Shown here: one piece after another, positions 1 through 64,000 of the stretch
Numbering within the stretch: position 1 is the first letter of the stretch
Layout: each line of letters opens with the position of its first letter
Origin: an uncultured Candidatus Nemicrothrix sp.
GTDB lineage: Bacteria; Actinomycetota; Acidimicrobiia; Acidimicrobiales; Aldehydirespiratoraceae
Assembly (NCBI GenBank): GCA_964344055.1
Contig: CAYFLT010000014.1
Coordinates: 2,632-66,631, forward strand
DNA length: 64,000 nucleotides
Direction of reading: 5' to 3'
Position numbers and translations under genes: made by a program
Notes under the pieces: model-generated
What the model saw: the letters and a program-made list of their open reading frames with translations, nothing else
What the model was told of the DNA's origin: nothing
Database searches by the model: none

Positions 1-149
1 CCGAGGAGGGTCTCCTGCTCGGCCAGCGGGTCGGCCAGCGGTCCGAGGTCACCCGATCCCGCCGCGACGGCGACCCGGTGATGACCGTCATCGCCACCCC
101 TGCCGCCGACGACTCCGCCGTCGACGCCTGGATCACCGACCTGACCTGA
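1..149 (+). CDS. 3' fragment of an unidentified CDS (runs off window start)
   Basis: Frame 3 is open from the window edge with GC-rich third positions. It ends ...SAVDAWITDLT + TGA at 147-149. No recognisable family motif. Confidence 0.3.
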   Translation, partial: EEGLLLGQRVGQRSEVTRSRRDGDPVMTVIATPAADDSAVDAWITDLT

Positions 150-161
150 AACCCCCTTTCG

Positions 162-273
162 CGTTCTGGGTGGGTGAGGTGTCGCTTTCCAGCAGTTGGC
201 CCACCCAGAACGGAAGGCAGTTCGTTCTGGGTGGGTGGGGTGTCGTTTTTCAGCAGTTGGCCCACCCAGAACG
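162..273. repeat. Tandem pair (162-212 and 223-273, 61-nt period) of a 51-nt palindromic element CGTTCTGGGTGGG-N25-CCCACCCAGAACG; likely bidirectional terminator hairpins
   Basis: Both copies have 13-bp perfect inverted termini and differ at only 3 loop positions. The pair lies between convergent stops at 149 (+) and 291 (-). Confidence 0.8.
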
Positions 274-290
274 GTGGTGCGAGGGGGGGA

Positions 291-968
291 TCAGCCGGCG
301 GCGAAGGCGTCGCTGACGTCGCCGGCCACGAACAGGGCTTGGATCTCGCGCTGGTAGACGAAGATCGGGAAGAGCCCGCCGGGGCCGGTCACGTGGCTGG
401 TGATGGTGTGGTCGCCCTTGGTGACGGGCACCAGATGGGTCACGACGAAGGTGATGTCGTAGTCCTGCACCACCCCGCCGAACTCGATCGTCTCGATGCG
501 CTTGTCGAGGGTGGACGGCTGAACGCCGTCGAGCTCGATCCAACCCTCGACGAACTGATTGCCCGTGCCGGTGGCGGTGTCGTCCTCCCCCATCACCGTG
601 GTGGCGGTCACGAGGAGGTATCCGTCCGCCGGGGCGTCGACCTGCAGTGAATGAGTCCGCTCGAGCCCGTTCCCGTTGTCGATCGGGGTCTTGTCCACCG
701 CTTGGGCGGCGGCGGGAGCGAGGTTGTCGTGGTAGCGCTTCGCGAACGTGACGTTCTGGGCGCGGGTCACACCGTCGTCGGGTCCGAATCGGCCGTCTCC
801 GTACCCGGAGGTGATGCCGTTGTCGTTCGCCCATGTGACCGCGTCGGTGTAGAAGGCATTGTCGGGGACGTCGTCGAAGACATGCGTGGCGAGCACGGTG
901 GCCGGAGAGATCAACGCGACGACGAGTACGAAGATCGCGAGTCGGAATCGGGTGATGGTGAAGGTCAT
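291..968 (-). CDS. Secreted protein with N-terminal S-layer-homology (SLH)-like domain
   Basis: Signal peptide MTFTITRFRLAIFVLVVALISPATVLA. SLH-like motif FDDVPDNAFYTDAVTWANDNGITSGYGDGRFGPDDGVTRAQ. ATG at 968 preferred over TTG at 989. Confidence 0.7.
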   Translation of the reverse strand: MTFTITRFRLAIFVLVVALISPATVLATHVFDDVPDNAFYTDAVTWANDNGITSGYGDGRFGPDDGVTRAQNVTFAKRYHDNLAPAAAQAVDKTPIDNGNGLERTHSLQVDAPADGYLLVTATTVMGEDDTATGTGNQFVEGWIELDGVQPSTLDKRIETIEFGGVVQDYDITFVVTHLVPVTKGDHTITSHVTGPGGLFPIFVYQREIQALFVAGDVSDAFAAG

Positions 969-1074
969 GGCACCGCCTGGGTCGAGCAACGTCGGCGACC
1001 CTAGAACGAGTGGGTGAGCGTCGCCCAGCCCGATTTCCTACACTGAGAGTGGTTCCGTCTCGGGGGAGGGATTC

Positions 1075-2175
1075 GTGGAACGTCGCGCCACTATCACCGG
1101 CTGGGGGAAGTGTGTCCCGCCGGTGAAGTTGACCAACGCCGATCTCGAGCAGCTCGTCGACACCAGCAACGACTGGATCATGGACCGGACCGGGATCAGT
1201 GAGCGGGGGATCTCCCACGTGGAGGTCACCGATCTCGCCGAGGTCGCGGCCGAACAGGCGCTGGCAGCGGCCGGTCTCGAGGCCGGTGACATCGACCTGC
1301 TCGTGGCGGCCACGGTCACGCCGGAGATCACCTGCCCCAGCAACGCCTGCTACCTCCAGGAACGAATCGGCGCATCGAACTCCGCGGCGTTCGATCTGAA
1401 CGCGGCGTGTTCGGGTTGGGTCTACGGCACCGCCACGGTGACGTCGATGATCGAGTCGGGTATCGCCGAGCGGGTGCTCCTCGTCGGCGCCGAGAAGCTC
1501 CACTACGTGATGGACTACTACGACCGGGGCCACTGCATCCTGTTCGGTGACGGGGCCGGGGCCGCGGTGTTCGAGGCGTCGACTGCGGGCGACGGCATCC
1601 TGAGCCATGACCTGGGGGCGGATGGCGTGTCCGGTCGCACGATGGTGTTCCCCACGCTCGGAACCCGCGGGGAGATGCTGCGCCCGCGTGATCCGGCCGT
1701 CGATCGGCTCCATTTCGAGGGCCAGGCGGTGTTCAAGCTCGCAGTGAAGGGCATGGCCGCGTCCGTGACCCGGGCGCTGGAGCGGGCCGGGATGGGAGTC
1801 GACGACGTCGATCTCGTCATCCCGCATCAGGCCAACGAACGCATCATCGATGCGGCCATCCGGCGGCTGAAGGTGCCGGCGGAGAAGGTCATGGTGAACA
1901 TCGGCACGCACGGGAACACCGCCGCGGCATCGATCCCGATGGCGCTCTCGGACGCGCTCGACGAGGGACGGATCCAGCCCGGGTCCATCGTTGTGCAGAC
2001 CGCATTCGGTGGCGGCGTCACCTGGGGGTCGACCGTCATGCGCTGGGGCGATCGCGTGGATCCCCTCGGGCACTCCGACCTCGAGCTGCCACCTTGTGAC
2101 AAGTCGGTGTTCGACCTGCTCGCCGACAACCGGGCGTTCTTCGCCCCGTACCACGGCATCCCAGTCGACAACTGA
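1075..2175 (+). CDS. fabH: 3-oxoacyl-ACP synthase III (FabH/KAS III family) with ~40-aa C-terminal tail
   Basis: Catalytic contexts NAACSGW (Cys), IPHQANERI (His) and GNTAAASIP (Asn). GTG start. Extra tail after ...GGGVTWGSTVMRW keeps high GC3. Confidence 0.9.
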   Translation: MERRATITGWGKCVPPVKLTNADLEQLVDTSNDWIMDRTGISERGISHVEVTDLAEVAAEQALAAAGLEAGDIDLLVAATVTPEITCPSNACYLQERIGASNSAAFDLNAACSGWVYGTATVTSMIESGIAERVLLVGAEKLHYVMDYYDRGHCILFGDGAGAAVFEASTAGDGILSHDLGADGVSGRTMVFPTLGTRGEMLRPRDPAVDRLHFEGQAVFKLAVKGMAASVTRALERAGMGVDDVDLVIPHQANERIIDAAIRRLKVPAEKVMVNIGTHGNTAAASIPMALSDALDEGRIQPGSIVVQTAFGGGVTWGSTVMRWGDRVDPLGHSDLELPPCDKSVFDLLADNRAFFAPYHGIPVDN

Positions 2176-2291
2176 CCCGGATCGAGCGGGTCGGCTGGGC
2201 CGAACGGCCCAGGACCACCGGGACCAACTGCCCATCGCGAAACATCGAGAGGGGCCGATCCTGACCGCACCCAGGCGGGCGGAAGGATCCC

Positions 2292-2981
2292 ATGGCCATT
2301 CGAGTGTTCCTCTTGGATGATCACGAGCTCGTGCGCGAGGGCCTGCGTGCCGTTCTCGAGCGGGAGGCCGACATCGAGGTCTGTGGTGAAGCTGCCACCG
2401 CCACCGAGGGGCTCGCTGGAATCGAGGCCACCCGTCCCGACGTGGCGCTGATCGACCTCCTTCTCCCTGATGGGGATGGTCTCGACGTCTGCCGTGGCAT
2501 CTCCGAGCGTTTCCCCGACGTGGCCTGCCTGATCTTGACGTCCTATTCGAATGACGACGTACTGCTCTCCGCGATCCGGGCCAACGCCTCGGGATTCCTG
2601 CTGAAGCGAACGGCCGGGAGCGAGCTGGTGCGCTGCGTGCGGATCGTGGCCGACGGAGGCTCGCTGATCGATCCGGCCCTGACCGGGCGACTGCTCGACC
2701 GGCTTCGCAGCGGAGGGATCGAACAGGGGCATGAGACCGCGCTCGGCAGCTTGAGCCCCCAGGAGCGCCGGCTCCTCGACCATCTGGCGGAAGGGCTGAG
2801 CAATCGCCAGATCGCGGAACGGATGGGTCTCGCCGAGAAGACGGTCAAGAACTATGTCTCGAACCTGCTTCGAAAGCTCAAGATGAGCAGCCGGACCGAG
2901 GTGGCGGTCTACGTCACCAATCTCCGCGCCAGCCAGCAGCGCGAGGATCGCCTTGAGGATGACACCGGACCCATGGGCTGA
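2292..2981 (+). CDS. NarL/FixJ (LuxR-type HTH) response regulator, no adjacent kinase
   Basis: Receiver domain IRVFLLDDHELVREGL ... ALIDLLLPDGDG. C-terminal LuxR HTH LSPQERRLLDHLAEGLSNRQIAERMGLAEKTVKNYVSNLLRKL. Confidence 0.9.
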   Translation: MAIRVFLLDDHELVREGLRAVLEREADIEVCGEAATATEGLAGIEATRPDVALIDLLLPDGDGLDVCRGISERFPDVACLILTSYSNDDVLLSAIRANASGFLLKRTAGSELVRCVRIVADGGSLIDPALTGRLLDRLRSGGIEQGHETALGSLSPQERRLLDHLAEGLSNRQIAERMGLAEKTVKNYVSNLLRKLKMSSRTEVAVYVTNLRASQQREDRLEDDTGPMG

Positions 2982-3033
2982 GGCGCCCGAGGACATGGTC
3001 GGGCCGCGAATCGACCTCGGGTAACTTCGTCGC

Positions 3034-4167
3034 GTGAACAGCGGCGGTGAGAAGCTGAACGAACTCGAGCGAGTGGTCCGCGACCTCCTCAGACCGGAGG
3101 GAGCGAAAGACCCCGAAGCCGTCGTGCGGGCCTGGGAAGGGCCTGACGCGGAGGCCCTGCGGGTAGCAGTAGACGAGCACCGACTGGAAGCGGCGCTGAT
3201 CGACGCGCTCGAACGGGCCGGAGCATCCGTCGATCCCGCCCTGGCCGAGCGGGCCGCGGATGACCGGGTCGTCCGCCTCCTCGCCGGACGGGTGCTCAAC
3301 GACGCAGCAGCCGTGTTCGACGGCGCCGGGATCCGATGGGCCGTGTTCAAGGGGCCGGTCGCGGCCGGTCTCATGCCTCGACCCCATCTTCGCACGTTCA
3401 ACGACCTCGACCTCCTGGTCGAACCGGCGAGGTTCGGTGACGCGATCGATGCGCTGGTCGAGGCGGGGGCGGAGGAGCAGAACCAGAACTGGAGCGCCTA
3501 CCATCGGCATCGCGTCGGTGAGGTGCCGATGGCGATGCGCGACATCACCGTCGATCTCCACTGGCACCTCGTCGGTCTCGGCCGGGACCGCGACACCATG
3601 GCCGTCGACGTCGGAGCGATCCTCGACCGGCTTCGACTGAGAGAGGTGGACGGTCGGGAGCGGCCGATCTTCGCGGCCGAGGATCTGGTCGTCTACCTCG
3701 CGCTCCATGCCGCCCTCGGCGGCGCCACCCGGCTGGACCAGCTGCGGGACCTCGCGGTCGCCATCTCGGCGGACCCGTTGGACTGGGGCGTGGCCGCCGA
3801 ACGAGCGGAGGCGTGGCAGGTGACGCGGCTGGTGGCGCATGCGCTCGATCGGGCGGCCATCCTTCTCGGCGCGCACGTTCCCCCTCCGGTACTCGAACGG
3901 CTCGGGGGGAGAGGGCTCGAACGGCGGCGACGGCTCGACGAGGGTCGGTCCCTCGAGCTTCGGTCGTTCCCGGTCGCCTCGCGCCGGGACCGGCCACGAC
4001 AGGCGGCGAAGGTCCTTTTTCGCCGAGGGTTCCAGCGGGTGTGGTTCCCCGGCCGACAGGGGTGGGACTTCACCGACGAGCGTGGCCGGCTGTACCACGC
4101 CAGGTACGGAGGCGGAGACTCCGCTCGCCGCGAGTTCCTCGAGGCGGTCGCGGCAGGGATGCGCTGA
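3034..4167 (+). CDS. Nucleotidyltransferase family protein (uncharacterised NTP_transf_5 type)
   Basis: Motifs FNDLDLLVEPARFGDAIDALVEAG and DITVDLHWHL are typical of this family. GTG start. The antisense ORFs overlapping it are R/G/P-rich junk. Confidence 0.75.
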   Translation: MNSGGEKLNELERVVRDLLRPEGAKDPEAVVRAWEGPDAEALRVAVDEHRLEAALIDALERAGASVDPALAERAADDRVVRLLAGRVLNDAAAVFDGAGIRWAVFKGPVAAGLMPRPHLRTFNDLDLLVEPARFGDAIDALVEAGAEEQNQNWSAYHRHRVGEVPMAMRDITVDLHWHLVGLGRDRDTMAVDVGAILDRLRLREVDGRERPIFAAEDLVVYLALHAALGGATRLDQLRDLAVAISADPLDWGVAAERAEAWQVTRLVAHALDRAAILLGAHVPPPVLERLGGRGLERRRRLDEGRSLELRSFPVASRRDRPRQAAKVLFRRGFQRVWFPGRQGWDFTDERGRLYHARYGGGDSARREFLEAVAAGMR

Positions 4168-4193
4168 CCTACTGGTCCGAGCCCGGACGCGAA

Positions 4194-4220
4194 TCGAGGG
4201 GCGGCGGAGCCGCCCCTCGA
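4194..4220. terminator. Bidirectional stem-loop TCGAGGGGCGGC-GGA-GCCGCCCCTCGA between convergent genes
   Basis: Perfect 12-bp stem with a 3-nt loop, read directly. Lies between the stop at 4167 (+) and the stop at 4248 (-). Confidence 0.7.
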
Positions 4221-4247
4221 TCGTTCAGATCTGTCAATCTCGCCGGA

Positions 4248-4352
4248 TCAGGTGTCCTGAAGAATCACGCGACGGCTGCCGCGAGGACGGTGATTGCCGA
4301 GGCTGCCCTCGAGCTCGAGCTTGCTCTCGATCGCCGGCTTTTCGTACTGCAT
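4248..4352 (-). CDS. Small ORF, 34 aa (MQYEKPAIESKLELEGSLGNHRPRGSRRVILQDT); candidate RiPP precursor peptide
   Basis: Hand-translated; below the 60-aa cutoff of the ORF track. AGGAGG sits 6 nt upstream of the ATG. YEKP(A)I resembles the YxxP leader motif bound by PqqD-like RRE domains. Followed by the hairpin at 4194-4220 and preceded by a 140-nt lower-GC region. Confidence 0.55.
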   Translation of the reverse strand: MQYEKPAIESKLELEGSLGNHRPRGSRRVILQDT

Positions 4353-4428
4353 GTTCGCCCTCCTGGGGGGATCCGTTGTCGGATCACAGAGATACCACTC
4401 AGAGTGGGATCGATGGAAGCGCGTTGGG

Positions 4429-4453
4429 CTGAAATTGATGTTTCAGTCTGAAA
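4429..4453. promoter_or_regulatory. Possible operator: CTGAAA-N6-TTTCAG-N1-CTGAAA half-site array upstream of the small ORF
   Basis: Palindromic hexamers read directly in the AT-richer spacer, 77-101 nt upstream of the ATG at 4352 on the minus strand. No known binder assigned. Confidence 0.25.
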
Positions 4454-4492
4454 ACGGGCAGTTTGACTCAGATTCCCCCAACGATTGGCGTA

Positions 4493-4888
4493 TCACGTTC
4501 CGTGGTCAGGCCGTGGGGTGCGTCGCCGGAGGCCGATCCGGCGCGCGACCGCTCTCGTCGTGAACGCCAGACGAGCCCATCGACGATCCATCCTCCCGAA
4601 GCGGCGGAGCCGACCCGAGGGGGCTCGGACCGACGCAACACGGCCGATGAGGCGAGTTCTCGGCACCGGTTCGTCGTCGACCAGATTCCCCGTCCCGCGC
4701 CCGGTCACCAGATCGGCGGCGACATGGCGAATCCGGTGGACGAGGACCCGTTCGTGATCGTCGACGAAGGCCCAGATCTCGCCGGGACGGGGCGCATCGC
4801 CATCGACGATCCGAGCCGTCGAACCCGACTCGATCACCCCTCGCATGCTGGTCCCGGTCACCGGCACGTCGATCGGCTCTTGCGTCAC
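4493..4888 (-). CDS. S24/S26 (SipW-like) signal-peptidase-family serine peptidase
   Basis: VTGTSMRGVIESGSTARIV (Ser-Met nucleophile motif), GEIWAFV, LVHRIRH and TGRGTGNLVDDEPV (resembles TKGDANxxxD). GTG at 4888 chosen because ATG at 5074 would overlap the divergent kinase gene. Start uncertain. Confidence 0.6.
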   Translation of the reverse strand: MTQEPIDVPVTGTSMRGVIESGSTARIVDGDAPRPGEIWAFVDDHERVLVHRIRHVAADLVTGRGTGNLVDDEPVPRTRLIGRVASVRAPSGRLRRFGRMDRRWARLAFTTRAVARRIGLRRRTPRPDHGT

Positions 4889-5006
4889 CCGCGTCCGCAG
4901 CAGCTTGGCGGTGGTGTCGGGGTCGGTCGTGCTCACCGGGCTCGACCGTAACCGAGGCGAGGTCCTCCAGCGGTGCTCCTGCGTCGGCTTTGATTGCGTC
5001 GTGGCG

Positions 5007-5927
5007 ATGTCGGATCCGGAGTCGTGGACCCTCGATTGTGGAGGGATCGGTGTTGCGGTCGAGGCTGCCGACACCGAGTTCGGCGCGACCGTTCACCACC
5101 GCCTCGGTGTCGCTCCGATCGAGCGTGAGCCCGAGATCTTCCTCCAGGCCGGCCCGGACGTGCCGGCGCCACCCGACGGTCTCGATCCTCAGGCGCTGGA
5201 GGACTACCTCGGTTGGGACCGGAACGGCGAGGTCTGGATCACCGATGACGACATGGCCGTCCACGTGTCCGGCGGCCGGGTGGTGGTCGGTGGCCGGGTC
5301 GGCGGGGTCGAGGAGGAGGACCGGTTCGATGACCTCCTCCAGTTCGGTGTGGCAGTGGCGGCGGCGACTCCGACTCGACTGATGTTGCACGCCGCGGTGA
5401 TCTCCCGAGGCGACGGGGCGCTGCTCCTCGTCGGCGGCTCGGGTGCGGGCAAGTCGACGCTTGCCGGAGCCGCCCTCGTCGGGGGTTGGACCCTGCTCGG
5501 TGACGACCTCACCGTCGTCGACACGTCTGCGGGAACGGTGCGCGCCGTGCGACGGCCACCGCTCGTGCCTCGGGAGATCGCCGAGCCGCACGGTCTCGAA
5601 GGGACCCCGGAGGACGCTCCTCGTGGACGCACCCAACTCCCGATCGAAGTCCTCGGAACCGGATCACGGCACCTGGTGGGAATCGTCAGTGTCGACCACG
5701 GCACCGCGGGCGCAGTCGGCCGACGGCCGGCGAGGGATCTCGACGTCCTCGACGACGCACTGGCCGTCCCGCCGTTTAGCGGCGTGATCCGCCGTCACCT
5801 GGCGGCGGGCGCCTGGCTCCTCCAGGTGCCCGCGGTGCTGCTCGAACACGCGGTGGACCCGACTCGCCGGGTGCCCCGTGCCATCGAACTGTTGGACGAG
5901 GCCTGGGACCTCTTCGACGCGGGGTGA
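5007..5927 (+). CDS. HPr-kinase-related (HprK C-terminal-like) P-loop kinase
   Basis: LHAAVISRGDGALLLVGGSGAGKSTLAGAALVGGWTLLGDDLTVV matches the HprK C-domain Walker-A region. ATG at 5007 (MSDPESW...) taken as start. Confidence 0.7.
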   Translation: MSDPESWTLDCGGIGVAVEAADTEFGATVHHRLGVAPIEREPEIFLQAGPDVPAPPDGLDPQALEDYLGWDRNGEVWITDDDMAVHVSGGRVVVGGRVGGVEEEDRFDDLLQFGVAVAAATPTRLMLHAAVISRGDGALLLVGGSGAGKSTLAGAALVGGWTLLGDDLTVVDTSAGTVRAVRRPPLVPREIAEPHGLEGTPEDAPRGRTQLPIEVLGTGSRHLVGIVSVDHGTAGAVGRRPARDLDVLDDALAVPPFSGVIRRHLAAGAWLLQVPAVLLEHAVDPTRRVPRAIELLDEAWDLFDAG

Positions 5928-5930
5928 CCG

Positions 5931-6743
5931 TCAGTAGGTGCCCAGCGTTCCGGCCCGTCGTGCGACGGTGACGGCGCGACGAAAGAGCGAGGCACTGGCC
6001 GGTAGGGCCACGACGACGAAGACGAGGAGGAGCGCGATCTCGTCGAGCGCGTCACCGAGGCCGGCATCGGCCTGGGCCAGTGATCGGACGGCCCGGACGC
6101 CGTGCGTCGCCGGGAGGAACTGGGCGACCCCCTCCATCCAGCCGGGCAGTACCGAGAGTGGGTAGAGCGCGCCCGACAACAGCAGGGTGATCTTCTCGGC
6201 TGGGCCGCTGAACGGGTCGCCCCGCTTCACCAGCACGATGAAGGCGGCGGAGAGGATCCCGAAGGGCATGAACGAGGCCGTGGTGAGCAACAGGACCGGA
6301 GTGGCCGCCAGCAGTCCGCTCACGGCGATCCCCGAACCGAAGAAGCCGAGACCGACCGCCACCAGGATGACGGTTTCCACGATGACGAACCCGAGGGGTA
6401 CGACATGGCTGGCCGCGACCAGGGTCCACGTCGGCGTCGGCGTCGTGAGGATCGCTTCGAGCGTCCCTTCGTTCTGCTCCTCGGAGATCTGACCCGCGAA
6501 CGAGGCGAGTCCGACGATCGCGAAGTTCGTGACGATCGCACCCACGAGCACGAACTCGAAGTAGCCGCCACTGAGATCGGCGATCGCGTCGGGATCGCCG
6601 ACGAACTCCCCGATGAAGTAGAAGCTCACCGCGAAGTAGCCGACGTGGACGAGGCGCATCACCAGGTCGACGCGGTAGGAGGTCAGCGTGATGAGCTCCT
6701 TGCGGACCACCGCCCTCACCCGGTTGGCGTTTCCCTGCCTCAT
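5931..6743 (-). CDS. ABC-2 type transporter permease
   Basis: About 6 hydrophobic spans. Overlaps the upstream ATPase gene by 4 nt (ATGA-type coupling). Confidence 0.8.
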   Translation of the reverse strand: MRQGNANRVRAVVRKELITLTSYRVDLVMRLVHVGYFAVSFYFIGEFVGDPDAIADLSGGYFEFVLVGAIVTNFAIVGLASFAGQISEEQNEGTLEAILTTPTPTWTLVAASHVVPLGFVIVETVILVAVGLGFFGSGIAVSGLLAATPVLLLTTASFMPFGILSAAFIVLVKRGDPFSGPAEKITLLLSGALYPLSVLPGWMEGVAQFLPATHGVRAVRSLAQADAGLGDALDEIALLLVFVVVALPASASLFRRAVTVARRAGTLGTY

Positions 6744-7522
6744 GCGGGGTCCGAGCCAGTGCTCTCATCCGCCACGAGGGTCTCGAGGCGGGTGCCGAGT
6801 CCGGTGGGGTCGCCCGCGATCTCGCCGGCGTCGCCCTCCCAGACGATACGGCCAGCGACGAGCGCAACCACCCGGTCACAGGCCAGGACGACCTCGTCCA
6901 GGCGATGGTTCGCCATCAACACCGCACGGCCGTCCTCCGCGAGGGCACGGAGTTGGTCGCAGACCTGGCGGCCGGCGAGCGGATCGAGGCTTCGCGTGGG
7001 TTCGTCGAACACGAGGAGCCCGGGGTCGTGCAACATCGCCCTCGCGATGCCGAGCTGGGCGAGCATCCCCGATGAGTAGCCGAACACGGCCTTGTCCCGG
7101 TGTGCGAGGTCGCGCTCGAGCATCGAGCGATCGACCCGCTCCCGGATGGTCGCCCGGTCGAGCCCGGCGAGGGCACCGAAGTACTCCAGGTTCTGTCGGC
7201 CCGTGAGCCTCCAGTGGAATGACCGTTCCTCGGGGAGCGACAGTCCGAAGCGGGTGGTCACCATGGGGTCGTCGGGCACGACGGGATGGCCGTCGATGGT
7301 GATCGATCCCTCGGTCGGGGCGAGCAGGGTGGTGATGGAGCGGATGAGTGTCGACTTGCCGGCCCCGTTGGGGCCGATCAGGCCCACCACTTCGCCTGCG
7401 TTCACTCGGAGGTTCACACCCTCGAGCGCTCGCACCGGCTCATCGGTGGCGGCTCGCACCAGATGACGCATCAACCCTCTCGGGGGGAGGTACGTCATGC
7501 CGACGCCGGCGACCTCGAGCAT
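6740..7522 (-). CDS. ABC transporter ATP-binding protein (DrrA-like exporter class)
   Basis: Walker A GPNGAGKST, signature-like YSSGMLAQ, Walker B LLVFDEPT. Confidence 0.9.
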   Translation of the reverse strand: MLEVAGVGMTYLPPRGLMRHLVRAATDEPVRALEGVNLRVNAGEVVGLIGPNGAGKSTLIRSITTLLAPTEGSITIDGHPVVPDDPMVTTRFGLSLPEERSFHWRLTGRQNLEYFGALAGLDRATIRERVDRSMLERDLAHRDKAVFGYSSGMLAQLGIARAMLHDPGLLVFDEPTRSLDPLAGRQVCDQLRALAEDGRAVLMANHRLDEVVLACDRVVALVAGRIVWEGDAGEIAGDPTGLGTRLETLVADESTGSDPA

Positions 7523-7524
7523 CG

Positions 7525-7788
7525 TCAGTCGGCGGTGACGAGGGCGGCGTCCGCGAGAGACGCCACGAATTCGGCGATGTCGGCCTCGAGCTCCGACTCC
7601 GACACCCCCTCGAAGCGTTCGGAGAGGTCACGCGCGAGCGCGGCGACATCGCGTTCGCCGTCCAGTTCGTGCCAAATGACGGTGCCCACCGCGTTCAGGG
7701 TCGTGATGACGGAGCCATCGGCGTCGAGGATGACGACACTGTCGCCACTCGGCTCGAAGGTCACGCCCTCGGCGCGTCGGATTCCCAT
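7525..7788 (-). CDS. PqqD-family protein (RiPP recognition element-like)
   Basis: GVTFEPSGDSVVILDADGSVITTLNAVGTVIWHELDGERDVAALARDLSERF... is typical PqqD. GAGGAG sits 6 nt upstream of the ATG at 7788; the ATG at 7854 gives an implausible G/A/R-rich extension. Confidence 0.8.
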   Translation of the reverse strand: MGIRRAEGVTFEPSGDSVVILDADGSVITTLNAVGTVIWHELDGERDVAALARDLSERFEGVSESELEADIAEFVASLADAALVTAD

Positions 7789-7881
7789 GTTCTTCTCCTC
7801 GGCTCGCGTCGCCGCGGGGCCGCGCCCCTTCGGCGCGCCCGACTGACTGCCCATCGGCCGATGTCGCCGGGATGAGAGGAA

Positions 7882-9024
7882 TCAGGGAGCGGTGCGGCCC
7901 CGCCGGTGGGCGCTCTCGGTGAGCGTCTCCTCCTCCACCTCGTGGTGTTGGCGATAGCCCGAGATGAACGCCTGGGCGGTGGCGGCGAAGGGAAGCGCCA
8001 GCAGGGCTCCCACGACACCGAGTAGTGCGGCGCCGGCCAGCACGGAGCCGAACGCCACGGCGACATGCATCTCCATGGTCTGGGCGGTGACCTTGGGAGC
8101 GAACACGTAGTTCTCCACCTGCTGGTAGACGAACACCACGACCAGCACCGCCAACCCCTTCTGGGGATCGTCGAGAAGGGCCACGATGACCGGGAGCGCA
8201 CCGGCGATGTAGGTGCCGACCACGGGGATGAACTGGGACATCACCCCGAGCCAGATGGCCAGCGGAACCGGGAACGGCACGTCGATGACGGTGAACGCGA
8301 TCCAGTGGGCGACCGACGAGAAGATGGCCAGGACCGTCCGCGAGTAGATGTAGCCGCCGGTCTTCTCGATGGCGAGATCCCAGACCGACAGCACCACCCG
8401 CTGGCGCTCCGGTGACAGGAAGGAGCAGACGGTCCGGCGCAGCTTCGGTCCTTCGGCGACGAGGTAGAAGACGAACAGCAGGACCGTGAAGGCCTGGAAC
8501 ACCACGTTGACGATGGTGGTGCCGAGGTTCAACACGTCGTCGGCGAACCGCCCGGCGAGATCCGACACACCACCGCCCTCGACGAACTCGTCACTCAGGC
8601 TCTGCAGGTCGATGTCTTCGTCGACATTGTCCTGGAGCCACTCCTCGAGATCGTCGACGTAGCCGGGGGCCTCACCGATGAACTCGTCGAGCTGGGTGGC
8701 GAGGGCCGTGCCGATCGCGGCGGAGAAGCCGACCATGGCACCGAGCAGGGCGAGATAGACGAGCCAGACCCCCAATCCACGCCGGATGCCCCAGCTCTCG
8801 AGCCGGTTGACGGCGGGCTCGATCGCGAAGGACAGGAACAGGGAGATCAGGACGACGATCAGGAGGGATCGCAGGGATCGCAGTGCCCCGGTGCCGAGAT
8901 AGACGATGACCCATCCGAGCCAGAACAAGCCGATGGCCTTGATCACCCAGAGCGGCACTTTCGCACCCTGGTGCCACGGTGCGTCGTTGTCGATCGGAGC
9001 GGTCGTGTCCTCGGAATCCGCCAT
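7882..9024 (-). CDS. AI-2E family (PerM/UPF0118) transporter
   Basis: About 8 TM spans with family-typical length and pattern (…FLSFAIEPAVNRLE…, …GLAVLVVVFVYQQVENYVFAPKV…). Confidence 0.85.
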   Translation of the reverse strand: MADSEDTTAPIDNDAPWHQGAKVPLWVIKAIGLFWLGWVIVYLGTGALRSLRSLLIVVLISLFLSFAIEPAVNRLESWGIRRGLGVWLVYLALLGAMVGFSAAIGTALATQLDEFIGEAPGYVDDLEEWLQDNVDEDIDLQSLSDEFVEGGGVSDLAGRFADDVLNLGTTIVNVVFQAFTVLLFVFYLVAEGPKLRRTVCSFLSPERQRVVLSVWDLAIEKTGGYIYSRTVLAIFSSVAHWIAFTVIDVPFPVPLAIWLGVMSQFIPVVGTYIAGALPVIVALLDDPQKGLAVLVVVFVYQQVENYVFAPKVTAQTMEMHVAVAFGSVLAGAALLGVVGALLALPFAATAQAFISGYRQHHEVEEETLTESAHRRGRTAP

Positions 9025-9160
9025 CGCGAGGAACCTACTACTTCGGTTGGTTCCAGGGGGTCCTCTCTATACGCTTGTGCCCTCGTGTGAACGGGTTTCC
9101 CGGTCACCGCAATCGACGTCCGTGAAGGCCCCCCGGGGAACCACACGGCAAAACCGATCC

Positions 9161-9241
9161 AACGCTCCGCCGGGCCTGCCCGTGCGGAGCGTTCGCGTGG
9201 AACCCCCGGGCTCCATGCCACGGATACAGCGTGGAACCCCC
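9161..9241 (+). promoter_or_regulatory. Structured leader upstream of rplC: 10-bp hairpin (9161-9170/9184-9193) followed by direct repeat GCGTGGAACCCCC (9195 and 9229)
   Basis: Read directly in the 246-nt divergent intergenic region. Function (promoter or autoregulatory leader) is inferred only. Confidence 0.3.
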
Positions 9242-9270
9242 CAGGTTCTACTGACCCACAGGAAGCAACC

Positions 9271-9912
9271 ATGGCCACCAAGGCGATCGTCGGCGAGAAG
9301 GTCGGCATGACGCAGGTCTGGGACGACGAGAATCGTGTCGTCCCGGTCACCGTCCTGCGCGTGTCCCCGTGCCGTGTCGTGCAGGTCAAGACACCTGAGA
9401 GCGACGGCTACAGCGCCATCCAGGTCACGCTCGGCGTGAAGGATGCGGGCAAGCTCACCCGGCCCGAGGCCGGACACTTCGACAAGGCCGGCGTCGACCC
9501 GGGCCGCACGCTCGTCGAGCTGCGCCTCGACGACGTCAGCGAGTTCACGGTCGGACAGGAGATCGGCGCCGATGTCCTCGAGGCCGGCGAGCTGGTGGAT
9601 GTCACCGGCGTGTCGAAGGGCAAGGGGTTCACCGGTGTGATGAAGCGTCACGGCTTCGGCGGCGGTCCCGCCAGCCACGGCGCCCACAAGATCCACCGCA
9701 AGCCGGGAGCGGTCGGCCAGTGCGCCACGCCGAGCCGGGTGTTCAAGGGCAAGAAGCTGCCCGGTCGCCACGGTGCCTCCAAGGTCACCACCTTGAACCT
9801 CGAGGTCGTGAAGGCGGATCCCGAAGCCGAGATCCTCCTCGTGAAGGGCTCGGTTCCGGGCCCCCGGGGCGCCACCGTCGTGATCCGCGACGCGGTCAAG
9901 GGAGGCAACTGA
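9271..9912 (+). CDS. rplC: 50S ribosomal protein L3
   Basis: GMTQVWDD..., FTGVMKRHGFGGGPASHG. Confidence 0.97.
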   Translation: MATKAIVGEKVGMTQVWDDENRVVPVTVLRVSPCRVVQVKTPESDGYSAIQVTLGVKDAGKLTRPEAGHFDKAGVDPGRTLVELRLDDVSEFTVGQEIGADVLEAGELVDVTGVSKGKGFTGVMKRHGFGGGPASHGAHKIHRKPGAVGQCATPSRVFKGKKLPGRHGASKVTTLNLEVVKADPEAEILLVKGSVPGPRGATVVIRDAVKGGN

Positions 9913-9914
9913 TC

Positions 9915-10628
9915 ATGGCATCGGTCAAGGTCAAGACCCAGGCCGGCAAGGACGCCGGCACCGCCGAACTCGACGACGCCGTCTTCGGCATCGAGCCGAA
10001 CATGCCGGTGATGCACCAGGTCGTCACCGCCCAGCTCGCCGCCAAGCGGGCCGGCACCCACTCCACCAAGACCCGTCGTGAGGTCCGGGGTGGCGGCGCC
10101 AAGCCGTGGCGCCAGAAAGGCACGGGCCGAGCCCGGGCCGGCAGCTCCAATGTCCCCCACTGGCGTGGTGGTGGCGTGGCCCACGGCCCGAAGCCCCGCG
10201 ACTACAGCCAGCGCACCCCCAAGAAGATGGTGCGGCTCGCGCTCCACTCCGCCCTGTCGGACCGGGCCAGCGAGGGCAACGTGATCGTCGTCGACTCGTG
10301 GTCGTTCGACACTCCGAAGACCAAGGACGGACAGGCGGCGCTCGACGCGGTCGGGGCCGAGGGCAAGGTCCTCGTCGTACTCGGCGATGGCGACGTCAAC
10401 GCCTGGAAGAGCTTCCGCAACCTCACCAACGTGCACTGCCTCCACGTGGGTGAGCTCAACACCTACGACGTGCTCGACAACGACGTCGTCGTGTTCACCC
10501 AGGAGACCCTCCCCGTCGCCACCGAGATCCGCCGCGGCACCCACGCCCCGGCCGCCTCGGTGAGCAGCGACAGCGAGGACAGCATCGAGAGCCTCGACTC
10601 CGAGGACTCCCTGGAGGAGGAAGAGTGA
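9915..10628 (+). CDS. rplD: 50S ribosomal protein L4 (acidic Ser/Glu C-terminal tail)
   Basis: [15 protein letters not shown] motif. ATG at 9915, 2 nt after the rplC stop. Confidence 0.95.
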
Positions 10629-10915
10629 AGGACCATCGTGACGTCCTCATCCGGCCGGTGGTGTCGGAGAAGTCCTACGGCCTCCTCGAGGAGAACGTCT
10701 ACACCTTCGTCGTCGCCCCGAGCGCGTCGAAGCCCGAGATCCGCGACGCCGTCGAAGCTCTGTTCGACGTGTCGGTCGTGAAGGTCAACACCCTCAACCG
10801 TCAGGGCAAGCGCAAGCGCAACCGCCGCACCGGTGGGTGGGGTCAGCGCCCCAGCCAGAAGCGTGCCCTCGTCACCCTCGCCGAGGGTGACTCGATCGAT
10901 CTCTTCGAGGCCTGA
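10625..10915 (+). CDS. rplW: 50S ribosomal protein L23
   Basis: [10 protein letters not shown]...YTFVV. GTGA overlap with the rplD stop. Confidence 0.95.
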
Positions 10916-10917
10916 TC

Positions 10918-11725
10918 ATGGCGATCCGCAAGCGCAAGCCCACCAGCCCCGGTCGTCGGTTCCAGACGTCCTCGGACTTCTCCGAGATCACCAAGACCAC
11001 GCCCGAGAAGAGCCTGTTGGCGCCCAAGTCCAAGACGGGCGGGCGCAACAACTACGGCCGAAAGACCTCGCGTCACCGCGGTGGTGGCCACAAGCAGCAG
11101 TACCGGGTGATCGACTTCAAGCGCACCAAGGACGGCGTCCCCGCCACCGTGGCCGCCGTCGAGTACGACCCGAACCGCACCTGCAACATCGCTCTTCTCC
11201 ACTACCACGACGGTGAGAAGCGCTACATCCTCGCTCCCCGCGACCTGCAGGTCGGCGACAAGCTCGAGTCGGGCCAGCATGCCGAGATCCGTTCCGGCAA
11301 CGCCCTGCCGCTGCGCTACATCCCGGTCGGTACCACCGTCCACAATGTCGAGCTGAAGGCCGGCGCCGGCGCCAAGCTGGGCCGCTCGGCCGGCACCGCC
11401 ATCCAGCTGGTGGCCAAGGAGGGCGACTTCGCCACCCTGCGCCTGCCCAGCACCGAGATGCGCCGGGTCCCGATCGACTGCCGGGCCACGGTCGGCGAGG
11501 TCGGCAACGCCCAGCACGAACTCATCAAGATCGGCAAGGCCGGCCGCAATCGCTGGAAGGGCGTCAAGCCCCAGTCCCGCGGTGTGGTCATGAACCCGGT
11601 CGACCACCCCCATGGCGGTGGTGAAGGCAAGACCTCGGGTGGTCGCCACCCGGTCTCCCCGTGCCCACAAGGAATCCGACAAGTTGATCGTGCGCCGTCG
11701 CCGGACGCGCGGTTCGCGGAGGTAA
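10918..11725 (+). CDS. rplB: 50S ribosomal protein L2, 3' end disrupted (frame change near 11661; conserved tail [16 protein letters not shown]-stop in +1 frame ends at 11725)
   Basis: Perfect L2 up to ...[24 protein letters not shown]. The universal WG-P-G--TR segment is missing. As sequenced, the ORF reads through into rpsS (track ORF 10918-12009). Confidence 0.85.
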
Positions 11726-11730
11726 CTGAG

Positions 11731-12009
11731 ATGCCGCGCAGCCTGAAGAAGGGTCCGTTCGTCGACGACCACCTCCTGAAGAAGGTCGACGCCCTGAACG
11801 AGACCGGTGAGAAGAAGGTCATCAAGACCTGGTCCCGCCGCTCCACCATCATCCCCGACATGATCGGCCACACGCTGGCCGTCCACGACGGCCGCAAGCA
11901 CGTGCCGGTGTACATCACCGAATCGATGATCGGCCACAAGCTCGGCGAGTTCGCTCCCACGCGGACGTTCAAGTTCCACGCCGGTCAGGAACGGGGAGCT
12001 CGCCGATGA
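11731..12009 (+). CDS. rpsS: 30S ribosomal protein S19
   Basis: [19 protein letters not shown]...[13 protein letters not shown]. Confidence 0.95.
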
Positions 12010-12935
12010 CGGGCGCCAAGACGAACGAGCGTCCCGGCACCCGGGCGCGGGCCAGCTACGTCCGCACCTCGGCCTACAAGGCCCGCGAGGTGCTGGACCT
12101 CATCCGGGGCAAGTCCTACGGCGAAGCCGCCGAGATCCTCGCGTTCAGCGAACGGGGCGTCTCCGAAGAGATCGGCAAGGTCCTCGACAGTGCGGTCGCG
12201 AATGCGGAGCACAACGACGATCAGCTGGCCGAGGAGCTCTATGTGTCGGCCTGCTTCGCCGATGAGGGCCCCACGCTGAAGCGCTGGCGTCCCCGTGCCC
12301 GTGGCCGCGCCACCCGCATTCGCAAGCGCACCTGCCACATCACGGTGATCGTCAGCCGCTACGACGAGGACACCCTCGAGCGCATGCGTGAGCGCGAGGC
12401 TGCAGGTGGCCGGGCGCAGAGCAGCCAGGCCGCGGAGGCTCGCCGTCAGCGAGTCGCCCAGAGCCGGGCCCGCGACGAGGCCGAGCACGACCACGATCAT
12501 GATCACGATGAGGTCGACGAGCCGGAGCTCACTGCGGAGGAGCAAGCAGCGGAGATCGTTGCTGCTACAGAGGCCGCGCTGGCCGAGGACGAGTCCGGAT
12601 CCGCTGCGGAAGTCAGCGGCGAGGACAACGACTACGACGCCGAGAAGGCCGATTCCGATCAGGACGAGATCGTCGACGCCGACGATGCCACCCCGTTCGG
12701 GCCGCTCAGCCATGCGCCGCTCGACGACCCCCAGGAGATGCCCGAGGGCTACCCGGTGAAGGGCAACGCGGATTCGATGAAGTACCACCAGCCCGGTGGG
12801 CGCTGGTACGACCAGACCGTCGCCGAGGTGTGGTTCGCCACCGCCGAGGCCGCCGAGGATGCAGGGTTCTCGGAAGCAGGTTCTTCCGCGAGCGCTGACG
12901 CGGATCCGGCGGATGCCGGCGAGAGCGAGGAATAG
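12006..12935 (+). CDS. rplV: 50S ribosomal protein L22 with ~190-aa acidic C-terminal extension
   Basis: L22 core (…[14 protein letters not shown]…[22 protein letters not shown]). Followed by a D/E-rich tail with HDHDHDHD and a terminal [20 protein letters not shown]...WF...AEDAGF motif. Confidence 0.9.
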
Positions 12936-12937
12936 TC

Positions 12938-13849
12938 ATGGGTCAGAAGGTCAACCCCTACGGGTTCCGCCTCGGCATCACCACCGATTGGAAGAGCCGC
13001 TGGTTTGCCGATCGCCAGGAGTACGCCGACAACGTCGTCGAGGATTGGAAGATCCGCGACTACCTGCTGTCCGAGCTCCCGCATGCGGCCATCAGTCGGG
13101 TCGAGGTGGAGCGCACCCGCGAGCGTCTGCGGGTCGACGTCCACACCGCTCGCCCGGGCATCGTCATCGGGCGTCGTGGTTCGGAGGCCGACCGTCTGCG
13201 GGCCGGGCTCACCGCCATCAGCGGAAACCCGAAGGTCCAGCTCAACATCCAGGAGATCAAGCAGCCCGAGCTCGACGCCGCGCTGATCGCCCAGGGTGTG
13301 GCCGACCAGCTGGCCGGCCGTGTCGCCTTCCGTCGCGCCATGAAGCGTGCCGTCCAGAATGCCCAGAAGGCCGGCGCCCTCGGGATCCGGGTCCAGTGCT
13401 CGGGCCGCCTCGGCGGTTCGGAAATGGCCCGCACCGAGTGGTACCGCGAGGGTCGCGTTCCGCTGCACACCCTGCGTGCCGATGTGGACTACGGCTTCCG
13501 TGAGGCCAAGACCACCTATGGCCGCATCGGCGTGAAGGTCTGGCTCTACAAGGGCGACATCCTCCCCTACAAGACCCAGACCGAGGACAAGGCCACCCTG
13601 GAGGCGGCCATGGCCGCCGGCGAGACCTCCGGCCAGTCCAAGCCCCGCAAGATCGTCTCCAGCGCGGCCGCCCGCAAGCGGGTCGCCACCCCCGAGACCG
13701 AGGCTCCCGAGGTCGATGTCGACGAAGAGCCGGCACCGCTCATCAAGGAAGCCGATCCCGAGTTCGAGAAGCTGCTCGACGAAGAGGACGCCATCGAAGC
13801 GTCCACCCGTGAGCACAGCGAGACCCCGCACTTCCGGGCGAACGACTGA
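12938..13849 (+). CDS. rpsC: 30S ribosomal protein S3 (C-terminal extension)
   Basis: [13 protein letters not shown]..., KH domain [10 protein letters not shown]. Confidence 0.97.
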
Positions 13850-13859
13850 GGTTGTTGTC

Positions 13860-14276
13860 ATGTTGATGCCCAAGAAGGTCAAGCACCGCAAGCAGCAGCG
13901 TGGTCGCACCAAGGGCGTGTCCAAGGGACGCACCGAGGTCACCTACGGCGACTACGGCATCCAGGCGCTCGAGCCCGGCTGGATCACCGCCCGCCAGATC
14001 GAGGCCGCCCGTATCGCCATGACCCGTCACATCAAGCGTGGCGGCAAGGTGTGGATCAACGTCTTCCCGGACAAGCCGATCACCAACAAGCCGGCCGAGA
14101 CCCGTATGGGTTCGGGCAAGGGCAACCCAGAGATGTGGGTCGCCGTCGTCCGCCCCGGTCGCGTGCTGTTCGAGCTCTCGTACCACGACGAGGAGATCGC
14201 TCACGCTGCGATCGATCGTGCGATCCAGAAGCTCCCGGTCAAGGCCCGGTTCGTGAGTCGTGAGGAGGGGTTCTGA
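13860..14276 (+). CDS. rplP: 50S ribosomal protein L16
   Basis: [16 protein letters not shown]...RMGSGKG. Confidence 0.95.
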
Positions 14277-14509
14277 TGGCGAAGGCCAAGGCGCTCGTCG
14301 ATCTCGGCGACACCGATCTCATCGAGAAGCTGTCGGACGCGAAGGAAGAGCTGTTCAATCTGCGCTTCCAGCTCGCCACCGGCCAGCTCACCAACCCGGC
14401 CCGCGTCAAGCAGGTCAAGAAGGAAATCGCCCGGATGCTCACCGAGCTGCGGGCCCGCGAGATCGCCGACGCCGACGCGGTGGCGGCTGCGAGCGGAGAG
14501 GACGACTAA
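14276..14509 (+). CDS. rpmC: 50S ribosomal protein L29
   Basis: ...ELFNLRFQLATGQL... Confidence 0.95.
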   Translation: MAKAKALVDLGDTDLIEKLSDAKEELFNLRFQLATGQLTNPARVKQVKKEIARMLTELRAREIADADAVAAASGEDD

Positions 14510-14842
14510 ATGTCTGAGCAAGCAACGCCTGAGCAAGCAACGCCTGAGCAAGCAGTGTCTGAGCAAGCAACGCCTGAGGCGAGCGACGCCCGTGCCAACG
14601 CCCGCAAGGTGCGTGAGGGCGTGGTCGTGTCCGACAAGATGGACAAGACCGCGGTGGTCGAGACGATCGACCGGGTACGGCATCGCCGCTACGCCAAGAC
14701 CGTGCAGCGGGCCAAGAAGCTCCACGTCCACGACGAGGAGAACACGCTGAACATCGGCGACCGGGTGCGGGTCCAGGAGACCCGGCCTCTGTCGAAGACC
14801 AAGCGCTGGCGCCTGGTCGAGGTTCTGGAGCGTGCGAAGTGA
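14510..14842 (+). CDS. rpsQ: 30S ribosomal protein S17 with N-terminal (EQATP)n repeat
   Basis: Core [19 protein letters not shown]...YAKT...HDE. Four 15-nt tandem repeats at 14515-14574. Confidence 0.95.
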
Positions 14843-15207
14843 TCCAGCAGGAATCCCGGCTTCGGGTCGCGGACAACTCGGGCGCCAAGGAGGTCTTGTG
14901 CATCAAGGTCCTCGGCGGATCGAAGCGTCGCTACGCCTCGATCGGCGACATCTTCGTCGCCACCGTGAAGGACGCCATCCCGGGCGCTCAGGTGAAGAAG
15001 GGCGATGTCGTCAGGTGCGTCGTCGTCCGTGTGAAGAAGGAAAAGCGTCGTCCGGATGGCTCCTACATCCGTTTCGACGAGAACGCAGCCGTGCTCATCA
15101 ACGAGCAGAAGCAGCCGCGTGGCACCCGCATCTTCGGCCCGGTGGGTCGCGAGCTTCGTGAGAAGCAGTTCATGCGGATCGTCTCGCTGGCGCCGGAGGT
15201 CTTGTGA
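14839..15207 (+). CDS. rplN: 50S ribosomal protein L14
   Basis: [17 protein letters not shown]... Confidence 0.97.
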
Positions 15208-15235
15208 TGAACGAAGTGAAGACCCAGGTGACAGC

Positions 15236-15562
15236 ATGAGTCGCAATCGAGGCATGAAGATCATCAAGGGCGATCGCGTCGTCGTGCTGTCCGGCAAGGA
15301 CAAGGGCGTCGAGGGCGTGGTCGAACGCGCCATCCCCGCGACGGGCAAGGTCATCGTCGACGGTGTGAACGTCGCCAAGAAGCACCAGGCCCCCACCCGC
15401 GGCGACCAGCAGGGCGGCATCATCGACAAGGCGATGCCGATCGACGCGTCCAACGTGGCCGTGGTCAGTCCCAAGGACGGCAAGGCCACCCGCGTCGGTT
15501 TCAAGATCAACGACGACGGCACGAAGGTCCGCATCTGCAAGCGCACGGGGGTGGAGCTCTGA
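15236..15562 (+). CDS. rplX: 50S ribosomal protein L24
   Basis: [18 protein letters not shown] core. AGGTGA RBS before the ATG at 15236 (alternative ATG at 15254). Confidence 0.92.
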
Positions 15563-16128
15563 TGACCACCGCAACGATGCAGCCCCGTCTGCGCAGCCGC
15601 TACAACGCCGAGATCCGTGACGCCCTCAAGGCCGAGCTCGAGTTGCCCAACGTCATGTTGGTGCCCAAGATCGAGAAGATCGTGCTCAACATGGGTGTCG
15701 GTGACGCGGTCGGCCAGGCGAAGCTCCTCGAGGGCGCCCTGTCCGACATGGAGACCATCGCCGGCCAGAAGCCGGTGATCACCCGGGCCAAGAAGTCCAT
15801 CGCCAGCTTCAAGCTGCGCGACGGCAACGCCATCGGGTGCAAGGTCACCCTTCGAGGCGACCGCATGTACGAATTCCTCGATCGCCTGATCTCTCTGGCG
15901 ATCCCGCGGATTCGTGACTTCCGGGGACTCTCGCCGAAGTCGTTCGACGGCAACGGCAACTACACGTTCGGTGTCACCGAACAGCTCATGTTCCCGGAGA
16001 TCGACTACGACACGATCGACACGATCCGAGGAATGGACATCACCATCGTCACCACGGCGAAGACCGACGACCACGGACGGGCCCTGCTCAGCGCATTCGG
16101 CTTCCCGTTCCGACGCGAGGGGCAGTGA
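15562..16128 (+). CDS. rplE: 50S ribosomal protein L5
   Basis: ...[14 protein letters not shown]..., ...FPEIDYD... Confidence 0.97.
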
Positions 16129-16131
16129 CCC

Positions 16132-16317
16132 ATGGCGAAGAAAGCACTCCGAGAAAAGCAGCAGCGCACTCCCAAGTTCAAGGTGCGCCAGTACACCCGC
16201 TGCCGTCGATGCGGACGTCCGCATTCGGTGTATCGCAAGTTCGGCCTCTGCCGCATCTGTCTGCGGAAGATGGCCCACGCCGGCGAACTGCCGGGCGTGA
16301 AGAAGGCGAGCTGGTGA
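16132..16317 (+). CDS. rpsN: 30S ribosomal protein S14 type Z (zinc-binding)
   Basis: 61 aa; [20 protein letters not shown] with two CxxC pairs. Confidence 0.95.
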
Positions 16318-16330
16318 GGGAGGTACGAAC

Positions 16331-16735
16331 ATGACGATGACTGATCCGATCGCCGACATGCTCACCCGCATCCGCAACGCCAACGTCGCGATGCACGATG
16401 AGGTCTCCATGCCGTCGTCGAAGCAGAAGGTGGCACTCGCCAAGGTGCTCGAGAAGGAGGGCTACATCAGCTCCTTCGCCGAGGCCGAAAACGGCGACAA
16501 GCCCGGCAAGACGCTCACGATCGAGATGAAGTACAGCCCCGATCGGGCTCGCGTCATCTCCGGTCTCACCCGCGTGTCGAAGCCCGGTCTGCGCATCTAC
16601 CGCCAGCGCAACGAGATCCCCCGTGTGCAGGGTGGGCTCGGTGTGGCGGTCGTGTCGACCAACAGGGGCCTCATGTCCGACCGAGAAGCGAGGAAGAACC
16701 GCATGGGCGGCGAAATCCTCTGCTACGTCTGGTGA
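16331..16735 (+). CDS. rpsH: 30S ribosomal protein S8
   Basis: [15 protein letters not shown]... Confidence 0.97.
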
Positions 16736-16745
16736 GGGGAGCGTC

Positions 16746-17285
16746 ATGTCACGTGTAGGCAACGCCCCCATCACCATCCCGAGTGGCGTCGAGGTCTCCA
16801 TCAATGGGTCCTCGGTCACCGTGAAGGGTTCGAAGGGCTCCCTGGAGCGAGAGCTTCCGGGTGGCATCACCGTTCGCGAAGACGACGGCTCGCTCGTGGT
16901 CGAGCGGCCGGACGACACCGGTACGTCGAAGTCGTTCCACGGCCTGTCGCGTTCGCTGATCAACAACATGATCATCGGCGTGACCGAAGGGTTCACCAAG
17001 GAGCTCCAGATCCAGGGTGTGGGCTACCGCGCCACCCAGAAGGGCCCGCAAGCCCTCGAGCTGGCTCTCGGCTTCAGCCACCCCGTGAACATCACCGCCC
17101 CCGAGGGCGTGGAGTTCGAGGTGCCGGTCCAGACCCAGATCTTCGTGAAGGGGATCGACAAGCAGCTGGTCGGTCAGGTCGCGGCCGACATCCGTAAGTG
17201 GCGCAAGCCGGAGCCGTACAAGGGCAAGGGCATCCGCTACGCCGGCGAACGTGTGATCAGGAAAGCCGGAAAGGCGGCGAAGTAA
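16746..17285 (+). CDS. rplF: 50S ribosomal protein L6
   Basis: [17 protein letters not shown]...GVGYRA... Confidence 0.95.
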
Positions 17286-17650
17286 TGGCTGTTTCCGCGA
17301 AGAAGCGCCGCGACGACCGCATCCGGCGGCACAAGCGGGTTCGCAAGAACCTGCGCGGTACGCCCGACCGACCCCGTGTGGCGGTCTTCCGTTCCAACAA
17401 ACACATCTCGGCTCAGGTGATCGACGACCTCAGTGGCGTCACCCTGGCCTCGGTGTCCACCACCGAGAGCGCCCTGCGCGCCGACCAGAACGGCAACATC
17501 GACGCCGCCACGAAGGCCGGCACCCTGCTCGCCGAGCGAGCCAAGGCGGCGGGAATCGAGGCGGTCGTGTTCGATCGTGGTGGCTTCCGCTACCACGGCC
17601 GGGTTGCGGCGCTCGCCGACGCAGCCCGCGAGGGAGGACTGAAGTTCTGA
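17285..17650 (+). CDS. rplR: 50S ribosomal protein L18
   Basis: ...[29 protein letters not shown]...YHGRV. Confidence 0.95.
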
Positions 17651-18252
17651 TGGCGAATCAACGCAACGATCGCGAACCCAACCCGCGCGACGGTGGCGAA
17701 GGGCTCAACGAGTCCCGGGTCATCAACATCAACCGGGTCGCCAAGGTCGTCAAGGGCGGCCGTCGTTTCTCGTTCACCGCTCTGGTGGTGATCGGTGACG
17801 GCGCCGGCAAGGTCGGTCTCGGCTACGGCAAGGCCAAGGAGGTGCCCCTCGCGATCCAGAAGGGCACCGAAGAGGCCCGGCGCAACCTGTTCTCGGTCCC
17901 GATGGCCGGCTCCACGATCGTCCACGAGACGATCGGGGAGCTCGGTGCGGGTCGGGTCATGCTCAAGCCGGCGGCTCCCGGTACCGGCGTGATCGCCGGC
18001 GGGGCCGCCCGCGCCATCCTCGAAGAGGCCGGCATCCACGACGTGTTGTGCAAGTCGCTCGGCTCGCCCAACCACATCAACGTCGCCCGGGCGACCATCG
18101 AGGGCCTCAAGGCCCAGCGTCGCCCCGACGAGGTGGCCCGACTCCGTGGTCTCGAGCCCGACGAATTCCTCCCGACCGCCTTGTGGAAGGCGTACCAGGA
18201 GAGCGAGCGCGGCGAGCACAAGCCTGCTGTCGACGCCGACGAGGAGTCGTGA
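17650..18252 (+). CDS. rpsE: 30S ribosomal protein S5
   Basis: ...[33 protein letters not shown]... Confidence 0.97.
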
Positions 18253-18449
18253 TGGCGCTCAAAATCACCCAGACCCGCAGCGCCATCGGCTGCAAGCCCA
18301 AACAGCGCGGCACCCTGCGCGCGCTCGGACTGCGCGGCATCGGTCGCTCCAACACCCTGCCTGACCGTCCCGAGGTCCGCGGCATGATCGCCCGGGTCCC
18401 GCATCTGGTCAGCGTCGAAGAGGGCGTTGCGGAGGAGACGGAAGAATGA
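18252..18449 (+). CDS. rpmD: 50S ribosomal protein L30
   Basis: [27 protein letters not shown]... Confidence 0.93.
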   Translation: MALKITQTRSAIGCKPKQRGTLRALGLRGIGRSNTLPDRPEVRGMIARVPHLVSVEEGVAEETEE

Positions 18450-18949
18450 TCAAGATCCACGATCTCGAGCCCGCGGAGGGCTCCAACAAGCGCGGCAAGC
18501 GCAAGGCCCGTGGTATCGGCGGCAAGGGCGGCAAGACCGCAGGCCGTGGTACGAAGGGTCAGAAGGCGCGCAACAAGGTGCCCGTCGGCTTCGAGGGTGG
18601 CCAGATGCCCCTCCTGCAGCGGGTGCCGAAGCTGCGTGGCTTCACCAACCCGTTCCGCGTCGAGTACCAGGCCATCAACCTCGACACCATCGCCGAGGCG
18701 ATCGCCGAGTACGACATGTCCGAGATCAGCCCCGAGTCCCTGCTCGAGCACGGTCTCGTTCACAAGGGCGCCCTCGTGAAGATCCTCGGTCGTGGTGAAC
18801 TCACCTCGGCCGTCACCGTGAAGGCCCATGCCTTCTCGAAGTCGGCCGAAGCGGCTATCACCGCAGCCGGCGGTACTGTCGAGAAGCTCGAACTGCCGTG
18901 GGGTGTGCGTCCCTCGCACGGCAGCTACAGCCAACACACCAACCGATGA
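18446..18949 (+). CDS. rplO: 50S ribosomal protein L15
   Basis: ...GRGTKGQKAR...GFEGGQMPL.RR.PK.GF. Confidence 0.95.
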   Translation: MIKIHDLEPAEGSNKRGKRKARGIGGKGGKTAGRGTKGQKARNKVPVGFEGGQMPLLQRVPKLRGFTNPFRVEYQAINLDTIAEAIAEYDMSEISPESLLEHGLVHKGALVKILGRGELTSAVTVKAHAFSKSAEAAITAAGGTVEKLELPWGVRPSHGSYSQHTNR

Positions 18950-19016
18950 TGCTCGGGCACCACAATGGTGCCCGACGCTTCGTCACCCTCGCCGCTCGAT
19001 CACTGGAGACCGCATC

Positions 19017-20345
19017 GTGCTGACACGAGTCCTGAACATGTTCCGGGTCGCCGACCTGCGCGGCAAGATCCTGTTCACGATCCTCATCATCGCCATCTAC
19101 CGGCTGGGCGCGTTCGTGCCCGCTCCTGGGGTCGACGTCGAGGCCGTGCAGCAACTCCGGGACCAAGCCAACCAGGGCGGCATCCTCGGCTTCATGCAGC
19201 TGTTCTCGGGCGGTGCGCTCACCCAGTTCGCGATCTTCGCGCTGGGGATCATGCCCTACATCACATCGTCGATCATCATGCAGATCCTCGGTGTGGTGAT
19301 CCCGAAGATCGAGCAGTGGCAACAGCAGGGCGCGGTGGGTCAGCGCAAGATCACCCAGTGGACCCGCTACCTCACCATCACGATCGCCCTCGTGCAATCG
19401 ACCAGCTTCGCCTTCCTGTTCCACAACGGCGGCATCATCGGCAACCAGCTCGACCTGCTGCCGAAGTTCAACGCCTGGACGGTCTTCGTCGTGGTCCTCA
19501 CCCTCACCAGCGGCACTGCCCTGTTGATGTGGATGGGTGAGCTCATCACCCAGCGGGGAATCGGCAACGGCATGTCGCTGCTGATCTTCGCCAGCGTGGT
19601 GTCGAGCCTCCCCGCCCAGGGTGCGCTCGTGCAGGCCGAGAACGGCACGACGGCACTCATCGCCCTCATCGTCGTCGCGGTCATGCTGCTGGTGGCGATC
19701 GTGTTCGTCGAGCAGGGCCAGCGTCGGATCCCGGTCCAGTTCGCCAAGCGAGTGGTCGGGCGTCGCATGTACGGCGGCCAGAGCACCTACATCCCGCTGA
19801 AGGTCAACCAGTCCGGCGTGATCCCCATCATCTTCGCCAGCTCGGTGCTGTACCTCCCGAACCTGATCGCCGTAGCTCTCCCCAACGAGGGCTGGGGCGG
19901 ATCGATCCAGCGCTGGGTGGACGACCATCTCGCCGATCCGGCAGATCCCGTCTACCTGATCTTCTTCGGCCTGATGATCGTGGGATTCGCCTACTTCTAC
20001 ACGGCCATCAGCTTCGATCCGGCCAAGCAGGCCGACACGATCCGCAAGCAGGGTGGCTTCATCCCCGGCATCCGCCCGGGTCCGCAGACCGAGGTGTACC
20101 TGGCCCGGATCCTCTCGCGCATCACCTTCCCCGGTGCCATGTTCATCGCGGCGGTCGCGTTGGTGCCCTCGATCCTCATCAGCCTCACCCTCGACACGTC
20201 CGGCACGGCCGGCCATGGCGGCGGTGCCGGTGGCTTCGCCTTCGGCGGCATCTCCCTGCTGATCGCCTCAGGCGTGGCGCTCGAGACGATGAAGCAGATC
20301 GACAGCCAGCTGATGATGCGTAACTACGAAGGATTCCTGAAGTAG
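19017..20345 (+). CDS. secY: Preprotein translocase subunit SecY
   Basis: ...DLRGKILFTILIIAIYRLGAFVPAPGVD..., 10 TM pattern. GTG at 19017 with GGAGAC RBS (alternative ATG at 19038). Confidence 0.93.
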   Translation: MLTRVLNMFRVADLRGKILFTILIIAIYRLGAFVPAPGVDVEAVQQLRDQANQGGILGFMQLFSGGALTQFAIFALGIMPYITSSIIMQILGVVIPKIEQWQQQGAVGQRKITQWTRYLTITIALVQSTSFAFLFHNGGIIGNQLDLLPKFNAWTVFVVVLTLTSGTALLMWMGELITQRGIGNGMSLLIFASVVSSLPAQGALVQAENGTTALIALIVVAVMLLVAIVFVEQGQRRIPVQFAKRVVGRRMYGGQSTYIPLKVNQSGVIPIIFASSVLYLPNLIAVALPNEGWGGSIQRWVDDHLADPADPVYLIFFGLMIVGFAYFYTAISFDPAKQADTIRKQGGFIPGIRPGPQTEVYLARILSRITFPGAMFIAAVALVPSILISLTLDTSGTAGHGGGAGGFAFGGISLLIASGVALETMKQIDSQLMMRNYEGFLK

Positions 20346-20351
20346 GTCACC

Positions 20352-20924
20352 ATGAGCGCGCTTCGGATGGTCATTCTCGGTCGGCAGGGATCCGGCAAGG
20401 GCACCCAGTCGCTTCGGATCGCCGAGGCCTATGGCTGTGCCCACGTCTCCACCGGCGACATGTTGCGGGCGGCCATGGCGGCCGGCACCGAACTCGGTAA
20501 GCAGGCGGCAGCGATCGTGAACTCCGGCGCGCTCGTCGGGGACGACGTCATGAACGGGATCGTGTCCGAGCGGCTCGCCGAGGACGACATCGTCAACGGT
20601 GGGGTGCTGCTCGACGGCTTCCCCCGCACGGCGGATCAGGCCGATGCCCTCGAGCGGATGCTCGAGGACCTGGGCCAGTCGCTCACCGTGGCCATCAACC
20701 TCGACGTACCCGTCGAGGAGGTCACCGAGCGGATGCTCGCCCGTCAGCGCGAAGACGACACCCCGGAGGCGATCGCCCAGCGATTGGCTCTCTACGAAGA
20801 CCAGACCGCACCGCTTCTCGACTGGTTCGCGGAGCACGGTCTGCTCGAAACGGTCGATGGCCTCGGCACCGAAGCCGAAGTCTTCGATCGACTGCGCAAG
20901 ACCATCGACAACCGCCTCTCGTGA
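20352..20924 (+). CDS. adk: Adenylate kinase (short-LID type)
   Basis: P-loop GRQGSGKGTQ, ...STGDMLRAA..., LLDGFPRT. Confidence 0.95.
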   Translation: MSALRMVILGRQGSGKGTQSLRIAEAYGCAHVSTGDMLRAAMAAGTELGKQAAAIVNSGALVGDDVMNGIVSERLAEDDIVNGGVLLDGFPRTADQADALERMLEDLGQSLTVAINLDVPVEEVTERMLARQREDDTPEAIAQRLALYEDQTAPLLDWFAEHGLLETVDGLGTEAEVFDRLRKTIDNRLS

Positions 20925-21040
20925 TGCGGTTGCGCCGGGTTGGACGCCCCTACAGCGTCCGGTAGCGTAGTCAACTGGCCTGGCGACAGGTCATCCCGCG
21001 CATGCCAGGGCGGCAGGCGCGTTTTTCAGGAGGTTGAGTC

Positions 21041-21265
21041 CTGCCGAAGCCGAAAGAAGATGCGATCGTCCTCGAGGGCACTGTCACCGAGTCGCTCCCC
21101 AACGCCATGTTCCGTGTCGAGTTGGAGAACGGCCACGAAGTGCTCGCGCACATCAGCGGCAAGATGCGGATGCACTACATCCGCATCCTTCCCGGGGATC
21201 GCGTCCAGGTGGAGCTCACCCCCTACGACCTCCAACGAGGTCGCATCACGTATCGCTACAAGTAG
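21041..21265 (+). CDS. infA: Translation initiation factor IF-1 (apparent CTG start)
   Basis: Hand-translated; not in the ORF track. (L/M)[79 protein letters not shown] sits 7 nt upstream of the CTG at 21041, and there is no in-frame ATG/GTG/TTG. Confidence 0.88.
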
Positions 21266-21339
21266 CCCCCGGCGTCAGTCGGGAGCATCCGGCTGAGGGT
21301 CAGCCGGAAACAACGGCCGCTGGAGCGGCCGGGAGCATC

Positions 21340-21453
21340 ATGAAGGTTCGACCAAGCGTCAAGAAGATCTGTGACAAGTGCAAGGTGATTCGTCGCCACG
21401 GCCGCGTCATGGTCATCTGCGAAAACCCGCGTCACAAGCAGAGGCAAGGCTGA
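21340..21453 (+). CDS. rpmJ: 50S ribosomal protein L36 (zinc type)
   Basis: [37 protein letters not shown]. Confidence 0.93.
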
Positions 21454-21454
21454 A

Positions 21455-21832
21455 ATGGCACGCATCAGCGGCGTAGACATCCCGCGCGAAAAGCAGGTGG
21501 GCATCAGCCTCACCTACATCTACGGCATCGGCCGCACCATCGCCGACAACGTCTGTCAGGCCACCGAGATCGACCCCACCACGCGGGTCCGTGACCTCAC
21601 CGACGACGAGGTCGCCCGGCTGCGCGGCTACATCGACGGCGAGCTGCAGGTCGAGGGTGACCTGCGCCGCGAGGTGTCCCAGGACATCAAGCGCAAGATG
21701 GAGATCGGCTGCTACCAGGGCCTGCGTCACCGCCGTGGCCTGCCGGTCCGTGGTCAGCGCACCCACACCAACGCCCGTACGCGCAAGGGTCCCAAGAAGA
21801 CCGTTGCTGGCAAGAAGAAGGTCAAGAAGTGA
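21455..21832 (+). CDS. rpsM: 30S ribosomal protein S13
   Basis: [13 protein letters not shown]...[20 protein letters not shown]. Confidence 0.97.
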
Positions 21833-21878
21833 GCGTCAGCGAGCGGATTGACTTCGACCAGGAAGTGAAGAAGTAGTC

Positions 21879-22277
21879 ATGGCGAAGCCAGCAGCAGGCG
21901 GACGTCGTCCGCGCAAACGCGAGCGCAAGAACGTCACCCACGGGGTGGCGCACATCAAGAGTTCGTTCAACAACACCATCATCTCGATCACCGATCAGCG
22001 CGGCGACGTCATCGCGTGGGCGTCCGCCGGCAACGTCGGCTTCAAGGGCTCCCGGAAGTCCACCCCGTTCGCGGCCCAGATGGCCGCCGAGCAGGCCGCC
22101 CGTCGGGCGATGGAGCACGGCGTCCGCAAGGTCGACGTCCAGGTCAAGGGCCCGGGCTCCGGTCGTGAGACCGCCATCCGGTCCATCCAGCAGGCTGGCA
22201 TCGAGATCACGGGCATCAAGGACTGCACGCCCATCCCGCACAACGGCTGCCGTCAGAACAAGCGTCGGAGGGTCTGA
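21879..22277 (+). CDS. rpsK: 30S ribosomal protein S11
   Basis: ...[16 protein letters not shown]......[17 protein letters not shown]... Confidence 0.97.
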
Positions 22278-22280
22278 CAC

Positions 22281-22895
22281 ATGTCGCGATACACCGGACC
22301 GAGGGCGCGCGTTTCGCGCCGCCTCGGCACCAACATCTGGGGCACGAAGGGCGAGACCATCGCCCTCGACAAGCGCCCGTACCCGCCGGGTGAGCACGGC
22401 CGTTCGCGTCGCCGCGGCTCGGTCTCGGAGTACCTGCTCCAGCTCCAGGAGAAGCAGAAAGCCCGCTTCTCCTACGGCCTCACCGAGCGCCAGTTCCGCA
22501 ACCTGTTCGCCGAGGCCAGCCGCCGTCAGGGCGTCACCGGCGAGAACATGCTGCGCTTCCTCGAGCTCCGACTCGACAATGTCGTGTACCGCTGCGGTTG
22601 GGCGGCCACTCGGCCCCAGGCCCGACAGTTCGTGGGCCACGGCCACATCAACGTCAACGGTCGCCGGGTCAACATCCCCAGCTACCGCCTCCGCAAGGGT
22701 GACGTCGTCGAACTGCGCACCGCCGCACGCGACTTCGTCACCGTGCAGTGGAACCTCGATGTGCTCGACCGGCAGCCGCCGGCGTGGCTCGACCGCAACG
22801 ACCAGTTCGAGGTCACCGTCCGCGAGCTGCCGATCCGCGAGCAGATCGACATCCCCGTCCGTGAACAGCTCATCGTCGAGCTCTACTCCAAGTAG
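22281..22895 (+). CDS. rpsD: 30S ribosomal protein S4
   Basis: MSRYTGPRARVSRRLG..., S4 domain RLDNVVYR... Confidence 0.97.
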   Translation: MSRYTGPRARVSRRLGTNIWGTKGETIALDKRPYPPGEHGRSRRRGSVSEYLLQLQEKQKARFSYGLTERQFRNLFAEASRRQGVTGENMLRFLELRLDNVVYRCGWAATRPQARQFVGHGHINVNGRRVNIPSYRLRKGDVVELRTAARDFVTVQWNLDVLDRQPPAWLDRNDQFEVTVRELPIREQIDIPVREQLIVELYSK

Positions 22896-22907
22896 TCGAG
22901 GTACCAG

Positions 22908-23846
22908 ATGCTCGTCATCCAGCGTCCGACCGTCGAGGCCATCGAAGACGCCGAAGGCAACCTGCAGCGGTTCGCGATCGGCCCCCTCGAGCCCGGGTTC
23001 GGTCACACCATCGGCAACTCGCTGCGCCGCACCCTGCTGTCGTCGATCCCCGGCGCCGCAGTCACCCAGGTGCGCTTCGACGACGCCCTCCACGAGTTCG
23101 ACACCATCACCGGTGCGGCCGAGGACGTCACCGACATCATCCTCAACCTGAAGGACCTCGTGCTCGTGGTCCACAGCGAGGAACCCGTCACCCTGCGCCT
23201 CGATGCCCGTGGTCCGTCCGACGTCACCGCGTCCGACATCCAGCCCCACCCTGATGTCGAGGTCCTCAACCGTGACCTCCACGTCGCCACCCTGAACGGC
23301 AAGGGCCGCCTCGCGGTCGACCTCACCGTCCAGACCGGCCGGGGCTATGTGTCGGCGGACAAGAACAACACCAGCTCCACCATCGGTGTCATCCCGATCG
23401 ACTCGATCTACTCGCCCGTGCGACGGGTCGCCTTCGAGGTCGAGTCCACCCGCGTCGAGCAGTCCACCGACTTCGACCGTCTCGTCCTCGAGATCGAGAC
23501 CGACGGCTCCATCAGCCCCCGAGAGGCGCTGGCGTCCGCCGGCGGCACCCTGCGTGCCCTCGTGCAGCTCGTCGAGGAGATGAGCGACGAGCCCCAGGGA
23601 CTCGAGCTCGGTGAAGCGGTCCAGGCTGCCACCGGTGGTCCCGACATGGAGCTCCCGATCGAGGATCTCGAACTCTCCGAGCGTCCTCGCAACTGCCTCA
23701 AGCGTGCCCAGGTCAACACCGTGGGCGAGCTGCTGCAGAAGAGCGAAGACGATCTGCTGGCCATCACCAACTTCGGTCAGAAGAGCCTCGACGAGGTCAT
23801 CGCGAAGCTTGACGAGCGAGGCCTCTCGCTCCGGAACCGAGACTGA
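22908..23846 (+). CDS. rpoA: DNA-directed RNA polymerase subunit alpha
   Basis: ...[29 protein letters not shown]..., C-terminal domain ...[23 protein letters not shown]... Confidence 0.97.
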
Positions 23847-23848
23847 TC

Positions 23849-24202
23849 ATGCCTGCACGTCCGCGCAAGGGCTCCCGCTTCGGCGGCAGCCCCGCTCACC
23901 AGAAGGCCATGATGGCCAACCTCGTCGCCTCCCTCATCGCCGCGGAGGGGATCGTCACCACCGAAGCCAAGGCCAAGGCCATGCGCCCGGTGGCGGAGAA
24001 GATCATCACCAAGGCCAAGAAGGGCGGCCTGCACAACCACCGCAACGTCGTGAAGTTCCTTCGCGACCGCGAGATGGCCAGCAAGCTGTTTGACGAGATC
24101 GGCCCCCGCTACGAGGACCGACCCGGCGGCTACACCCGCATCATCAAGCTCGGCCCGCGCCCCGGCGACAACGCCCCCATGGCGCGCATCGAACTGGTCT
24201 GA
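23849..24202 (+). CDS. rplQ: 50S ribosomal protein L17
   Basis: ...[33 protein letters not shown]... Confidence 0.96.
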
Positions 24203-24219
24203 TTCTTCGCTGCTAGTTC

Positions 24220-24238
24220 GCCGCACCTTCGGTGCGGC
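24220..24238 (+). terminator. Stem-loop GCCGCACC-TTCG-GGTGCGGC after rplQ
   Basis: 8-bp GC stem with a TTCG tetraloop, 18 nt after the rplQ stop. Confidence 0.6.
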
Positions 24239-24269
24239 TCATACGCAGAGCGCAAGCGGTGACCCGGAA

Positions 24270-24303
24270 GGTCAAACGCTGGGGGACAGGCACCCGTTTG
24301 ACC
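24270..24303. repeat. Hairpin element GGTCAAACG-N16-CGTTTGACC with loop ...ACAGGCACC (related to the elements at 60301 and 62601)
   Basis: Read directly. Shares GGCACCCGTTTGACC with the 62.6-kb copies. Confidence 0.6.
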
Positions 24304-24384
24304 TTGTCGTTGCCTCATGTTGTGGTTGCCCCCATGTCAGTCATGTGACTAACCTCCGGGTCGCTCACTGACCCGGGGGGACTC

Positions 24385-26583
24385 GTGGCGCACTCTGACA
24401 TCGCGTGGATCGACGAGCCGCTCGAGGCCGAACGCGCCGACACGCTGGACCGGCTCGGCGGCAAGGGCACCGCCCTGGCCGAGATGGCCCAACACCTCGA
24501 CCTGCCGGTGCCTCCCGCCTTCGTCATCACGACGGCCGCATGCCGGTCCTACATGAACCACGGCTGGCCCGATGGTCTGGAGGCTCGGATCACCACCGCG
24601 ATGGACGAGCTGGGTCGCCGAGTGGATCGTCGGTTCGGTGACCCCGAGCGCCCCGTCCTCGTCGCGATCCGCAGTGGGGCGCCCGTGTCGATGCCGGGGA
24701 TGATGGACACCGTCCTCAACGTCGGCATCAACCCGGATGTGCGAGATGCACTGGCTCGAGAGACCAGCCGCCCCGAATTCGCCGCTCAGACCTGGCTGCG
24801 GTTCTGTCGGATGTACGCCGAGACCGTGCTCGAGATGGACCGAGACGTCGTCGATGGCGCAGTGGGCGACCCGACGGATGAGACCGGCTACAACGAGGCC
24901 GCCGACCGACTTCGACTCGCGGCAGAGCCCGAAGGGGGCATCCCGCTCGACCCGCAGGCCCAGGTCCGAGGAGCGGTCGAGGCCGTCTTTCGGTCGTGGA
25001 ACTCCGCTCGAGCCCTGCTCTTTCGCGAGGCCGAGGGAATCGACGACCATCTCGGCACGGCGGTGGTCGTCCAGGCGATGGTGTTCGGCAATCTCGACGA
25101 ACACTCGGGTACGGGCGTCGTGTTCACCCGCGATCCCGGAAACGGAGCCGACGAGCCCTACGGGGACTATCTCGCCCGCGCCCAGGGGGAGGACGTCGTG
25201 GCGGGCACGCACGAAGTGCACGGCCTCGATGCCCTGCACCAGGACCTCCCCGAGGTGTACGAAGAACTGCTTGCCGTGTGTCACCGCCTCGAACATCACT
25301 ACCGGGACATGTGCGACATCGAGTTCACGGTTGCGGCCGGGCGGCTCTACATACTGCAGACGCGGGTCGGACGCCGCAGTCCGGAGGCCACCGTACGAAT
25401 CGCGGCCCAGATGGCCGCTGATCCCGACTTTCCGCTCACGAAAGCCGAGGCCGTGGAACGGATCGACCATGAGACGCTCGAGGGCATCTCGACGCTCGCG
25501 ACGGTTGCGGAAGGTGCCGTGCCGTTCGCGAGCGGGATCGCGGCATCGCCCGGTGTCGGCTTCGGCGTCCTCAGCACCGACCCGGACGAAGCTGCCGATG
25601 TGGCCGCGGCCGGCACCCATGTCGTGTTGGCCCGGGCCGAGACGTCGCCCTCCGACGTCCACGGCATGGTGGGAGCGGCCGGCCTGATCACCTCGCTCGG
25701 TGGCTCGGTCAGCCACGCGGCCGTGGTGGCACGGAGTTGGGGCATCCCCGCGGTGACTGGCGCCAGGGAGATCGAGGTCGAACACCGCGGGATCAGGGTC
25801 GGTGACCGGTTCATCGAATCCGGGACCCTGGTGACCGTCGACGGTACGGGCGGTCGGGTGTTCGTCGGTGACCAGCTCGCCGATCACGACCATGATGTGC
25901 CCGAACTCGACCAGCTGCGGCAGTGGGCGGTCGAACTCGGCCTCGAGCTGGGGGAGCACCTCGGGTCGGAGGAGGAGCCCGAGGCCGCCCACCGCGACAT
26001 CGGTCGCTTTGAAGTGATGCGGGCGCTCCAACTGAAGGGCATCGGCTCGATCGATGCGCTGGCCCACGCGCTCGACACCGATCTGGCTGCCGTAGAGGCG
26101 ATCGTCGAGGACCTCGGGGAGTTCGTGCTCTCGACGCCACGAGGTATGGCGGTCGCTCCACCGGGAAGAGAATGGGTCGAGGCCGAGCTCGCATCCGAGC
26201 GGTCGTCGGTCGACGACGAGGTGATCGCGGCTGCCTACGACCGCTTCCTTCCCCTCAACCGAGGATTCAAGGAGTTGGTCACCCACTGGCAGACCAGCCC
26301 CCAGGCCGAGGCGGATCTGGCCCGTGTGACCGGCGCGTTGCAGGAGCTGCACGGATCCTTCCGGCCCATCGTGTCCGAGACGATCGACATCGTGGCCCGG
26401 CTGGCTCCCTACCTCCCGAGGTTCGAACACTCGCTGGAGGCGGTCGCCGGCGGCGACGTGTCGGTGATCGCATCACCGCTGAAGGACAGCTACCACACGG
26501 TCTGGTTCGAGTACCACGAAGAGCTGATCCACCTCATCGGTCGGACCCGGCTCGAAGAGGAACAAGACGAAGCCGGTCACTGA
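24385..26583 (+). CDS. Pyruvate-phosphate-dikinase-like protein: PPDK N-terminal ATP-grasp + phosphohistidine swivel domains, non-canonical ~200-aa C-terminus
   Basis: LGGKGTALAEM, PVPPAFVITT, VAIRSGAPVSMPGMMDTVLNVG and GGSVSHAAVVARSWGIPAV (catalytic His) are present. No PEP/pyruvate TIM-barrel motifs follow ~residue 510. GTG start. Confidence 0.8.
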   Translation: MAHSDIAWIDEPLEAERADTLDRLGGKGTALAEMAQHLDLPVPPAFVITTAACRSYMNHGWPDGLEARITTAMDELGRRVDRRFGDPERPVLVAIRSGAPVSMPGMMDTVLNVGINPDVRDALARETSRPEFAAQTWLRFCRMYAETVLEMDRDVVDGAVGDPTDETGYNEAADRLRLAAEPEGGIPLDPQAQVRGAVEAVFRSWNSARALLFREAEGIDDHLGTAVVVQAMVFGNLDEHSGTGVVFTRDPGNGADEPYGDYLARAQGEDVVAGTHEVHGLDALHQDLPEVYEELLAVCHRLEHHYRDMCDIEFTVAAGRLYILQTRVGRRSPEATVRIAAQMAADPDFPLTKAEAVERIDHETLEGISTLATVAEGAVPFASGIAASPGVGFGVLSTDPDEAADVAAAGTHVVLARAETSPSDVHGMVGAAGLITSLGGSVSHAAVVARSWGIPAVTGAREIEVEHRGIRVGDRFIESGTLVTVDGTGGRVFVGDQLADHDHDVPELDQLRQWAVELGLELGEHLGSEEEPEAAHRDIGRFEVMRALQLKGIGSIDALAHALDTDLAAVEAIVEDLGEFVLSTPRGMAVAPPGREWVEAELASERSSVDDEVIAAAYDRFLPLNRGFKELVTHWQTSPQAEADLARVTGALQELHGSFRPIVSETIDIVARLAPYLPRFEHSLEAVAGGDVSVIASPLKDSYHTVWFEYHEELIHLIGRTRLEEEQDEAGH

Positions 26584-26653
26584 CAGGAAGAGGTGGCCCC
26601 GTCCCCGCTGTCTCACCTTTGGGGACCTGGGTGGTCCGACCTAGCCTCGGGGG

Positions 26654-27338
26654 ATGACGGAGCGGATGGTGCTTCCTCCCCCCGAGGGGTTTGTTCGGAC
26701 GCGGATGACCGTGGCCTACGACGGAACCCCGTTCCACGGCTTCGCGATCAACGACGGCGTCGCGACGATCCAGGGTGAACTCGAGGAAGCCCTCTCCACC
26801 GTCCTTCGCGCGGGTGGCCGCTCGGAGGGTGGTTGAAGGGATGCTCGCGCCGTCGATCGCGGTCCGGGAGTGCTCCGTGGCCCCGGACGACTTCGACGCC
26901 CGCTTCTCCTGCACCGGCCGCAGCTATCGCTATCGAGTTCTCAACACACCGGTTCCGGACCCGCTGGTGGCCAACCTGTCCTGGCACGTGCGTGAGCCGC
27001 TGGACGTCGCGTCGATGCGCGTCGCCTCGGACAGGATCCTCGGCAGTCAGGACTTCACCACCTTCTCGAAGCGCAACAAGTCGAAGCCGGACGAGAATTT
27101 CGTCCGGGAGGTGCGCAGGGCGCAATGGCGATGCACGGGTGACACGGTGCAGTTCGACATCACCGCGAGTGCGTTCACTCACCAGATGGTGCGGAGCCTG
27201 GTCGGGATGTTCGTCGAGATCGGCCGTGGCCGGCGCCGGGCGGTGGACATGGGCCTCGCGCTACGGGCGATGGACCGAGCGGCGGTACCCAGTCCGGCCC
27301 CACCACAGGGGCTCGTTTTCGTCCAGGCTCACTACTGA
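26654..27338 (+). pseudogene. truA: tRNA pseudouridine(38-40) synthase TruA, disrupted (internal deletion + frameshift near 26813-26820; catalytic GRTDAGVHA block absent)
   Basis: N-terminal piece ...TVAYDGTPFHGFA...IQGELEEALSTVLRAG stops at 26836. The remainder (…LAPSIAVRECSVAPDDFDARFSCTGRSYRYRV…HQMVRSLVG…) continues in another frame (track ORFs 26654-26836 and 26775-27338). Confidence 0.8.
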
Positions 27339-27754
27339 TCGCCCTCGTCGGCGGTGCCGTCTTCGTCGTCGGTTGACGGCTGGTCGGGAGCCTGCATCAC
27401 GTCGAACACGTTTCCCTCCAGGTCCTCGCACATCCGCCAGACGAAGCCTTCCCAACCCTGCCGGTCGAGGAGTCGACCACCGAGCTCTTCGATCCGACGC
27501 TCGGCGGCCTCCAGGTCCGGTACCGCGAGGTCGAGGTGGATCCGAGTCTTTCCCGACGGCGGCTCGGGAACCTGCTGGAGCCACACTGTGACCTTGCGGT
27601 CCGGTGGGTAGCCGAGGAACGCGAATTGGTCCTGTTTGGCGGTGATCTCCACCCCGAGGAGGCGGGACCAGAAGTCGGCCATGCCGTCCAGGTCGTTGCA
27701 GTCGATGGTGACTGCCACCATGAGCGGGATGTCGTCGGCTTGGAACGTGGGCAT
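27332..27754 (-). CDS. VOC (glyoxalase/bleomycin-resistance/dioxygenase) family protein
   Basis: ...VAVTIDCNDLDGMADFWSRLLG...RIHLDLAV.DLEAAERRIEELGG..., acidic tail. ATG at 27754. Confidence 0.7.
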   Translation of the reverse strand: MPTFQADDIPLMVAVTIDCNDLDGMADFWSRLLGVEITAKQDQFAFLGYPPDRKVTVWLQQVPEPPSGKTRIHLDLAVPDLEAAERRIEELGGRLLDRQGWEGFVWRMCEDLEGNVFDVMQAPDQPSTDDEDGTADEGDQ

Positions 27755-27902
27755 GCGCGACGGTAGCCCGCACCGATTCGCGGGGAAATCGCGCCGTCCG
27801 ACGATTGTCGTTCCCACCCCCCGCCCGTAGGCTTGTCTCTTGGTCCTGACGCCCGGCTCGGCGCGGACCGACAGATCTTTTCCGAACTTCCGCGGAGGAA
27901 GC

Positions 27903-28358
27903 GTGTCCACCTACACCCCGAAGGCCGGCGACGTCGAACGTTCCTGGCACCTGGTCGATGCCGAGGGTCTCGTCCTCGGCCGTATGGCCACCGAAATCGC
28001 CAACATCCTGCGCGGCAAGCACAAGGCCACCTACACCCCGCACATTGACACGGGCGACCACGTCGTCATCGTGAACGCCGACAAGGTCGTCCTCACGGCC
28101 GGCAAGGCCGAAAAGAAGCTGGTCCACCGCCACAGTGGCTACCCCGGCGGCCTCAAGTCGGAGACCTACGCCGAGAAGATGGCCCGCAAGCCCGAGCAGG
28201 CCGTGCTCGACACCATCCGCGGCATGCTCCCCAAGACCCGCCTCGGTCGGGCGCAGATCTCCAAGCTGAAGGTCTACGCCGGCCCGACCCATCCCCACGA
28301 GGCCCAGAAGCCTCAGCCGCTCGAGATCGCCCACGCCCAGGCCCGGGCCCGCGCCTGA
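27903..28358 (+). CDS. rplM: 50S ribosomal protein L13
   Basis: (V)[43 protein letters not shown] before the GTG at 27903. Confidence 0.93.
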
Positions 28359-28371
28359 TCAGGAAGTTCTG

Positions 28372-28764
28372 ATGACCACTCCGCTCACCCAAGCCACCGG
28401 CCGCCGCAAGCGCTCCGTCGCCCGTGTCCGCGTCCGCACCGGATCCGGCACCGTCACGGTCAACGGCCGTCCCGTCGCCGACTACTTCCCGGCGATGACC
28501 CATCGCATGCACTCTCTCGAGCCGCTCGAGGCCATCGAGGCCGGTGAGGCGTACGACATCGACGCCACCATCCACGGCGGCGGCACCACTGGTCAGGCCG
28601 GGGCGCTGCGCCTCGGTATCGCCCGTGCGCTGGTCGAGATCGACCCCGAACACCGCGACACCCTGAAGAAGGCCGGTTTCCTCACCCGCGACCCGCGGAA
28701 GAAGGAGTCGAAGAAGTACGGCCTCAAGAAGGCCCGAAAGGCGCCTCAGTACAGCAAGCGCTGA
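28372..28764 (+). CDS. rpsI: 30S ribosomal protein S9
   Basis: ...[11 protein letters not shown]...GGG..GQAGA.R.GIARAL...DPR.KE.KKYGL.KARK.PQ.SKR. Confidence 0.97.
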
Positions 28765-28808
28765 TCGCGAACCCTGTCGGCGGCACCCAGGTTGTCGATG
28801 GTGTTCCC

Positions 28809-30131
28809 GTGACTCTCAAGTTCGGCACCGACGGAATGCGTGGTGATGCGCGCTCCGAGCTCACGGCCGACCTGGTCGAACGGCTCGGACGTGCCGGCGC
28901 CGAGGTGCTCGGCGCCGATGGGTTCGCCGTCGGCCGCGACACGCGCGCGTCCGGTCCGGCGCTCGTCGACGCGCTGCATCGGGGCGTTGCCGCTGCGGGA
29001 GGATCGTCGGCCGATCTCGGGGTGGTGCCGACCCCGGCCGTGGCACTGTGGTGCCGACGCCATGACGTGGCCGGCGCGATGGTCTCTGCGTCGCACAATC
29101 CGTGGCACGACAACGGGGTGAAGTTCTTCGCGGCGGGCGGCTCGAAACTGCCCGACGAGATCCAGGACCGCCTGCAGGCCCGGTTCGAAGAGCTCCTCGT
29201 GAGCGAGCCGCCCGAGGCTTCGCCACGGGTCCGCGACCACCACGCCGAAGCAGTGGACGATCACGTCGACTCGGTGATCGCCAGCCTCGACGGCCGACGG
29301 CTGACGGGTCTGCGGGTGGTGGTGGACGCCGCCAACGGTGCGGCTGTCGCCGATGCCGAGGCTGCCCTGCGAGCACTCGGGGTCGAGCTCGTGATGGTCT
29401 TCGACCAGCCCGACGGCCACAACATCAACGCCGGCTGCGGCTCCACGTACCCGGCGGTGCTGCAGGAGGCCGTCATCGCCGAGAGCGCCGACGCGGGGAT
29501 CGCGTTCGACGGCGACGCCGACCGTCTGGTGGCCGTCGACCACACGGGCGAACTCGTCGACGGCGACCAGACGATCGCGATCTGCGCGCTCGACTCGCAT
29601 CGACGTGGGGTGCTGACCGGTGATGCGGTGGTGGTCACGGTCATGACCAACCTCGGGTTCCGCCGGGCCATGGCGGCCGCGGGTATCGAGGTCGTCGACA
29701 CCCGGGTCGGGGATCGCCACGTACTCGAGGCGCTCGACGAGCGGGGCCTCGGTCTCGGTGGCGAGCAGTCGGGACACGTCATCTTCCGCGAGCTCTCCTC
29801 AACCGGCGATGGACTCCTCACCGCGGTCCAGTTGCTCGACGTCGTTGCCCGCAGCGGCTCCTCGCTGGCCGAGCTGTCCTCGGCTGCGATGGTCCGCCTT
29901 CCTCAGGTGCTTCGCAACGTCACCCTGACCAGACGTCGTGAGGACCTCGACGAGCTCCTCGCTCCGCTCATCGCGGCGGCCGAAGCTCGACTGGCGGGGC
30001 GGGGTCGGGTGTTGATCCGGGCATCGGGCACCGAGCCGCTGGTGAGGGTGATGGTCGAAGCGGAGGCTGACGCCGAAGCGGAGATGGAGGCCGAGGGCCT
30101 CGCCAGTTCGATCGCATCCATCCTCGAGTGA
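28809..30131 (+). CDS. glmM: Phosphoglucosamine mutase
   Basis: FGTDGMRG, active-site SASHNPWHDNGVKFF, DGDADR, GGEQSGH. Confidence 0.95.
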   Translation: MTLKFGTDGMRGDARSELTADLVERLGRAGAEVLGADGFAVGRDTRASGPALVDALHRGVAAAGGSSADLGVVPTPAVALWCRRHDVAGAMVSASHNPWHDNGVKFFAAGGSKLPDEIQDRLQARFEELLVSEPPEASPRVRDHHAEAVDDHVDSVIASLDGRRLTGLRVVVDAANGAAVADAEAALRALGVELVMVFDQPDGHNINAGCGSTYPAVLQEAVIAESADAGIAFDGDADRLVAVDHTGELVDGDQTIAICALDSHRRGVLTGDAVVVTVMTNLGFRRAMAAAGIEVVDTRVGDRHVLEALDERGLGLGGEQSGHVIFRELSSTGDGLLTAVQLLDVVARSGSSLAELSSAAMVRLPQVLRNVTLTRRREDLDELLAPLIAAAEARLAGRGRVLIRASGTEPLVRVMVEAEADAEAEMEAEGLASSIASILE

Positions 30132-30232
30132 GCCCGGCGGCCCTGCGGCCGCCGCCCCGGAGCGCACCCCTACACTGCCTAGGTCGGACGGCCGACTGGG
30201 TACCGAACCTCTCACATGCCGCGGAGGCCAAA

Positions 30233-33200
30233 ATGTGCGGGATCATCGCCGTGGTACGGCGACCCTCGACTCGATCAACCCCTGAGGGCTCCGAGGTCCT
30301 CGCCCTCGTGAGCGACCTGGCAGCGTCGCTCGACGGCGCGGGTGATGTCACGGCTTCGCTGGCCGCGGCCGCGGATCGGCTCGAAGCGGCCGACGCCCTC
30401 CTGAGAGGCGTCCCCGGCCTCCGACTGATGCTCACCGATCATGCCTTGGCTGGTGCGCTCACCCACCACTGTGATGAGTTGCTGGCGGCCGTCGTCGCCG
30501 AAGAGGCCCGCCTCGAGGCGGGAGGCGATCTCGACACCGTTGCGCTCGAGGCCCGAAACCACGAGTTGATTCGGGTGCGAGACGGGCTCTGGGCCATCAC
30601 GCGGGACCGCCTCCGCGCGGCCCGGGTGGTGGGCGAACTGAGCGGTGGGACGATGACGCGTGGGGCGCTCGACGCCTTCTTGTCGGTCCACCAGGCCCTA
30701 TCCGCACTGGATCGCCTGGAGGTCCGGGGCCGGGACTCCGCCGGCCTGCATCTCCTCATCCGCGATCATGCCCTCGACCTCGACGACCCGGTCGTCCGGG
30801 CCGAGATCGAGCGGCGCTCGAACGACGAGAACTTCGGGACCGGATCGGTGCGGGTCGTCGACGGCGTACTCAGCGTGGTGCACAAGACCGCGGCCGAAAT
30901 CGGGGAGCTGGGCGACAACACCTCCTTCCTCCGCGATGCGTTCGCCGGCGACACCCTGCTCCACCAAGCGCTCGCCACCGACGACGCTCGCACGCTCGTA
31001 CTCGGACACACCCGCTGGGCGTCGATCGGCATCATCTCCGAACCGAACGCCCATCCGCTCAACAGCGATCTGCTCGATGTCGACGGCCCGTACGTCGTGG
31101 GCGCGCTCAACGGCGACGTCGACAACTTCGCCGATCTGATCGCCGGTGAAGGGGTGAGCATCGCCCCGTCGATCACCACCGACGCCAAGGTGATCCCCAG
31201 CCTGATGAGCAGGCGGCTCGACGAGGGCCACGAGTCGGCCGAGGCCTTCCGGCGTACCGTCGCCACGTTCGAGGGGTCGGTGGCCATCGGTGCGTGTACC
31301 GCGGCAGCGCCGGATCGCCTCCAACTCGCGCTCCGCGGCAGCGGTCAGGCCCTCTACGTCGGTCTGGCCGACGACGCCTACATCGTCGCCAGCGAGCCCT
31401 ACGGCGTGGTCGAGGAGACGGCCCGCTTCATCCGCATGGACGGTGAGACGCCCGGCAACCTGGACAACCCGAACGCCAGCCGTGGTCAGATCATCGAACT
31501 CGATGGTGACCTCGCCGGCACGCTGGAAGGAATCCTGCGGCGGAGCTACGACGGCACCGATCTCGCGGTGGCCGAAGAGGACGTCGCGGTGGCCCAGATC
31601 ACCACCCGCGACATCGACCGGGGCGATCACCCCCACTACCTCATGAAGGAGATCGGGGAGGCCCCGGATTCCTTCCGCAAGACCCTCCGGGGCAAGTTGG
31701 TGGAGGGTCCCGCGGGACCCATGGTGGCGCTCGGCCCCGAGATCTTCCCCGAAGAAGCCCGCCTCGGGCTTCGAGACGGTCGCATCCGGCGGATCATGGT
31801 GATCGGCCAGGGTACCGCCGCCGTGGCGGGGGAGAGTCTCGCCGCTGCGCTCGACGTACTCATCCCGGACGGTCGACTGGAGGCGGAGGCGATTCTCGCC
31901 ACGGAACTGTCAGGCTTCTCGCTGCGTTCCGACATGTCGGACACCCTGATCGTCGCCGTCAGCCAGTCGGGCACGACGACCGACACCAACCGCACGGTCG
32001 ACATCGTGCGAGCCCGAGGCGGGAGGGTCATCGCCATCGTCAATCGACGCGGGAGCGACCTCACGGATCGAGCCGACGGCGTGCTCTACACGTCCGACGG
32101 TCGGGACGTCGAGATGAGCGTTGCGTCCACCAAGGCCTTCTACAGCCAGATCGCCGCCGGACTCCTGTTGGCGATCGCGGTCGCCGACGAGCTGCTCGGA
32201 GAGGAAGGATCCGCCGATCGCCGATCCCTCCTGGAGAGCATCAGCGCGATCCCGGAGGCGATGGAGACGGTCATCGCTCGTCGTGACCAGATCGGCGATG
32301 CGGCCCGCCAGTTCGCGCCGAGCCGCCGCTACTGGGCACTCGTGGGGAACGGCGCGAACCGCATCGCGGCCCAGGAGGTCCGGATCAAGCTGTCGGAGCT
32401 CTGTTACAAGTCGATCGCCGCGGACTCGACCGAGGACAAGAAGCACATCGATCTGTCTTCGGAACCCTTGATCCTGGTGTGCGCCGCCGGCCTGTCCGGG
32501 TCCACCGCCGACGACGTCGCCAAGGAGGTGGCGATCTTCCGGGCCCACAAGGCGGCACCGATCGTGGTGGCCGACGAGGACGAAGCCCGGTTCGATGCCG
32601 CGCTCGCGGTGCTTCCCGTCCCCGCCGTCGACCCAAGGCTGGGGTTCATCCTGTCGGCGATGGCCGGACATCTCTTCGGATACGAAGCGGCGTTGGCCAT
32701 CGATGCCCAGGCCATGCCGTTGCGCGAAGCCCGCAGCGCGATCGAACAGGCGGCAGCGCGCACCGACATCAACGGTGAGGCCGCCCTCGCCTCGGTCGAG
32801 GCGGTCCTCGAACGAACGGCCACGGTCTTCTTCGACGGTCTGCGAACGGGGGCCTACAACGGCCATCTGGAGGCGTCTTCCGCCGTGAAGGTGGCTTCAT
32901 TGCTCCGGTTTGCACTCGGGTCGTCGCCCCTCGAGGCGTATCAGATCGAGTACGGCAAGGTCGGCACGCCGGCGGTGGTGCTCGACGATCTCGTCCGGGC
33001 GCTCACCGTCGCCATCGAGGAGCTGACCCGGCCGATCGATGCGATCAAGCACCAGGCGAAGACGGTCACGGTCGGAATCTCCCGTACCGACGAGACGCTT
33101 CTCGAGGTGCCGCTGGCGCGAGCAGTCCTGGACGCGGGTGCGCCGCGGGATCGGCTCAGTTATGCGTCGTTGCGCACACTCGCCGATCTCGATCCGGCGG

Positions 33201-33667
33201 TGGCGGAGGTGCTCGGCCACACCCGCTACCGGATCGAGGGCCTCGGCGAGGACGGCACGGGTGATGCCACTTCGGTGGTCGTCGACCGCGGCGGTATCAG
33301 CCGCAACATCCCGTCCCGCACCGATCGCACCCCGACCCTCCGCGGCACCAAACACCAGGTCGCACTCGAGCGGCGGGTGTTCGTGGCCCGCGGGCGAAGC
33401 GATGACCGGACGGTCGTGATCGTGCCGGAGCTCAAGGACGGCGTGACTACGGGCCTCACGCTGCTCCAGGTGCGCTTCGCCGACGGCTTGTCGCCGGCCG
33501 CGGCGCGGGGAGTCCTGCAGGGCTATCGCAACCGGTATTCCGCACTGCGCGACGCGGTCACCGAGACCGAGCCGACGTTCCGCGAGGACCTCCTGGCCGA
33601 GCAGAACGTGAGTGACCTGCTCACCCTCCCGATCAACGCCTTGGCCGATCGCTGGCGGATCGCCTGA
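30233..33667 (+). CDS. glmS: Giant (1144 aa) GlmS-like glutamine--fructose-6-phosphate aminotransferase homolog: Ntn-GATase with ~145-aa insert, two SIS domains, ~330-aa C-terminal extension
   Basis: MCGII N-terminus, RGRDSAG, HTRWASIG..NAHP, HYLMKEIGEAP, SQSGTTTDT, VASTKAF, KH, internal ...HQAKTVTVG... resembling the canonical C-terminal KSVTVE. Sits in the syntenic glmS slot after glmM. Confidence 0.75.
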   Translation: MCGIIAVVRRPSTRSTPEGSEVLALVSDLAASLDGAGDVTASLAAAADRLEAADALLRGVPGLRLMLTDHALAGALTHHCDELLAAVVAEEARLEAGGDLDTVALEARNHELIRVRDGLWAITRDRLRAARVVGELSGGTMTRGALDAFLSVHQALSALDRLEVRGRDSAGLHLLIRDHALDLDDPVVRAEIERRSNDENFGTGSVRVVDGVLSVVHKTAAEIGELGDNTSFLRDAFAGDTLLHQALATDDARTLVLGHTRWASIGIISEPNAHPLNSDLLDVDGPYVVGALNGDVDNFADLIAGEGVSIAPSITTDAKVIPSLMSRRLDEGHESAEAFRRTVATFEGSVAIGACTAAAPDRLQLALRGSGQALYVGLADDAYIVASEPYGVVEETARFIRMDGETPGNLDNPNASRGQIIELDGDLAGTLEGILRRSYDGTDLAVAEEDVAVAQITTRDIDRGDHPHYLMKEIGEAPDSFRKTLRGKLVEGPAGPMVALGPEIFPEEARLGLRDGRIRRIMVIGQGTAAVAGESLAAALDVLIPDGRLEAEAILATELSGFSLRSDMSDTLIVAVSQSGTTTDTNRTVDIVRARGGRVIAIVNRRGSDLTDRADGVLYTSDGRDVEMSVASTKAFYSQIAAGLLLAIAVADELLGEEGSADRRSLLESISAIPEAMETVIARRDQIGDAARQFAPSRRYWALVGNGANRIAAQEVRIKLSELCYKSIAADSTEDKKHIDLSSEPLILVCAAGLSGSTADDVAKEVAIFRAHKAAPIVVADEDEARFDAALAVLPVPAVDPRLGFILSAMAGHLFGYEAALAIDAQAMPLREARSAIEQAAARTDINGEAALASVEAVLERTATVFFDGLRTGAYNGHLEASSAVKVASLLRFALGSSPLEAYQIEYGKVGTPAVVLDDLVRALTVAIEELTRPIDAIKHQAKTVTVGISRTDETLLEVPLARAVLDAGAPRDRLSYASLRTLADLDPAVAEVLGHTRYRIEGLGEDGTGDATSVVVDRGGISRNIPSRTDRTPTLRGTKHQVALERRVFVARGRSDDRTVVIVPELKDGVTTGLTLLQVRFADGLSPAAARGVLQGYRNRYSALRDAVTETEPTFREDLLAEQNVSDLLTLPINALADRWRIA

Positions 33668-33706
33668 ACCAGGACCCGCGGGCACCGGGCCGGTAGGGTC
33701 CGGAGC

Positions 33707-34078
33707 GTGCTCGGTATCGGAACCGACCTCGTCGACATCGACCGATTCCGCGTCGTCCTCGAACGGACCCCGGGGATGATCGATCGGCTCTTCTGCGCCG
33801 CCGAGCAGGAGTACGCCGAGAGTTCGGGTGATCCGGCGAGGCCCTACGCGGCGCGGTTCGCCGCGAAGGAAGCCACTCTCAAATCGCTCGGCGCCGGGCT
33901 GGGCGCAATGCGCTTCACCGACATCGAGGTCGTCCGGCACTCCGACGGTCGCCCGGAGCTGGTTCTCCACGGGGCGGCGGCCGAGTTCGCCGCCGGACGC
34001 GGGGCGGAACGGTTCCTCGTCTCGCTCAGCCACACCGACACCCTCGCCCAGGCCGTCGTGGTCGCTCTGGCCCCATGA
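33707..34078 (+). CDS. acpS: Holo-[acyl-carrier-protein] synthase
   Basis: MLGIGTDLVDIDRF..., ...FAAKEA..K..G..., ...SLSH....A.A.V. Confidence 0.92.
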   Translation: MLGIGTDLVDIDRFRVVLERTPGMIDRLFCAAEQEYAESSGDPARPYAARFAAKEATLKSLGAGLGAMRFTDIEVVRHSDGRPELVLHGAAAEFAAGRGAERFLVSLSHTDTLAQAVVVALAP

Positions 34079-35430
34079 TCCCGATCGTCACGCCGACGGA
34101 GATGAACGCCGTCGACGCGGCAGCTCCCGAACCGGTCGATGTGTTGATCGACCGAGCCGCGCGGGAGGTGGCCCGGGCCGCACTCCGGATGCTCGGAGGC
34201 GTGTATGGCCGCCGGGTCGCAGTCGTGGCCGGCCCCGGCAACAACGGGGCGGACGGGATCGTGGCGGCCCGCCATCTCGAACGACGGGGCGTTCGCTGCC
34301 GCGTCCATCTCGTCGCCGACGGGCTGCCGTCCCGGCTCGGCGACATCGATCTGGTGATCGACGCGGCCTTCGGGACGGGGCTCTCACGCCCGTTCCGCTT
34401 CCCCGCGGTGGCCGAAGGTGTGCCGGTACTGGCGGTCGACATCCCGTCCGGTGTCGACGGCCTCACCGGTCAGGTGATGGGGGAACCGGCTAGAGCGAAC
34501 CGCACGGTGACCTTCGCGGCGCTCAAGCCCGGTCTCGTGCTCGAGCCGGGACGATCGCTGGCGGGTGCGGTGGACGTGGTCGACATCGGTCTCGACGTCG
34601 GACCGGCGCTCGCCGAGGCAACGGAGTCGCGCGACCTCGACCGGATGCTGGCGCCCCGACCTGCCGATCACCACAAGTGGCGAAGTGCAGTGCGGGTGAT
34701 CGGCGGCAGCGAGGGGATGACCGGTGCTCCGGCTCTGGCGGCCCGTGCCGCGCAACGGGTCGGTGCCGGTCTCGTGCAGCTCGCCATCCCCGGAGGGCGG
34801 GGCGTTGAAGGTCCGGTCGAAGCGGTGGTGCATTCGCTCCCCACCACAGGGTGGGGACCGGACGCGATCGCAGGACTCGAGCGACTTCAGGCCGTGCTGG
34901 TGGGACCCGGGCTCGGAACGGCAGACCACCCCAGCGTGGGTGACGTGCTCGCGATCGATCGCCCACTGGTTGTCGACGGTGACGCGCTCCAGGCCGACAT
35001 CGTGAAGGCGGTTGCCCGGCGGACGGCGCCGACGATCCTCACGCCGCACGAGGGTGAGTGGCGACGACTCGGGGGCAGCACCGACGCCGACCAGCTCGAG
35101 GCCGCGCGAGCATTCGCGTCCGCCACCGGCGACATCGTCGTTCGCAAGGGGCCGACGACGATCATCGCCGCCCCTGACGAACCGGTCCGGGTGGTGACCG
35201 CCGGCACGGCAGCGCTCGCCACGGCCGGGAGTGGGGACATCCTCGCCGGCGTGATCCTCGGTCTCCTCGCCCGGGGCCTCCGCCCGATCGACGCCGCGGT
35301 CGGTGGGGCCCAGATCCATGCCGAGGCCGCCGCTCACGATCCTCACGGCCTCATCGCCGGCGACCTCGTCGACCGCATCCCGACCGTTCTCGCCCGTGTC
35401 GCGGGCCGTCGTGGCGGGGATGCGGCCTGA
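34075..35430 (+). CDS. nnr: Bifunctional NAD(P)H-hydrate repair enzyme (epimerase/ADP-dependent dehydratase)
   Basis: YjeF_N part (GPGNNGADG, DAAFGTGL) plus carbohydrate-kinase part (HKW.., GPGLG, LTPHEGE, TAGSGD.LAG). Confidence 0.9.
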   Translation: MIPIVTPTEMNAVDAAAPEPVDVLIDRAAREVARAALRMLGGVYGRRVAVVAGPGNNGADGIVAARHLERRGVRCRVHLVADGLPSRLGDIDLVIDAAFGTGLSRPFRFPAVAEGVPVLAVDIPSGVDGLTGQVMGEPARANRTVTFAALKPGLVLEPGRSLAGAVDVVDIGLDVGPALAEATESRDLDRMLAPRPADHHKWRSAVRVIGGSEGMTGAPALAARAAQRVGAGLVQLAIPGGRGVEGPVEAVVHSLPTTGWGPDAIAGLERLQAVLVGPGLGTADHPSVGDVLAIDRPLVVDGDALQADIVKAVARRTAPTILTPHEGEWRRLGGSTDADQLEAARAFASATGDIVVRKGPTTIIAAPDEPVRVVTAGTAALATAGSGDILAGVILGLLARGLRPIDAAVGGAQIHAEAAAHDPHGLIAGDLVDRIPTVLARVAGRRGGDAA

Positions 35431-36581
35431 TGCCGTACGCGGACGTCGACCTCGCCGCGGTTCGCTCGAACATCACCACGATGCTCGGACACGCGGGGAC
35501 CGCGGTGTGTGCGGTCGTGAAAGCCGACGCGTACGGCCATGGAGCGGCAGCCGTGGCGGCCGCCGCGATCGAGGGCGGAGCCACGTGGTTGGCGGTAGCC
35601 ACCGCCCACGAAGCGTTGGCGGTCGCATCCGCGGTTCCCGACGGAACCCCGATCCTGGTTCTCTCCGAGCGACCCTCCGAGGAGCTGGAACTCCTTGCTG
35701 CGGACCGGCCGAGCGGTCTTCGCCTCACCGTTGGCTCGACCTTCGGCCTGGAGTTTGCAGCCAGTCTCGGAGCTCATCTCCCCGTACATCTCGAGATCGA
35801 CACCGGGATGCACCGGATGGGCGCGGATCCGAGCGAGGCCATGACCCTGGCGCGGGCGATCGTCGACGCACCAGGTCTGGTGCTCGAGGGGGTGTGGACC
35901 CACATGGCCGTCGCCGACGAACCCGCCGATCCGTTCACGGACATCCAGCTCGACCGGTTCGACCGGGTGCTCGCGGATCTCGGCGAATCCGGGCTGCGAC
36001 CTCCGCTCGTGCATGCGGCGAACTCGGCAGCGGCGATCGCCTACCCGCGGGCGCGTGGCGACTTCGTCCGAATGGGCATCACGCTCTACGGCGTACCACC
36101 CAGCAAGGAGATGGAGGGCACGATCCCTCTCGCGCCGGCCATGACGATCCGGGCCCCCGTCACTGCACTCCGCACCATCGATGCGGGTGAGACGGTGTCG
36201 TACGGCCGTCGCTGGACCGCTACCGAACGTACTCGGATCGCCACCGTGCCGGTGGGGTATGCCGACGGTGTGCGCCGTTCCGCCAACCGTGTCGGGATGG
36301 AAGTGTTGATCGGGGGCGTCCGTCGGCCGGTGGTCGGAACGGTGACGATGGATCAGATCATGGTTGTGGTCGACGACGACGTGAGGATCGGCGACGAGGT
36401 GGTCGTGCGAGTGGCCACCGGATCGATGTGGTCGGCCACGAGGCGACGGCGTGGCGATGGCGCCTCAGGGGCGCGGCGGTCACACTCGCCGGGCAGGCCA
36501 TCGAGTGGACCGCTGCCAACGGCCCGCCCGACGTCCTCGTGGCCACCGACATGCTCGATCTCTCCGCCTTCCTCGGCCTGA
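35430..36581 (+). CDS. alr: Alanine racemase; last ~58 codons of the ORF do not resemble Alr (3' end apparently lost/fused)
   Basis: VVKADAYGHG (PLP Lys), ...VSYGRRW...VPVGYADG...GTVTMDQ...GDEVVV. Followed by R/G/S/P-rich sequence that overlaps the next gene by 154 nt. Confidence 0.8.
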   Translation: MPYADVDLAAVRSNITTMLGHAGTAVCAVVKADAYGHGAAAVAAAAIEGGATWLAVATAHEALAVASAVPDGTPILVLSERPSEELELLAADRPSGLRLTVGSTFGLEFAASLGAHLPVHLEIDTGMHRMGADPSEAMTLARAIVDAPGLVLEGVWTHMAVADEPADPFTDIQLDRFDRVLADLGESGLRPPLVHAANSAAAIAYPRARGDFVRMGITLYGVPPSKEMEGTIPLAPAMTIRAPVTALRTIDAGETVSYGRRWTATERTRIATVPVGYADGVRRSANRVGMEVLIGGVRRPVVGTVTMDQIMVVVDDDVRIGDEVVVRVATGSMWSATRRRRGDGASGARRSHSPGRPSSGPLPTARPTSSWPPTCSISPPSSA

Positions 36582-37444
36582 CGAGGAGGGTTCTGGGCAC
36601 CGTGCCCACCGTCCTCTACCTCCACGAGAACCAGCTCACCTACCCTCGCCGGGCCGGAGAGGCGCTCGATCAGGGACTGGCCTGGGCGAACTGGCGCAGC
36701 CTGGTCGCCGCCGATCAGATCTGGTGCAACTCTGCGTTCCACCGAGACGAGCTGGTCGAGGCCTTGCCGAAGTTCCTCGCGGCGGTACCCGATCACGATC
36801 ATGTCGGGGTGCTGGACGAAGTGAGACGACGCATGGTGGTCGAGCCCGTCGGAGTCGACTCCCGCCGGCTGGCGCGCATCGAGCGGCAGTCCTCGGGAGG
36901 CCCGCCGCTGGTCCTGTCGAATCACCGCTGGCACCACGACAAGGACGTCGGCGCCGTTGTCCGCGCCCTGCTCCGGCTGGCCGACGAGGGGCTCGAGTTC
37001 CGTGCCGCCATCGTCGGCGATGACAGAGGTGGTGAGGCGGACGTCATCGATCCCCTGATCGACCGGCTCGGTAGCCGCGTGCTGCACCGGGGCCGGCTCG
37101 ACCGGGATACCTACGAGCGGGTGCTGAGCCAGACCGATGTGGTCGTCTCGGCGGCCCGCAACGAGTTCTTCGGGATCGCGGTCGCCGAGGCGGTGGCAGC
37201 GGGCGCGTGGCCGGTGGTTCCGGCCGGACTCGCCTACCCCGAGGTCATCGCGCCCCAGCACCACGGCGTCACGCTCTACGGGCCCGGAGATCTCACCGAC
37301 CGACTCCGTTCCACGATCCAGAATGTCGGACTGGGGCACGATTCGATCGCCGGCCTCCGGGAATCGATGGACCGCTTCGACTGGGCGGTGATCGCGGCTC
37401 GCTACGACGCCCGGGTCGACGAGCTCGCGGACTCGCGCGGCTGA
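36428..37444 (+). CDS. GTDC1/QTMAN-like glycosyltransferase (DUF3524 N-domain + GT4 domain), N-terminus apparently truncated
   Basis: WRWRLRG, LYLHENQLTYP, NHRWHHDKD and ARNEFFGIAVAEAVAAGAWPV...LAYPEVI align with remembered human GTDC1 motifs (WHWRART, LYFHENQLIYP, PHRWEHDKD, AKHEFFGVAVVEA...LVYPEIF). The usual Met...GGSH start region is lacking. Confidence 0.7.
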   Translation: MVGHEATAWRWRLRGAAVTLAGQAIEWTAANGPPDVLVATDMLDLSAFLGLTRRVLGTVPTVLYLHENQLTYPRRAGEALDQGLAWANWRSLVAADQIWCNSAFHRDELVEALPKFLAAVPDHDHVGVLDEVRRRMVVEPVGVDSRRLARIERQSSGGPPLVLSNHRWHHDKDVGAVVRALLRLADEGLEFRAAIVGDDRGGEADVIDPLIDRLGSRVLHRGRLDRDTYERVLSQTDVVVSAARNEFFGIAVAEAVAAGAWPVVPAGLAYPEVIAPQHHGVTLYGPGDLTDRLRSTIQNVGLGHDSIAGLRESMDRFDWAVIAARYDARVDELADSRG

Positions 37445-37471
37445 CCTCGGCCGCGGCACTAAGTTCGGATC

Positions 37472-38329
37472 GTGGATCTCGAGATCGACGGTGTCACCGC
37501 AGGGCACTGGACCGATGACGAAGGCGGCACGGGTTGCACCGTGGTCCGGTTCCCGGAGGGGACCGTGGCCTCAGGTGAGATCCGAGGCGGTTCGCCGGCC
37601 TCCCGCGAGTTCGACCTTCTCGATCCGGCTCGGGCCGTCCATCGACTCGATGCAGCCGTGCTCACGGGAGGGTCCGCGTTCGGTCTCGCGGCGGCGGATG
37701 GGGTGATGGCCGCCCTGGAAGCGGAGGGCGTCGGGTTCCCGACCCGGGCGGGGGTCGTACCCATCGTGGCCGCGCTCGCACTCTTCGATCTAGAGGAAGG
37801 TCGGGCCCGTCCATCGGCGGCGTCCGGTCGGGCCGCTCTCGCCGCGGCCACCGGCCACCTCCCGACGGGCCGGGTGGGCGCCGGCGCCGGCGCCACCATC
37901 GCGAAGTGGCGGGGCCCGGAGGCCACCAGACCAGGGGGCCTTGGAGTCTCGGTGATGAGGAGTGGTGCGCTGCGGGTTGCGGCGATCGTCGCCGTCAACG
38001 CGGCAGGCGAGGTCGACGATGGCACGACCCTCCAGACCGTCCGTCGAGGCGGCTTCGTGTGGCCGGAGCCGACCGGGTTCTCCAACACCACCATCGGCGT
38101 GCTCGTCACAAACGGCGCGCTCAGCAAGACCGAGTGCCTTCTCGTCGCGCAGGGCGCCCACGATGGACTGGCACGCGCACTGGTTCCACCCCACATGCGA
38201 GCCGACGGCGACGGCTTCATCGCCGCGGCCACGGGCGGGATCGAGGCCGACGTCGACCTCGTTCGCCTGCTGGCTGTGACCGCGGTGGAACAGGCCATCC
38301 GCACCGGGGTCGATACGCTCGACGTGTGA
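37472..38329 (+). CDS. Peptidase S58 (DmpA/P1 aminopeptidase) family protein
   Basis: [19 protein letters not shown]..., ...LTGGSAFGL..., nucleophile context [11 protein letters not shown]. Confidence 0.8.
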
Positions 38330-38351
38330 CGTCCACCGCCCGGAGACGGCG

Positions 38352-38834
38352 ATGATCACCTGCGCAACCCACGGCGTCGACGAGACGAGGGTGCTGGCGG
38401 CCGCCGTCGCCGCCCACGTGGTCCACGGCGACCTCTTGATGCTGGTCGGCGACCTCGGCGCCGGCAAGACAGCCTTCACGCAGGGGTTCGCCGCAGCGCT
38501 CGGCGTGGAGGTGCCCGTCACCAGCCCGACCTTCACCCTCGCCAACCGATACGTCGGTCGGATCGTGGTCAACCATCTGGATGCCTATCGACTTGACGAC
38601 CTTGCCGAGGCGGAGGACCTCGCTCTCCCGGAGCTCCTCGAGGACGGTGTCACGCTCGTCGAGTGGGGCGACAACATCTTGCCGGTCCTTCCCCCGGATC
38701 GGCTGGAAGTCAGGATCACCCTCGGTGACGGTGACGACGATCGGTGCCTCGAGTTCGCCGGAGTCGGCCGGGCGTGGGCGGGCCGGTGGGCCGCGCTCTC
38801 TGCGGCGCTCGAACCATGGAGGGATCAATGCTGA
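38352..38834 (+). CDS. tsaE: tRNA t6A37 biosynthesis ATPase TsaE
   Basis: [15 protein letters not shown]..., ...VTSPTFTL...HLDAYRL. Confidence 0.9.
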
Positions 38835-39526
38835 TTCTCGGCATCGAATCGGCCACCGCTCAGGTCGGGTGTGCGATCGGTGGTCACGAGGGAGTGATCG
38901 CATCCGCCCACTCCTCACGCGGGCGGCGCCATGCAGAGTCTCTCGCTCCGCAGATCCGGTTCGTGACCCGACAGGCCGGCATCGAACTCGGCGAAATCGG
39001 TGCGGTGGCGGTCGACGTCGGACCGGGCCTGTACACCGGTCTTCGGGTCGGGGTCACCACTGCGCTGGCCATCGCCCAGACCTTGAAGGTCCCGATGATC
39101 GGTGTCACCTCGCTCGACCTGTTGGCGTTCCCGGTCGCCCACACCCGCCGGGTGATCCTCGCCACCGTCGACGCCCGGAGGGGTGAAGTCTTCCACGCCA
39201 CCTACCGTGCGGTCCCGGGCGGTGTGCAGAGGGTGAGCGACCCGGCCGTCGCCACGCCCGACGACGTGCTGTCCGAGATCGTCGCCCACCACGACGAAGT
39301 CCTGTTGGTCGGTGATGGCGCCCTTCACCATCAGGAGCTGTTCGACTCCGAGAGCGGGGTGGAGATCGCCGATCGCTGTCTGGCGTTCCCGTCGGCATCC
39401 TCGCTCGTGCTGCTCGCGCATGCGAAAGCGCTCCGGGAGGAGTTCGTCCGGCCGGACCAGATCGAACCTCTCTACCTCCGCCGCCCCGACGCGGAGGCCA
39501 AGTGGGACACCAAGGCGGGCACGTGA
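38828..39526 (+). CDS. tsaB: tRNA t6A37 biosynthesis protein TsaB
   Basis: [17 protein letters not shown]..., ...VDVGPGLYTGLRVG... GGAGGG RBS before the ATG at 38828. Confidence 0.9.
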   Translation: MLILGIESATAQVGCAIGGHEGVIASAHSSRGRRHAESLAPQIRFVTRQAGIELGEIGAVAVDVGPGLYTGLRVGVTTALAIAQTLKVPMIGVTSLDLLAFPVAHTRRVILATVDARRGEVFHATYRAVPGGVQRVSDPAVATPDDVLSEIVAHHDEVLLVGDGALHHQELFDSESGVEIADRCLAFPSASSLVLLAHAKALREEFVRPDQIEPLYLRRPDAEAKWDTKAGT

Positions 39527-40071
39527 GACCGGTTGCCCTCGAGCCGGTGGTGGTGGAGGCGATGGCGGGACGGCACATCGTCGCAGTCCATGCCATCGAC
39601 AAGTCCTGCTACAGCGCCCCGTGGTCCTCTGCCACGTGGCGCCGCGAGCTGGCTGACGCGAGTCGCAACCACCTGATCGCTCGTGTGGGCGATGAGGTGG
39701 TCGGTCACGCCGGCTCGATGCTCGTCGCCGACGAGCTCCACATCACGACCGTGGCGGTCCACCCCGACCATCAGGGTGGCGGCATCGCAACCCGGCTCGT
39801 GCTCGCCCTTCTCGATCACGCCGGGTCCACCCCCGCAGCCGCCGCGACGCTGGAGGTACGTGCCACGGCCCGCCGAACGCAACGGCTGTACGGCCGCTTC
39901 GGCTTCCGGCCTGCCGGAATCCGTCCCGGCTACTACCGCGACCCCACCGACGACGCGGTGATCATGTGGCTGCACGATCTCGGCGGGGCCGAGTCCGCCG
40001 CCCGGATCGACCGGGTGCGGGCCGAACTCGCCGGCGGGGACGGACGATCGGCGGCAGGAGAAACGACGTGA
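39523..40071 (+). CDS. rimI: Ribosomal-protein-alanine N-acetyltransferase
   Basis: GNAT motif ...ITTVAVHPDHQGGGIATRL... Position between tsaB and tsaD. GTGA overlap start (alternative ATG at 39502). Confidence 0.85.
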   Translation: MRPVALEPVVVEAMAGRHIVAVHAIDKSCYSAPWSSATWRRELADASRNHLIARVGDEVVGHAGSMLVADELHITTVAVHPDHQGGGIATRLVLALLDHAGSTPAAAATLEVRATARRTQRLYGRFGFRPAGIRPGYYRDPTDDAVIMWLHDLGGAESAARIDRVRAELAGGDGRSAAGETT

Positions 40072-41069
40072 CGGCAGATCGGATTCTCGGCATCGAGACC
40101 TCGTGTGACGAGACCGCGGCGGCGGTCGTGACCCGCGGTACCGACGTGATGAGCTCGGTCGTGTCCAGCCAGATCGAGCTCCACGCCCGGTATGGCGGTG
40201 TGGTCCCCGAGGTGGCGAGCCGGGCGCACGTCGAACTGCTGATGCCCGTCGTGGCTCAGGCGGTGATCGAAGCCGGACTCGACGACCGCGACATCGAAGC
40301 GGTCGCCGCGACTCACGGTCCGGGCCTCGTCGGCGCCTTGCTGGTCGGGGTGTCGGCCGCCAAGGCGATGGCGCTGGTGTGGGATGTGCCCTTCGTCGCG
40401 GTCAACCACCTCGAGGCCCACTTGTACGCCGCCTTTCTGGAGGAGCCAGATCTGGAGATGCCGTTGGTGGTGCTCCTCGTATCCGGTGGCCACACGATGC
40501 TGATCGTGATGGAGGACCATCTCCGGTACCGAGTTCTGGGCGCCACGCTCGACGACGCCGCCGGAGAGGCGTTCGACAAGGTCGCCCGGACCCTGGGGCT
40601 CGGCTACCCGGGCGGGCCGATCATCGACCAGCTGAGTCTCGATGGCGACCCGACAGCCATCGACTTCCCGCGGGCGATGGCCAACGATGGCTGGAACTTC
40701 TCGTTCAGCGGGGTGAAGACCGCCGTGGTGAACCACGTTCGCAAGCACCCCGACGTGGCATTGCCCGACGTGGCGGCGTCGTTCCAGGAAGCGGTGGCCG
40801 ACGTGTTGATCGACAAGGCCCGTCGGGCGGCCCACGAGGTGGGGGCGAAGGGTCTCTGTCTCGCCGGCGGGGTGGCGGCCAACTCCCGACTGAGGGAGAA
40901 GTTGCTCGACGTCTGTATGGCCGACGGATTCCGCGCCTTCCTGCCCAGCCGGGCGATGTGCACCGACAATGCCGCCATGGTGGCGGCCGCGGCCTGGTGG
41001 CGCCTCGAGGCCGACGGTCCCTCGCCCCTCGACATCGGCGCCGATCCTTCCCTCACGCTCCCCAGCTGA
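40068..41069 (+). CDS. tsaD: tRNA N6-adenosine threonylcarbamoyltransferase TsaD
   Basis: ILGIETSCDETAAAVV..., ...VSGGHT..., ...LCLAGGVAANS.LR... Confidence 0.95.
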   Translation: MTADRILGIETSCDETAAAVVTRGTDVMSSVVSSQIELHARYGGVVPEVASRAHVELLMPVVAQAVIEAGLDDRDIEAVAATHGPGLVGALLVGVSAAKAMALVWDVPFVAVNHLEAHLYAAFLEEPDLEMPLVVLLVSGGHTMLIVMEDHLRYRVLGATLDDAAGEAFDKVARTLGLGYPGGPIIDQLSLDGDPTAIDFPRAMANDGWNFSFSGVKTAVVNHVRKHPDVALPDVAASFQEAVADVLIDKARRAAHEVGAKGLCLAGGVAANSRLREKLLDVCMADGFRAFLPSRAMCTDNAAMVAAAAWWRLEADGPSPLDIGADPSLTLPS

Positions 41070-41167
41070 CGGTTGCTCCTGGGGTCCGACGCCCGGTGCC
41101 TCTCGGCTGCGCCAGGTCGGCGAACGCCGGCTCGCTGGGTTGTCGACCTCGGGTCGGCCTTCTATCG

Positions 41168-41194
41168 TTAGCACTCGGCATATCAGAGTGCTAA
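41168..41194. promoter_or_regulatory. CIRCE operator (HrcA binding site) upstream of groES
   Basis: TTAGCACTC-GGCATATCA-GAGTGCTAA is a perfect match to the consensus TTAGCACTC-N9-GAGTGCTAA, 49 nt before the groES ATG. Confidence 0.9.
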
Positions 41195-41242
41195 CCCCGC
41201 GTTGGGCCGTCGCCCACGCACTGACCGATCTCGGAGGATCGA

Positions 41243-43191
<1,949 letters not shown>

Positions 43192-43246
43192 TGCCCTCGG
43201 GCATCGCATCCCACGACGGAGCGTGATGCCTCGAACAGGGTTTTCT

Positions 43247-43281
43247 GGACGTCAGCGCGCGTTAGGCGCGCGCTGACGTCC
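43247..43281. terminator. 15-bp GC-rich hairpin GGACGTCAGCGCGCG-loop-CGCGCGCTGACGTCC after groEL (a smaller hairpin lies at 43190-43205)
   Basis: Read directly, 56 nt downstream of the groEL stop. Confidence 0.7.
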
Positions 43282-43309
43282 ATAGAACTGTCGGGACGGT
43301 CCGGGTTTC

Positions 43310-43774
43310 GTGCCCGGGCCGTCTCGCGTTTTGGGTACCGTGCGCGAGGTGAGGACGAGCCGCGTGGGATGGGTCGGGGTCGGGGCGGGTCTGGCCGCGG
43401 CTGTCGGTCTGCTGGCGCCGTGGGCTCGCAGCGGTTCGGTGGACCGGTCGAGTGTCGATCTTCTGCGGTCGGCTGGAATCCTCGACGTGATCTCCGGATG
43501 GCAACGACCGGCCACGATCCTGGCCTGGTATCTCGTGGTCCTGCTGGCGGCCGCGGCCCTGGTTGCGGCCGCGTGGGGAAGAACGCGATTGAGCGCACTG
43601 GTGCTCTTCCCGGTCGGGCCGGCCCTGCTGGTGGCGCTCGTCATCGTCGTCCGATCACCCTTGCCGGTGCGGTGGGGTGCGGTGATGTCGACCGGGTTCG
43701 GCCTGACGGCAACGACGGCCGCGGGTCTGATACTCATGAGGGGCGCGATCCGGCGGAAGGACGGCTGCGAGTGA
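43310..43774 (+). CDS. Hypothetical integral membrane protein (about 4 TM)
   Basis: Hydrophobic spans with good GC3. Start ambiguous: GTG at 43310, 43340 or 43364, the last preceded by GAGGTGAGGA. Stop overlaps the next gene start (GTGA). Confidence 0.55.
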   Translation: MPGPSRVLGTVREVRTSRVGWVGVGAGLAAAVGLLAPWARSGSVDRSSVDLLRSAGILDVISGWQRPATILAWYLVVLLAAAALVAAAWGRTRLSALVLFPVGPALLVALVIVVRSPLPVRWGAVMSTGFGLTATTAAGLILMRGAIRRKDGCE

Positions 43775-45837
43775 CCGACAGCGACGATCAGAGTCCCTGG
43801 GCTCCCCGACCCGAGGGTGAGACACCCTCGCCACCCGAGGCGTCCCCGGCCACACCGATCGACGATCCCTGGGCTCCACCGGTGCAGGAGCCTCCCCCCG
43901 TTGTCGCCGCCCGGCCCCGCCCGCCGCAAGCCGACGCTGCCTCTGCGGCGCCAACCGGGTCGCCCGCGGGTGAATTCCCGGGGGAGGTGCCGCCCCCGGT
44001 CGAGTCGGTCACGGTCGGGCCGATGGGCGCGGAGACCGCGCCGCGGCGCCGGCGAGCCGGTCGTGGCCTCGCCTTGGTCGCGGCGGCAGCCCTCATCGCC
44101 GGCGGTGGCTATGCGGCTCTCGATGCCGGAAGTGCGTCCGGTGGAGCCGACAGCCCGGAGGCCGCCCTGGAGCTGATGTTCGACGCGCTCTCTGCCGAGG
44201 ATCTCGTCGCGGCCGCCGAGCTCGTGGAGCCCGCCGAGCGAGAGACCCTGGTTCAGGCGGGATTCGATCTCTCCGAAGAGCTGGTGCGCCTCGAGGTGCT
44301 GGCGGGTGACTTCGATCTGGAGGCGCTCGCGGGGATCGATGTCGAGTTCGCCGGAGTCGACGTGCGAGCCGAGATTCCTCGCTCCGGTATTGCTCACCTG
44401 TACGTCGAAGGCGGCTCGGCGACCGCGTCGGTCGACGTCTCCGAGATGCCCCTGGGACGGCTTCTCCTCGACCGCTTCCCTGCGGACTGGCTGGACGTCA
44501 CCGAGTCCGACACCGCCACCATGACACCGACGGAGACACCGGTGGTGGCCATCGAGCGTGACGGCCGCTGGTACCTGAGCCTCTGGTACACAGTGGCCGA
44601 GAACGCCCGCCTGGCCGCCGACGCCGACCACCCCGATCGCGGCCGCCGGCCTCCCCGGATCGGTGGTGAGTCGCCCGAGGAGGCGGTCGGTCTCCTCCTC
44701 GAGGAGGCGCTCCGGCTCGACATCCGACGCATGATCGGCATGCTCGATCCGGAGGAGGCGGCCGCGCTCTACGACTACGCACCGCTGTTCCTGGATGCCG
44801 CCACCGCGACGGCGAACGAGACGCTCCAGGCCCTTCGAGACGATGGTTGGGAGTGGGAGCTCGAGTCGGTCACGCTCGACCAGGTTGCGTCCACCGACGA
44901 CACCGCGACCGTGGCGATCGAGGCGCTGGACTTCGCGGCGAGAACCCAGGAGGCATCGTTGGACGTGGAGTTCGAGGCGAACTCCGTACGGATCGCCTAC
45001 CAGGGCCTCGACTACTGGGACGAGCCCGAGGGCTTCGAGCTCGTGTCCGACAGCGAGTGCTTCACCATGACCTTCACCGACTTCGCCGGCACCCAGTCGG
45101 AACACGTCTGCGTGGACGACATGCTGCCGCCGGGTCTCGACGCTTCGGTGCTCACACCGCTCACCGATCTCGGTTCGATCGGCATCGTCACCCACCTGGT
45201 CGACGACCGCTGGTACATCTCCCCGATCCGAACCGGTACCGAGACCTACCTCACGATCCTGCGGTCGATGTCGCCTGAACCTGGCGCAGATGGTCGACGG
45301 GCTGGTCGCATTCACCGAGTCGATCCAGGGCGGCGAACTCTTCCTCCCGGGCCTGGCCACGCCGGGCCTCCCGGGCCTGGCCACACCGGCCTTCGGCACC
45401 ATCGAGACGACGGCGGTTCCGCCGGTGGCACCCGAGATCGCTCTGGAGAACGAGGACCTCCTCGACAGCGGCTACGCGGTCCTGTTCGCCTACGACCTCG
45501 AGTCGGAGACCGCAGGTCTGGAGATCGAGTGGATGGTCCCCGAACTCGCCGAGTTGCCGGTCGAGCGGGGCGTCTCCACCACCGTGGCCACGTCCTCGGG
45601 GAATGCCGCCCTTGTGGTCCTGATGCGCTGCTCGCAATGGAGGTCGCCCGGAGCATCGACGGCGTCTCTGATCTGCTCCTCGCACCCGACGATGGTGCGA
45701 TGCAGGTGGTCCAGGTCCCCTCGGAGTTCAACACGAACACGATGATCGGGGTCGTGGGCACCCGGGTCGTCATCGCGAACTCCTACGGCGCAACCGAGAG
45801 CGACATGTTCGCCCTCGTCCTCGATCACCTCGCCTGA
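43771..45837 (+). CDS. Hypothetical membrane-anchored extracytoplasmic protein (Pro-rich N-terminus, one TM) carrying two compensating frameshifts (~45274 and ~45622)
   Basis: The frame-1 ORF is continuous. Between 45275 and 45621, however, GC3 and amino-acid composition are coding-like only in the +1 frame (track ORF 45290-45745: MVDGLVAFTESIQGG...). Confidence 0.6.
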   Translation: MTDSDDQSPWAPRPEGETPSPPEASPATPIDDPWAPPVQEPPPVVAARPRPPQADAASAAPTGSPAGEFPGEVPPPVESVTVGPMGAETAPRRRRAGRGLALVAAAALIAGGGYAALDAGSASGGADSPEAALELMFDALSAEDLVAAAELVEPAERETLVQAGFDLSEELVRLEVLAGDFDLEALAGIDVEFAGVDVRAEIPRSGIAHLYVEGGSATASVDVSEMPLGRLLLDRFPADWLDVTESDTATMTPTETPVVAIERDGRWYLSLWYTVAENARLAADADHPDRGRRPPRIGGESPEEAVGLLLEEALRLDIRRMIGMLDPEEAAALYDYAPLFLDAATATANETLQALRDDGWEWELESVTLDQVASTDDTATVAIEALDFAARTQEASLDVEFEANSVRIAYQGLDYWDEPEGFELVSDSECFTMTFTDFAGTQSEHVCVDDMLPPGLDASVLTPLTDLGSIGIVTHLVDDRWYISPIRTGTETYLTILRSMSPEPGADGRRAGRIHRVDPGRRTLPPGPGHAGPPGPGHTGLRHHRDDGGSAGGTRDRSGERGPPRQRLRGPVRLRPRVGDRRSGDRVDGPRTRRVAGRAGRLHHRGHVLGECRPCGPDALLAMEVARSIDGVSDLLLAPDDGAMQVVQVPSEFNTNTMIGVVGTRVVIANSYGATESDMFALVLDHLA

Positions 45838-45878
45838 CATCGAACCCGGTCCGCCGAGGGTCTCGATAGCCTGCCGCC

Positions 45879-46028
45879 ATGGAGAAGCCGCCACCCGATC
45901 CGCAGAAGCTGCTCGCCTACTGGAGTGAGTGGGAGAGCGGTGAAACCCCACCGGGCAAGGTGATCAGCAACCTGAAGACCGCGGGTCTGCCCGAGCTGCT
46001 GCAGTCGCTGGTCGAGGCCGACTCCTGA
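45879..46028 (+). CDS. Small hypothetical protein, 49 aa (MEKPPPDPQKLLAYWSEWESGETPPGKVISNLKTAGLPELLQSLVEADS)
   Basis: Hand-found ORF with high GC3 and balanced composition. Below the track cutoff. Confidence 0.45.
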   Translation: MEKPPPDPQKLLAYWSEWESGETPPGKVISNLKTAGLPELLQSLVEADS

Positions 46029-46084
46029 CCCACTCGCCCGACTCCGTCGACTCGCCCGACGAGTGGCCGGAGGCCCCACCGCTG

Positions 46085-46807
46085 GTGCCCATCCCCGATG
46101 GGCGCGGTGGACCACAGCGAATCCCCCGCCCGCCGACGGCGCGACTGGGGGGTCCCGCGCCGTGGTCTCAACTGGCCGAGCCGGATCGAAACCTCACCGT
46201 TGATCGTGTGGCGGATGCACTCGGCCGTCGTCAGTCCATGATCCGCGGTTCGGTGCCTCCCGGCACCCGTGAGTCCGCGGTGCTCGCCATCCTCTACGAG
46301 GACCACGACGGCCCACATGTCGTCCTCACCCGCCGTTCGCCGCGAATGCGACACCACGCCCACGAGATGTCGTTCCCGGGGGGCCGGCGTGACCCGGAGG
46401 ATCCGGACCTGTGGTCCACCGCGGTCCGCGAGTCGATCGAGGAGGTGGCGCTGGATCCGGCGGCCATCGAGCCGATCGGAGAGCTCGACAGCTTCGTCAC
46501 CGGAGGGTCCGGCGTGCTGGTTCATCCGTTCGTCGCGGTGGCCGACCGGCGTCCCGATCTGAAGGTGGCTTCTCCGGTGGAGGTCGAGTCGATCCGCCAC
46601 GTGAGTCTCACCGAGCTGCTCCTCGACGTCGTCTGGCGTGAGGAGGTCTGGCCGGCTTTCGGTGCTCGACCGGAGCGGGCCTTCACCTTCTTCGAGCTCA
46701 TGGGCGACACGATCTGGGGCGCGACGGGTTCGATGCTCCGTCAGCTGCTTGCGGTCGCCACCGGTGCCGACGACGACCTCGCCCGCGAGCGAGGACTCCG
46801 GAAGTAG
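46085..46807 (+). CDS. Nudix hydrolase (CoA-pyrophosphatase-like)
   Basis: Nudix box FPGGRRDPEDPDLWSTAVRESIEEVAL. Start uncertain. Confidence 0.8.
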   Translation: MPIPDGRGGPQRIPRPPTARLGGPAPWSQLAEPDRNLTVDRVADALGRRQSMIRGSVPPGTRESAVLAILYEDHDGPHVVLTRRSPRMRHHAHEMSFPGGRRDPEDPDLWSTAVRESIEEVALDPAAIEPIGELDSFVTGGSGVLVHPFVAVADRRPDLKVASPVEVESIRHVSLTELLLDVVWREEVWPAFGARPERAFTFFELMGDTIWGATGSMLRQLLAVATGADDDLARERGLRK

Positions 46808-46816
46808 TCTCGACTG

Positions 46817-47209
46817 ATGCCGGAGATCCGCTTCCACGCCGACACCCACCCGGAGTTGGTGCGTCAGGTTCGTGTCTGGTTGGAGTCGACCGAGAGCGAG
46901 CGGACCGCAGCCGAGGTGGTGGAGGCGAGTGCGGACGTCACCAAGGACGCGCTCCGCCTGATCGCGGCATCGGCGCCGGCTCCGATCGCGGACAGCGACC
47001 TCGTCGCGGGGCTCACCGAGCTCGGCTACCGGGCCACCGACGCCAGCCGTGACGCGATCATGGCCGGCCTCGACGGCCTGGCCTCGGTCACCGATGGCCG
47101 TCTCCTCAAGCGGGTGTCGGGGGAGGGGGCGAAGGCTGCGTACGAGATGAACTCCGGCGTGGCCAAACAGCTCCTGAAGTCCATCCTCAGGCAGGACTCG
47201 AGCCGCTAG
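46817..47209 (+). CDS. Hypothetical protein
   Basis: 130-aa ORF with good GC3 and no recognisable motif. Confidence 0.55.
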   Translation: MPEIRFHADTHPELVRQVRVWLESTESERTAAEVVEASADVTKDALRLIAASAPAPIADSDLVAGLTELGYRATDASRDAIMAGLDGLASVTDGRLLKRVSGEGAKAAYEMNSGVAKQLLKSILRQDSSR

Positions 47210-47261
47210 GATTCACTCTTTCCACGGCTGGGGCACGGCCCCCGGACGGAAGGGTCGGAGC

Positions 47262-48119
47262 GTGACCGAGATCCAGATCGGGCGAGGAAAGCAGGCCCGG
47301 CAGGCGTATGAGCTGGCCGACGTTGCGATCGTCCCCACGCGACGCACCCGTGACCCCGAAGATGTCGACCTCTCGTGGAAGATCGACGCCTACAAGCTCG
47401 GACTCCCGTTGCTGGCCGGTGGCGCACTCCAACCGGCGGAGGCCAACGCAGTCGGTCGGCTCGGTGCGATCGGCGTGGTCGACGTCGAAGCCCTGTGGGA
47501 CGAACATCAGGATCCAGCCGCACTCAAGGACCAGATCGCGGAGGCGAAGGATGGCGGTGTGCGGTGTGCGGCCGGCTTCAGCCCGAACCGGGCTGAGGAA
47601 CTCGTGGATCATGCACTCGCCGCCGAAGCCGATCTGCTCATGATCCGCGCCGGGATCGTGTCGGCCGAACACGTGTCGTCCTCCGGCCCCACCCTGAACC
47701 TGAAGACCTTCATCCGTGCGCTCGACGTCCCGGTCGTCGTCGGGGGATGCGCCAGTTACAACGCGGCGCTCCACCTGATGCGCACGGGTGCGGCGGGTGT
47801 GATCGTGGGCGTCTCCCGGCCGGAACTCGGGATCGCCGTCCCACTGGCCACGGCGATCGCCGATGCTCGAGCGGCCCGGGTCCGGCATCTGGACGAGACG
47901 AGCGTGTACTGCCACATCATTGCGGCGGGCGGTATCGGCGCCGGACTCGACGTCACCAAGGCGCTGGCCATCGGGGCCGACGCGGCGATGGTCGACGCGT
48001 CGCTCCTGCTGCAGGCCGACGGAGGCCGAACGGTCGACGACGTCCTTCGCCGGGCGATGGCCAAGTGCGGCTACACCGACGTCAAGGCGTTCCAGAAGGC
48101 CGAAGTGGTCGTGCGATGA
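47262..48119 (+). CDS. GuaB3-like IMP-dehydrogenase-related protein (short, 285 aa)
   Basis: ...[15 protein letters not shown]...NLKTFI..LDVPVV.GG......[15 protein letters not shown]... and ...[14 protein letters not shown]. resemble mycobacterial GuaB3. About 90 aa shorter than remembered homologs. Confidence 0.75.
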
Positions 48120-49684
48120 ACGCCCAACGACCGGCACCGGGCGTCGATGGTGGCTTCGCCACCGTTCTGGTCGTCGACTTCGGTGCCCAGTACGCCCAAC
48201 TCATCGCTCGCCGCGTGCGGGAAGCCCACGTGTACAGCGAGATCGTCGCCCCCACCATCACCGCCGACGAGGTTCGGGCCAAGAACCCGGCCGGGATCAT
48301 CTTCAGTGGCGGGCCGGCGTCGGTGCACGTCGAGGGTGCGCCGAGGATCGACCCCGAGGTCTACGAACTCGGCGTTCCGATCCTGGGCATCTGCTACGGG
48401 GCGCAGCTGATCGCCCAGGACCGTGGTGGCCTGGTCGACCGCAACGATCGGGGCGAGTACGGCCGCACCACGATGACCGTCGATGGCAGTGGCGGCACGC
48501 TCCTTCGAGGCACCCCCGCCGAGCAGCCGGTGTGGATGAGTCACTTCGACGCGATCGTGAAGCCGCCTCCGGGCGTCAGCGCCACCGCCTCAACGCCCGA
48601 TGCGCCGGTCGCCGCCTTCGAAGACCGTGACCAGAAGCTCTACGCCGTGCAGTTCCATCCCGAGGTGATGCACACCCCGCACGGTCAACACGTGATCGAG
48701 CAGTTCCTTCGGGAGGCCTGCGCGGCCGAGCCGTCGTGGACGATGGCCTCGATCATCGACACGGCGGTGGAGCAGATCCGCGAGCAGGTGGGGGATCGAC
48801 AGGCGTTGTGCGGGCTCTCGGGCGGTGTCGATTCGGCCGTTGCGGCGGCTCTGGTCCACAAGGCGATCGGCGATCAGCTCACTTGCGTGTTCGTCGACAC
48901 CGGCCTGATGCGACTGAACGAGGGCGAGCAGGTCGTCGACACGTTCGACCGTCATCTCGGTCTGCGGCTGATCCACGTGAAGGCCGCGGATCGCTTCTTC
49001 GAGGCGCTGGAGGGAATCACCGAACCGGAGGCCAAGCGCAAGGCGATCGGCGAGCTGTTCATCCGGGTGTTCGAGGATGCGAAGGCCCAGGTCACCGATG
49101 CGGAGTTCCTGGTGCAGGGAACCCTGTACCCCGATGTCATCGAGTCGGGCAGCGAGCACGCGGCCACGATCAAGAGCCACCACAACGTGGGCGGCCTGCC
49201 CGACGACATGGAGTTCGAGCTGGTCGAGCCTCTGCGGAGCCTGTTCAAGGACGAGGTGCGCAAGGTCGGCAGCGAGTTGGGTCTGCCCGACGAGATCGTC
49301 CAGCGGCAGCCGTTCCCGGGTCCCGGTCTCGGTGTTCGCATCATCGGTGAGGTCACCCCCGACAAGGTGGCCACGCTGCAGCATGCCGACGCCATCGTTC
49401 GCGAAGAGCTGAAGATCGCCGGGCTGGAGCGGGAGATCTGGCAGTCGTTCGCGGTGTTGCCCGACATCCGGTCGGTCGGCGTGATGGGTGACGAACGCAC
49501 CTACGGCTACCCGATCATCATCCGTGCGGTCACCAGCGAGGACGCCATGACCGCCGACTGGGCTCGCATCCCCTACGAGGTGCTCGAGACGATGAGCAGC
49601 CGGGTGATCAACGAGGTTCCCGGGGTGAACCGCGTCGCCTACGACATCACGTCGAAACCTCCCGGCACCATCGAGTGGGAGTAG
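48116..49684 (+). CDS. guaA: GMP synthase (glutamine-hydrolysing)
   Basis: GATase ...[10 protein letters not shown]..., ATP-PPase SGGVDSAV, C-terminal ...[13 protein letters not shown] overlap start at 48116. Confidence 0.97.
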
Positions 49685-49688
49685 GGGG

Positions 49689-50270
49689 GTGAGCGCGACC
49701 GCGCTCGACGAGGCCGCCTACCAGCGCGCCGCGGCCCTCTTCGGCGAGACCATCTCGGTCCTCTCCGACGACGAGTGGGAGCAGCCGACCCGGCCCGAAA
49801 GCTGGACTGCCGTCACCACGGCCGCGTGGGTCGTGGTGGGTGACGCTCAGATCACCGACGCGCTCGCCACCGGTGAGGTGCGACCGGTCGCCGACTTCGA
49901 CGCGGCGATCCTCGGCTCGAACCCGGTGGCCACGTGGCGCGGGACAGCAGTAGGCGCCATCGGCGCGCTCCGTGACGAAGGCGCGATGACCACGGTGGTC
50001 CGTCACCCCGACGGCTCGTTCGCCGTGGCCGACCTCGTCGCCCAGCGGATCACCGAAAACCTGGTGAGGGCCTGGGACATCGGGGAGGCGGTCGACCGGA
50101 CTGTGGAGATCCCCGAGGATCTCGCCGAGGCGTGTCTCGACTTCTGGGCCCTGCACGCCGATGCGGTGCTGCGCGGCGGAATCCTTCCTGCAGAACCGAT
50201 CGAGCCAGCGGCCGATGCCGGCCCGGCCACCCGCCTCCTCGCTCTCATGGGCCGAACACCCTCCACTTGA
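49689..50270 (+). CDS. DinB/mycothiol-maleylpyruvate-isomerase-N-like (TIGR03086-type) protein, tentative
   Basis: Length and the pattern ...LSDDEWEQPT..ESWT..., ...RLLALMGR.P resemble that family. Weak call. Confidence 0.4.
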   Translation: MSATALDEAAYQRAAALFGETISVLSDDEWEQPTRPESWTAVTTAAWVVVGDAQITDALATGEVRPVADFDAAILGSNPVATWRGTAVGAIGALRDEGAMTTVVRHPDGSFAVADLVAQRITENLVRAWDIGEAVDRTVEIPEDLAEACLDFWALHADAVLRGGILPAEPIEPAADAGPATRLLALMGRTPST

Positions 50271-50334
50271 GCGAAGGTCGGGGAAGCCAGGGGCGAGGAA
50301 TTCCCTGCGGTGCCCGGATTCGGCGGGTTCGACC

Positions 50335-50378
50335 GTTCACCCAGAGTTCAGCCACGGCGAGGGAACGGTTCACCCAGG
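50335..50378 (+). promoter_or_regulatory. PHO-box-like array: 11-nt direct repeat units GTTCACCCAGA / GTTCAGCCACG / (GCGAGGGAACG) / GTTCACCCAGG upstream of pstS
   Basis: GTTCAYC units in 11-nt register, 41-84 nt before the ATG at 50419. Same core as the array at 53488-53549. Confidence 0.65.
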
Positions 50379-50418
50379 GCGCCCTTGGTTGTCAACCCCG
50401 CTCCGTAGCTTGCCGGTC

Positions 50419-51525
50419 ATGCACACCAACACCTTGGGTCGGGCCCGCTGGCTCCTCGCCCTCCTCATCCTCCTTTCCCTGCTCGCCTCGTCGTGCGGCG
50501 ACGATTCCGAGACCGAGACGAGCTCGGGTGACGACACCTCGAGTGGCGACTCCGGCGGCTCCACCGGTGGCGAGCTCGAAGGCGACTTCCTCGTCTCGGG
50601 TTCCTCCACCGTCTATCCCATCGTCTTGAAGCAGGCCGAGGAATTCGCTGCCGCGAACTCCGGCGTGGCCATCGCCGTCGAGGGCCCGGGCTCAGGTGAT
50701 GGCGCCCAGAAGTTCTGCAACGGCGAGGTGCCGATCGCGAACGCGTCGCGGGTGTACAAGGACGAGGAGATCGAGATCTGTGAGGCGGACGGGATCGAGT
50801 TCATCGAGATCCGCCGGGGGATCGACGGGATCTCGGTGATCACCTCACCCGAGAACGACGCCCTCGAGTGCGTCTCGTTCAACGAGATCTACTCGGTCGT
50901 CTCCGAGGAGGCGACCAACTTCGAGGACTGGTCGGACGCGAATGCGCTCCTCGCCGACATGGGCAGCACGAGCTCGTTTGCCGACGGACTCACGCTCGAT
51001 GTGTTCGGTCCGGGAGAGGAGAGCGGGACCTACGACTCGTTCGGCGAGATCGTCATCGAGTCGGTTGCCAAAGGCAAGACCGGGCTCGACTCCGAGGCGC
51101 GAGAGTTCACCAAGACGATCCGCCCGGACTACACGTCGAGTCCCGACGACAACATCATCGTGGAGGGGATCTCATCGAGTCAGTACAGCATCGGCTGGGT
51201 GGGCTTCGCCTACGCCAAGGAGGCCGAGGCGGCCGGCGAGGTGCAGCTGCTGGCTGTCACGAAGGAGGACGGTGGCGAATGCGTCACGCCGAGCCCGGGG
51301 ACGATCGCCGATGCGTCGTTCCCGATCGCCCGGTTCCTCTACACCTACGTCAACGCCGATGCGGCGGCCAACGATCCTGCGGTGGCGGCGTTCGTCGACT
51401 ACATGATGTCCGACACCGGACTCGAGTCGGTCACCGCCGTCGGCTACATCGACCTCGCCGACGCCGACCAGCAGCTCGCCCAGGCCATCTGGGCGAACCG
51501 GACCACCGGCCGCAGCTGGGGCTGA
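50419..51525 (+). CDS. pstS: Phosphate ABC transporter substrate-binding lipoprotein PstS
   Basis: Lipobox LLASSC after a signal peptide. GSSTVYPI and GPGSGDGAQKF motifs. Confidence 0.9.
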   Translation: MHTNTLGRARWLLALLILLSLLASSCGDDSETETSSGDDTSSGDSGGSTGGELEGDFLVSGSSTVYPIVLKQAEEFAAANSGVAIAVEGPGSGDGAQKFCNGEVPIANASRVYKDEEIEICEADGIEFIEIRRGIDGISVITSPENDALECVSFNEIYSVVSEEATNFEDWSDANALLADMGSTSSFADGLTLDVFGPGEESGTYDSFGEIVIESVAKGKTGLDSEAREFTKTIRPDYTSSPDDNIIVEGISSSQYSIGWVGFAYAKEAEAAGEVQLLAVTKEDGGECVTPSPGTIADASFPIARFLYTYVNADAAANDPAVAAFVDYMMSDTGLESVTAVGYIDLADADQQLAQAIWANRTTGRSWG

Positions 51526-51611
51526 GTGATGGCCCCTGCCGACCCCCCAGGATCGAAACTGGGGTACGTAGGGCAGAAAGATTGACCCCCTGGTACCCCA
51601 ATTTCGGAGAA

Positions 51612-52286
51612 TCAGTCGTCGTCGATGTCGGTGGCGCCGCCGTCGAGGTAGTCCTGGCTCTGGAGTGGCTCGGTGGCGGTGCTGACGACGCCCAGAACGT
51701 TGGCGACGATGCGCTTCCAGTACCGGTAGAGAATGGCGCGGGGGACGACCTCGCGGCCGGGTGCGTCGGAGTGCATGTAGCTCCTCACCCGTTCCTCGAG
51801 CTCGAGACGCAGCGCGTCGGTCCGCTCTCGAAAGTCGTCCACCCGCTCGTCGTCGTGGTCGGACAGCAACTCGCCGGCCTCGCCCATCATCCCGCTGATG
51901 GTCTGGCGGTAGGCGACGAGTTCGTCCATGTCCGCGGCGCCGCTCAGGTCGACGCCCTCCTCGGCGAGTCCGAGGATGTTCTTCGCCTGGTCACCGATGC
52001 GCTCGATCTTCTTGATGAGCAGGGTGGTGCCGAGCACCACGCCGATGTCGTCGGCCCCCTGCACGGCGACGTGGACGACCAGCTCGCCCCGGAGGTCCTG
52101 CTCGGCCTGGTTGATGCGCTCGTCGGTGGCGTGGATGTCGTCCGCGACCTGCTCGTGGTCGGCACCGCTCAGCACGGTGGTGGACGCGAGGTCGAAGCTG
52201 TGGCGGGCGTCGGCGAGCATCGAGATCGTGCGGGCCGAGATCTGATCGAGGCCGCTCTCACCCTTGCGGAAGAAGCTCATGACCAT
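51612..52286 (-). CDS. PhoU-domain protein (Na/Pi-cotransporter accessory type)
   Basis: ...LLIKKIERIGDQAKNI... PhoU-like helices. Immediately downstream of the Na/Pi symporter gene on the same strand. Confidence 0.7.
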   Translation of the reverse strand: MVMSFFRKGESGLDQISARTISMLADARHSFDLASTTVLSGADHEQVADDIHATDERINQAEQDLRGELVVHVAVQGADDIGVVLGTTLLIKKIERIGDQAKNILGLAEEGVDLSGAADMDELVAYRQTISGMMGEAGELLSDHDDERVDDFRERTDALRLELEERVRSYMHSDAPGREVVPRAILYRYWKRIVANVLGVVSTATEPLQSQDYLDGGATDIDDD

Positions 52287-52313
52287 GGAAGTGATCCTTT
52301 CGACGATCGATGC

Positions 52314-53453
52314 TCAGCGGAAGACCGCCACCCCGAGCAGGGGGACGATGATGAACAAGGTCACCACATATGCCACTGCCGCGGAGTGACGGGTGACGGC
52401 GAGCTCGGCGAGCCGTTCGGCCAGCTTGATCGGGACGTCGCGTATCGCGGGCAGCGGATAGAGCAGGACGATGGCGGTGACATTGAAGATGGTGTGGACC
52501 AGCCCGATGGTGAGCGCGTCGCTCTTGCCGGACGCGAGCGCCGCCAACAGAGCCGTGATAGTGGTGCCGACGTTGGCGCCGAGCGTCACCGGGTAGATGT
52601 TGCGGAGGGTGACGACGCCGGCGGCGGCGAGCGGCACCATGATCGACGTGGTGATGCTCGACGACTGCACCGAGACGGTGATGATGAGGCCGAGCAGCAT
52701 GGCGACGGTGCCCCCACCGGTGCCGAGCACCGCGTTCAGGGACCGCTCGACCCGGTCGGCCACCAACTGCCGCATGTTCTTGGTGATGAAGGTGAGGGCG
52801 AGCAGGACGATCACCAGCCCGGTGACCACCATGAGGGTGCCGAGCACGTTCACGCTGGCGCCGAGGTCGCTGTAGATGTCCTTGACCCAACCGACCGGTT
52901 CTTTCACCCACTGCTTGATCGGGCTCTTCCACTCGCTGCCCGACGATCCGCCGAGCATCTCGGTCACCGACTCGGCGGCGCTGGAGAGTGCCCCGGTGAT
53001 GAGCTCCACCGGCAACAGGATGAGGACCGCCAAGAGGTTGAAGAAGTCGTGGACGGTGGCGGCCGCGAAGGCGCGCTTGAACTCGTCGGACTGGCGGATC
53101 GAACCCAGCGACACGAGGGTGTTGGTGACCGTCGTGCCGATGTTGGCGCCCATGATCATCGGCACGGCGTCGTTGACCCCGAGTGCGCCAGAGGCGACGA
53201 GGCCCACGATGACCGACGTCGACGCCGACGACGACTGGACGAGCACCGTGCCGAGGATGCCGACGAAGAGACCGGCGAGCGGATGGGTGACGCCCTCGAA
53301 TAGCTGCTCCTGGGTGTCGGCCCCCATGACCTTGATGCCCGACTCGAGCAACGACACGCCGACGAGGAAGACGTAGATCAGGCAGAAGACGAGGACGGCG
53401 CGAACGGGGGTCGGCATCTGCCGGGGGTCGGCGGCGACGGTTCCGTGGGCCAT
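52314..53453 (-). CDS. Na+/phosphate cotransporter family protein (NptA-like)
   Basis: Duplicated ...GANIGTT.T / GANVGTT.T Na_Pi_cotrans repeats; polytopic. Confidence 0.85.
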   Translation of the reverse strand: MAHGTVAADPRQMPTPVRAVLVFCLIYVFLVGVSLLESGIKVMGADTQEQLFEGVTHPLAGLFVGILGTVLVQSSSASTSVIVGLVASGALGVNDAVPMIMGANIGTTVTNTLVSLGSIRQSDEFKRAFAAATVHDFFNLLAVLILLPVELITGALSSAAESVTEMLGGSSGSEWKSPIKQWVKEPVGWVKDIYSDLGASVNVLGTLMVVTGLVIVLLALTFITKNMRQLVADRVERSLNAVLGTGGGTVAMLLGLIITVSVQSSSITTSIMVPLAAAGVVTLRNIYPVTLGANVGTTITALLAALASGKSDALTIGLVHTIFNVTAIVLLYPLPAIRDVPIKLAERLAELAVTRHSAAVAYVVTLFIIVPLLGVAVFR

Positions 53454-53487
53454 GCGGGCCGCAAGGTAGCACGCGCGTATCCCTCGA

Positions 53488-53549
53488 GTTCACCCGGCGT
53501 TCACCTGTTCACCTGGAGTTCACCCGGCCCAAGTAGCTGTTCACCCGGA
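53488..53549. promoter_or_regulatory. PHO-box array: five GTTCACC(C/T)G units (53488, 53499, 53507, 53518, 53539) in the divergent Na/Pi - pstS promoter region
   Basis: Read directly: GTTCACCCGGC GTTCACCTGTTCACCTGGA GTTCACCCGGC ...N10... GTTCACCCGGA. Confidence 0.75.
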
Positions 53550-53589
53550 GGCGGATTCCGGGTCATGCGGGGTCCGTAACGTTCTGTCC

Positions 53590-54735
53590 GTGAATGCCTT
53601 CCTCCCCCCGAGTCGGAGCGACCGCGTACGAAGCGTGGTCGCTCTGCTCGGGCTTCTCGCCGTCTTCGCGGTGGTGGCCACTGTGGTCGACCGTCTCGAC
53701 GAGGAGCCGGTCACCGTCGTGCAGTCCGCGTCGGCCGACGGCGGGGCCGACGATGGTGGTCCCGAACCCGTCGACGTCCCGTCGGACCAACTCACCGGCG
53801 ACTACCTCGTCTCGGGCTCGTCGACCGTCTACCCGATCGTCTTGAGGCAGGCCGAGGCCTTCCAGGAGATCGCCCCGGGCGTCGCGATCGCGGTGGAGGG
53901 GCCCGGGTCGGGTGATGGCGCCCAGAAGTTCTGCAACGGCGAGGTGCCGATCGCGAACGCGTCCCGGGTCTACAAGGACGAGGAGATCGAGATCTGCGAG
54001 GCGAACGGGATCGAGTACATCGAGATCCGGCGCGGGATCGACGGGATCTCGGTGATCACCTCACCGGAGAACGACGCCATCGAGTGCGTGTCGTTCAACG
54101 ACCTCTACGCCCTCATGTCGCAGGAGGCGACCGGCTTCGAACGGTGGTCCGATGCCAACACCCTCACGTCGGCGTGGGGCGGCACGGCACTGCCCGATGT
54201 CGACCTCGACGTGTTCGGTCCGGGGGAGGAGTCCGGCACCTACGACTCGTTCGGCGAGATCGTGATCGAGTCGGTCGCCAAGGGCAAGACCGGGCTCGAT
54301 GTCGACTCGCGCGAGTTCACCAGGGAGCTTCGCCCCGACTACACGTCGAGCCCCGACGACAACATCATCCTCGAGGGCATCGGGGCGTCGCGGCACTCAC
54401 TCGGCTGGGTGGGGTACGCATTCGCGAGCGAAGCGGCCGAGGCCGGACGGGCCAAGTTGCTCTCGGTTTCGTTCGAGGACGATGGCCCGTGCGTCACCCC
54501 CACGCCCGAGACGATCGCGGCCGCCGACTTCCCCATCGCCCGGTTCCTCTACACCTACGTGAGCGCCGACGCGGCGGAGAACGATCCGTCGGTCGCCGCG
54601 TTCGTCGACTACATGCTCTCCGAGGAAGGGCTCCAGGCGGTGAGCGCGGTGGGTTACATCGATCTCGCTCCGCCCGATCGGATTCGGGCCGAGTCCCTCT
54701 GGGTCAACCGGGTGACCGGCCCGGCTTGGGAGTGA
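53590..54735 (+). CDS. pstS: Phosphate ABC transporter substrate-binding protein PstS (paralog, TM-anchored not lipoprotein)
   Basis: N-terminal hydrophobic anchor VVALLGLLAVFAVVATVV with no lipobox. The rest is highly similar to the 50419 copy, including 53-nt, 32-nt and 26-nt runs of DNA identity. Confidence 0.9.
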   Translation: MNAFLPPSRSDRVRSVVALLGLLAVFAVVATVVDRLDEEPVTVVQSASADGGADDGGPEPVDVPSDQLTGDYLVSGSSTVYPIVLRQAEAFQEIAPGVAIAVEGPGSGDGAQKFCNGEVPIANASRVYKDEEIEICEANGIEYIEIRRGIDGISVITSPENDAIECVSFNDLYALMSQEATGFERWSDANTLTSAWGGTALPDVDLDVFGPGEESGTYDSFGEIVIESVAKGKTGLDVDSREFTRELRPDYTSSPDDNIILEGIGASRHSLGWVGYAFASEAAEAGRAKLLSVSFEDDGPCVTPTPETIAAADFPIARFLYTYVSADAAENDPSVAAFVDYMLSEEGLQAVSAVGYIDLAPPDRIRAESLWVNRVTGPAWE

Positions 54736-54739
54736 TGCG

Positions 54740-56152
54740 GTGAGTGCCGCCGTCGAGCGCGACCTCCCTCGCCTGAGCGCCCGCACGATCGGTGCGCTGC
54801 TCGAACCGACGCTGTACGTCGTGGTCCTCTCGGTCGTTGCGGTGGTCGAGTACTTCGTGCGGGGACCGATCGGCGGATTCGGTCCGTCGAACTACTGGAT
54901 CGCGTTCGTGATCCTCGCCGCATGGAACGCCTGGATGTGGCCGGCGGGACACACCCTCACCGGCGCCTTCACCGAGGTACACATCGCCCGCCTCGACGGC
55001 TCTCCCGCCGCTCCGCTGACGATCATGGTCCGCGAGCTGACCCGATTCGGGCTCGTGTGGGGTATCGGCATCCTCGCGTTCGGGGCGGACCTCCGCGTCG
55101 TCCTCGTGGTGGCGGCGGTGTGCGGCATCCTCATCTGGCGAACCCCCGGTCAGCGGGCCCCCTGGGACCTGGTGGCCGACACGTTGGTGGTCGCCCAGAT
55201 CGACGACGGCACCCGGATCGACCTCTCCCCGGTCACCGAGGCCGCCGACCTGACCCTCGGTGCCGATCGCACCCGGCAGAACAACCGAGCCCGGCAGGTG
55301 GTTTTCGGTCTCGGACTGTCGTCGGTCGTGGTCAGCATCCTGATCGTCTGGAACATCTTCAGCGAGGCCGTCGAGTTCGTGGGTGCCTCGGAGTTCACGT
55401 GGGGCTCGCTCACCGAGATCGGCTGGTTCCCCCGCCAGGGGCGCTTCGACCTCTCGACCCTCTTCGTCGGGACCCTGTGGGTGACCGGGATCGCCGTCGT
55501 GGTCGCCGGACCGGTCGGTCTCGGGGTGGCGTTCTACCTCTCGGAGTACGCCTCACCGGGCGTGCGTCGCTACGTGAAGCCCCTGATCGAAACGCTGGCC
55601 AGCATCCCTTCGGTGGTGCTCGGGCTCTTCGCCATCAGCTTCGTGGCGCCGACCGTCCTCCAGCCACTCGACGACAGCATCGGGATCTTCTCCCTGCTCG
55701 CGGCCGGCGTCGGCGTCGGCATCCTCACCGTCCCGATCGTCGCCTCCATCTCCGAGGATGCGATGCGAGCGGTGCCGATGGAGCTGCGCGAGGCGAGCTA
55801 CGGGCTCGGGGGCCGCAAGGTCACCACGGCGTTGCGGGTTGTTTTCCCCGCGGCACTCTCGGGCATCTCGGCGGCGTTCATCGTCGCCATTTCGCGGGCC
55901 ATCGGCGAGACGATGGTGGTCTACATCGCCGCCGGCGGTTCGGGCGGGGCCATCTTCGAACTCGACCCCCGGGAGCCCGGACAGACAATCACCGCGGCGA
56001 TGGCATCGATCGGGGCCGGAACCGACAATGTCGCGGGGGTCGGGATCGCCTTCCAGAGCCTCTATTTCCTCGGGGCACTGCTGTTCATCGTGACGATGCT
56101 CCTCAACATCCTCTCGGACGCGATCGTCCGCCGATTCCGGCAGGTCTACTAG
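54740..56152 (+). CDS. pstC: Phosphate ABC transporter permease PstC with ~170-aa N-terminal RDD-family membrane domain
   Basis: N-terminus: R..GALLE...GHTLTGAFTEVHIARLDG...RAPWDLVADTLVV (RDD pattern). C-terminus: canonical PstC (...EASYGLGG.K..T...V..PAA..GI...). Confidence 0.85.
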   Translation: MSAAVERDLPRLSARTIGALLEPTLYVVVLSVVAVVEYFVRGPIGGFGPSNYWIAFVILAAWNAWMWPAGHTLTGAFTEVHIARLDGSPAAPLTIMVRELTRFGLVWGIGILAFGADLRVVLVVAAVCGILIWRTPGQRAPWDLVADTLVVAQIDDGTRIDLSPVTEAADLTLGADRTRQNNRARQVVFGLGLSSVVVSILIVWNIFSEAVEFVGASEFTWGSLTEIGWFPRQGRFDLSTLFVGTLWVTGIAVVVAGPVGLGVAFYLSEYASPGVRRYVKPLIETLASIPSVVLGLFAISFVAPTVLQPLDDSIGIFSLLAAGVGVGILTVPIVASISEDAMRAVPMELREASYGLGGRKVTTALRVVFPAALSGISAAFIVAISRAIGETMVVYIAAGGSGGAIFELDPREPGQTITAAMASIGAGTDNVAGVGIAFQSLYFLGALLFIVTMLLNILSDAIVRRFRQVY

Positions 56153-56260
56153 TGCCTCTGACTCGCCTCCACCGTCCTGGTGTCGACTCGTGTGTCGGGC
56201 TGCTCCTGGCGGAGCGACGCCCGCCCTCGGTGGCACTCTCGTGCGAAGGAGCGGCCATCC

Positions 56261-57202
56261 ATGGCCGCCGCGGGAAGGGGTGACATGCATCAACGGGTGA
56301 CCGTCGACCTCGCGCAGCTCCAGAAGCGCCGGGGGGCCGATGTCCGGGGCCAGCTCTTCCTCGGGCTGATCCTGATCGCCGTGGTGCTCGCCTTCGCCAT
56401 GGTCGGTGCGGTCGTGTGGGACGTCGTCGACGAAGCGTGGGGGATCGTGTCGACCGACCTCTGGGGCTTCATCACCTCCAAGTCGTCGTCGCAGGCCGAG
56501 AGGGCAGGGGTCATCCAGGGCGTCCAGGGCAGCGTCGTCATCGCCGCCATCGTGGCGGCGACCTTCCCCATCGGGGTCGGTGCGGCGATCTACCTGGAGG
56601 AGTACGCCGAGGACACGCTGGTCACCCGCCTCATCCAGGTCACCGTACGCAACCTCGCCGGCGTCCCGTCCATCGTCTACGGCCTGCTGGGGCTCGCGGT
56701 GTTCGTGCAGTCCCTCGGTGGCCTCACCGGAGGATCGAGCGTGATCTCGGCCGGCCTCACGTTGGCGGTGCTGGTCCTTCCGGTGGTGATCATCACGGCC
56801 GCGGAGGCGATCCGGGCGGTTCCCGCCTCACTGCGGGACGGCGCGTACGGGCTGGGCGCCACCCAGTGGGAGGTCATCCACACCCAGGTGATCCCGGCTG
56901 CCATGCCCGGGATCCTGACCGGCACGGTGCTGGCGATCGCTCGGGCGCTCGGCGAGGCCGCGCCGCTGCTGGTGATCGGTGCGGTCGGGTTCTACACGAC
57001 CGGCAACAACGACTTCGTCGAGCAGCTGCTGGGTGCATTCACGGCCCTCCCGATGAACATCGCCAACTTCGCTCGACTGCCCGCCGACACCTGGCGGGGG
57101 CACGCGGCTGCCGCGAGCCTCGTGCTTCTCGTCCTGGTCTTCGCGATCAACCTGGTGGCGATCGTGGCCCGGGCCCGGATCTCCAAGCGGCTCGGACGTT
57201 GA
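56261..57202 (+). CDS. pstA: Phosphate ABC transporter permease PstA
   Basis: ...[26 protein letters not shown]... AAGGAG RBS 9 nt before the ATG at 56261 (alternatives 56180 and 56285). Confidence 0.88.
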
Positions 57203-57213
57203 CAGGAACGACT

Positions 57214-58107
57214 ATGCCCGGAACGACCACGACAGGACCGTCGATGACAGAATCCGAGATGCGAACCATCGCGAAACCCACGAACCAGGGAGGCACCGAC
57301 CTCGTGGAACGCGAACCGCTCGAAGAGGGCCGGGAGGTCTTCACCGTCGAGGGACTGAACGTCTACTACGCCGACTTCCGCGCCGTGGCCGACGTCGACC
57401 TCACCGTCCGCGAGCGCGAGATCACCGCCTTCATCGGCCCCTCCGGGTGCGGAAAGTCCACGGTGCTTCGTTGCTTCAACCGGATGAACGACCTGATCGA
57501 CATCGCGAGGGTCGAAGGCTCGGTCCGCTACCACGGGGTCGACCTCTACGACCCCGCCGTCGATCCTGTCGCGGTACGGCGCCGGATCGGCATGGTGTTC
57601 CAGAAGCCCAACCCGTTCCCGAAGTCGATCTTCGACAATGTCGCCTACGGGCCGCGGGTGGCCGGGATGAAGGGCAACCTCGACGAAGTCGTCGAGCGAT
57701 CCCTCCGCAGCGCCGGTCTCTGGGACGAGGTCAAGGACCGACTCGACGCCTCCGCGCTCGGCATGTCCGGCGGTCAACAGCAGCGACTCTGCATCGCGCG
57801 TGCGATCGCGGTCAATCCCGACGTGCTGCTGATGGACGAGCCCTGCTCGGCTCTCGACCCGATCGCCACCGGTCGGATCGAGGAGCTCATGAAGGAGATC
57901 CAGAGCCAGTACACGATCGTGATCGTGACGCACAACATGCAACAGGCCGCCCGCGTCAGTGACCGCACCGCCTTCTTCACCGCCGAGCTGGACGAGGGGA
58001 CCGGACAGCGGCGGGGCAAGCTGGTGGAGTTCGACGAGACCGGCACGATCTTCTCCAACCCGGCCGACGAGCGCACCGAGGCCTATGTCACGGGACGGTT
58101 CGGCTGA
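57214..58107 (+). CDS. pstB: Phosphate ABC transporter ATP-binding protein PstB
   Basis: [35 protein letters not shown], ...YVTGRFG. Confidence 0.95.
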
Positions 58108-58165
58108 TGGCGGCGTACCGTCCTGACCGGGTGGGTCGGGCCGACCGGTGCGGAAGGAGCAGCCC

Positions 58166-59605
58166 GTGAACGAGATCCGGAGCCAGCTCGACGAGCGGCT
58201 ACACCTCATCGGGCGGAACCTGCTCGAGATGACCGAGATGGTCGCCGACCGAGTGGGCAAGGTGACCTCCGCGATGATCGAGGGCGACATAGCGCTCGCC
58301 GATTCTCTCATCGCCGACGACGACGACATCGACCTGCTCTCACTGCAGGTGGAGGAGGGCTGCGTCGACACCCTCGTGCGTGAGCAGCCGGTTGCGTCGG
58401 ATCTCCGTTTCGTGGTTGCGGCGCTGCACATGAACAGCGACATCGAGCGCAGCGGCGATCTGGTCGCCAACATCGCAAAGGCAGTGGGTCGCCTCCAGGG
58501 GGCGCACCTCGATGACCACGTGCGCGACCTCATCGTGCACATGTCCGCCCAGGCGGTCGAGCTGTTCCGGCGAGCCGGCGAGGCGTTCCAGACCCGCGAC
58601 GCCGAACTGGCCGAGTCGATCGACGAACTCGACGACGTGCTCGACGATCTCCACGTCCGCTACATCCAGGAGGTCATCCAGGACGCGCGGCGGAGTTCGC
58701 TCGATCCCCAGCAATCCCTTCAACTCGCCCTCGTCGGTCGCTTCTACGAGCGAATCGGCGATCATGCGGAGAACATGGGCGAACGGGTCCGCTACATCGT
58801 CGATGGTTGGCTCCCCGAAGCGCACGCAGTCGAGCGGGCGAAGGCTCGCGCCGAGTCACCGGAACCGCGGCCCACTCGCGGGCTCGCCGTGATCGACGCC
58901 GTCGCCGAGGAACGCCGCATCGATGCGATCCGTCGCGACTTCGTGGCCAACGTCTCGCACGAGCTGAAGACGCCGGTCGGCGCGATGAGCCTCCTGGCCG
59001 AGACCATCGCCACCGAGGACGACAGCGCCGGTCGGGAGCGTCTGTCGGAGATGCTGCAGCAGGAAGCCAGGCGGGTCGAGGACATCATCGACGACCTCCT
59101 CGAGCTCACCCGGCTCGAAGAGACCGAGACCGACCGGAGCGAGTTGCTGGTCGGCGATGTCGTCCGACGGGCCGTCGAGAAGGTGCAGGCCTTCGCCGAC
59201 GGTCACCGCGTCGAGATCGCGATGGTCGGCCTCCAGAGTCCCGCAAAGGTGGTGGGCGAGGAGCGGCAGCTCGTCCGGGCGTTGACGAACCTGCTCGACA
59301 ACGCAGTGCGGTACTCAGACCCGGATTCCCGAGTCACCGTGGCGGTCGAAGAACGCGACGACAAGATTGCCGTGTGCGTCAGCGACGAAGGCGTGGGTAT
59401 CCCACGAGCCGAGCTCGAACGGGTCTTCGAGCGCTTCTATCGGGTCGACCGCGCCCGCAGCCGCGAAACGGGTGGCACCGGTCTCGGACTCTCCATCGTT
59501 CGGCACGTCGCGACGAACCACGGCGGAAGGGTGTTCCTCGAATCGAAACCCGGTGAGGGTTCGACGTTCACGGTCGAGCTCCCCATGGCAGGGATCGACG
59601 GATGA
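58166..59605 (+). CDS. PhoU domain fused to SenX3/PhoR-type histidine kinase (no TM segments, no complete PAS domain)
   Basis: Residues ~1-225 form a two-repeat PhoU (...DDDDIDLL..., ...VGRFYERIGDHAENMGERV...). Then ...RRDFVANVSHELKTPVGAM (H-box), LLDNAVRYS (N), DEGVGIP (G1), GGTGLGLSIV (G2). AAGGAG sits 6 nt before the GTG at 58166. Confidence 0.85.
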   Translation: MNEIRSQLDERLHLIGRNLLEMTEMVADRVGKVTSAMIEGDIALADSLIADDDDIDLLSLQVEEGCVDTLVREQPVASDLRFVVAALHMNSDIERSGDLVANIAKAVGRLQGAHLDDHVRDLIVHMSAQAVELFRRAGEAFQTRDAELAESIDELDDVLDDLHVRYIQEVIQDARRSSLDPQQSLQLALVGRFYERIGDHAENMGERVRYIVDGWLPEAHAVERAKARAESPEPRPTRGLAVIDAVAEERRIDAIRRDFVANVSHELKTPVGAMSLLAETIATEDDSAGRERLSEMLQQEARRVEDIIDDLLELTRLEETETDRSELLVGDVVRRAVEKVQAFADGHRVEIAMVGLQSPAKVVGEERQLVRALTNLLDNAVRYSDPDSRVTVAVEERDDKIAVCVSDEGVGIPRAELERVFERFYRVDRARSRETGGTGLGLSIVRHVATNHGGRVFLESKPGEGSTFTVELPMAGIDG

Positions 59606-60300
59606 CCGACGTCGTCAGCGTGCTGGTGGTGGACGACGAACCATCGTTTCGCGAAGGTCTCCGCCAGGCGCTGAAGCAGGAGGGCTTCCTCGTGCACCTC
59701 GCCGCGGACGGCGAGGAGGCGATCGAGGTCTTCACCGCCTACCGGCCCGACCTCGTGCTGCTCGACGTGATGCTGCCGCGGATGTCCGGCATCGACGTCT
59801 GCCGCCACATCCGCACCATCGACGAGACACCGGTCATCATGGTGTCGGCGCGCAACGAGGAGATCGACGCGGTCGTCGCGCTCGAGGTGGGAGCTGACGA
59901 TTATGTGGCGAAGCCGTACAGGGTCCGCGAGCTGATCGCACGGATGCGAACGGTGCTCCGGCGGGCCGCTGGCAGTGGGTCTCGCGAAGAGGAACCGTCG
60001 GCCGTCCTCGAGGTCGGCGATCTCCGACTCGATCGGGAGCGCCACGAGGTCACCCAGGGGGATGAGCCGGTCCAGATGCCCCTCAAGGAGTTCCAGTTGC
60101 TGGCCCTGCTGATGGAGAACCAGGGCATCGTCGTCACCCGCCAGACCCTGATCGATCGGGTCTGGGGTTACGACTATGTCGGCGACACGAAGACCCTCGA
60201 TGTTCACATCAAGCGGCTCCGCGCCAAGGTCGAGCCCAACCCCGAACGCCCCCAGCGCATCGTCACCATCCGCGGTCTCGGCTACAAGCTCGTCAACTGA
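59602..60300 (+). CDS. regX3: OmpR-family response regulator (RegX3/PhoP-like)
   Basis: VLVVDDEPSFREGL, LVLLDVMLPRMSG, DDYVAKPY, winged helix ...TLDVHIKRLRAKVE...I.T.RG.GYK. ATGA overlap with the kinase gene. Confidence 0.88.
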   Translation: MTDVVSVLVVDDEPSFREGLRQALKQEGFLVHLAADGEEAIEVFTAYRPDLVLLDVMLPRMSGIDVCRHIRTIDETPVIMVSARNEEIDAVVALEVGADDYVAKPYRVRELIARMRTVLRRAAGSGSREEEPSAVLEVGDLRLDRERHEVTQGDEPVQMPLKEFQLLALLMENQGIVVTRQTLIDRVWGYDYVGDTKTLDVHIKRLRAKVEPNPERPQRIVTIRGLGYKLVN

Positions 60301-60333
60301 GTTGTTTCGCTGGTGCCAGGCACCCGAAACAAC
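60301..60333. terminator. Hairpin GTTGTTTCG-CTGGTGCCAGGCACC-CGAAACAAC immediately after the regulator stop
   Basis: 9-bp stem. The loop carries the GGTGCCAGGCACC core shared with the 62.6-kb elements. Confidence 0.7.
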
Positions 60334-60357
60334 TTCGTGTCATAGCCGGTCGGTAGG

Positions 60358-62601
60358 GTGACCCGGATGTCCGACTCGCCGCTCCTCGACGGCCTCAACC
60401 CCGCCCAGTACGACGCCGTCCTCCACGAAGGAGGGCCCTTGCTGGTCGTCGCCGGGGCCGGTTCGGGCAAGACCCGAGTCCTGACCCATCGAATCGCCCA
60501 CCTGATCGATCAGGGGATGTCGCCGTTCGAGATCCTGGCCATCACATTCACCAACAAGGCAGCCGGCGAGATGAAGGAGCGGGTCGGCGGGCTGGTCGGC
60601 CCGGTCGCCGAGCGCATGTGGGTGTCGACCTTCCACTCCGCCTGCGTCCGGATCCTGCGGCGCGACGTCGAGCGACTCGGCTTCCCCGGCCGGTTCTCGA
60701 TCTACGACCAGGCGGATGCGGTCCGCCTCACCGGCTACGTCATCCGAGATCTCAACCTCGACCCCAAGCGATTCCCGCCTCGTTCGGTGCACGCGGCGAT
60801 CTCCGCGGCGAAGAACGAGAACACGAGCGCCGAGCAGTACGCCGACAACGCCTCCCAGATCTTCGAGCGGAAGATCAGCGACGTCTACCTCGAGTACCAG
60901 CGCCGGCTACTCGCCGCGGCCGCCATGGATTTCGACGACCTCCTGATGCGCACGTCCGAGCTGTTCCGTCAGCACGGCGACGTGCTCGACCACTGGCGGC
61001 AGCGGTTCGGCCATGTGCTCGTCGACGAGTACCAGGACACCAACCCGGTCCAGAACGACCTCGTCCTCATGCTCGGCGAGGACCACCGCCAGGTCACCGT
61101 CGTGGGCGACTCGGACCAGAGCGTCTATGCCTTTCGCGGCGCCGACATCCGCAACATCCTGGAGTTCGAGGAGGCATTCCCGGATGCCACCGTGGTGGTG
61201 CTCGAGCAGAACTACCGCAGCACACAGTCGATCCTCGACGCGGCCAATGCCGTCATCGCCAAGAACGTCGGTCGCAAGCCGAAGGACCTTTGGACCGACA
61301 AGGGCAGTGGCGAACGGATCGTGCGCTACCACGCCGACGACGAGTCCGACGAGGCCCAGTTCGTGGCCAACGAGCTCGCCAAGCTCCACGACCACGACCA
61401 CATGCGGTGGGGCGAGATGGCGGTCTTCTACCGCACCAACACCCAGTCCCGGGTGCTGGAGGAGTACCTCGTGCGGGTGGGGATCCCTTACAAGGTGGTC
61501 GGTGGCACCCGCTTCTATGACCGTCGCGAGGTCAAGGACGCGGTCGCCTACCTGCGGGCGATCGTGAATCCCACCGACGAGGTCAGCGTGAAGCGGATTC
61601 TCAACGTCCCCAAACGCGGGGTCGGTGATTCCTCGGTGGGCAAGCTCGACGCCTGGGCGAGTGCCCGCGGCGAGTCGTTCGATCAGGCGTTGCTCCGGTT
61701 CGAGGAAGCGGGGGTGAGCGGTCGAGCCGCCACCGGGATCGAACGGTTCCTCGAGTTCACCACCGAGATCCGAAAGCTCGACGCCGGTCCGGCCACCATC
61801 CTCGAGGAGGCGCTCGAGCGCTCGGGGTACCTGGAGGAGCTGCAGTCCGAGCGGTCGGTGGAGGCGGAAGGCCGGCTCGAGAACCTGTCCGAGCTGGTGG
61901 GCATGGCCCGCCAGTACGACACGGTCGACGAGTTCCTCGAACAGATCAGCCTGGTGAGCGACACCGACGATCTCGACAACGACGAATCGTCGGTCACCCT
62001 CATGACGCTCCACTCAGCCAAGGGGCTCGAGTTCCCCGTGGTGTTCGTCATCGGCATGGAGGACGGTGTGTTCCCCCACATCCGTTCACTCGGCGAGCCG
62101 GCCGAGCTCGAGGAGGAGCGCCGCCTCGCCTACGTGGGGATCACCCGGGCGATGCAGAAGCTGCACCTCACGAGCGCGTGGAGCCGGATGATGCACGGCA
62201 CCACCCAGTACAACCCGCCGAGCCGGTTCCTCGACGAGATCCCGTCGGAGTTGATCGACGAGATCGGCGGCAGCCGCATGCTCCGATCGCGGCGGGAGCG
62301 GTCGGGTCGAGGTGATCGTCAGCAGATCGGCGGTGGGCGCACGTATGGCTCGGGGTCGAGTATCGACGACAGCCGCGACCACATCGTCGAGCAGGCAATC
62401 GCGGCGGCCAACCGGCCGACTCCCTCGGGGGCGGAGGCGATGGGCCTGAAGATCGGCGACGACGTCCGCCACTCGCAATGGGGCGAGGGTGTCATCATCG
62501 ACATCGAGGGCGCCGGTGACAAAGCCGAGGCCAGCGTCCACTTCCCGAGTGTCGGCGAGAAGCGGCTCCTCCTCTCCTGGGCTCCCCTCGAGAAGATCTA
62601 G
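60358..62601 (+). CDS. pcrA: ATP-dependent DNA helicase PcrA/UvrD
   Basis: AGAGSGKT, TFHSAC.RILR, VDEYQDTN, GDSDQSVYAFRGA, LEQNYRST, MTLHSAKGLEF, YVGITRA. Alternative start ATG at 60367. Confidence 0.95.
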   Translation: MTRMSDSPLLDGLNPAQYDAVLHEGGPLLVVAGAGSGKTRVLTHRIAHLIDQGMSPFEILAITFTNKAAGEMKERVGGLVGPVAERMWVSTFHSACVRILRRDVERLGFPGRFSIYDQADAVRLTGYVIRDLNLDPKRFPPRSVHAAISAAKNENTSAEQYADNASQIFERKISDVYLEYQRRLLAAAAMDFDDLLMRTSELFRQHGDVLDHWRQRFGHVLVDEYQDTNPVQNDLVLMLGEDHRQVTVVGDSDQSVYAFRGADIRNILEFEEAFPDATVVVLEQNYRSTQSILDAANAVIAKNVGRKPKDLWTDKGSGERIVRYHADDESDEAQFVANELAKLHDHDHMRWGEMAVFYRTNTQSRVLEEYLVRVGIPYKVVGGTRFYDRREVKDAVAYLRAIVNPTDEVSVKRILNVPKRGVGDSSVGKLDAWASARGESFDQALLRFEEAGVSGRAATGIERFLEFTTEIRKLDAGPATILEEALERSGYLEELQSERSVEAEGRLENLSELVGMARQYDTVDEFLEQISLVSDTDDLDNDESSVTLMTLHSAKGLEFPVVFVIGMEDGVFPHIRSLGEPAELEEERRLAYVGITRAMQKLHLTSAWSRMMHGTTQYNPPSRFLDEIPSELIDEIGGSRMLRSRRERSGRGDRQQIGGGRTYGSGSSIDDSRDHIVEQAIAAANRPTPSGAEAMGLKIGDDVRHSQWGEGVIIDIEGAGDKAEASVHFPSVGEKRLLLSWAPLEKI

Positions 62602-62680
62602 GTCAAACGCGGTGCCAGGCACCCGTTTGACCTTCGAGTTCGAACAGGGGTGCCAGGCACCCGTTTGACCCTCGAGTTCG
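62601..62680. repeat. Tandem duplication (37-nt period) of GGTGCCAGGCACCCGTTTGACC(T/C)TCGAGTTCG; first copy forms hairpin GGTCAAACG-N14-CGTTTGACC right after the pcrA stop
   Basis: Read directly: copies begin at 62611 and 62648. Related to the elements at 24270 and 60301. Confidence 0.75.
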
Positions 62681-62726
62681 GGGACAGCTCCTGCCGGGCC
62701 GTTGATCGGTCGTCGGATCGGCCGAT

Positions 62727-63467
62727 GTGTCAGTGGTGGATCACACGCTCGACCGGCGCGCCTTCGTGCGCCGTACCGCCGCGGCGTCAGCGACAGCATG
62801 GGTGGCGCCGTCGATCATCTCGACGACGCCGGTTGCGGCCGCCGTCGGTTCGTGCGTGAGTGGTGTGTCGCTGTGCGACTTCAGTACTGGCCTCGATGGT
62901 TGGGTGATCGACAACAACTTCGGGCCGGGACGACCGGGGCTGTGGACGCACAATGCTGAGGCGTCGCGAGGTTCGGGATCGCTGCACTACGGGCGTGGCA
63001 CGAGCGGCAACTACCGCACAAGGAATCGCCGGAACTCGGGCGCGATCACTTCGCCGTCGTTCGATATGCCTGCCAGTGGTTCGAATACCGTGCGCTTCTC
63101 GGTCTTTCGTGAGGTCGAGACCTGGCCGACCAGCGTCTTCGATGTGCTGCGGTTGTCGATCCTGGGTACTGCGACGAATCAGGTCCTCTGGTCCGCCGGC
63201 TCCGACGGTGGCACCGGCGGCGTCTTCGTCACGATCACCGTGAACCTCCCGGCGACCTTCGACGGCGACACGGTCCAGTTCCGTTTCGACTTCGACACCG
63301 TCGATGGCTTGTACAACAACTTCGAAGGCATCTACATCGATTGGTTCGAAGTGACCGCTTGCCCGACGGTGCCGGCTGGGTTGAGCGCGCTCTCGCTGCA
63401 GTCGACACGGGCGACCACCTTCACCCCGACCGAGTTCCCGCTCGAGAATCCCGCGCCGCGGCGCTAA
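62727..63467 (+). CDS. Tat-signal secreted hypothetical protein
   Basis: Twin-arginine motif DRRAFVRRTAAASATAWVAP. Cys/Gly/Thr-rich beta-type body. Start is GTG at 62727 or 62736. Confidence 0.65.
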   Translation: MSVVDHTLDRRAFVRRTAAASATAWVAPSIISTTPVAAAVGSCVSGVSLCDFSTGLDGWVIDNNFGPGRPGLWTHNAEASRGSGSLHYGRGTSGNYRTRNRRNSGAITSPSFDMPASGSNTVRFSVFREVETWPTSVFDVLRLSILGTATNQVLWSAGSDGGTGGVFVTITVNLPATFDGDTVQFRFDFDTVDGLYNNFEGIYIDWFEVTACPTVPAGLSALSLQSTRATTFTPTEFPLENPAPRR

Positions 63468-63480
63468 CGCTGCGGCCTGA

Positions 63481-64000
63481 TCACCAACTGCACCGCAGGT
63501 GTTTCACACCGTTGATGAAGTTGCCCTGCAGCCGATCTGGCTCACCGGCGGCATGGATGTCAGGCAGCCGGGTCAACAGTTCCCGGTACATGATGTTGAT
63601 CTGACGGCGGGCCAGGTGGGCGCCGAGGCAGAAGTGCGGGCCGGGACCGCCGAAGCCGACGTGGTGGGTGTTGTCGCGTGTGATGTCGAACGACTCAGCA
63701 TCGTCGAACACGGACTCGTCACGATTGCCCGATGCGTAGAACATCGCGACCTTCTCGCCCTCGGAGAACTCCTGATCGCCGAGCCGGACACCGTCCCGGG
63801 TCACCGTCCTTCGGAAGTGGATGACCGGGCTCGCCATCCGCACGATCTCCTCGACGGCACCGGGCATGTGTGTGTCGGGGTCGGCCATGAGCATCGCCCG
63901 CTGCTCGGGATTGTCGGTGAGATAGGTGAGCCCCCACGAGATCGAGTTGCGGGTGGTCTCGTTTCCGGCCGCGCACAGCAGGACGAAGAAGCTCTGCAGC
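63481..64000 (-). CDS. Cytochrome P450 (C-terminal part; gene continues beyond window end)
   Basis: Heme-ligand loop FGGPGPHFCLGAHLA. The upstream frame stays open to position 64000 (...AAGNETTRNS... I-helix-like). Confidence 0.88.
   Translation of the reverse strand, partial: LQSFFVLLCAAGNETTRNSISWGLTYLTDNPEQRAMLMADPDTHMPGAVEEIVRMASPVIHFRRTVTRDGVRLGDQEFSEGEKVAMFYASGNRDESVFDDAESFDITRDNTHHVGFGGPGPHFCLGAHLARRQINIMYRELLTRLPDIHAAGEPDRLQGNFINGVKHLRCSW

Follow-up and report, generated by a model that had tools for sequence, protein, structure and literature searches.

A cyclase-less gene cluster in an uncultured actinobacterium, apparently one of a widespread and uncharacterised family for lasso-related modified basic peptides

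In lasso-peptide clusters, HprK homologues phosphorylate a serine of the linear precursor, and the nucleotidyltransferase of such a cluster adds a hexose to the phosphoserine (PMC8498205). For the paeninodin kinase, the C-terminal serine has been reported as the target, and both paeninodin and pseudomycoidin retain their phosphate. Clusters of the paeninodin/pseudomycoidin type are found in Bacillota and also in proteobacteria (L008, L009, L020 and L007 among the loci compared here), and are built from a cyclase (C), a precursor (A), an HprK-like kinase (K), a PqqD protein (B1), a protease (B2), an NTP_transf_5 protein (N) and an ABC exporter (D). A Bacillota module, for which we found no characterisation in the literature searched, combines a ScmC-like P-loop protein, a PqqD protein and an 'S24/S26 family peptidase / signal peptidase I', in some cases with ABC and NTP_transf_5 genes; it frequently occurs in direct linkage with a complete lasso cluster, lying beside one in L008, L009 and L020 and alone in L021, from Ammoniphilus, where it stands among EPS genes. 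The HPr-rel-A (TIGR04352) and SynChlorMet (ScmC/ScmD) systems also pair an HprK-like P-loop protein with a PqqD-family protein; to our knowledge, both are themselves functionally uncharacterised, and all characterised PqqD-family proteins that we know of serve as peptide-binding modules.

The cluster described here spans positions 3034-7788 of a 64-kb window, the whole stretch of DNA analysed, from an uncultured actinobacterium. All seven genes listed in the initial annotation are present, at or near their annotated positions. In common with paeninodin/pseudomycoidin-type clusters, the set includes a PqqD-family RiPP recognition element (RRE), an HprK-like P-loop kinase, an NTP_transf_5 protein and an ABC exporter. 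The NTP_transf_5 gene (3034..4167, + strand) encodes a nucleotidyltransferase-fold tailoring enzyme of 377 aa (PF14907, E 1.3e-31, 110.6 bits against a cut-off of 31.2); it is also present in the clusters of L001-L006 and L010-L018. The PqqD-family protein (7525..7788, - strand; 87 aa), a proposed RRE that would bind the leader, matches PF05402 with E 1.5e-15, such that strong Pfam matches underpin both family assignments. Its matches to lasso PqqD models fall below cut-off (E 2e-8 and 4e-5), its score against SynChlorMet ScmD is only 31 bits (TIGR04248; cut-off 100), and its listed matches include no HPr-rel-A PqqD model. The public collection also calls the gene in its 87-aa form, and homologues in all related loci have 79-87 aa. 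The proposed exporter consists of an ABC-2 type permease (5931..6743, - strand; 270 aa; PF01061, E 8.8e-15) and a DrrA-like ATPase (6740..7522, - strand; 260 aa; PF00005, E 2.7e-26; TIGR01188 drrA, E 2.6e-50, below cut-off), with the permease start and the end of the ATPase gene overlapping by 4 nt; this two-gene ABC-2 arrangement differs from the fused ABC_membrane type of paeninodin-type clusters. Most related loci keep the ABC genes. However, L015 and L016 have none while retaining the peptide, PqqD, kinase, peptidase and nucleotidyltransferase genes, and export is therefore not universal.

The proposed precursor is a 34-aa ORF (4248..4352, - strand, from the first ATG; MQYEKPAIESKLELEGSLGNHRPRGSRRVILQDT), divided into the leader MQYEKPAIESKLELEGSL and the core GNHRPRGSRRVILQDT. 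A Shine-Dalgarno sequence, AGGAGGG, can be read 5 nt 5' of the ATG (4358..4364, - strand), homologous small ORFs are also preceded by GGAGG or GAGG motifs, and GC content by codon position (0.66/0.43/0.77) is coding-like. The ORF has already been called as a protein on four contigs in a public protein collection. It is convergent with the NTP_transf_5 gene, which ends at 4167; between them, just 3' of the precursor stop codon, lies a GC-rich, terminator-like hairpin with a 13-bp stem (4193..4221, - strand; MFE -45.9 kcal/mol, z -3.8; none of 200 shuffled sequences folded as stably), which a simple terminator scan did not list because it has no T-run. A homologue of the small ORF lies beside every related cluster among the loci compared, with a constant leader and a variable core; in L012 and L015 it is duplicated or triplicated, as RiPP precursor genes often are.

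The window clade contributed 12 precursors from nine distinct loci. Their leaders follow the pattern M-x-Y-x-[KR]-P-x-I-x5-L-x-G-x-L, with Y, P, I, K/R and the final L/M found in 12/12, the internal L in 11/12 and G in 10/12, and comparison of the 16 leader codons gives 198 codon pairs with synonymous differences, a pattern compatible with selection at the protein level. Gly and Arg each make up 23% of the cores and Lys 10%, the remainder being unalignable and hypervariable. The conserved leader and hypervariable core of this predicted peptide thus show the signature of a RiPP precursor. Like precursors of the paeninodin type, it is short and carries a Y/W-x-x-P-x-[LIV] leader motif; unlike them, it has no Thr at leader position -2. 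A core Ser is present in all 36 candidate precursors (24 of them from distant metagenome loci), is the only core Ser in 22 and adjoins Gly in 28; the probability of such invariance is about 6e-9 if the peptides are taken as independent, though they are related, and Gly/Ser-rich low-complexity cores are expected to hold Ser more often than average sequence. Within the window clade, the Ser stands in R-G-S in eight of 12 cores, in Y-G-S in one (L001) and in F-S-[KI] in three; Ser26 of the window peptide, the candidate modification site, stands in P-R-G-S-R-R. Whereas the conserved Ser of paeninodin-type precursors is C-terminal, the likely modification site here is this internal Ser and not the C-terminal residue.

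The kinase gene (5007..5927, + strand) encodes a 306-aa HprK/ScmC-like P-loop protein, the proposed precursor Ser kinase. It has no Hpr_kinase_C match in Pfam; its best NCBIfam match is TIGR04352, HprK-related kinase A (E 1.2e-14, 54 bits against a cut-off of 200), its ScmC match is weak (18 bits against a cut-off of 125), and PF27840 (ScmC) is the precomputed assignment on its homologues. H128 (H..A), GxSGxGKST (143-151) and GDD (165-167) are invariant among homologues, and an AF2 model (pLDDT 89.5) retrieved ATP-PEPCK (E 4e-8) and HprK/P (E 7e-5 to 1e-3) with Foldseek. Judged by its motifs, the sub-cut-off NCBIfam match and the predicted structure, the protein is an enzyme of the HprK/PEPCK fold, in line with its initial description as HPr-kinase-related. 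It shares 39% identity over 90 aa with its counterpart in the paeninodin-type locus L008, and the window nucleotidyltransferase is 24-28% identical over about 250 aa to the NTP_transf_5 proteins of L008 and L009. The P-loop protein of the Bacillota module is instead ScmC-like and, at about 260 aa, shorter than the window protein, whose type is HprK-rel-A-like.

An S24/S26 peptidase gene had been placed at 4493-4888. The gene and the fold type hold, but its start is probably GTG 4936 rather than GTG 4888, because protein-level conservation (DPD.TA[KR]LLR) reaches upstream of the latter; the resulting gene (4493..4936, - strand) encodes 147 aa. The product has no Pfam match, and its match to NCBIfam TIGR02228 (archaeal/SipW-type signal peptidase I; E 1e-5, 25 bits) is below cut-off. 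A profile of the family matches human SEC11A/C (E 3e-5) in an alignment where the S-M, H-R and G-D-N-N..D-D boxes coincide, and an AF2 model (pLDDT 92) matches the LexA C-domain, SEC11A/C and SpsB in Foldseek, as the designation SipW-like had implied. Across 23 sequences from two phyla, G-x-S30-M, H67-R68 and G81..N84...D88 do not vary, and the family comprises about 3,700 representatives at 50% identity. With Sec11, SipW and archaeal signal peptidase I (S26B, which use a Ser-His catalytic pair), the enzyme shares the clan-SF beta-barrel fold and the catalytic boxes (S-M with SGSMEP, V-H-R-[IV] with VHRV, and G-R-G-T-G-N..D-D with TKGDNN..DD of Sec11). Unlike those enzymes, it is small and has a basic C-terminal helix; it contains no hydrophobic segment (maximum KD(19) 0.37), and is predicted to lack a transmembrane anchor and to be cytoplasmic. 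Its genomic partners also differ: they are a PqqD protein and a leader peptide that shows no signal-peptide features. At -1, signal peptidases usually favour a small residue; the conserved window-clade leader instead ends in Leu or Met. Neither the kinase nor the peptidase reaches the curated cut-off of any named family, so that annotation gives no basis for assigning their substrates.

The peptidase of the Bacillota module is homologous to that of the window: both have the invariant S-M, H-R and G..N...D boxes, and the L008 enzyme is matched by blastp with E 7e-14 (small local database), although identity to the module peptidases is only 20-24%. The module also resembles the window set in having a P-loop kinase-like gene and NTP_transf_5, and a nearby precursor has Y-x-x-P and a Gly/His-rich tail. 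In the module, PqqD lies directly 5' of the peptidase gene. It differs from the window set in its longer, different leader (…P-I-[KR]-F-E-T-[AS]-Q-S-W-N-K-G-H-G…).

The clearest difference from paeninodin-type clusters is the absence of the cyclase and of the transglutaminase-like B2. When Bacillota and Acidovorax sequences of both lasso enzymes served as phmmer queries against every window ORF of at least 80 aa, neither enzyme was detected, as had been noted at the outset; the same queries recovered each other across phyla. The proposed leader protease, a Ser-His clan-SF enzyme, is not homologous to the B2 cysteine protease. Likewise, no Asn-synthetase-like cyclase or transglutaminase-like B2 was found in 13 window-clade loci (L001-L006, L010-L018), and among 50 metagenome loci that are more distant, a cyclase-like gene occurs in just one, L036. 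In contrast to paeninodin-type cores, those of the window clade have no ring-forming Asp/Glu: these residues are absent from most of the 12 cores and occur at positions 7-9 in none, leaving no macrolactam acceptor. Nor are there radical-SAM genes near the window cluster, in contrast to the SynChlorMet and HPr-rel-A systems. The initial annotation had named three observations that would speak against its reading, and all three were tested: the family assignments found support, homologous clusters do not regularly adjoin a cyclase/B2 pair, and the small ORF is conserved next to them.

Window-clade loci sit at two unrelated chromosomal positions, rpsJ/rplC and rsgA/molybdopterin oxidoreductase, and the six-to-seven-gene module is intact at both; the kinases are 50-66% identical in at least nine lineages. 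The PqqD-peptidase pair also occurs in 50 metagenome loci and in Bacillota. In Bacillota and at least 10 metagenome loci, PqqD is followed by the adjacent or overlapping peptidase gene, an order that matches B1-B2 in the lasso clusters L008 and L020; in window-clade loci, PqqD adjoins neither the peptidase nor the precursor gene.

We conclude that this is probably a complete, functional RiPP-type cluster, with a candidate product that is linear rather than lassoed, and on the best explanation its parts quite likely share ancestry with those of paeninodin/pseudomycoidin-type clusters. It appears to represent a family of modified basic peptides, widespread and uncharacterised, whose members are lasso-related but unable to form a lasso; we found no description of this system in the literature searched. 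The 34-aa precursor would be translated first and its leader bound by the PqqD-family protein. The kinase would place a phosphate on Ser26, the one conserved core serine, and the NTP_transf_5 enzyme might add a further group to the phosphate (a sugar or nucleotidyl group, by analogy with pseudomycoidin) or to the peptide. In place of the lasso B2 protease, the soluble peptidase would remove the leader, with the position after the conserved G-x-[LM] as the candidate cleavage site, and the ABC-2 transporter would export a short (about 16-residue), strongly basic product. The data support the initial interpretation as a leader-guided RiPP-type system; we infer each chemical step, the step order, the RRE dependence of kinase and peptidase, export and biological activity, and the modification itself may be phosphorylation, nucleotidylation or glycosylation.

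The cluster could also make a RiPP in which the kinase activates Ser for elimination or another transfer, leaving no final phosphate, or an unsecreted product that acts inside the cell, perhaps an Arg-rich peptide that binds nucleic acid or the ribosome. Conversion of phosphoserine to dehydroalanine by class III/IV lanthipeptide synthetases makes phosphorylation-elimination an established RiPP strategy, but Pfam and NCBIfam revealed no lyase or elimination domain among the cluster's genes, and paeninodin and pseudomycoidin are the closest precedents and keep their phosphate. Poly-Arg/Gly cores such as RRRRRRRGGRGSG resemble nucleic-acid-binding peptides, L015 and L016 have no dedicated exporter, and one lineage carries the cluster inside a ribosomal-protein gene region; however, that location is not conserved, and the window and most relatives have the ABC-2 exporter. 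We consider this account unlikely.

It is more doubtful still that the enzymes and exporter serve an envelope polymer or small molecule and that the small ORF is an unrelated or regulatory micropeptide. Glycans and teichoic acids are common cargo of ABC-2 transporters, NTP_transf_5 is functionally undefined, one module lies among EPS genes (L021), and the pairing of enzymes with substrate here rests on inference. Yet characterised PqqD-family proteins bind peptides, the small ORF, with its lasso-like RRE-binding motif, accompanies the module in all contexts and is multiplied in L012 and L015, and the peptide stays with the enzymes where the ABC genes are missing. That the locus is instead a degenerate paeninodin-type remnant, with cyclase and B2 lost and the other genes or small ORF decaying or non-functional, is very improbable and largely refuted: the closest counterparts of its kinase, NTP_transf_5 and PqqD lie in lasso clusters of isolate genomes (L007 Acidovorax, L008 Bacillus, L009 Paenibacillus) and its leader resembles the lasso Y-x-x-P-x-L motif, but all ORFs are intact and the kinases conserved, the leader is apparently under purifying selection over cores without a lasso acceptor residue, a dedicated, different protease is always there, phmmer found no cyclase or B2 fragments in the window, and the cyclase-less set recurs, both at two sites on the chromosome and across dozens of loci from metagenomes.

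The gene described as a LuxR-type orphan regulator is present at 2292..2981 (+ strand) and encodes a REC + GerE (NarL/FixJ-type) response regulator (Pfam Response_reg, 4e-22; GerE, 3.7e-19). Among the loci compared, only those of the ribosomal-operon lineage (L001-L004, L006) have it beside the cluster; it is not present in L005 or L010-L018. The AI-2E family transporter reported on the other flank lies at 7882..9024 (- strand; PF01594, E 5.7e-65) and is confined to the same lineage among these loci. Both genes are neighbours of the cluster, outside its conserved core.

We listed the open reading frames of window positions 1-12000 and scanned their products against Pfam and NCBIfam. Every gene named in the initial annotation was present, and its nucleotidyltransferase and PqqD assignments agreed with Pfam. 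The product of 3034-4167 (plus strand) matches NTP_transf_5 (PF14907, E 1.3e-31) over profile positions 5-249 of 249, with 110.6 bits against a gathering threshold of 31.2; to our knowledge, the family has so far been the subject of one in vivo observation (pseudomycoidin) and no in vitro biochemistry. The product of 7525-7788 (minus strand) matches PF05402 (E 1.5e-15), as a PqqD-like RRE, the B1 component of lasso clusters, does, and scores below the cut-offs of the lasso-specific models NF033530 and NF033536. Next to it lie genes for an ABC ATPase (6740-7522, minus strand; PF00005) and an ABC-2 permease (5931-6743, minus strand; PF01061). We rejected the response regulator (2292-2981, plus strand) and the AI-2E transporter (7882-9024, minus strand; PF01594) as cluster members because conservation of the core genes does not extend to them; the regulator is missing from the related clusters located beside rsgA. 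This regulator had been described as an orphan of LuxR type. It does carry a GerE domain and is an orphan, but its REC plus GerE architecture is not that of an autoinducer-binding LuxR protein. Neither the window nor L001-L006, six of the related cyclase-less loci, has a histidine kinase gene next to it. PADLOC gave no defence-system match except generic ABC ATPase similarity, and a sigma-70 promoter scan of 4100-5100 found none. Rfam reported no family at gathering score in window 1-64000, and tRNA/tmRNA scans were negative there too, even though the window includes a long run of ribosomal-protein genes.

We conclude that the 34-aa ORF (4248-4352, minus strand) is a real, conserved precursor gene. 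The sequence AGGAGGG lies 5 nt before its ATG at 4352, a 13-bp GC hairpin (4193-4221) lies beyond its stop codon, its GC content by codon position (0.66/0.43/0.77) is similar to that of neighbouring genes, and the peptide is already in a public protein collection. The small ORF is also conserved beside homologous clusters, with one, two or three such ORFs separating the peptidase gene from NTP_transf_5 in every related locus. The peptides share a 16-residue, Tyr-anchored leader block, Y-[EQDNS]-[KR]-P-x-I-x-x-x-[VMLIF]-x-[LV]-x-[GA]-x-[LM], whose Y, P and I are shared by 12/12 precursors of the window's clade; the window peptide has the leader MQYEKPAIESKLELEGSL. The cores cannot be aligned; they are 14-26 residues long, with Gly and Arg at 23% each and Lys at 10% (GNHRPRGSRRVILQDT in the window, GGRRRRRRRGGRGSGNYQPQPV in L005, MKGKGKAKGKGRGSRRRQLK in L006 and GGGPKGGPKGGPKGGYGSGGFIVKLN in L001). 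The one feature retained across them is a serine, found as R-G-S in eight of the 12, as Y-G-S in one (L001) and as F-S-[KI] in three. With 24 precursors from distant metagenome loci added, a core Ser is present in 36/36 and is the only Ser of the core in 22; the nominal P of ~6e-9 is an upper bound on significance, since the peptides are related and Gly/Ser-rich. The C-terminal Thr34 was rejected as a conserved modification site because family members have no conserved C-terminus. Precursor genes stand in tandem, two or three together, in L012 (9602-9970) and L015 (9701-10040), their leaders almost identical and their cores different, and the third in L015 has a GTG start that overlaps the stop codon of the second. 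Across lineages, the cluster combines what generally defines a RiPP system: a short precursor with conserved leader and variable core, an RRE, tailoring enzymes and a protease.

We considered whether the cluster is a lasso-peptide cluster or the remnant of one. It has the B1-type RRE of such clusters; the cyclase (C), the transglutaminase-like cysteine leader protease (B2) and the precursor's ring acceptor are missing. Using queries from paeninodin-type lasso clusters (L007-L009 and L020), phmmer searches of the 64-kb window and eight clade loci found no cyclase (PF00733; three queries, ORFs of at least 80 aa) at E<=0.01 and no match to B2 (PF13471; four queries). As controls, Bacillus queries recovered the Acidovorax cyclase at 1e-33 to 1e-39, and B2 queries recovered B2 proteases across phyla at 1e-19 to 1e-22. 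In 13 clade loci, the precomputed Pfam neighbourhoods likewise contained no Asn_synthase (PF00733) or Transglut_core3 within 9-10 kb. The initial annotation had noted that no lasso cyclase or B2 lies nearby, which these searches bear out; their absence from all 13 clade loci also indicates that the cluster is not a remnant. Lasso precursors have Thr at leader position -2 as a rule (PMC10368454). They also have a Y-x-x-P-x-L motif in the leader, a core that begins with G, A, S or C, and Asp or Glu at core position 7-9. Precursors of the window's clade have Y-x-[KR]-P-x-I, but Thr is not conserved towards the end of their leader. Moreover, 0/12 cores have Asp or Glu at positions 7-9 (five have no acidic residue whatever), and because of this the cores, judged by sequence, cannot form a lasso. 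We therefore reject a lasso cluster or lasso remnant, there being neither cyclase nor B2 in the window or clade loci and no ring acceptor in the cores.

Pfam was uninformative for the kinase and the peptidase, and we therefore used a family profile, NCBIfam and structure prediction. The kinase (5007-5927) has no Pfam match to Hpr_kinase_C; its match to 'HprK-related kinase A' (TIGR04352, E 1.2e-14) aligns residues 170-238 only and reaches 54.2 bits against a curated cut-off of 200, the score that defines the HPr-rel-A system. Nor is this a SynChlorMet cassette, with 17.8 bits against 125 for ScmC, 31.1 against 100 for ScmD and no member of the radical-SAM family among the cluster neighbours. 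Nine homologous kinase sequences have H128, G143-x-S-G-x-G-K-S-T151 and G165-D-D167 as invariants, a Walker A motif followed by an acidic pair that corresponds, at the level of motifs, to the HprK arrangement. Foldseek matched the full length of the AF2 model (pLDDT 89.5) to ATP-dependent PEP carboxykinases (E 4e-8), and also matched the model to HprK/P catalytic domains (E 7e-5 to 1e-3; target-normalised TM 0.28-0.57, with the L. casei HprK/P catalytic-domain chains at about 0.5-0.57). ATP-PEPCK and HprK/P form one structural superfamily. With a Walker A of the form GxSGxGKS, DD ~20 residues on and a predicted PEPCK/HprK fold, the protein is a putative member of the HprK superfamily, and its earlier designation as an HPr-kinase-related P-loop kinase is consistent with the motifs, the TIGR04352 match and the model alike. 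Searched against PDB sequences, a kinase profile gave P-loop noise only (HprK at E 0.37) and NTP_transf_5 had no match. A contig scan with the kinase alignment was dominated by the generic P-loop pattern; it missed the window's own lineage and returned three loci, all of them lasso clusters from other phyla.

The peptidase has no Pfam match and matches TIGR02228 weakly (E 1e-5, 25.4 bits against a cut-off of 51.85). A profile of six family members searched against the PDB found human SEC11A/C (E 3e-5), with which a Ser box (S-M), a His box (V-H-R-V) and a G-D-N-N..D-D box align. Across 23 sequences drawn from two phyla, residues S30, H67-R68, G81, N84 and D88 do not vary, and the AF2 model (pLDDT 92) matches LexA, SEC11A/C, lambda cI and SpsB. 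There is no hydrophobic or transmembrane segment (maximum Kyte-Doolittle value 0.37 over 19 residues), and we therefore count the protein as soluble. It shares with signal peptidase I of the Sec11/SipW/archaeal type (TIGR02228; MEROPS S26B) the catalytic Ser, His and G-D-x-N..D boxes and the fold, but differs from a bona fide signal peptidase I in having no membrane anchor and a score under the family cut-off. We place the predicted enzyme, as a soluble relative, with the Ser-His (Sec11/SipW) branch of signal peptidases. The S24/S26 family assignment is supported, but the start codon originally placed at 4888 does not: conserved protein sequence reaches upstream of it, and so the GTG at 4936 appears to be the better start.

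A search with the peptidase profile found 361 proteins in two groups, one of Actinomycetota MAG proteins with 47-57% identity, the other from Bacillota, with 20-24% identity (seven aligned sequences) and the annotation 'signal peptidase I' or 'S24/S26 family peptidase'. An exhaustive search of 1.84 billion representatives gave 3,662 matches at E<=1e-10, such that the family has ~3,700 representatives counted at 50% identity. We rejected the longer representatives as PqqD-peptidase fusions because no PqqD domain was found in them; their extra length probably reflects over-called starts. WgkC, a weak PqqD match in Bacillota, is irrelevant here, since it belongs to the tryglysin radical-SAM system. 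The peptidase gene of Bacillota lies directly downstream of a PqqD gene and an ScmC-like P-loop gene, and in L008, L009 and L020 this set adjoins a complete paeninodin-type lasso cluster and has its own, different precursor (e.g. MKKVYEAPEVLDHRPIKFETSQSWNKGHG…). These second sets (4952-7285 in L008, Bacillus; 3011-6357 in L009, Paenibacillus; 8789-12910 in L020, Halobacillus) comprise precursor, ScmC-like P-loop protein, PqqD and peptidase, with an ABC transporter in L009 and L020 and, among the three, a second NTP_transf_5 gene in L020 only. Their precursors follow the pattern …Y-x-x-P-x-V…P-I-[KR]-F-E-T-[AS]-Q-S-W-N-K-G-H-G and end in Gly/His/Pro-rich tails. In Ammoniphilus oxalaticus (L021, 7308-11396), a set of NTP_transf_5, ScmC-like, PqqD and peptidase genes occurs by itself, without lasso genes and with no convincing precursor found. 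It lies between sinR-like and sinI-like genes and next to exopolysaccharide genes, a setting reminiscent of sinR/sinI-tapA-sipW-tasA in B. subtilis.

A metagenome scan added 50 loci with 33-51% identity, many of them on short contigs. By local HMMs, 22 of these loci have PqqD, 24 have the kinase, 10 have NTP_transf_5 and several have ABC genes; gene order varies, and B2 occurs in 0/50. A cyclase-like gene was present in one, L036 (49-3145), where an Asn_synthase gene truncated by the contig end is followed by NTP_transf_5 and a SipW-like peptidase; this may be a lasso-type cluster with a SipW-like peptidase in place of B2. In a lower-GC subgroup (L024, 6738-7420; L025, 1010-2839; L035, 6669-7420), the PqqD and peptidase genes overlap, the precursors contain Cys (MKYTTPAVTRTALAGVLEDKCWDGSMYLCDK and MNYTTPVLIRTNLAGELDISREHCKFDGSVLLGCRDL in L025) and no kinase occurs in the 7 kb upstream, which suggests that the RRE/peptidase pair also serves other chemistries. 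The loci being so varied and their tailoring enzymes so different, we conclude that the common denominator is PqqD, the soluble Ser-His peptidase and a peptide with a Y-x-x-P leader.

PqqD-family RREs bind RiPP leaders, and lasso B1 binds the Y-x-x-P region and passes the peptide to B2. HprK homologues of lasso clusters phosphorylate a Ser of the linear precursor, and in pseudomycoidin the cluster's nucleotidyltransferase puts a hexose on the phospho-Ser (PMC8498205). By analogy with these three activities, we propose that RRE-guided phosphorylation of the core Ser26 would be followed by further decoration by the NTP_transf_5 protein, removal of the leader by the Ser-His peptidase after the conserved G-x-[LM], and ABC-2 export. 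The cluster would then operate as a lasso pathway that omits ring formation and uses another protease. The proposal has weak points: the paeninodin kinase targets a C-terminal Ser, whereas the conserved Ser here is internal; Leu or Met at -1 of the proposed cut is atypical of signal peptidases; and some relatives have no dedicated exporter. Among the inferred steps, Ser phosphorylation is the best supported and the nucleotidyltransferase chemistry the least.

The initial annotation's interpretation is, as a whole, supported: the cluster is real and more than chance. We are confident that a functional RiPP-type system acts on the 34-aa peptide, and regard the full pathway, built by analogy, as at best reasonably probable. 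The cluster is probably a RiPP cluster of new architecture and its product class is probably new. In the literature within our coverage, which excludes most subscription journals, kinase/nucleotidyltransferase work was lasso-linked only, with no cyclase-less version found; the PqqD/signal-peptidase-like pair was likewise not found described there, which is absence of evidence only. We advance a broader reading tentatively, with rather more reserve than conviction: PqqD and the soluble Sec11/SipW-like Ser-His peptidase would be a new, widespread pair for leader recognition and removal, the counterpart of lasso B1/B2, which in the window's branch makes, with the HprK-like kinase and NTP_transf_5, peptides of a new class, linear, polycationic and rich in Gly/Arg/Lys, that bear phospho-, phosphoglycosyl- or nucleotidyl-serine at R-G-S. 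If so, Ser phosphorylation and decoration of a linear cationic peptide would be the defining chemistry of a new RiPP family, and lasso evolution would be modular, with RRE, kinase and nucleotidyltransferase re-used without the cyclase. The B2 cysteine protease would have been replaced by a cytoplasmic signal peptidase relative, a non-homologous replacement within a biosynthetic pathway; we know of no RiPP system with this type of peptidase as leader protease. The poly-Arg/Gly cores suggest membrane- or nucleic-acid-directed activity, and the 36 natural precursors, with their simple, recognisable leader and single conserved Ser, provide testable material.

The core module (PqqD, ABC ATPase and ABC-2 permease, kinase, peptidase, precursor(s), NTP_transf_5) occurs at two unrelated places in the chromosome. 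In L001-L004 and L006 it lies between rpsJ and rplC, accompanied by fabH, the response regulator and AI-2E; in L005 and L010-L018 it lies between rsgA and a molybdopterin oxidoreductase gene. Synteny in the window is that of the rpsJ/rplC site, as far as the window reaches. The ABC genes are absent from the clusters of L015 and L016. Genes rpsJ (S10) and rplC (L3) are normally neighbours in the S10 operon; in the nearest relatives of the window, L001 (3704-14967), L002, L003, L004 and L006, they are split by a ~10-kb block containing genes for an SLH-domain protein, a hypothetical protein, FabH and a REC-GerE regulator, then the peptide cluster and the AI-2E transporter gene, and window 1-9912 has the same gene order from the hypothetical gene through rplC. 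Further along the window, one ORF (10918-12009, and 11612-11725) spans rplB (L2) into rpsS (S19), with the usual L2 C-terminus found in another frame, whereas in L001 rplB and rpsS are separate genes of 278 and 92 aa. An indel or frameshift close to 11.65 kb probably accounts for the fusion, and an error in the MAG assembly is its most likely origin.

Follow-up and report, generated by a model that had tools for sequence, protein, structure and literature searches.

In the lasso cluster bsf of Bradymonas sediminis, the precursor BsfA, in which ...IYKKPQLTYHSTLAAIIR is followed across the cleavage site by GTSGNE..., is phosphorylated on Ser3 by the kinase BsfK, whose motif H148-G163-G166-G168-K169-S170-D186-D187 was validated by mutagenesis (PMC10368454). 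BsfK is stimulated by its PqqD partner, the RRE BsfB1; YxxPxL is the motif recognised by lasso RREs, and in the bsf precursor it occupies positions -17 to -12 (PMC10368454). The characterised lasso kinases of Firmicutes and Sphingomonads have the C-terminal Ser as their target, and in pseudomycoidin a nucleotidyltransferase homologous to the one described below puts hexoses on the phosphoserine (PMC8498205); the chemistry of the lasso nucleotidyltransferases is known in vivo only (PMC8498205, PMC10368454). About half of the proteins matching the discrete lasso-RRE model of RRE-Finder are reported to be without a cyclase and leader peptidase (PMC7470986).

The window, that is, the whole stretch of 64,000 nucleotides that was analysed, comes from an uncultured Acidimicrobiales bacterium, the best named relatives of its rplC product being from Acidimicrobiales MAGs. 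It contains a seven-gene module with the order NTP_transf_5, peptide(s), S24/S26-type peptidase, HprK-like kinase, ABC-2 permease, ABC ATPase and PqqD, and a 34-codon open reading frame in this module very probably encodes the precursor of a peptide-maturation pathway, judging from comparative sequence analysis. The genes of the module and its neighbours are as follows.

2292-2981, plus strand: LuxR-type response regulator, outside the module
3034-4167, plus strand: nucleotidyltransferase of PF14907 (NTP_transf_5; E = 1.3e-31), convergent with the peptide gene
4248-4352, minus strand: putative precursor-peptide gene, 34 codons and a stop (ATG...TGA), product MQYEKPAIESKLELEGSLGNHRPRGSRRVILQDT
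4493-4927, minus strand: soluble S24/S26-type serine peptidase (clan SF), start codon uncertain, ORF extending to 5074
5007-5927, plus strand: HprK-like P-loop peptide kinase, probably starting near 5007 within an ORF open from 4845
5931-7522, minus strand: ABC-2 type exporter (ABC2_membrane, ABC_tran, DrrA-like), permease at 5931-6743 and ATPase at 6740-7522
7525-7854, minus strand: PqqD-family RiPP recognition element (PF05402, E = 1.5e-15)
7882-9024, minus strand: AI-2E transporter, outside the module
from 9271, plus strand: rplC, then other ribosomal protein genes

The identical gene order was found in 11 distinct loci beyond the window, wherever the DNA sufficed, and the module occupies at least three different genomic contexts: the flank of an rpsJ/rplC island (the window and L001-L005), a PhoH / molybdopterin-oxidoreductase flank (L006, L016 and L018) and an ATPase_gene1 flank (L017); it is also present in L010, L011, L013 and L020. 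The nucleotidyltransferase gene adjoins the peptide gene in every locus reaching that far, and the ABC-2 exporter pair is conserved in all related loci. All these loci are metagenomic contigs, the Acidimicrobiales assignment covering the window only, and one further contig, L019, at 582 nt, was uninformative. The family is rare, and nine close relatives of the kinase (51-66% identity) were found among 5.8 billion clustered proteins, and the search with the peptidase added five further proteins. The LuxR-type response regulator and the AI-2E transporter were considered as parts of the module and rejected, both being absent from L006, L016, L017 and L018. A known defence system was also rejected, PADLOC having returned generic ABC-ATPase similarity only.

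The peptide gene had been proposed in an initial annotation as a candidate RiPP precursor, to be tested by its conservation in related genomes and by the occurrence of small YxxP ORFs next to PqqD and HprK-like genes. The minus-strand ORF was read there correctly, from the ATG at 4352 to the TGA ending at 4248, with the same translation, whereas the label 'untracked' is wrong for public data, as the identical 34-aa product is a called gene on four contigs (NCBI, Logan, ENA). A motif scan of related loci combined with a profile search yielded 26 distinct homologous peptides, and in every locus long enough such an ORF lies adjacent to the PqqD and HprK-like genes. The search of 1.84 billion representative proteins with a four-sequence peptide profile (E <= 0.001) returned 17 true members of the family and one false positive, P0029, a 504-aa repeat protein. 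When metagenome contigs were scanned with one 43-bit degenerate DNA leader pattern, L015 was the sole locus returned; it was rejected, since the contig is AT-rich and its match to this pattern, VYKKPDIESQVYFQGY, is fortuitous.

All members of the family begin with the leader M-x-Y-x-K-P-x-I-x5-L-E-G-x-L, in which Y3, P6, I8, L14, G16 and L18 are invariant and K5 and E15 nearly so, each being Q in one peptide. The likeness of YEKPAI to the YxxPxL motif, noticed at the outset, thus extends to the whole family as an invariant Y-x-x-P-x-I, with varying synonymous codons: at the six invariant leader positions Pro has four codons, Gly three, and Tyr, Ile and each Leu two, and the pooled pN/pS over the leader is 0.43. 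The leader is followed by a hypervariable, usually Arg/Lys/Gly-rich and mostly cationic linker of 4-18 residues, then by the motif (R/Y)-G-S-(G/R), present exactly once in each peptide and often with Pro ahead of it, and finally by a variable tail of 1-11 residues, or 2-12 when the count starts right behind the Ser, unrelated between members. By chance this motif would occur in about 4% of single cores; it was found in all cores together in 0 of 2000 composition-preserving shuffles. In the window peptide the leader comprises residues 1-18, the variable stretch residues 19-23, the motif R24-G25-S26-R27 (encoded at 4283-4272 on the minus strand) and the variable tail residues 28-34; across the family the Y motif and the Ser are 22-36 residues apart. 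Four tandem peptide copies are present in L013 and four in L017. As regards the residues first put forward as phospho-acceptors, Ser26 remains a candidate, being the invariant Ser of (R/Y)GS(G/R). Ser10 is frequent, with H, Q, R, D, G or T in its place in 9 of the 26 peptides, the position of Ser17 varies (S/A/E/N/L) and Thr34 is not conserved; for this lack of conservation, these three are unlikely acceptors. The A/T-ending codons of the C-terminal half, described earlier as atypical, are indeed enriched. There 9 of 15 codons end in G or C, vs 18 of 19 for the leader and 85.5% across 12 neighbouring genes, and this half falls among the lowest 1.8% of 15-codon windows; the signal is nevertheless modest, and low GC3 is no trait of the family.

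Three signals accompany the peptide gene.

4180-4221, minus strand: G+C-rich hairpin and, 3' of it, the conserved sequence TTCGCGTCCGGGC, in the gap separating the convergent genes for the peptide and the nucleotidyltransferase
4359-4364, minus strand: Shine-Dalgarno box AGGAGG, 6 nt (GCGAAC) from the ATG
4388-4408, minus strand: conserved upstream element CCCAC-N4-AGTGGTAtctcT, 40 nt ahead of the ATG

The Shine-Dalgarno box and its 6-nt spacing are as the initial annotation gave them, and most of 16 homologous genes have a purine-rich, GGAGG-like box within the last approximately 15 nt ahead of the start codon. Fifteen of these 16 genes, every tandem copy among them, have GTGGTA 40-48 nt ahead of the ATG (10 by a scripted pattern and 5 by inspection), while the remaining one, in L006, has GGTA only. 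The TGgTAnnnT part of this element resembles an actinobacterial extended -10, suggesting that it functions as a promoter; the scan with a sigma-70 consensus gave no match at this candidate element. A strong hairpin is located 3-46 nt past the stop codon in all 16 related peptide genes with DNA available; within this hairpin family compensatory changes occur at 8 of 11 pairs and the CGCG flank after the stem is invariant. In the window the hairpin, previously sized at 12 bp (4194-4220), has a stem of 13 bp at 4193-4221, and the folding energy of the 81-nt region is -41.3 kcal/mol (z = -3.4 vs shuffles). Since no T-run comes after the stem, the hairpin escaped the consensus terminator scan; it is probably a T-tract-less terminator or a 3'-end stabiliser. 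As each tandem copy has its own upstream element and hairpin, the copies appear to be complete promoter-to-hairpin cassettes. The lower-G+C spacer of 140 nt noted upstream of the ORF is real (0.58 for 4201-4500 vs about 0.68-0.72 in the surroundings). The TTTCAG/CTGAAA palindrome reported within it is also present at 4429-4453 (TTTCAG, CTGAAA and TTTCAG at 4453-4448, 4446-4441 and 4434-4429), but it is not conserved in the related loci and was dropped as a conserved regulatory site, the conserved feature being GTGGTAnnnT instead. Rfam gave no family at the ORF, the spacer or the hairpin, and only a weak palindromic match inside the peptidase gene. This comparative evidence shows the ORF to be a genuine coding gene, conserved and equipped with a ribosome-binding site, an upstream element and a hairpin of its own.

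The kinase is the HprK-like neighbour named in the initial annotation, and it possesses the complete catalytic motif of the characterised lasso-peptide kinases: H128, G143, G146, G148, K149, S150, D166 and D167 are invariant in nine family members, and in H-x14-G-x2-G-x-G-K-S-x15-D-D all eight residues and their spacing are identical to those of BsfK. The catalytic cores of the two are 42% identical over 57 residues. Its best NCBIfam match is TIGR04352 (E = 1e-14, 54.2 bits vs a cut-off of 200, profile positions 88-156), and its relatives carry precomputed matches to PF27840 (ScmC). A structural model built from nine sequences (pLDDT 89.5) resembles PEPCK (E = 4e-8) and HPr kinase/phosphorylase (E about 1e-4). 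No significant match was obtained when the PDB was searched by sequence with the kinase, its profile or the peptidase.

The PqqD protein probably starts at Met23 (7788), because its homologues are 87-88 aa long, and it is 35% identical to BsfB1 over 79 aa (pairwise E = 2e-11); in NCBIfam it has below-cut-off matches to PqqD and lasso PqqD models. The nucleotidyltransferase has, by inspection, the signature G-x(n)-D-x-D (FKGP...NDLDLLV) and is related to the N protein of the Bacillus lasso cluster L008 (tblastn E = 1e-10), which also matches PF14907. The peptidase is matched by TIGR02228 (sigpep_I_arch) at E = 1e-5, below the cut-off, as is the case for the kinase and PqqD, each of the three falling below the curated cut-offs of its nearest NCBIfam models. 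Invariant in the peptidase are the Ser of GxSM, the His-Arg of VHRxR, GRGxGN and DD (S27, H64, D84, D85). Its model (pLDDT 84) has its best PDB fold matches in the LexA C-domain, human SEC11A/C and lambda cI CTD, and predicts a helix at either end, the C-terminal one long and basic; by inspection there is no hydrophobic membrane anchor. It is a candidate leader or tail peptidase.

The module thus shows the generic features of an RRE-dependent RiPP system, namely an RRE and modifying enzymes encoded next to a peptide with a conserved leader and a variable core, and the proposal of a candidate precursor is supported by the 26 homologues, the fixed module, the conserved leader and the hypervariable remainder. 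By analogy with the lasso pathways, PqqD would bind the leader through Y3, P6 and I8 and present the peptide to the kinase, which would phosphorylate the invariant Ser26, as BsfK does Ser3 in the presence of BsfB1; the PF14907 nucleotidyltransferase may then extend the phosphoserine, for which pseudomycoidin offers the precedent. The S26-like peptidase, in place of B2, would cut off the leader, either after residue 19, following LEGxL-x, which is the lasso register with Leu18 at -2, or between R24 and G25, like the R-GTSG junction of BsfA, the latter giving GS-initiated peptides of 4-14 residues. S26 peptidases follow a small -1/-3 (Ala-x-Ala) rule and LexA is cut between Ala and Gly; the motif around the Ser fits neither, so either site is a guess. 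The small linear, mostly cationic product would finally be exported by the ABC-2 pump. This mechanism has two main weak points: the invariant Ser is internal, for which BsfK is the only precedent, and its separation from the Y motif varies, which is uncommon among enzymes positioned by an RRE.

A wider reading, put forward tentatively and somewhat less likely than not, is that the products form a new class of ribosomal peptides, short, linear, mostly cationic and bearing a phospho-Ser, possibly glycosylated or nucleotidylated, at RGS, and that the class descends from a phosphorylated-lasso pathway that lost its cyclase and B2 and took on a cytoplasmic homologue of S26-type signal peptidases to remove the leader. 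Another explanation accepts the peptide as handled by PqqD and the kinase but denies its export, making it either the precursor of a cofactor-like molecule that stays inside the cell (cf. PqqA, MftA) or a peptide serving the kinase as regulatory substrate or decoy. PqqD-family proteins do serve cofactor pathways, the best NCBIfam match of the window protein being PQQ PqqD, below cut-off, and the C-terminal half is fixed only at Gly-Ser and the flanking (R/Y) and (G/R), as in cofactor precursors; yet every copy of the module includes the exporter pair, the hypervariable flanks of the motif and the four-copy arrays are typical of diversifying secreted peptides, and no radical-SAM or other cofactor-forming enzyme was found by the Pfam scan, so that this explanation is unlikely.

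Still less probable, indeed very improbable, is an ordinary lasso precursor with its cyclase and B2 encoded elsewhere in the genome. Queried by tblastn with the two lasso cyclases of L007 and L008 and with the B2 of L008, the 64-kb window and nine related loci gave no match at E < 0.1, whereas the lasso K and N proteins in the same search found their expected counterparts (E = 1e-7 to 1e-11); there was no Asn_synthase or PF13471 match among the cluster proteins in the Pfam scan, and the same seven genes recur in three unrelated flanks, each time lacking C and B2. Some features do point towards lasso clusters. When genome contigs were scanned with the kinase alignment, distant kinases among the matches listed were those of L007 (Acidovorax sacchari), L008 (Bacillus rhizoplanae) and L009 (Paenibacillus violae), and the closest isolate homologues among these matches, in L007 and L008, lie within canonical lasso clusters composed of an Asn-synthetase-like cyclase, a transglutaminase-like B2, a PqqD B1, K, N and a fused ABC exporter. 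The module itself has a PqqD-type B1 RRE (PF05402), below the lasso-specific NCBIfam cut-offs, and YxxPx(L/I) in the leader.

A lasso precursor was taken to have YxxPxL at -17 to -12, Thr (rarely Ile/Val) at -2, Asp/Glu at core positions 7-9 and a threading tail. YxxPxI is invariant in the family, and the residue at -2 in the lasso register would be the invariant Leu18, not Thr, Ile or Val. Asp or Glu past the leader is absent from 12 of the 26 peptides, in which therefore no macrolactam (isopeptide ring) is possible. The window peptide has a single acidic residue past the leader, Asp33, one residue from the C-terminus; with Gly25 it could in principle close a 9-membered macrolactam, but such a ring would leave a one-residue tail, unable to thread. 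The peptides are not lasso peptides, because no cyclase or B2 was found in the window or the nine related loci and because almost half of them (12 of 26) lack an acidic residue past the leader; by its gene content the module is a lasso-derived, cyclase-less, RiPP-like module and not a lasso cluster. As for a chance ORF in G+C-rich intergenic DNA, with the hairpin serving as terminator of the convergent nucleotidyltransferase gene, spurious ORFs are many in such DNA (the first 12 kb of the window contain 114 with 30 aa or more) and a hairpin between convergent genes could serve both, but the 17 true members among 1.84 billion proteins, the conservation at the amino-acid level with synonymous codon variation, and the tandem copies each with upstream element and hairpin, and most with a Shine-Dalgarno box, leave it a negligible probability.

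For the reading of a module that matures and exports a modified linear peptide, the parts are known and their combination appears to be undescribed: a literature search found no published system that unites an RRE, a kinase, a PF14907 enzyme, an S26-type peptidase and this peptide family and lacks cyclase and B2. We know of no earlier description of a soluble S26-type peptidase in RiPP maturation. The lasso K and PF14907 enzymes have hitherto been treated as optional tailoring enzymes; here, together with the RRE, they are the sole candidate modifying enzymes. If the new-class reading is true, the class would be defined by K and N, the tailoring enzymes of lasso clusters, and, should the product be confirmed, phospho-Ser, possibly with its glycosylation, could be the class-defining modification. 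The module also offers a simple linear substrate for learning the chemistry of PF14907 enzymes. As the family is rare and so far confined to metagenomic contigs, the impact depends on heterologous reconstitution. The peptide family may, in addition, explain some of the orphan lasso-RRE matches of RRE-Finder (PMC7470986).

Among known systems, the pairing of PqqD with an HprK-like protein is likewise seen in HPr-rel-A (TIGR04352) and in SynChlorMet ScmC/ScmD (TIGR04249, TIGR04248; PF27840), on which the literature search found no publication. The module scores far below the respective cut-offs (54 vs 200 bits for TIGR04352, 18 vs 125 for ScmC and 31 vs 100 for ScmD) and lacks the radical-SAM partners of the Scm cassette. 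The peptidase shares with the S26B enzymes (SEC11, SipW) and with LexA of S24 the predicted fold, the GxSM nucleophile and the GxGN..DD box; the His of VHRxR is at the position of the S26B general base, the Ser/His arrangement being that of the ER/archaeal-type signal peptidases. Unlike these proteins, it has, by inspection, no membrane anchor, is encoded inside a RiPP-like module and faces candidate sites that depart from both the Ala-x-Ala and the Ala-Gly rules.

In contrast to the phosphorylated lasso clusters, the module is devoid of the Asn-synthetase-like cyclase and the transglutaminase-like B2 and has a soluble S24/S26-type peptidase; its exporter is a two-gene ABC-2 system (DrrAB-like) vs the fused ABC of L007 and L008, and the linker between leader and Ser is cationic and variable in length, unlike that of their precursors. 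With these clusters it shares the HprK-like kinase with H..G..G.GKS..DD, the PF14907 enzyme and an ABC exporter, and, as in bsf, paeninodin (pade) and pseudomycoidin (psm), the PqqD RRE is a discrete protein. The leaders of BsfA (..IYKKPQL..) and of the window peptide (..QYEKPAI..) have Y-x-K-P-x-(L/I) in common, and in both systems a Ser lies near an R-G junction, R-GTSG in BsfA and RGS(G/R) in the peptides of the module.

In three related metagenomic loci carrying a homologous peptide module (L001–L003), the entire genomic island is located between rpsJ, encoding S10, and rplC, encoding L3 (L001, 1-12939), genes that are ordinarily neighbours in the S10 operon. Locus L005 (1-10354), whose first gene is truncated and unassigned, has the same gene order over the extent of its contig. 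In the window the module ends directly upstream of rplC; a motif search of the window found no S10 gene. The elements of the island and its surroundings considered here are as follows:

162-274, tandem repeat pair, a 52-nt self-complementary element, CGTTCTGGGTGGG...CCCACCCAGAACGG
291-9271, island contents: SLH protein, FabH, LuxR regulator, peptide module, AI-2E transporter
4180-4192, (T)TCGCGTCCGGGC, directly 3' of the post-ORF hairpin, conserved and in the same position in 15 other genes
4404-4408 (CCCAC) and 4393-4399 (AGTGG(TA)), short inverted repeat CCAC-N6-GTGG, overlapping the putative -10 element

The two copies of the 52-nt element, 94% identical and spaced by 61 nt, lie next to the SLH-domain gene on its 3' side and could be REP-like or terminator-like repeats.

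Four tandem precursor paralogues are present in each of two further loci, L013 (86-1219) and L017 (3850-4823). Their leaders are near-identical, the linkers and tails are divergent, and every tandem copy is accompanied by its own upstream element and its own hairpin. The window, L001, L005, and L010 all conserve the inverted repeat CCAC-N6-GTGG at the putative promoter; the repeat is recognisable in most of the others and could serve as an operator. On the other side of the gene, the CGCG core of (T)TCGCGTCCGGGC is invariant in all 16 cassettes, and the conservation of this segment is too high for the passive flank of a terminator.

The longest ORFs of the divergently oriented peptidase (minus strand) and kinase (plus strand) genes share 230 nt (4845-5074). 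Alignment with homologues suggests that both proteins start later, the peptidase near 4927 and the kinase near 5007; with these starts, the two genes would be separated by a short divergent promoter region. Within the peptidase gene, Rfam reported a weak match on both strands to the plant miRNA precursor model MIR6426 (4666-4751; E = 0.015, with 26 bits where the gathering score is 96); the match most probably reflects a palindrome that arose by chance.

The conserved (P)-R-G-S of the window peptide (residues 24-27, 4272-4283) recalls the thrombin site LVPR/GS, a likeness judged coincidental. It is also similar to the leader/core junction R/GTSG of BsfA, the lasso precursor of the bsf cluster of Bradymonas sediminis, and this likeness hints at cleavage of the window peptide between Arg and Gly.
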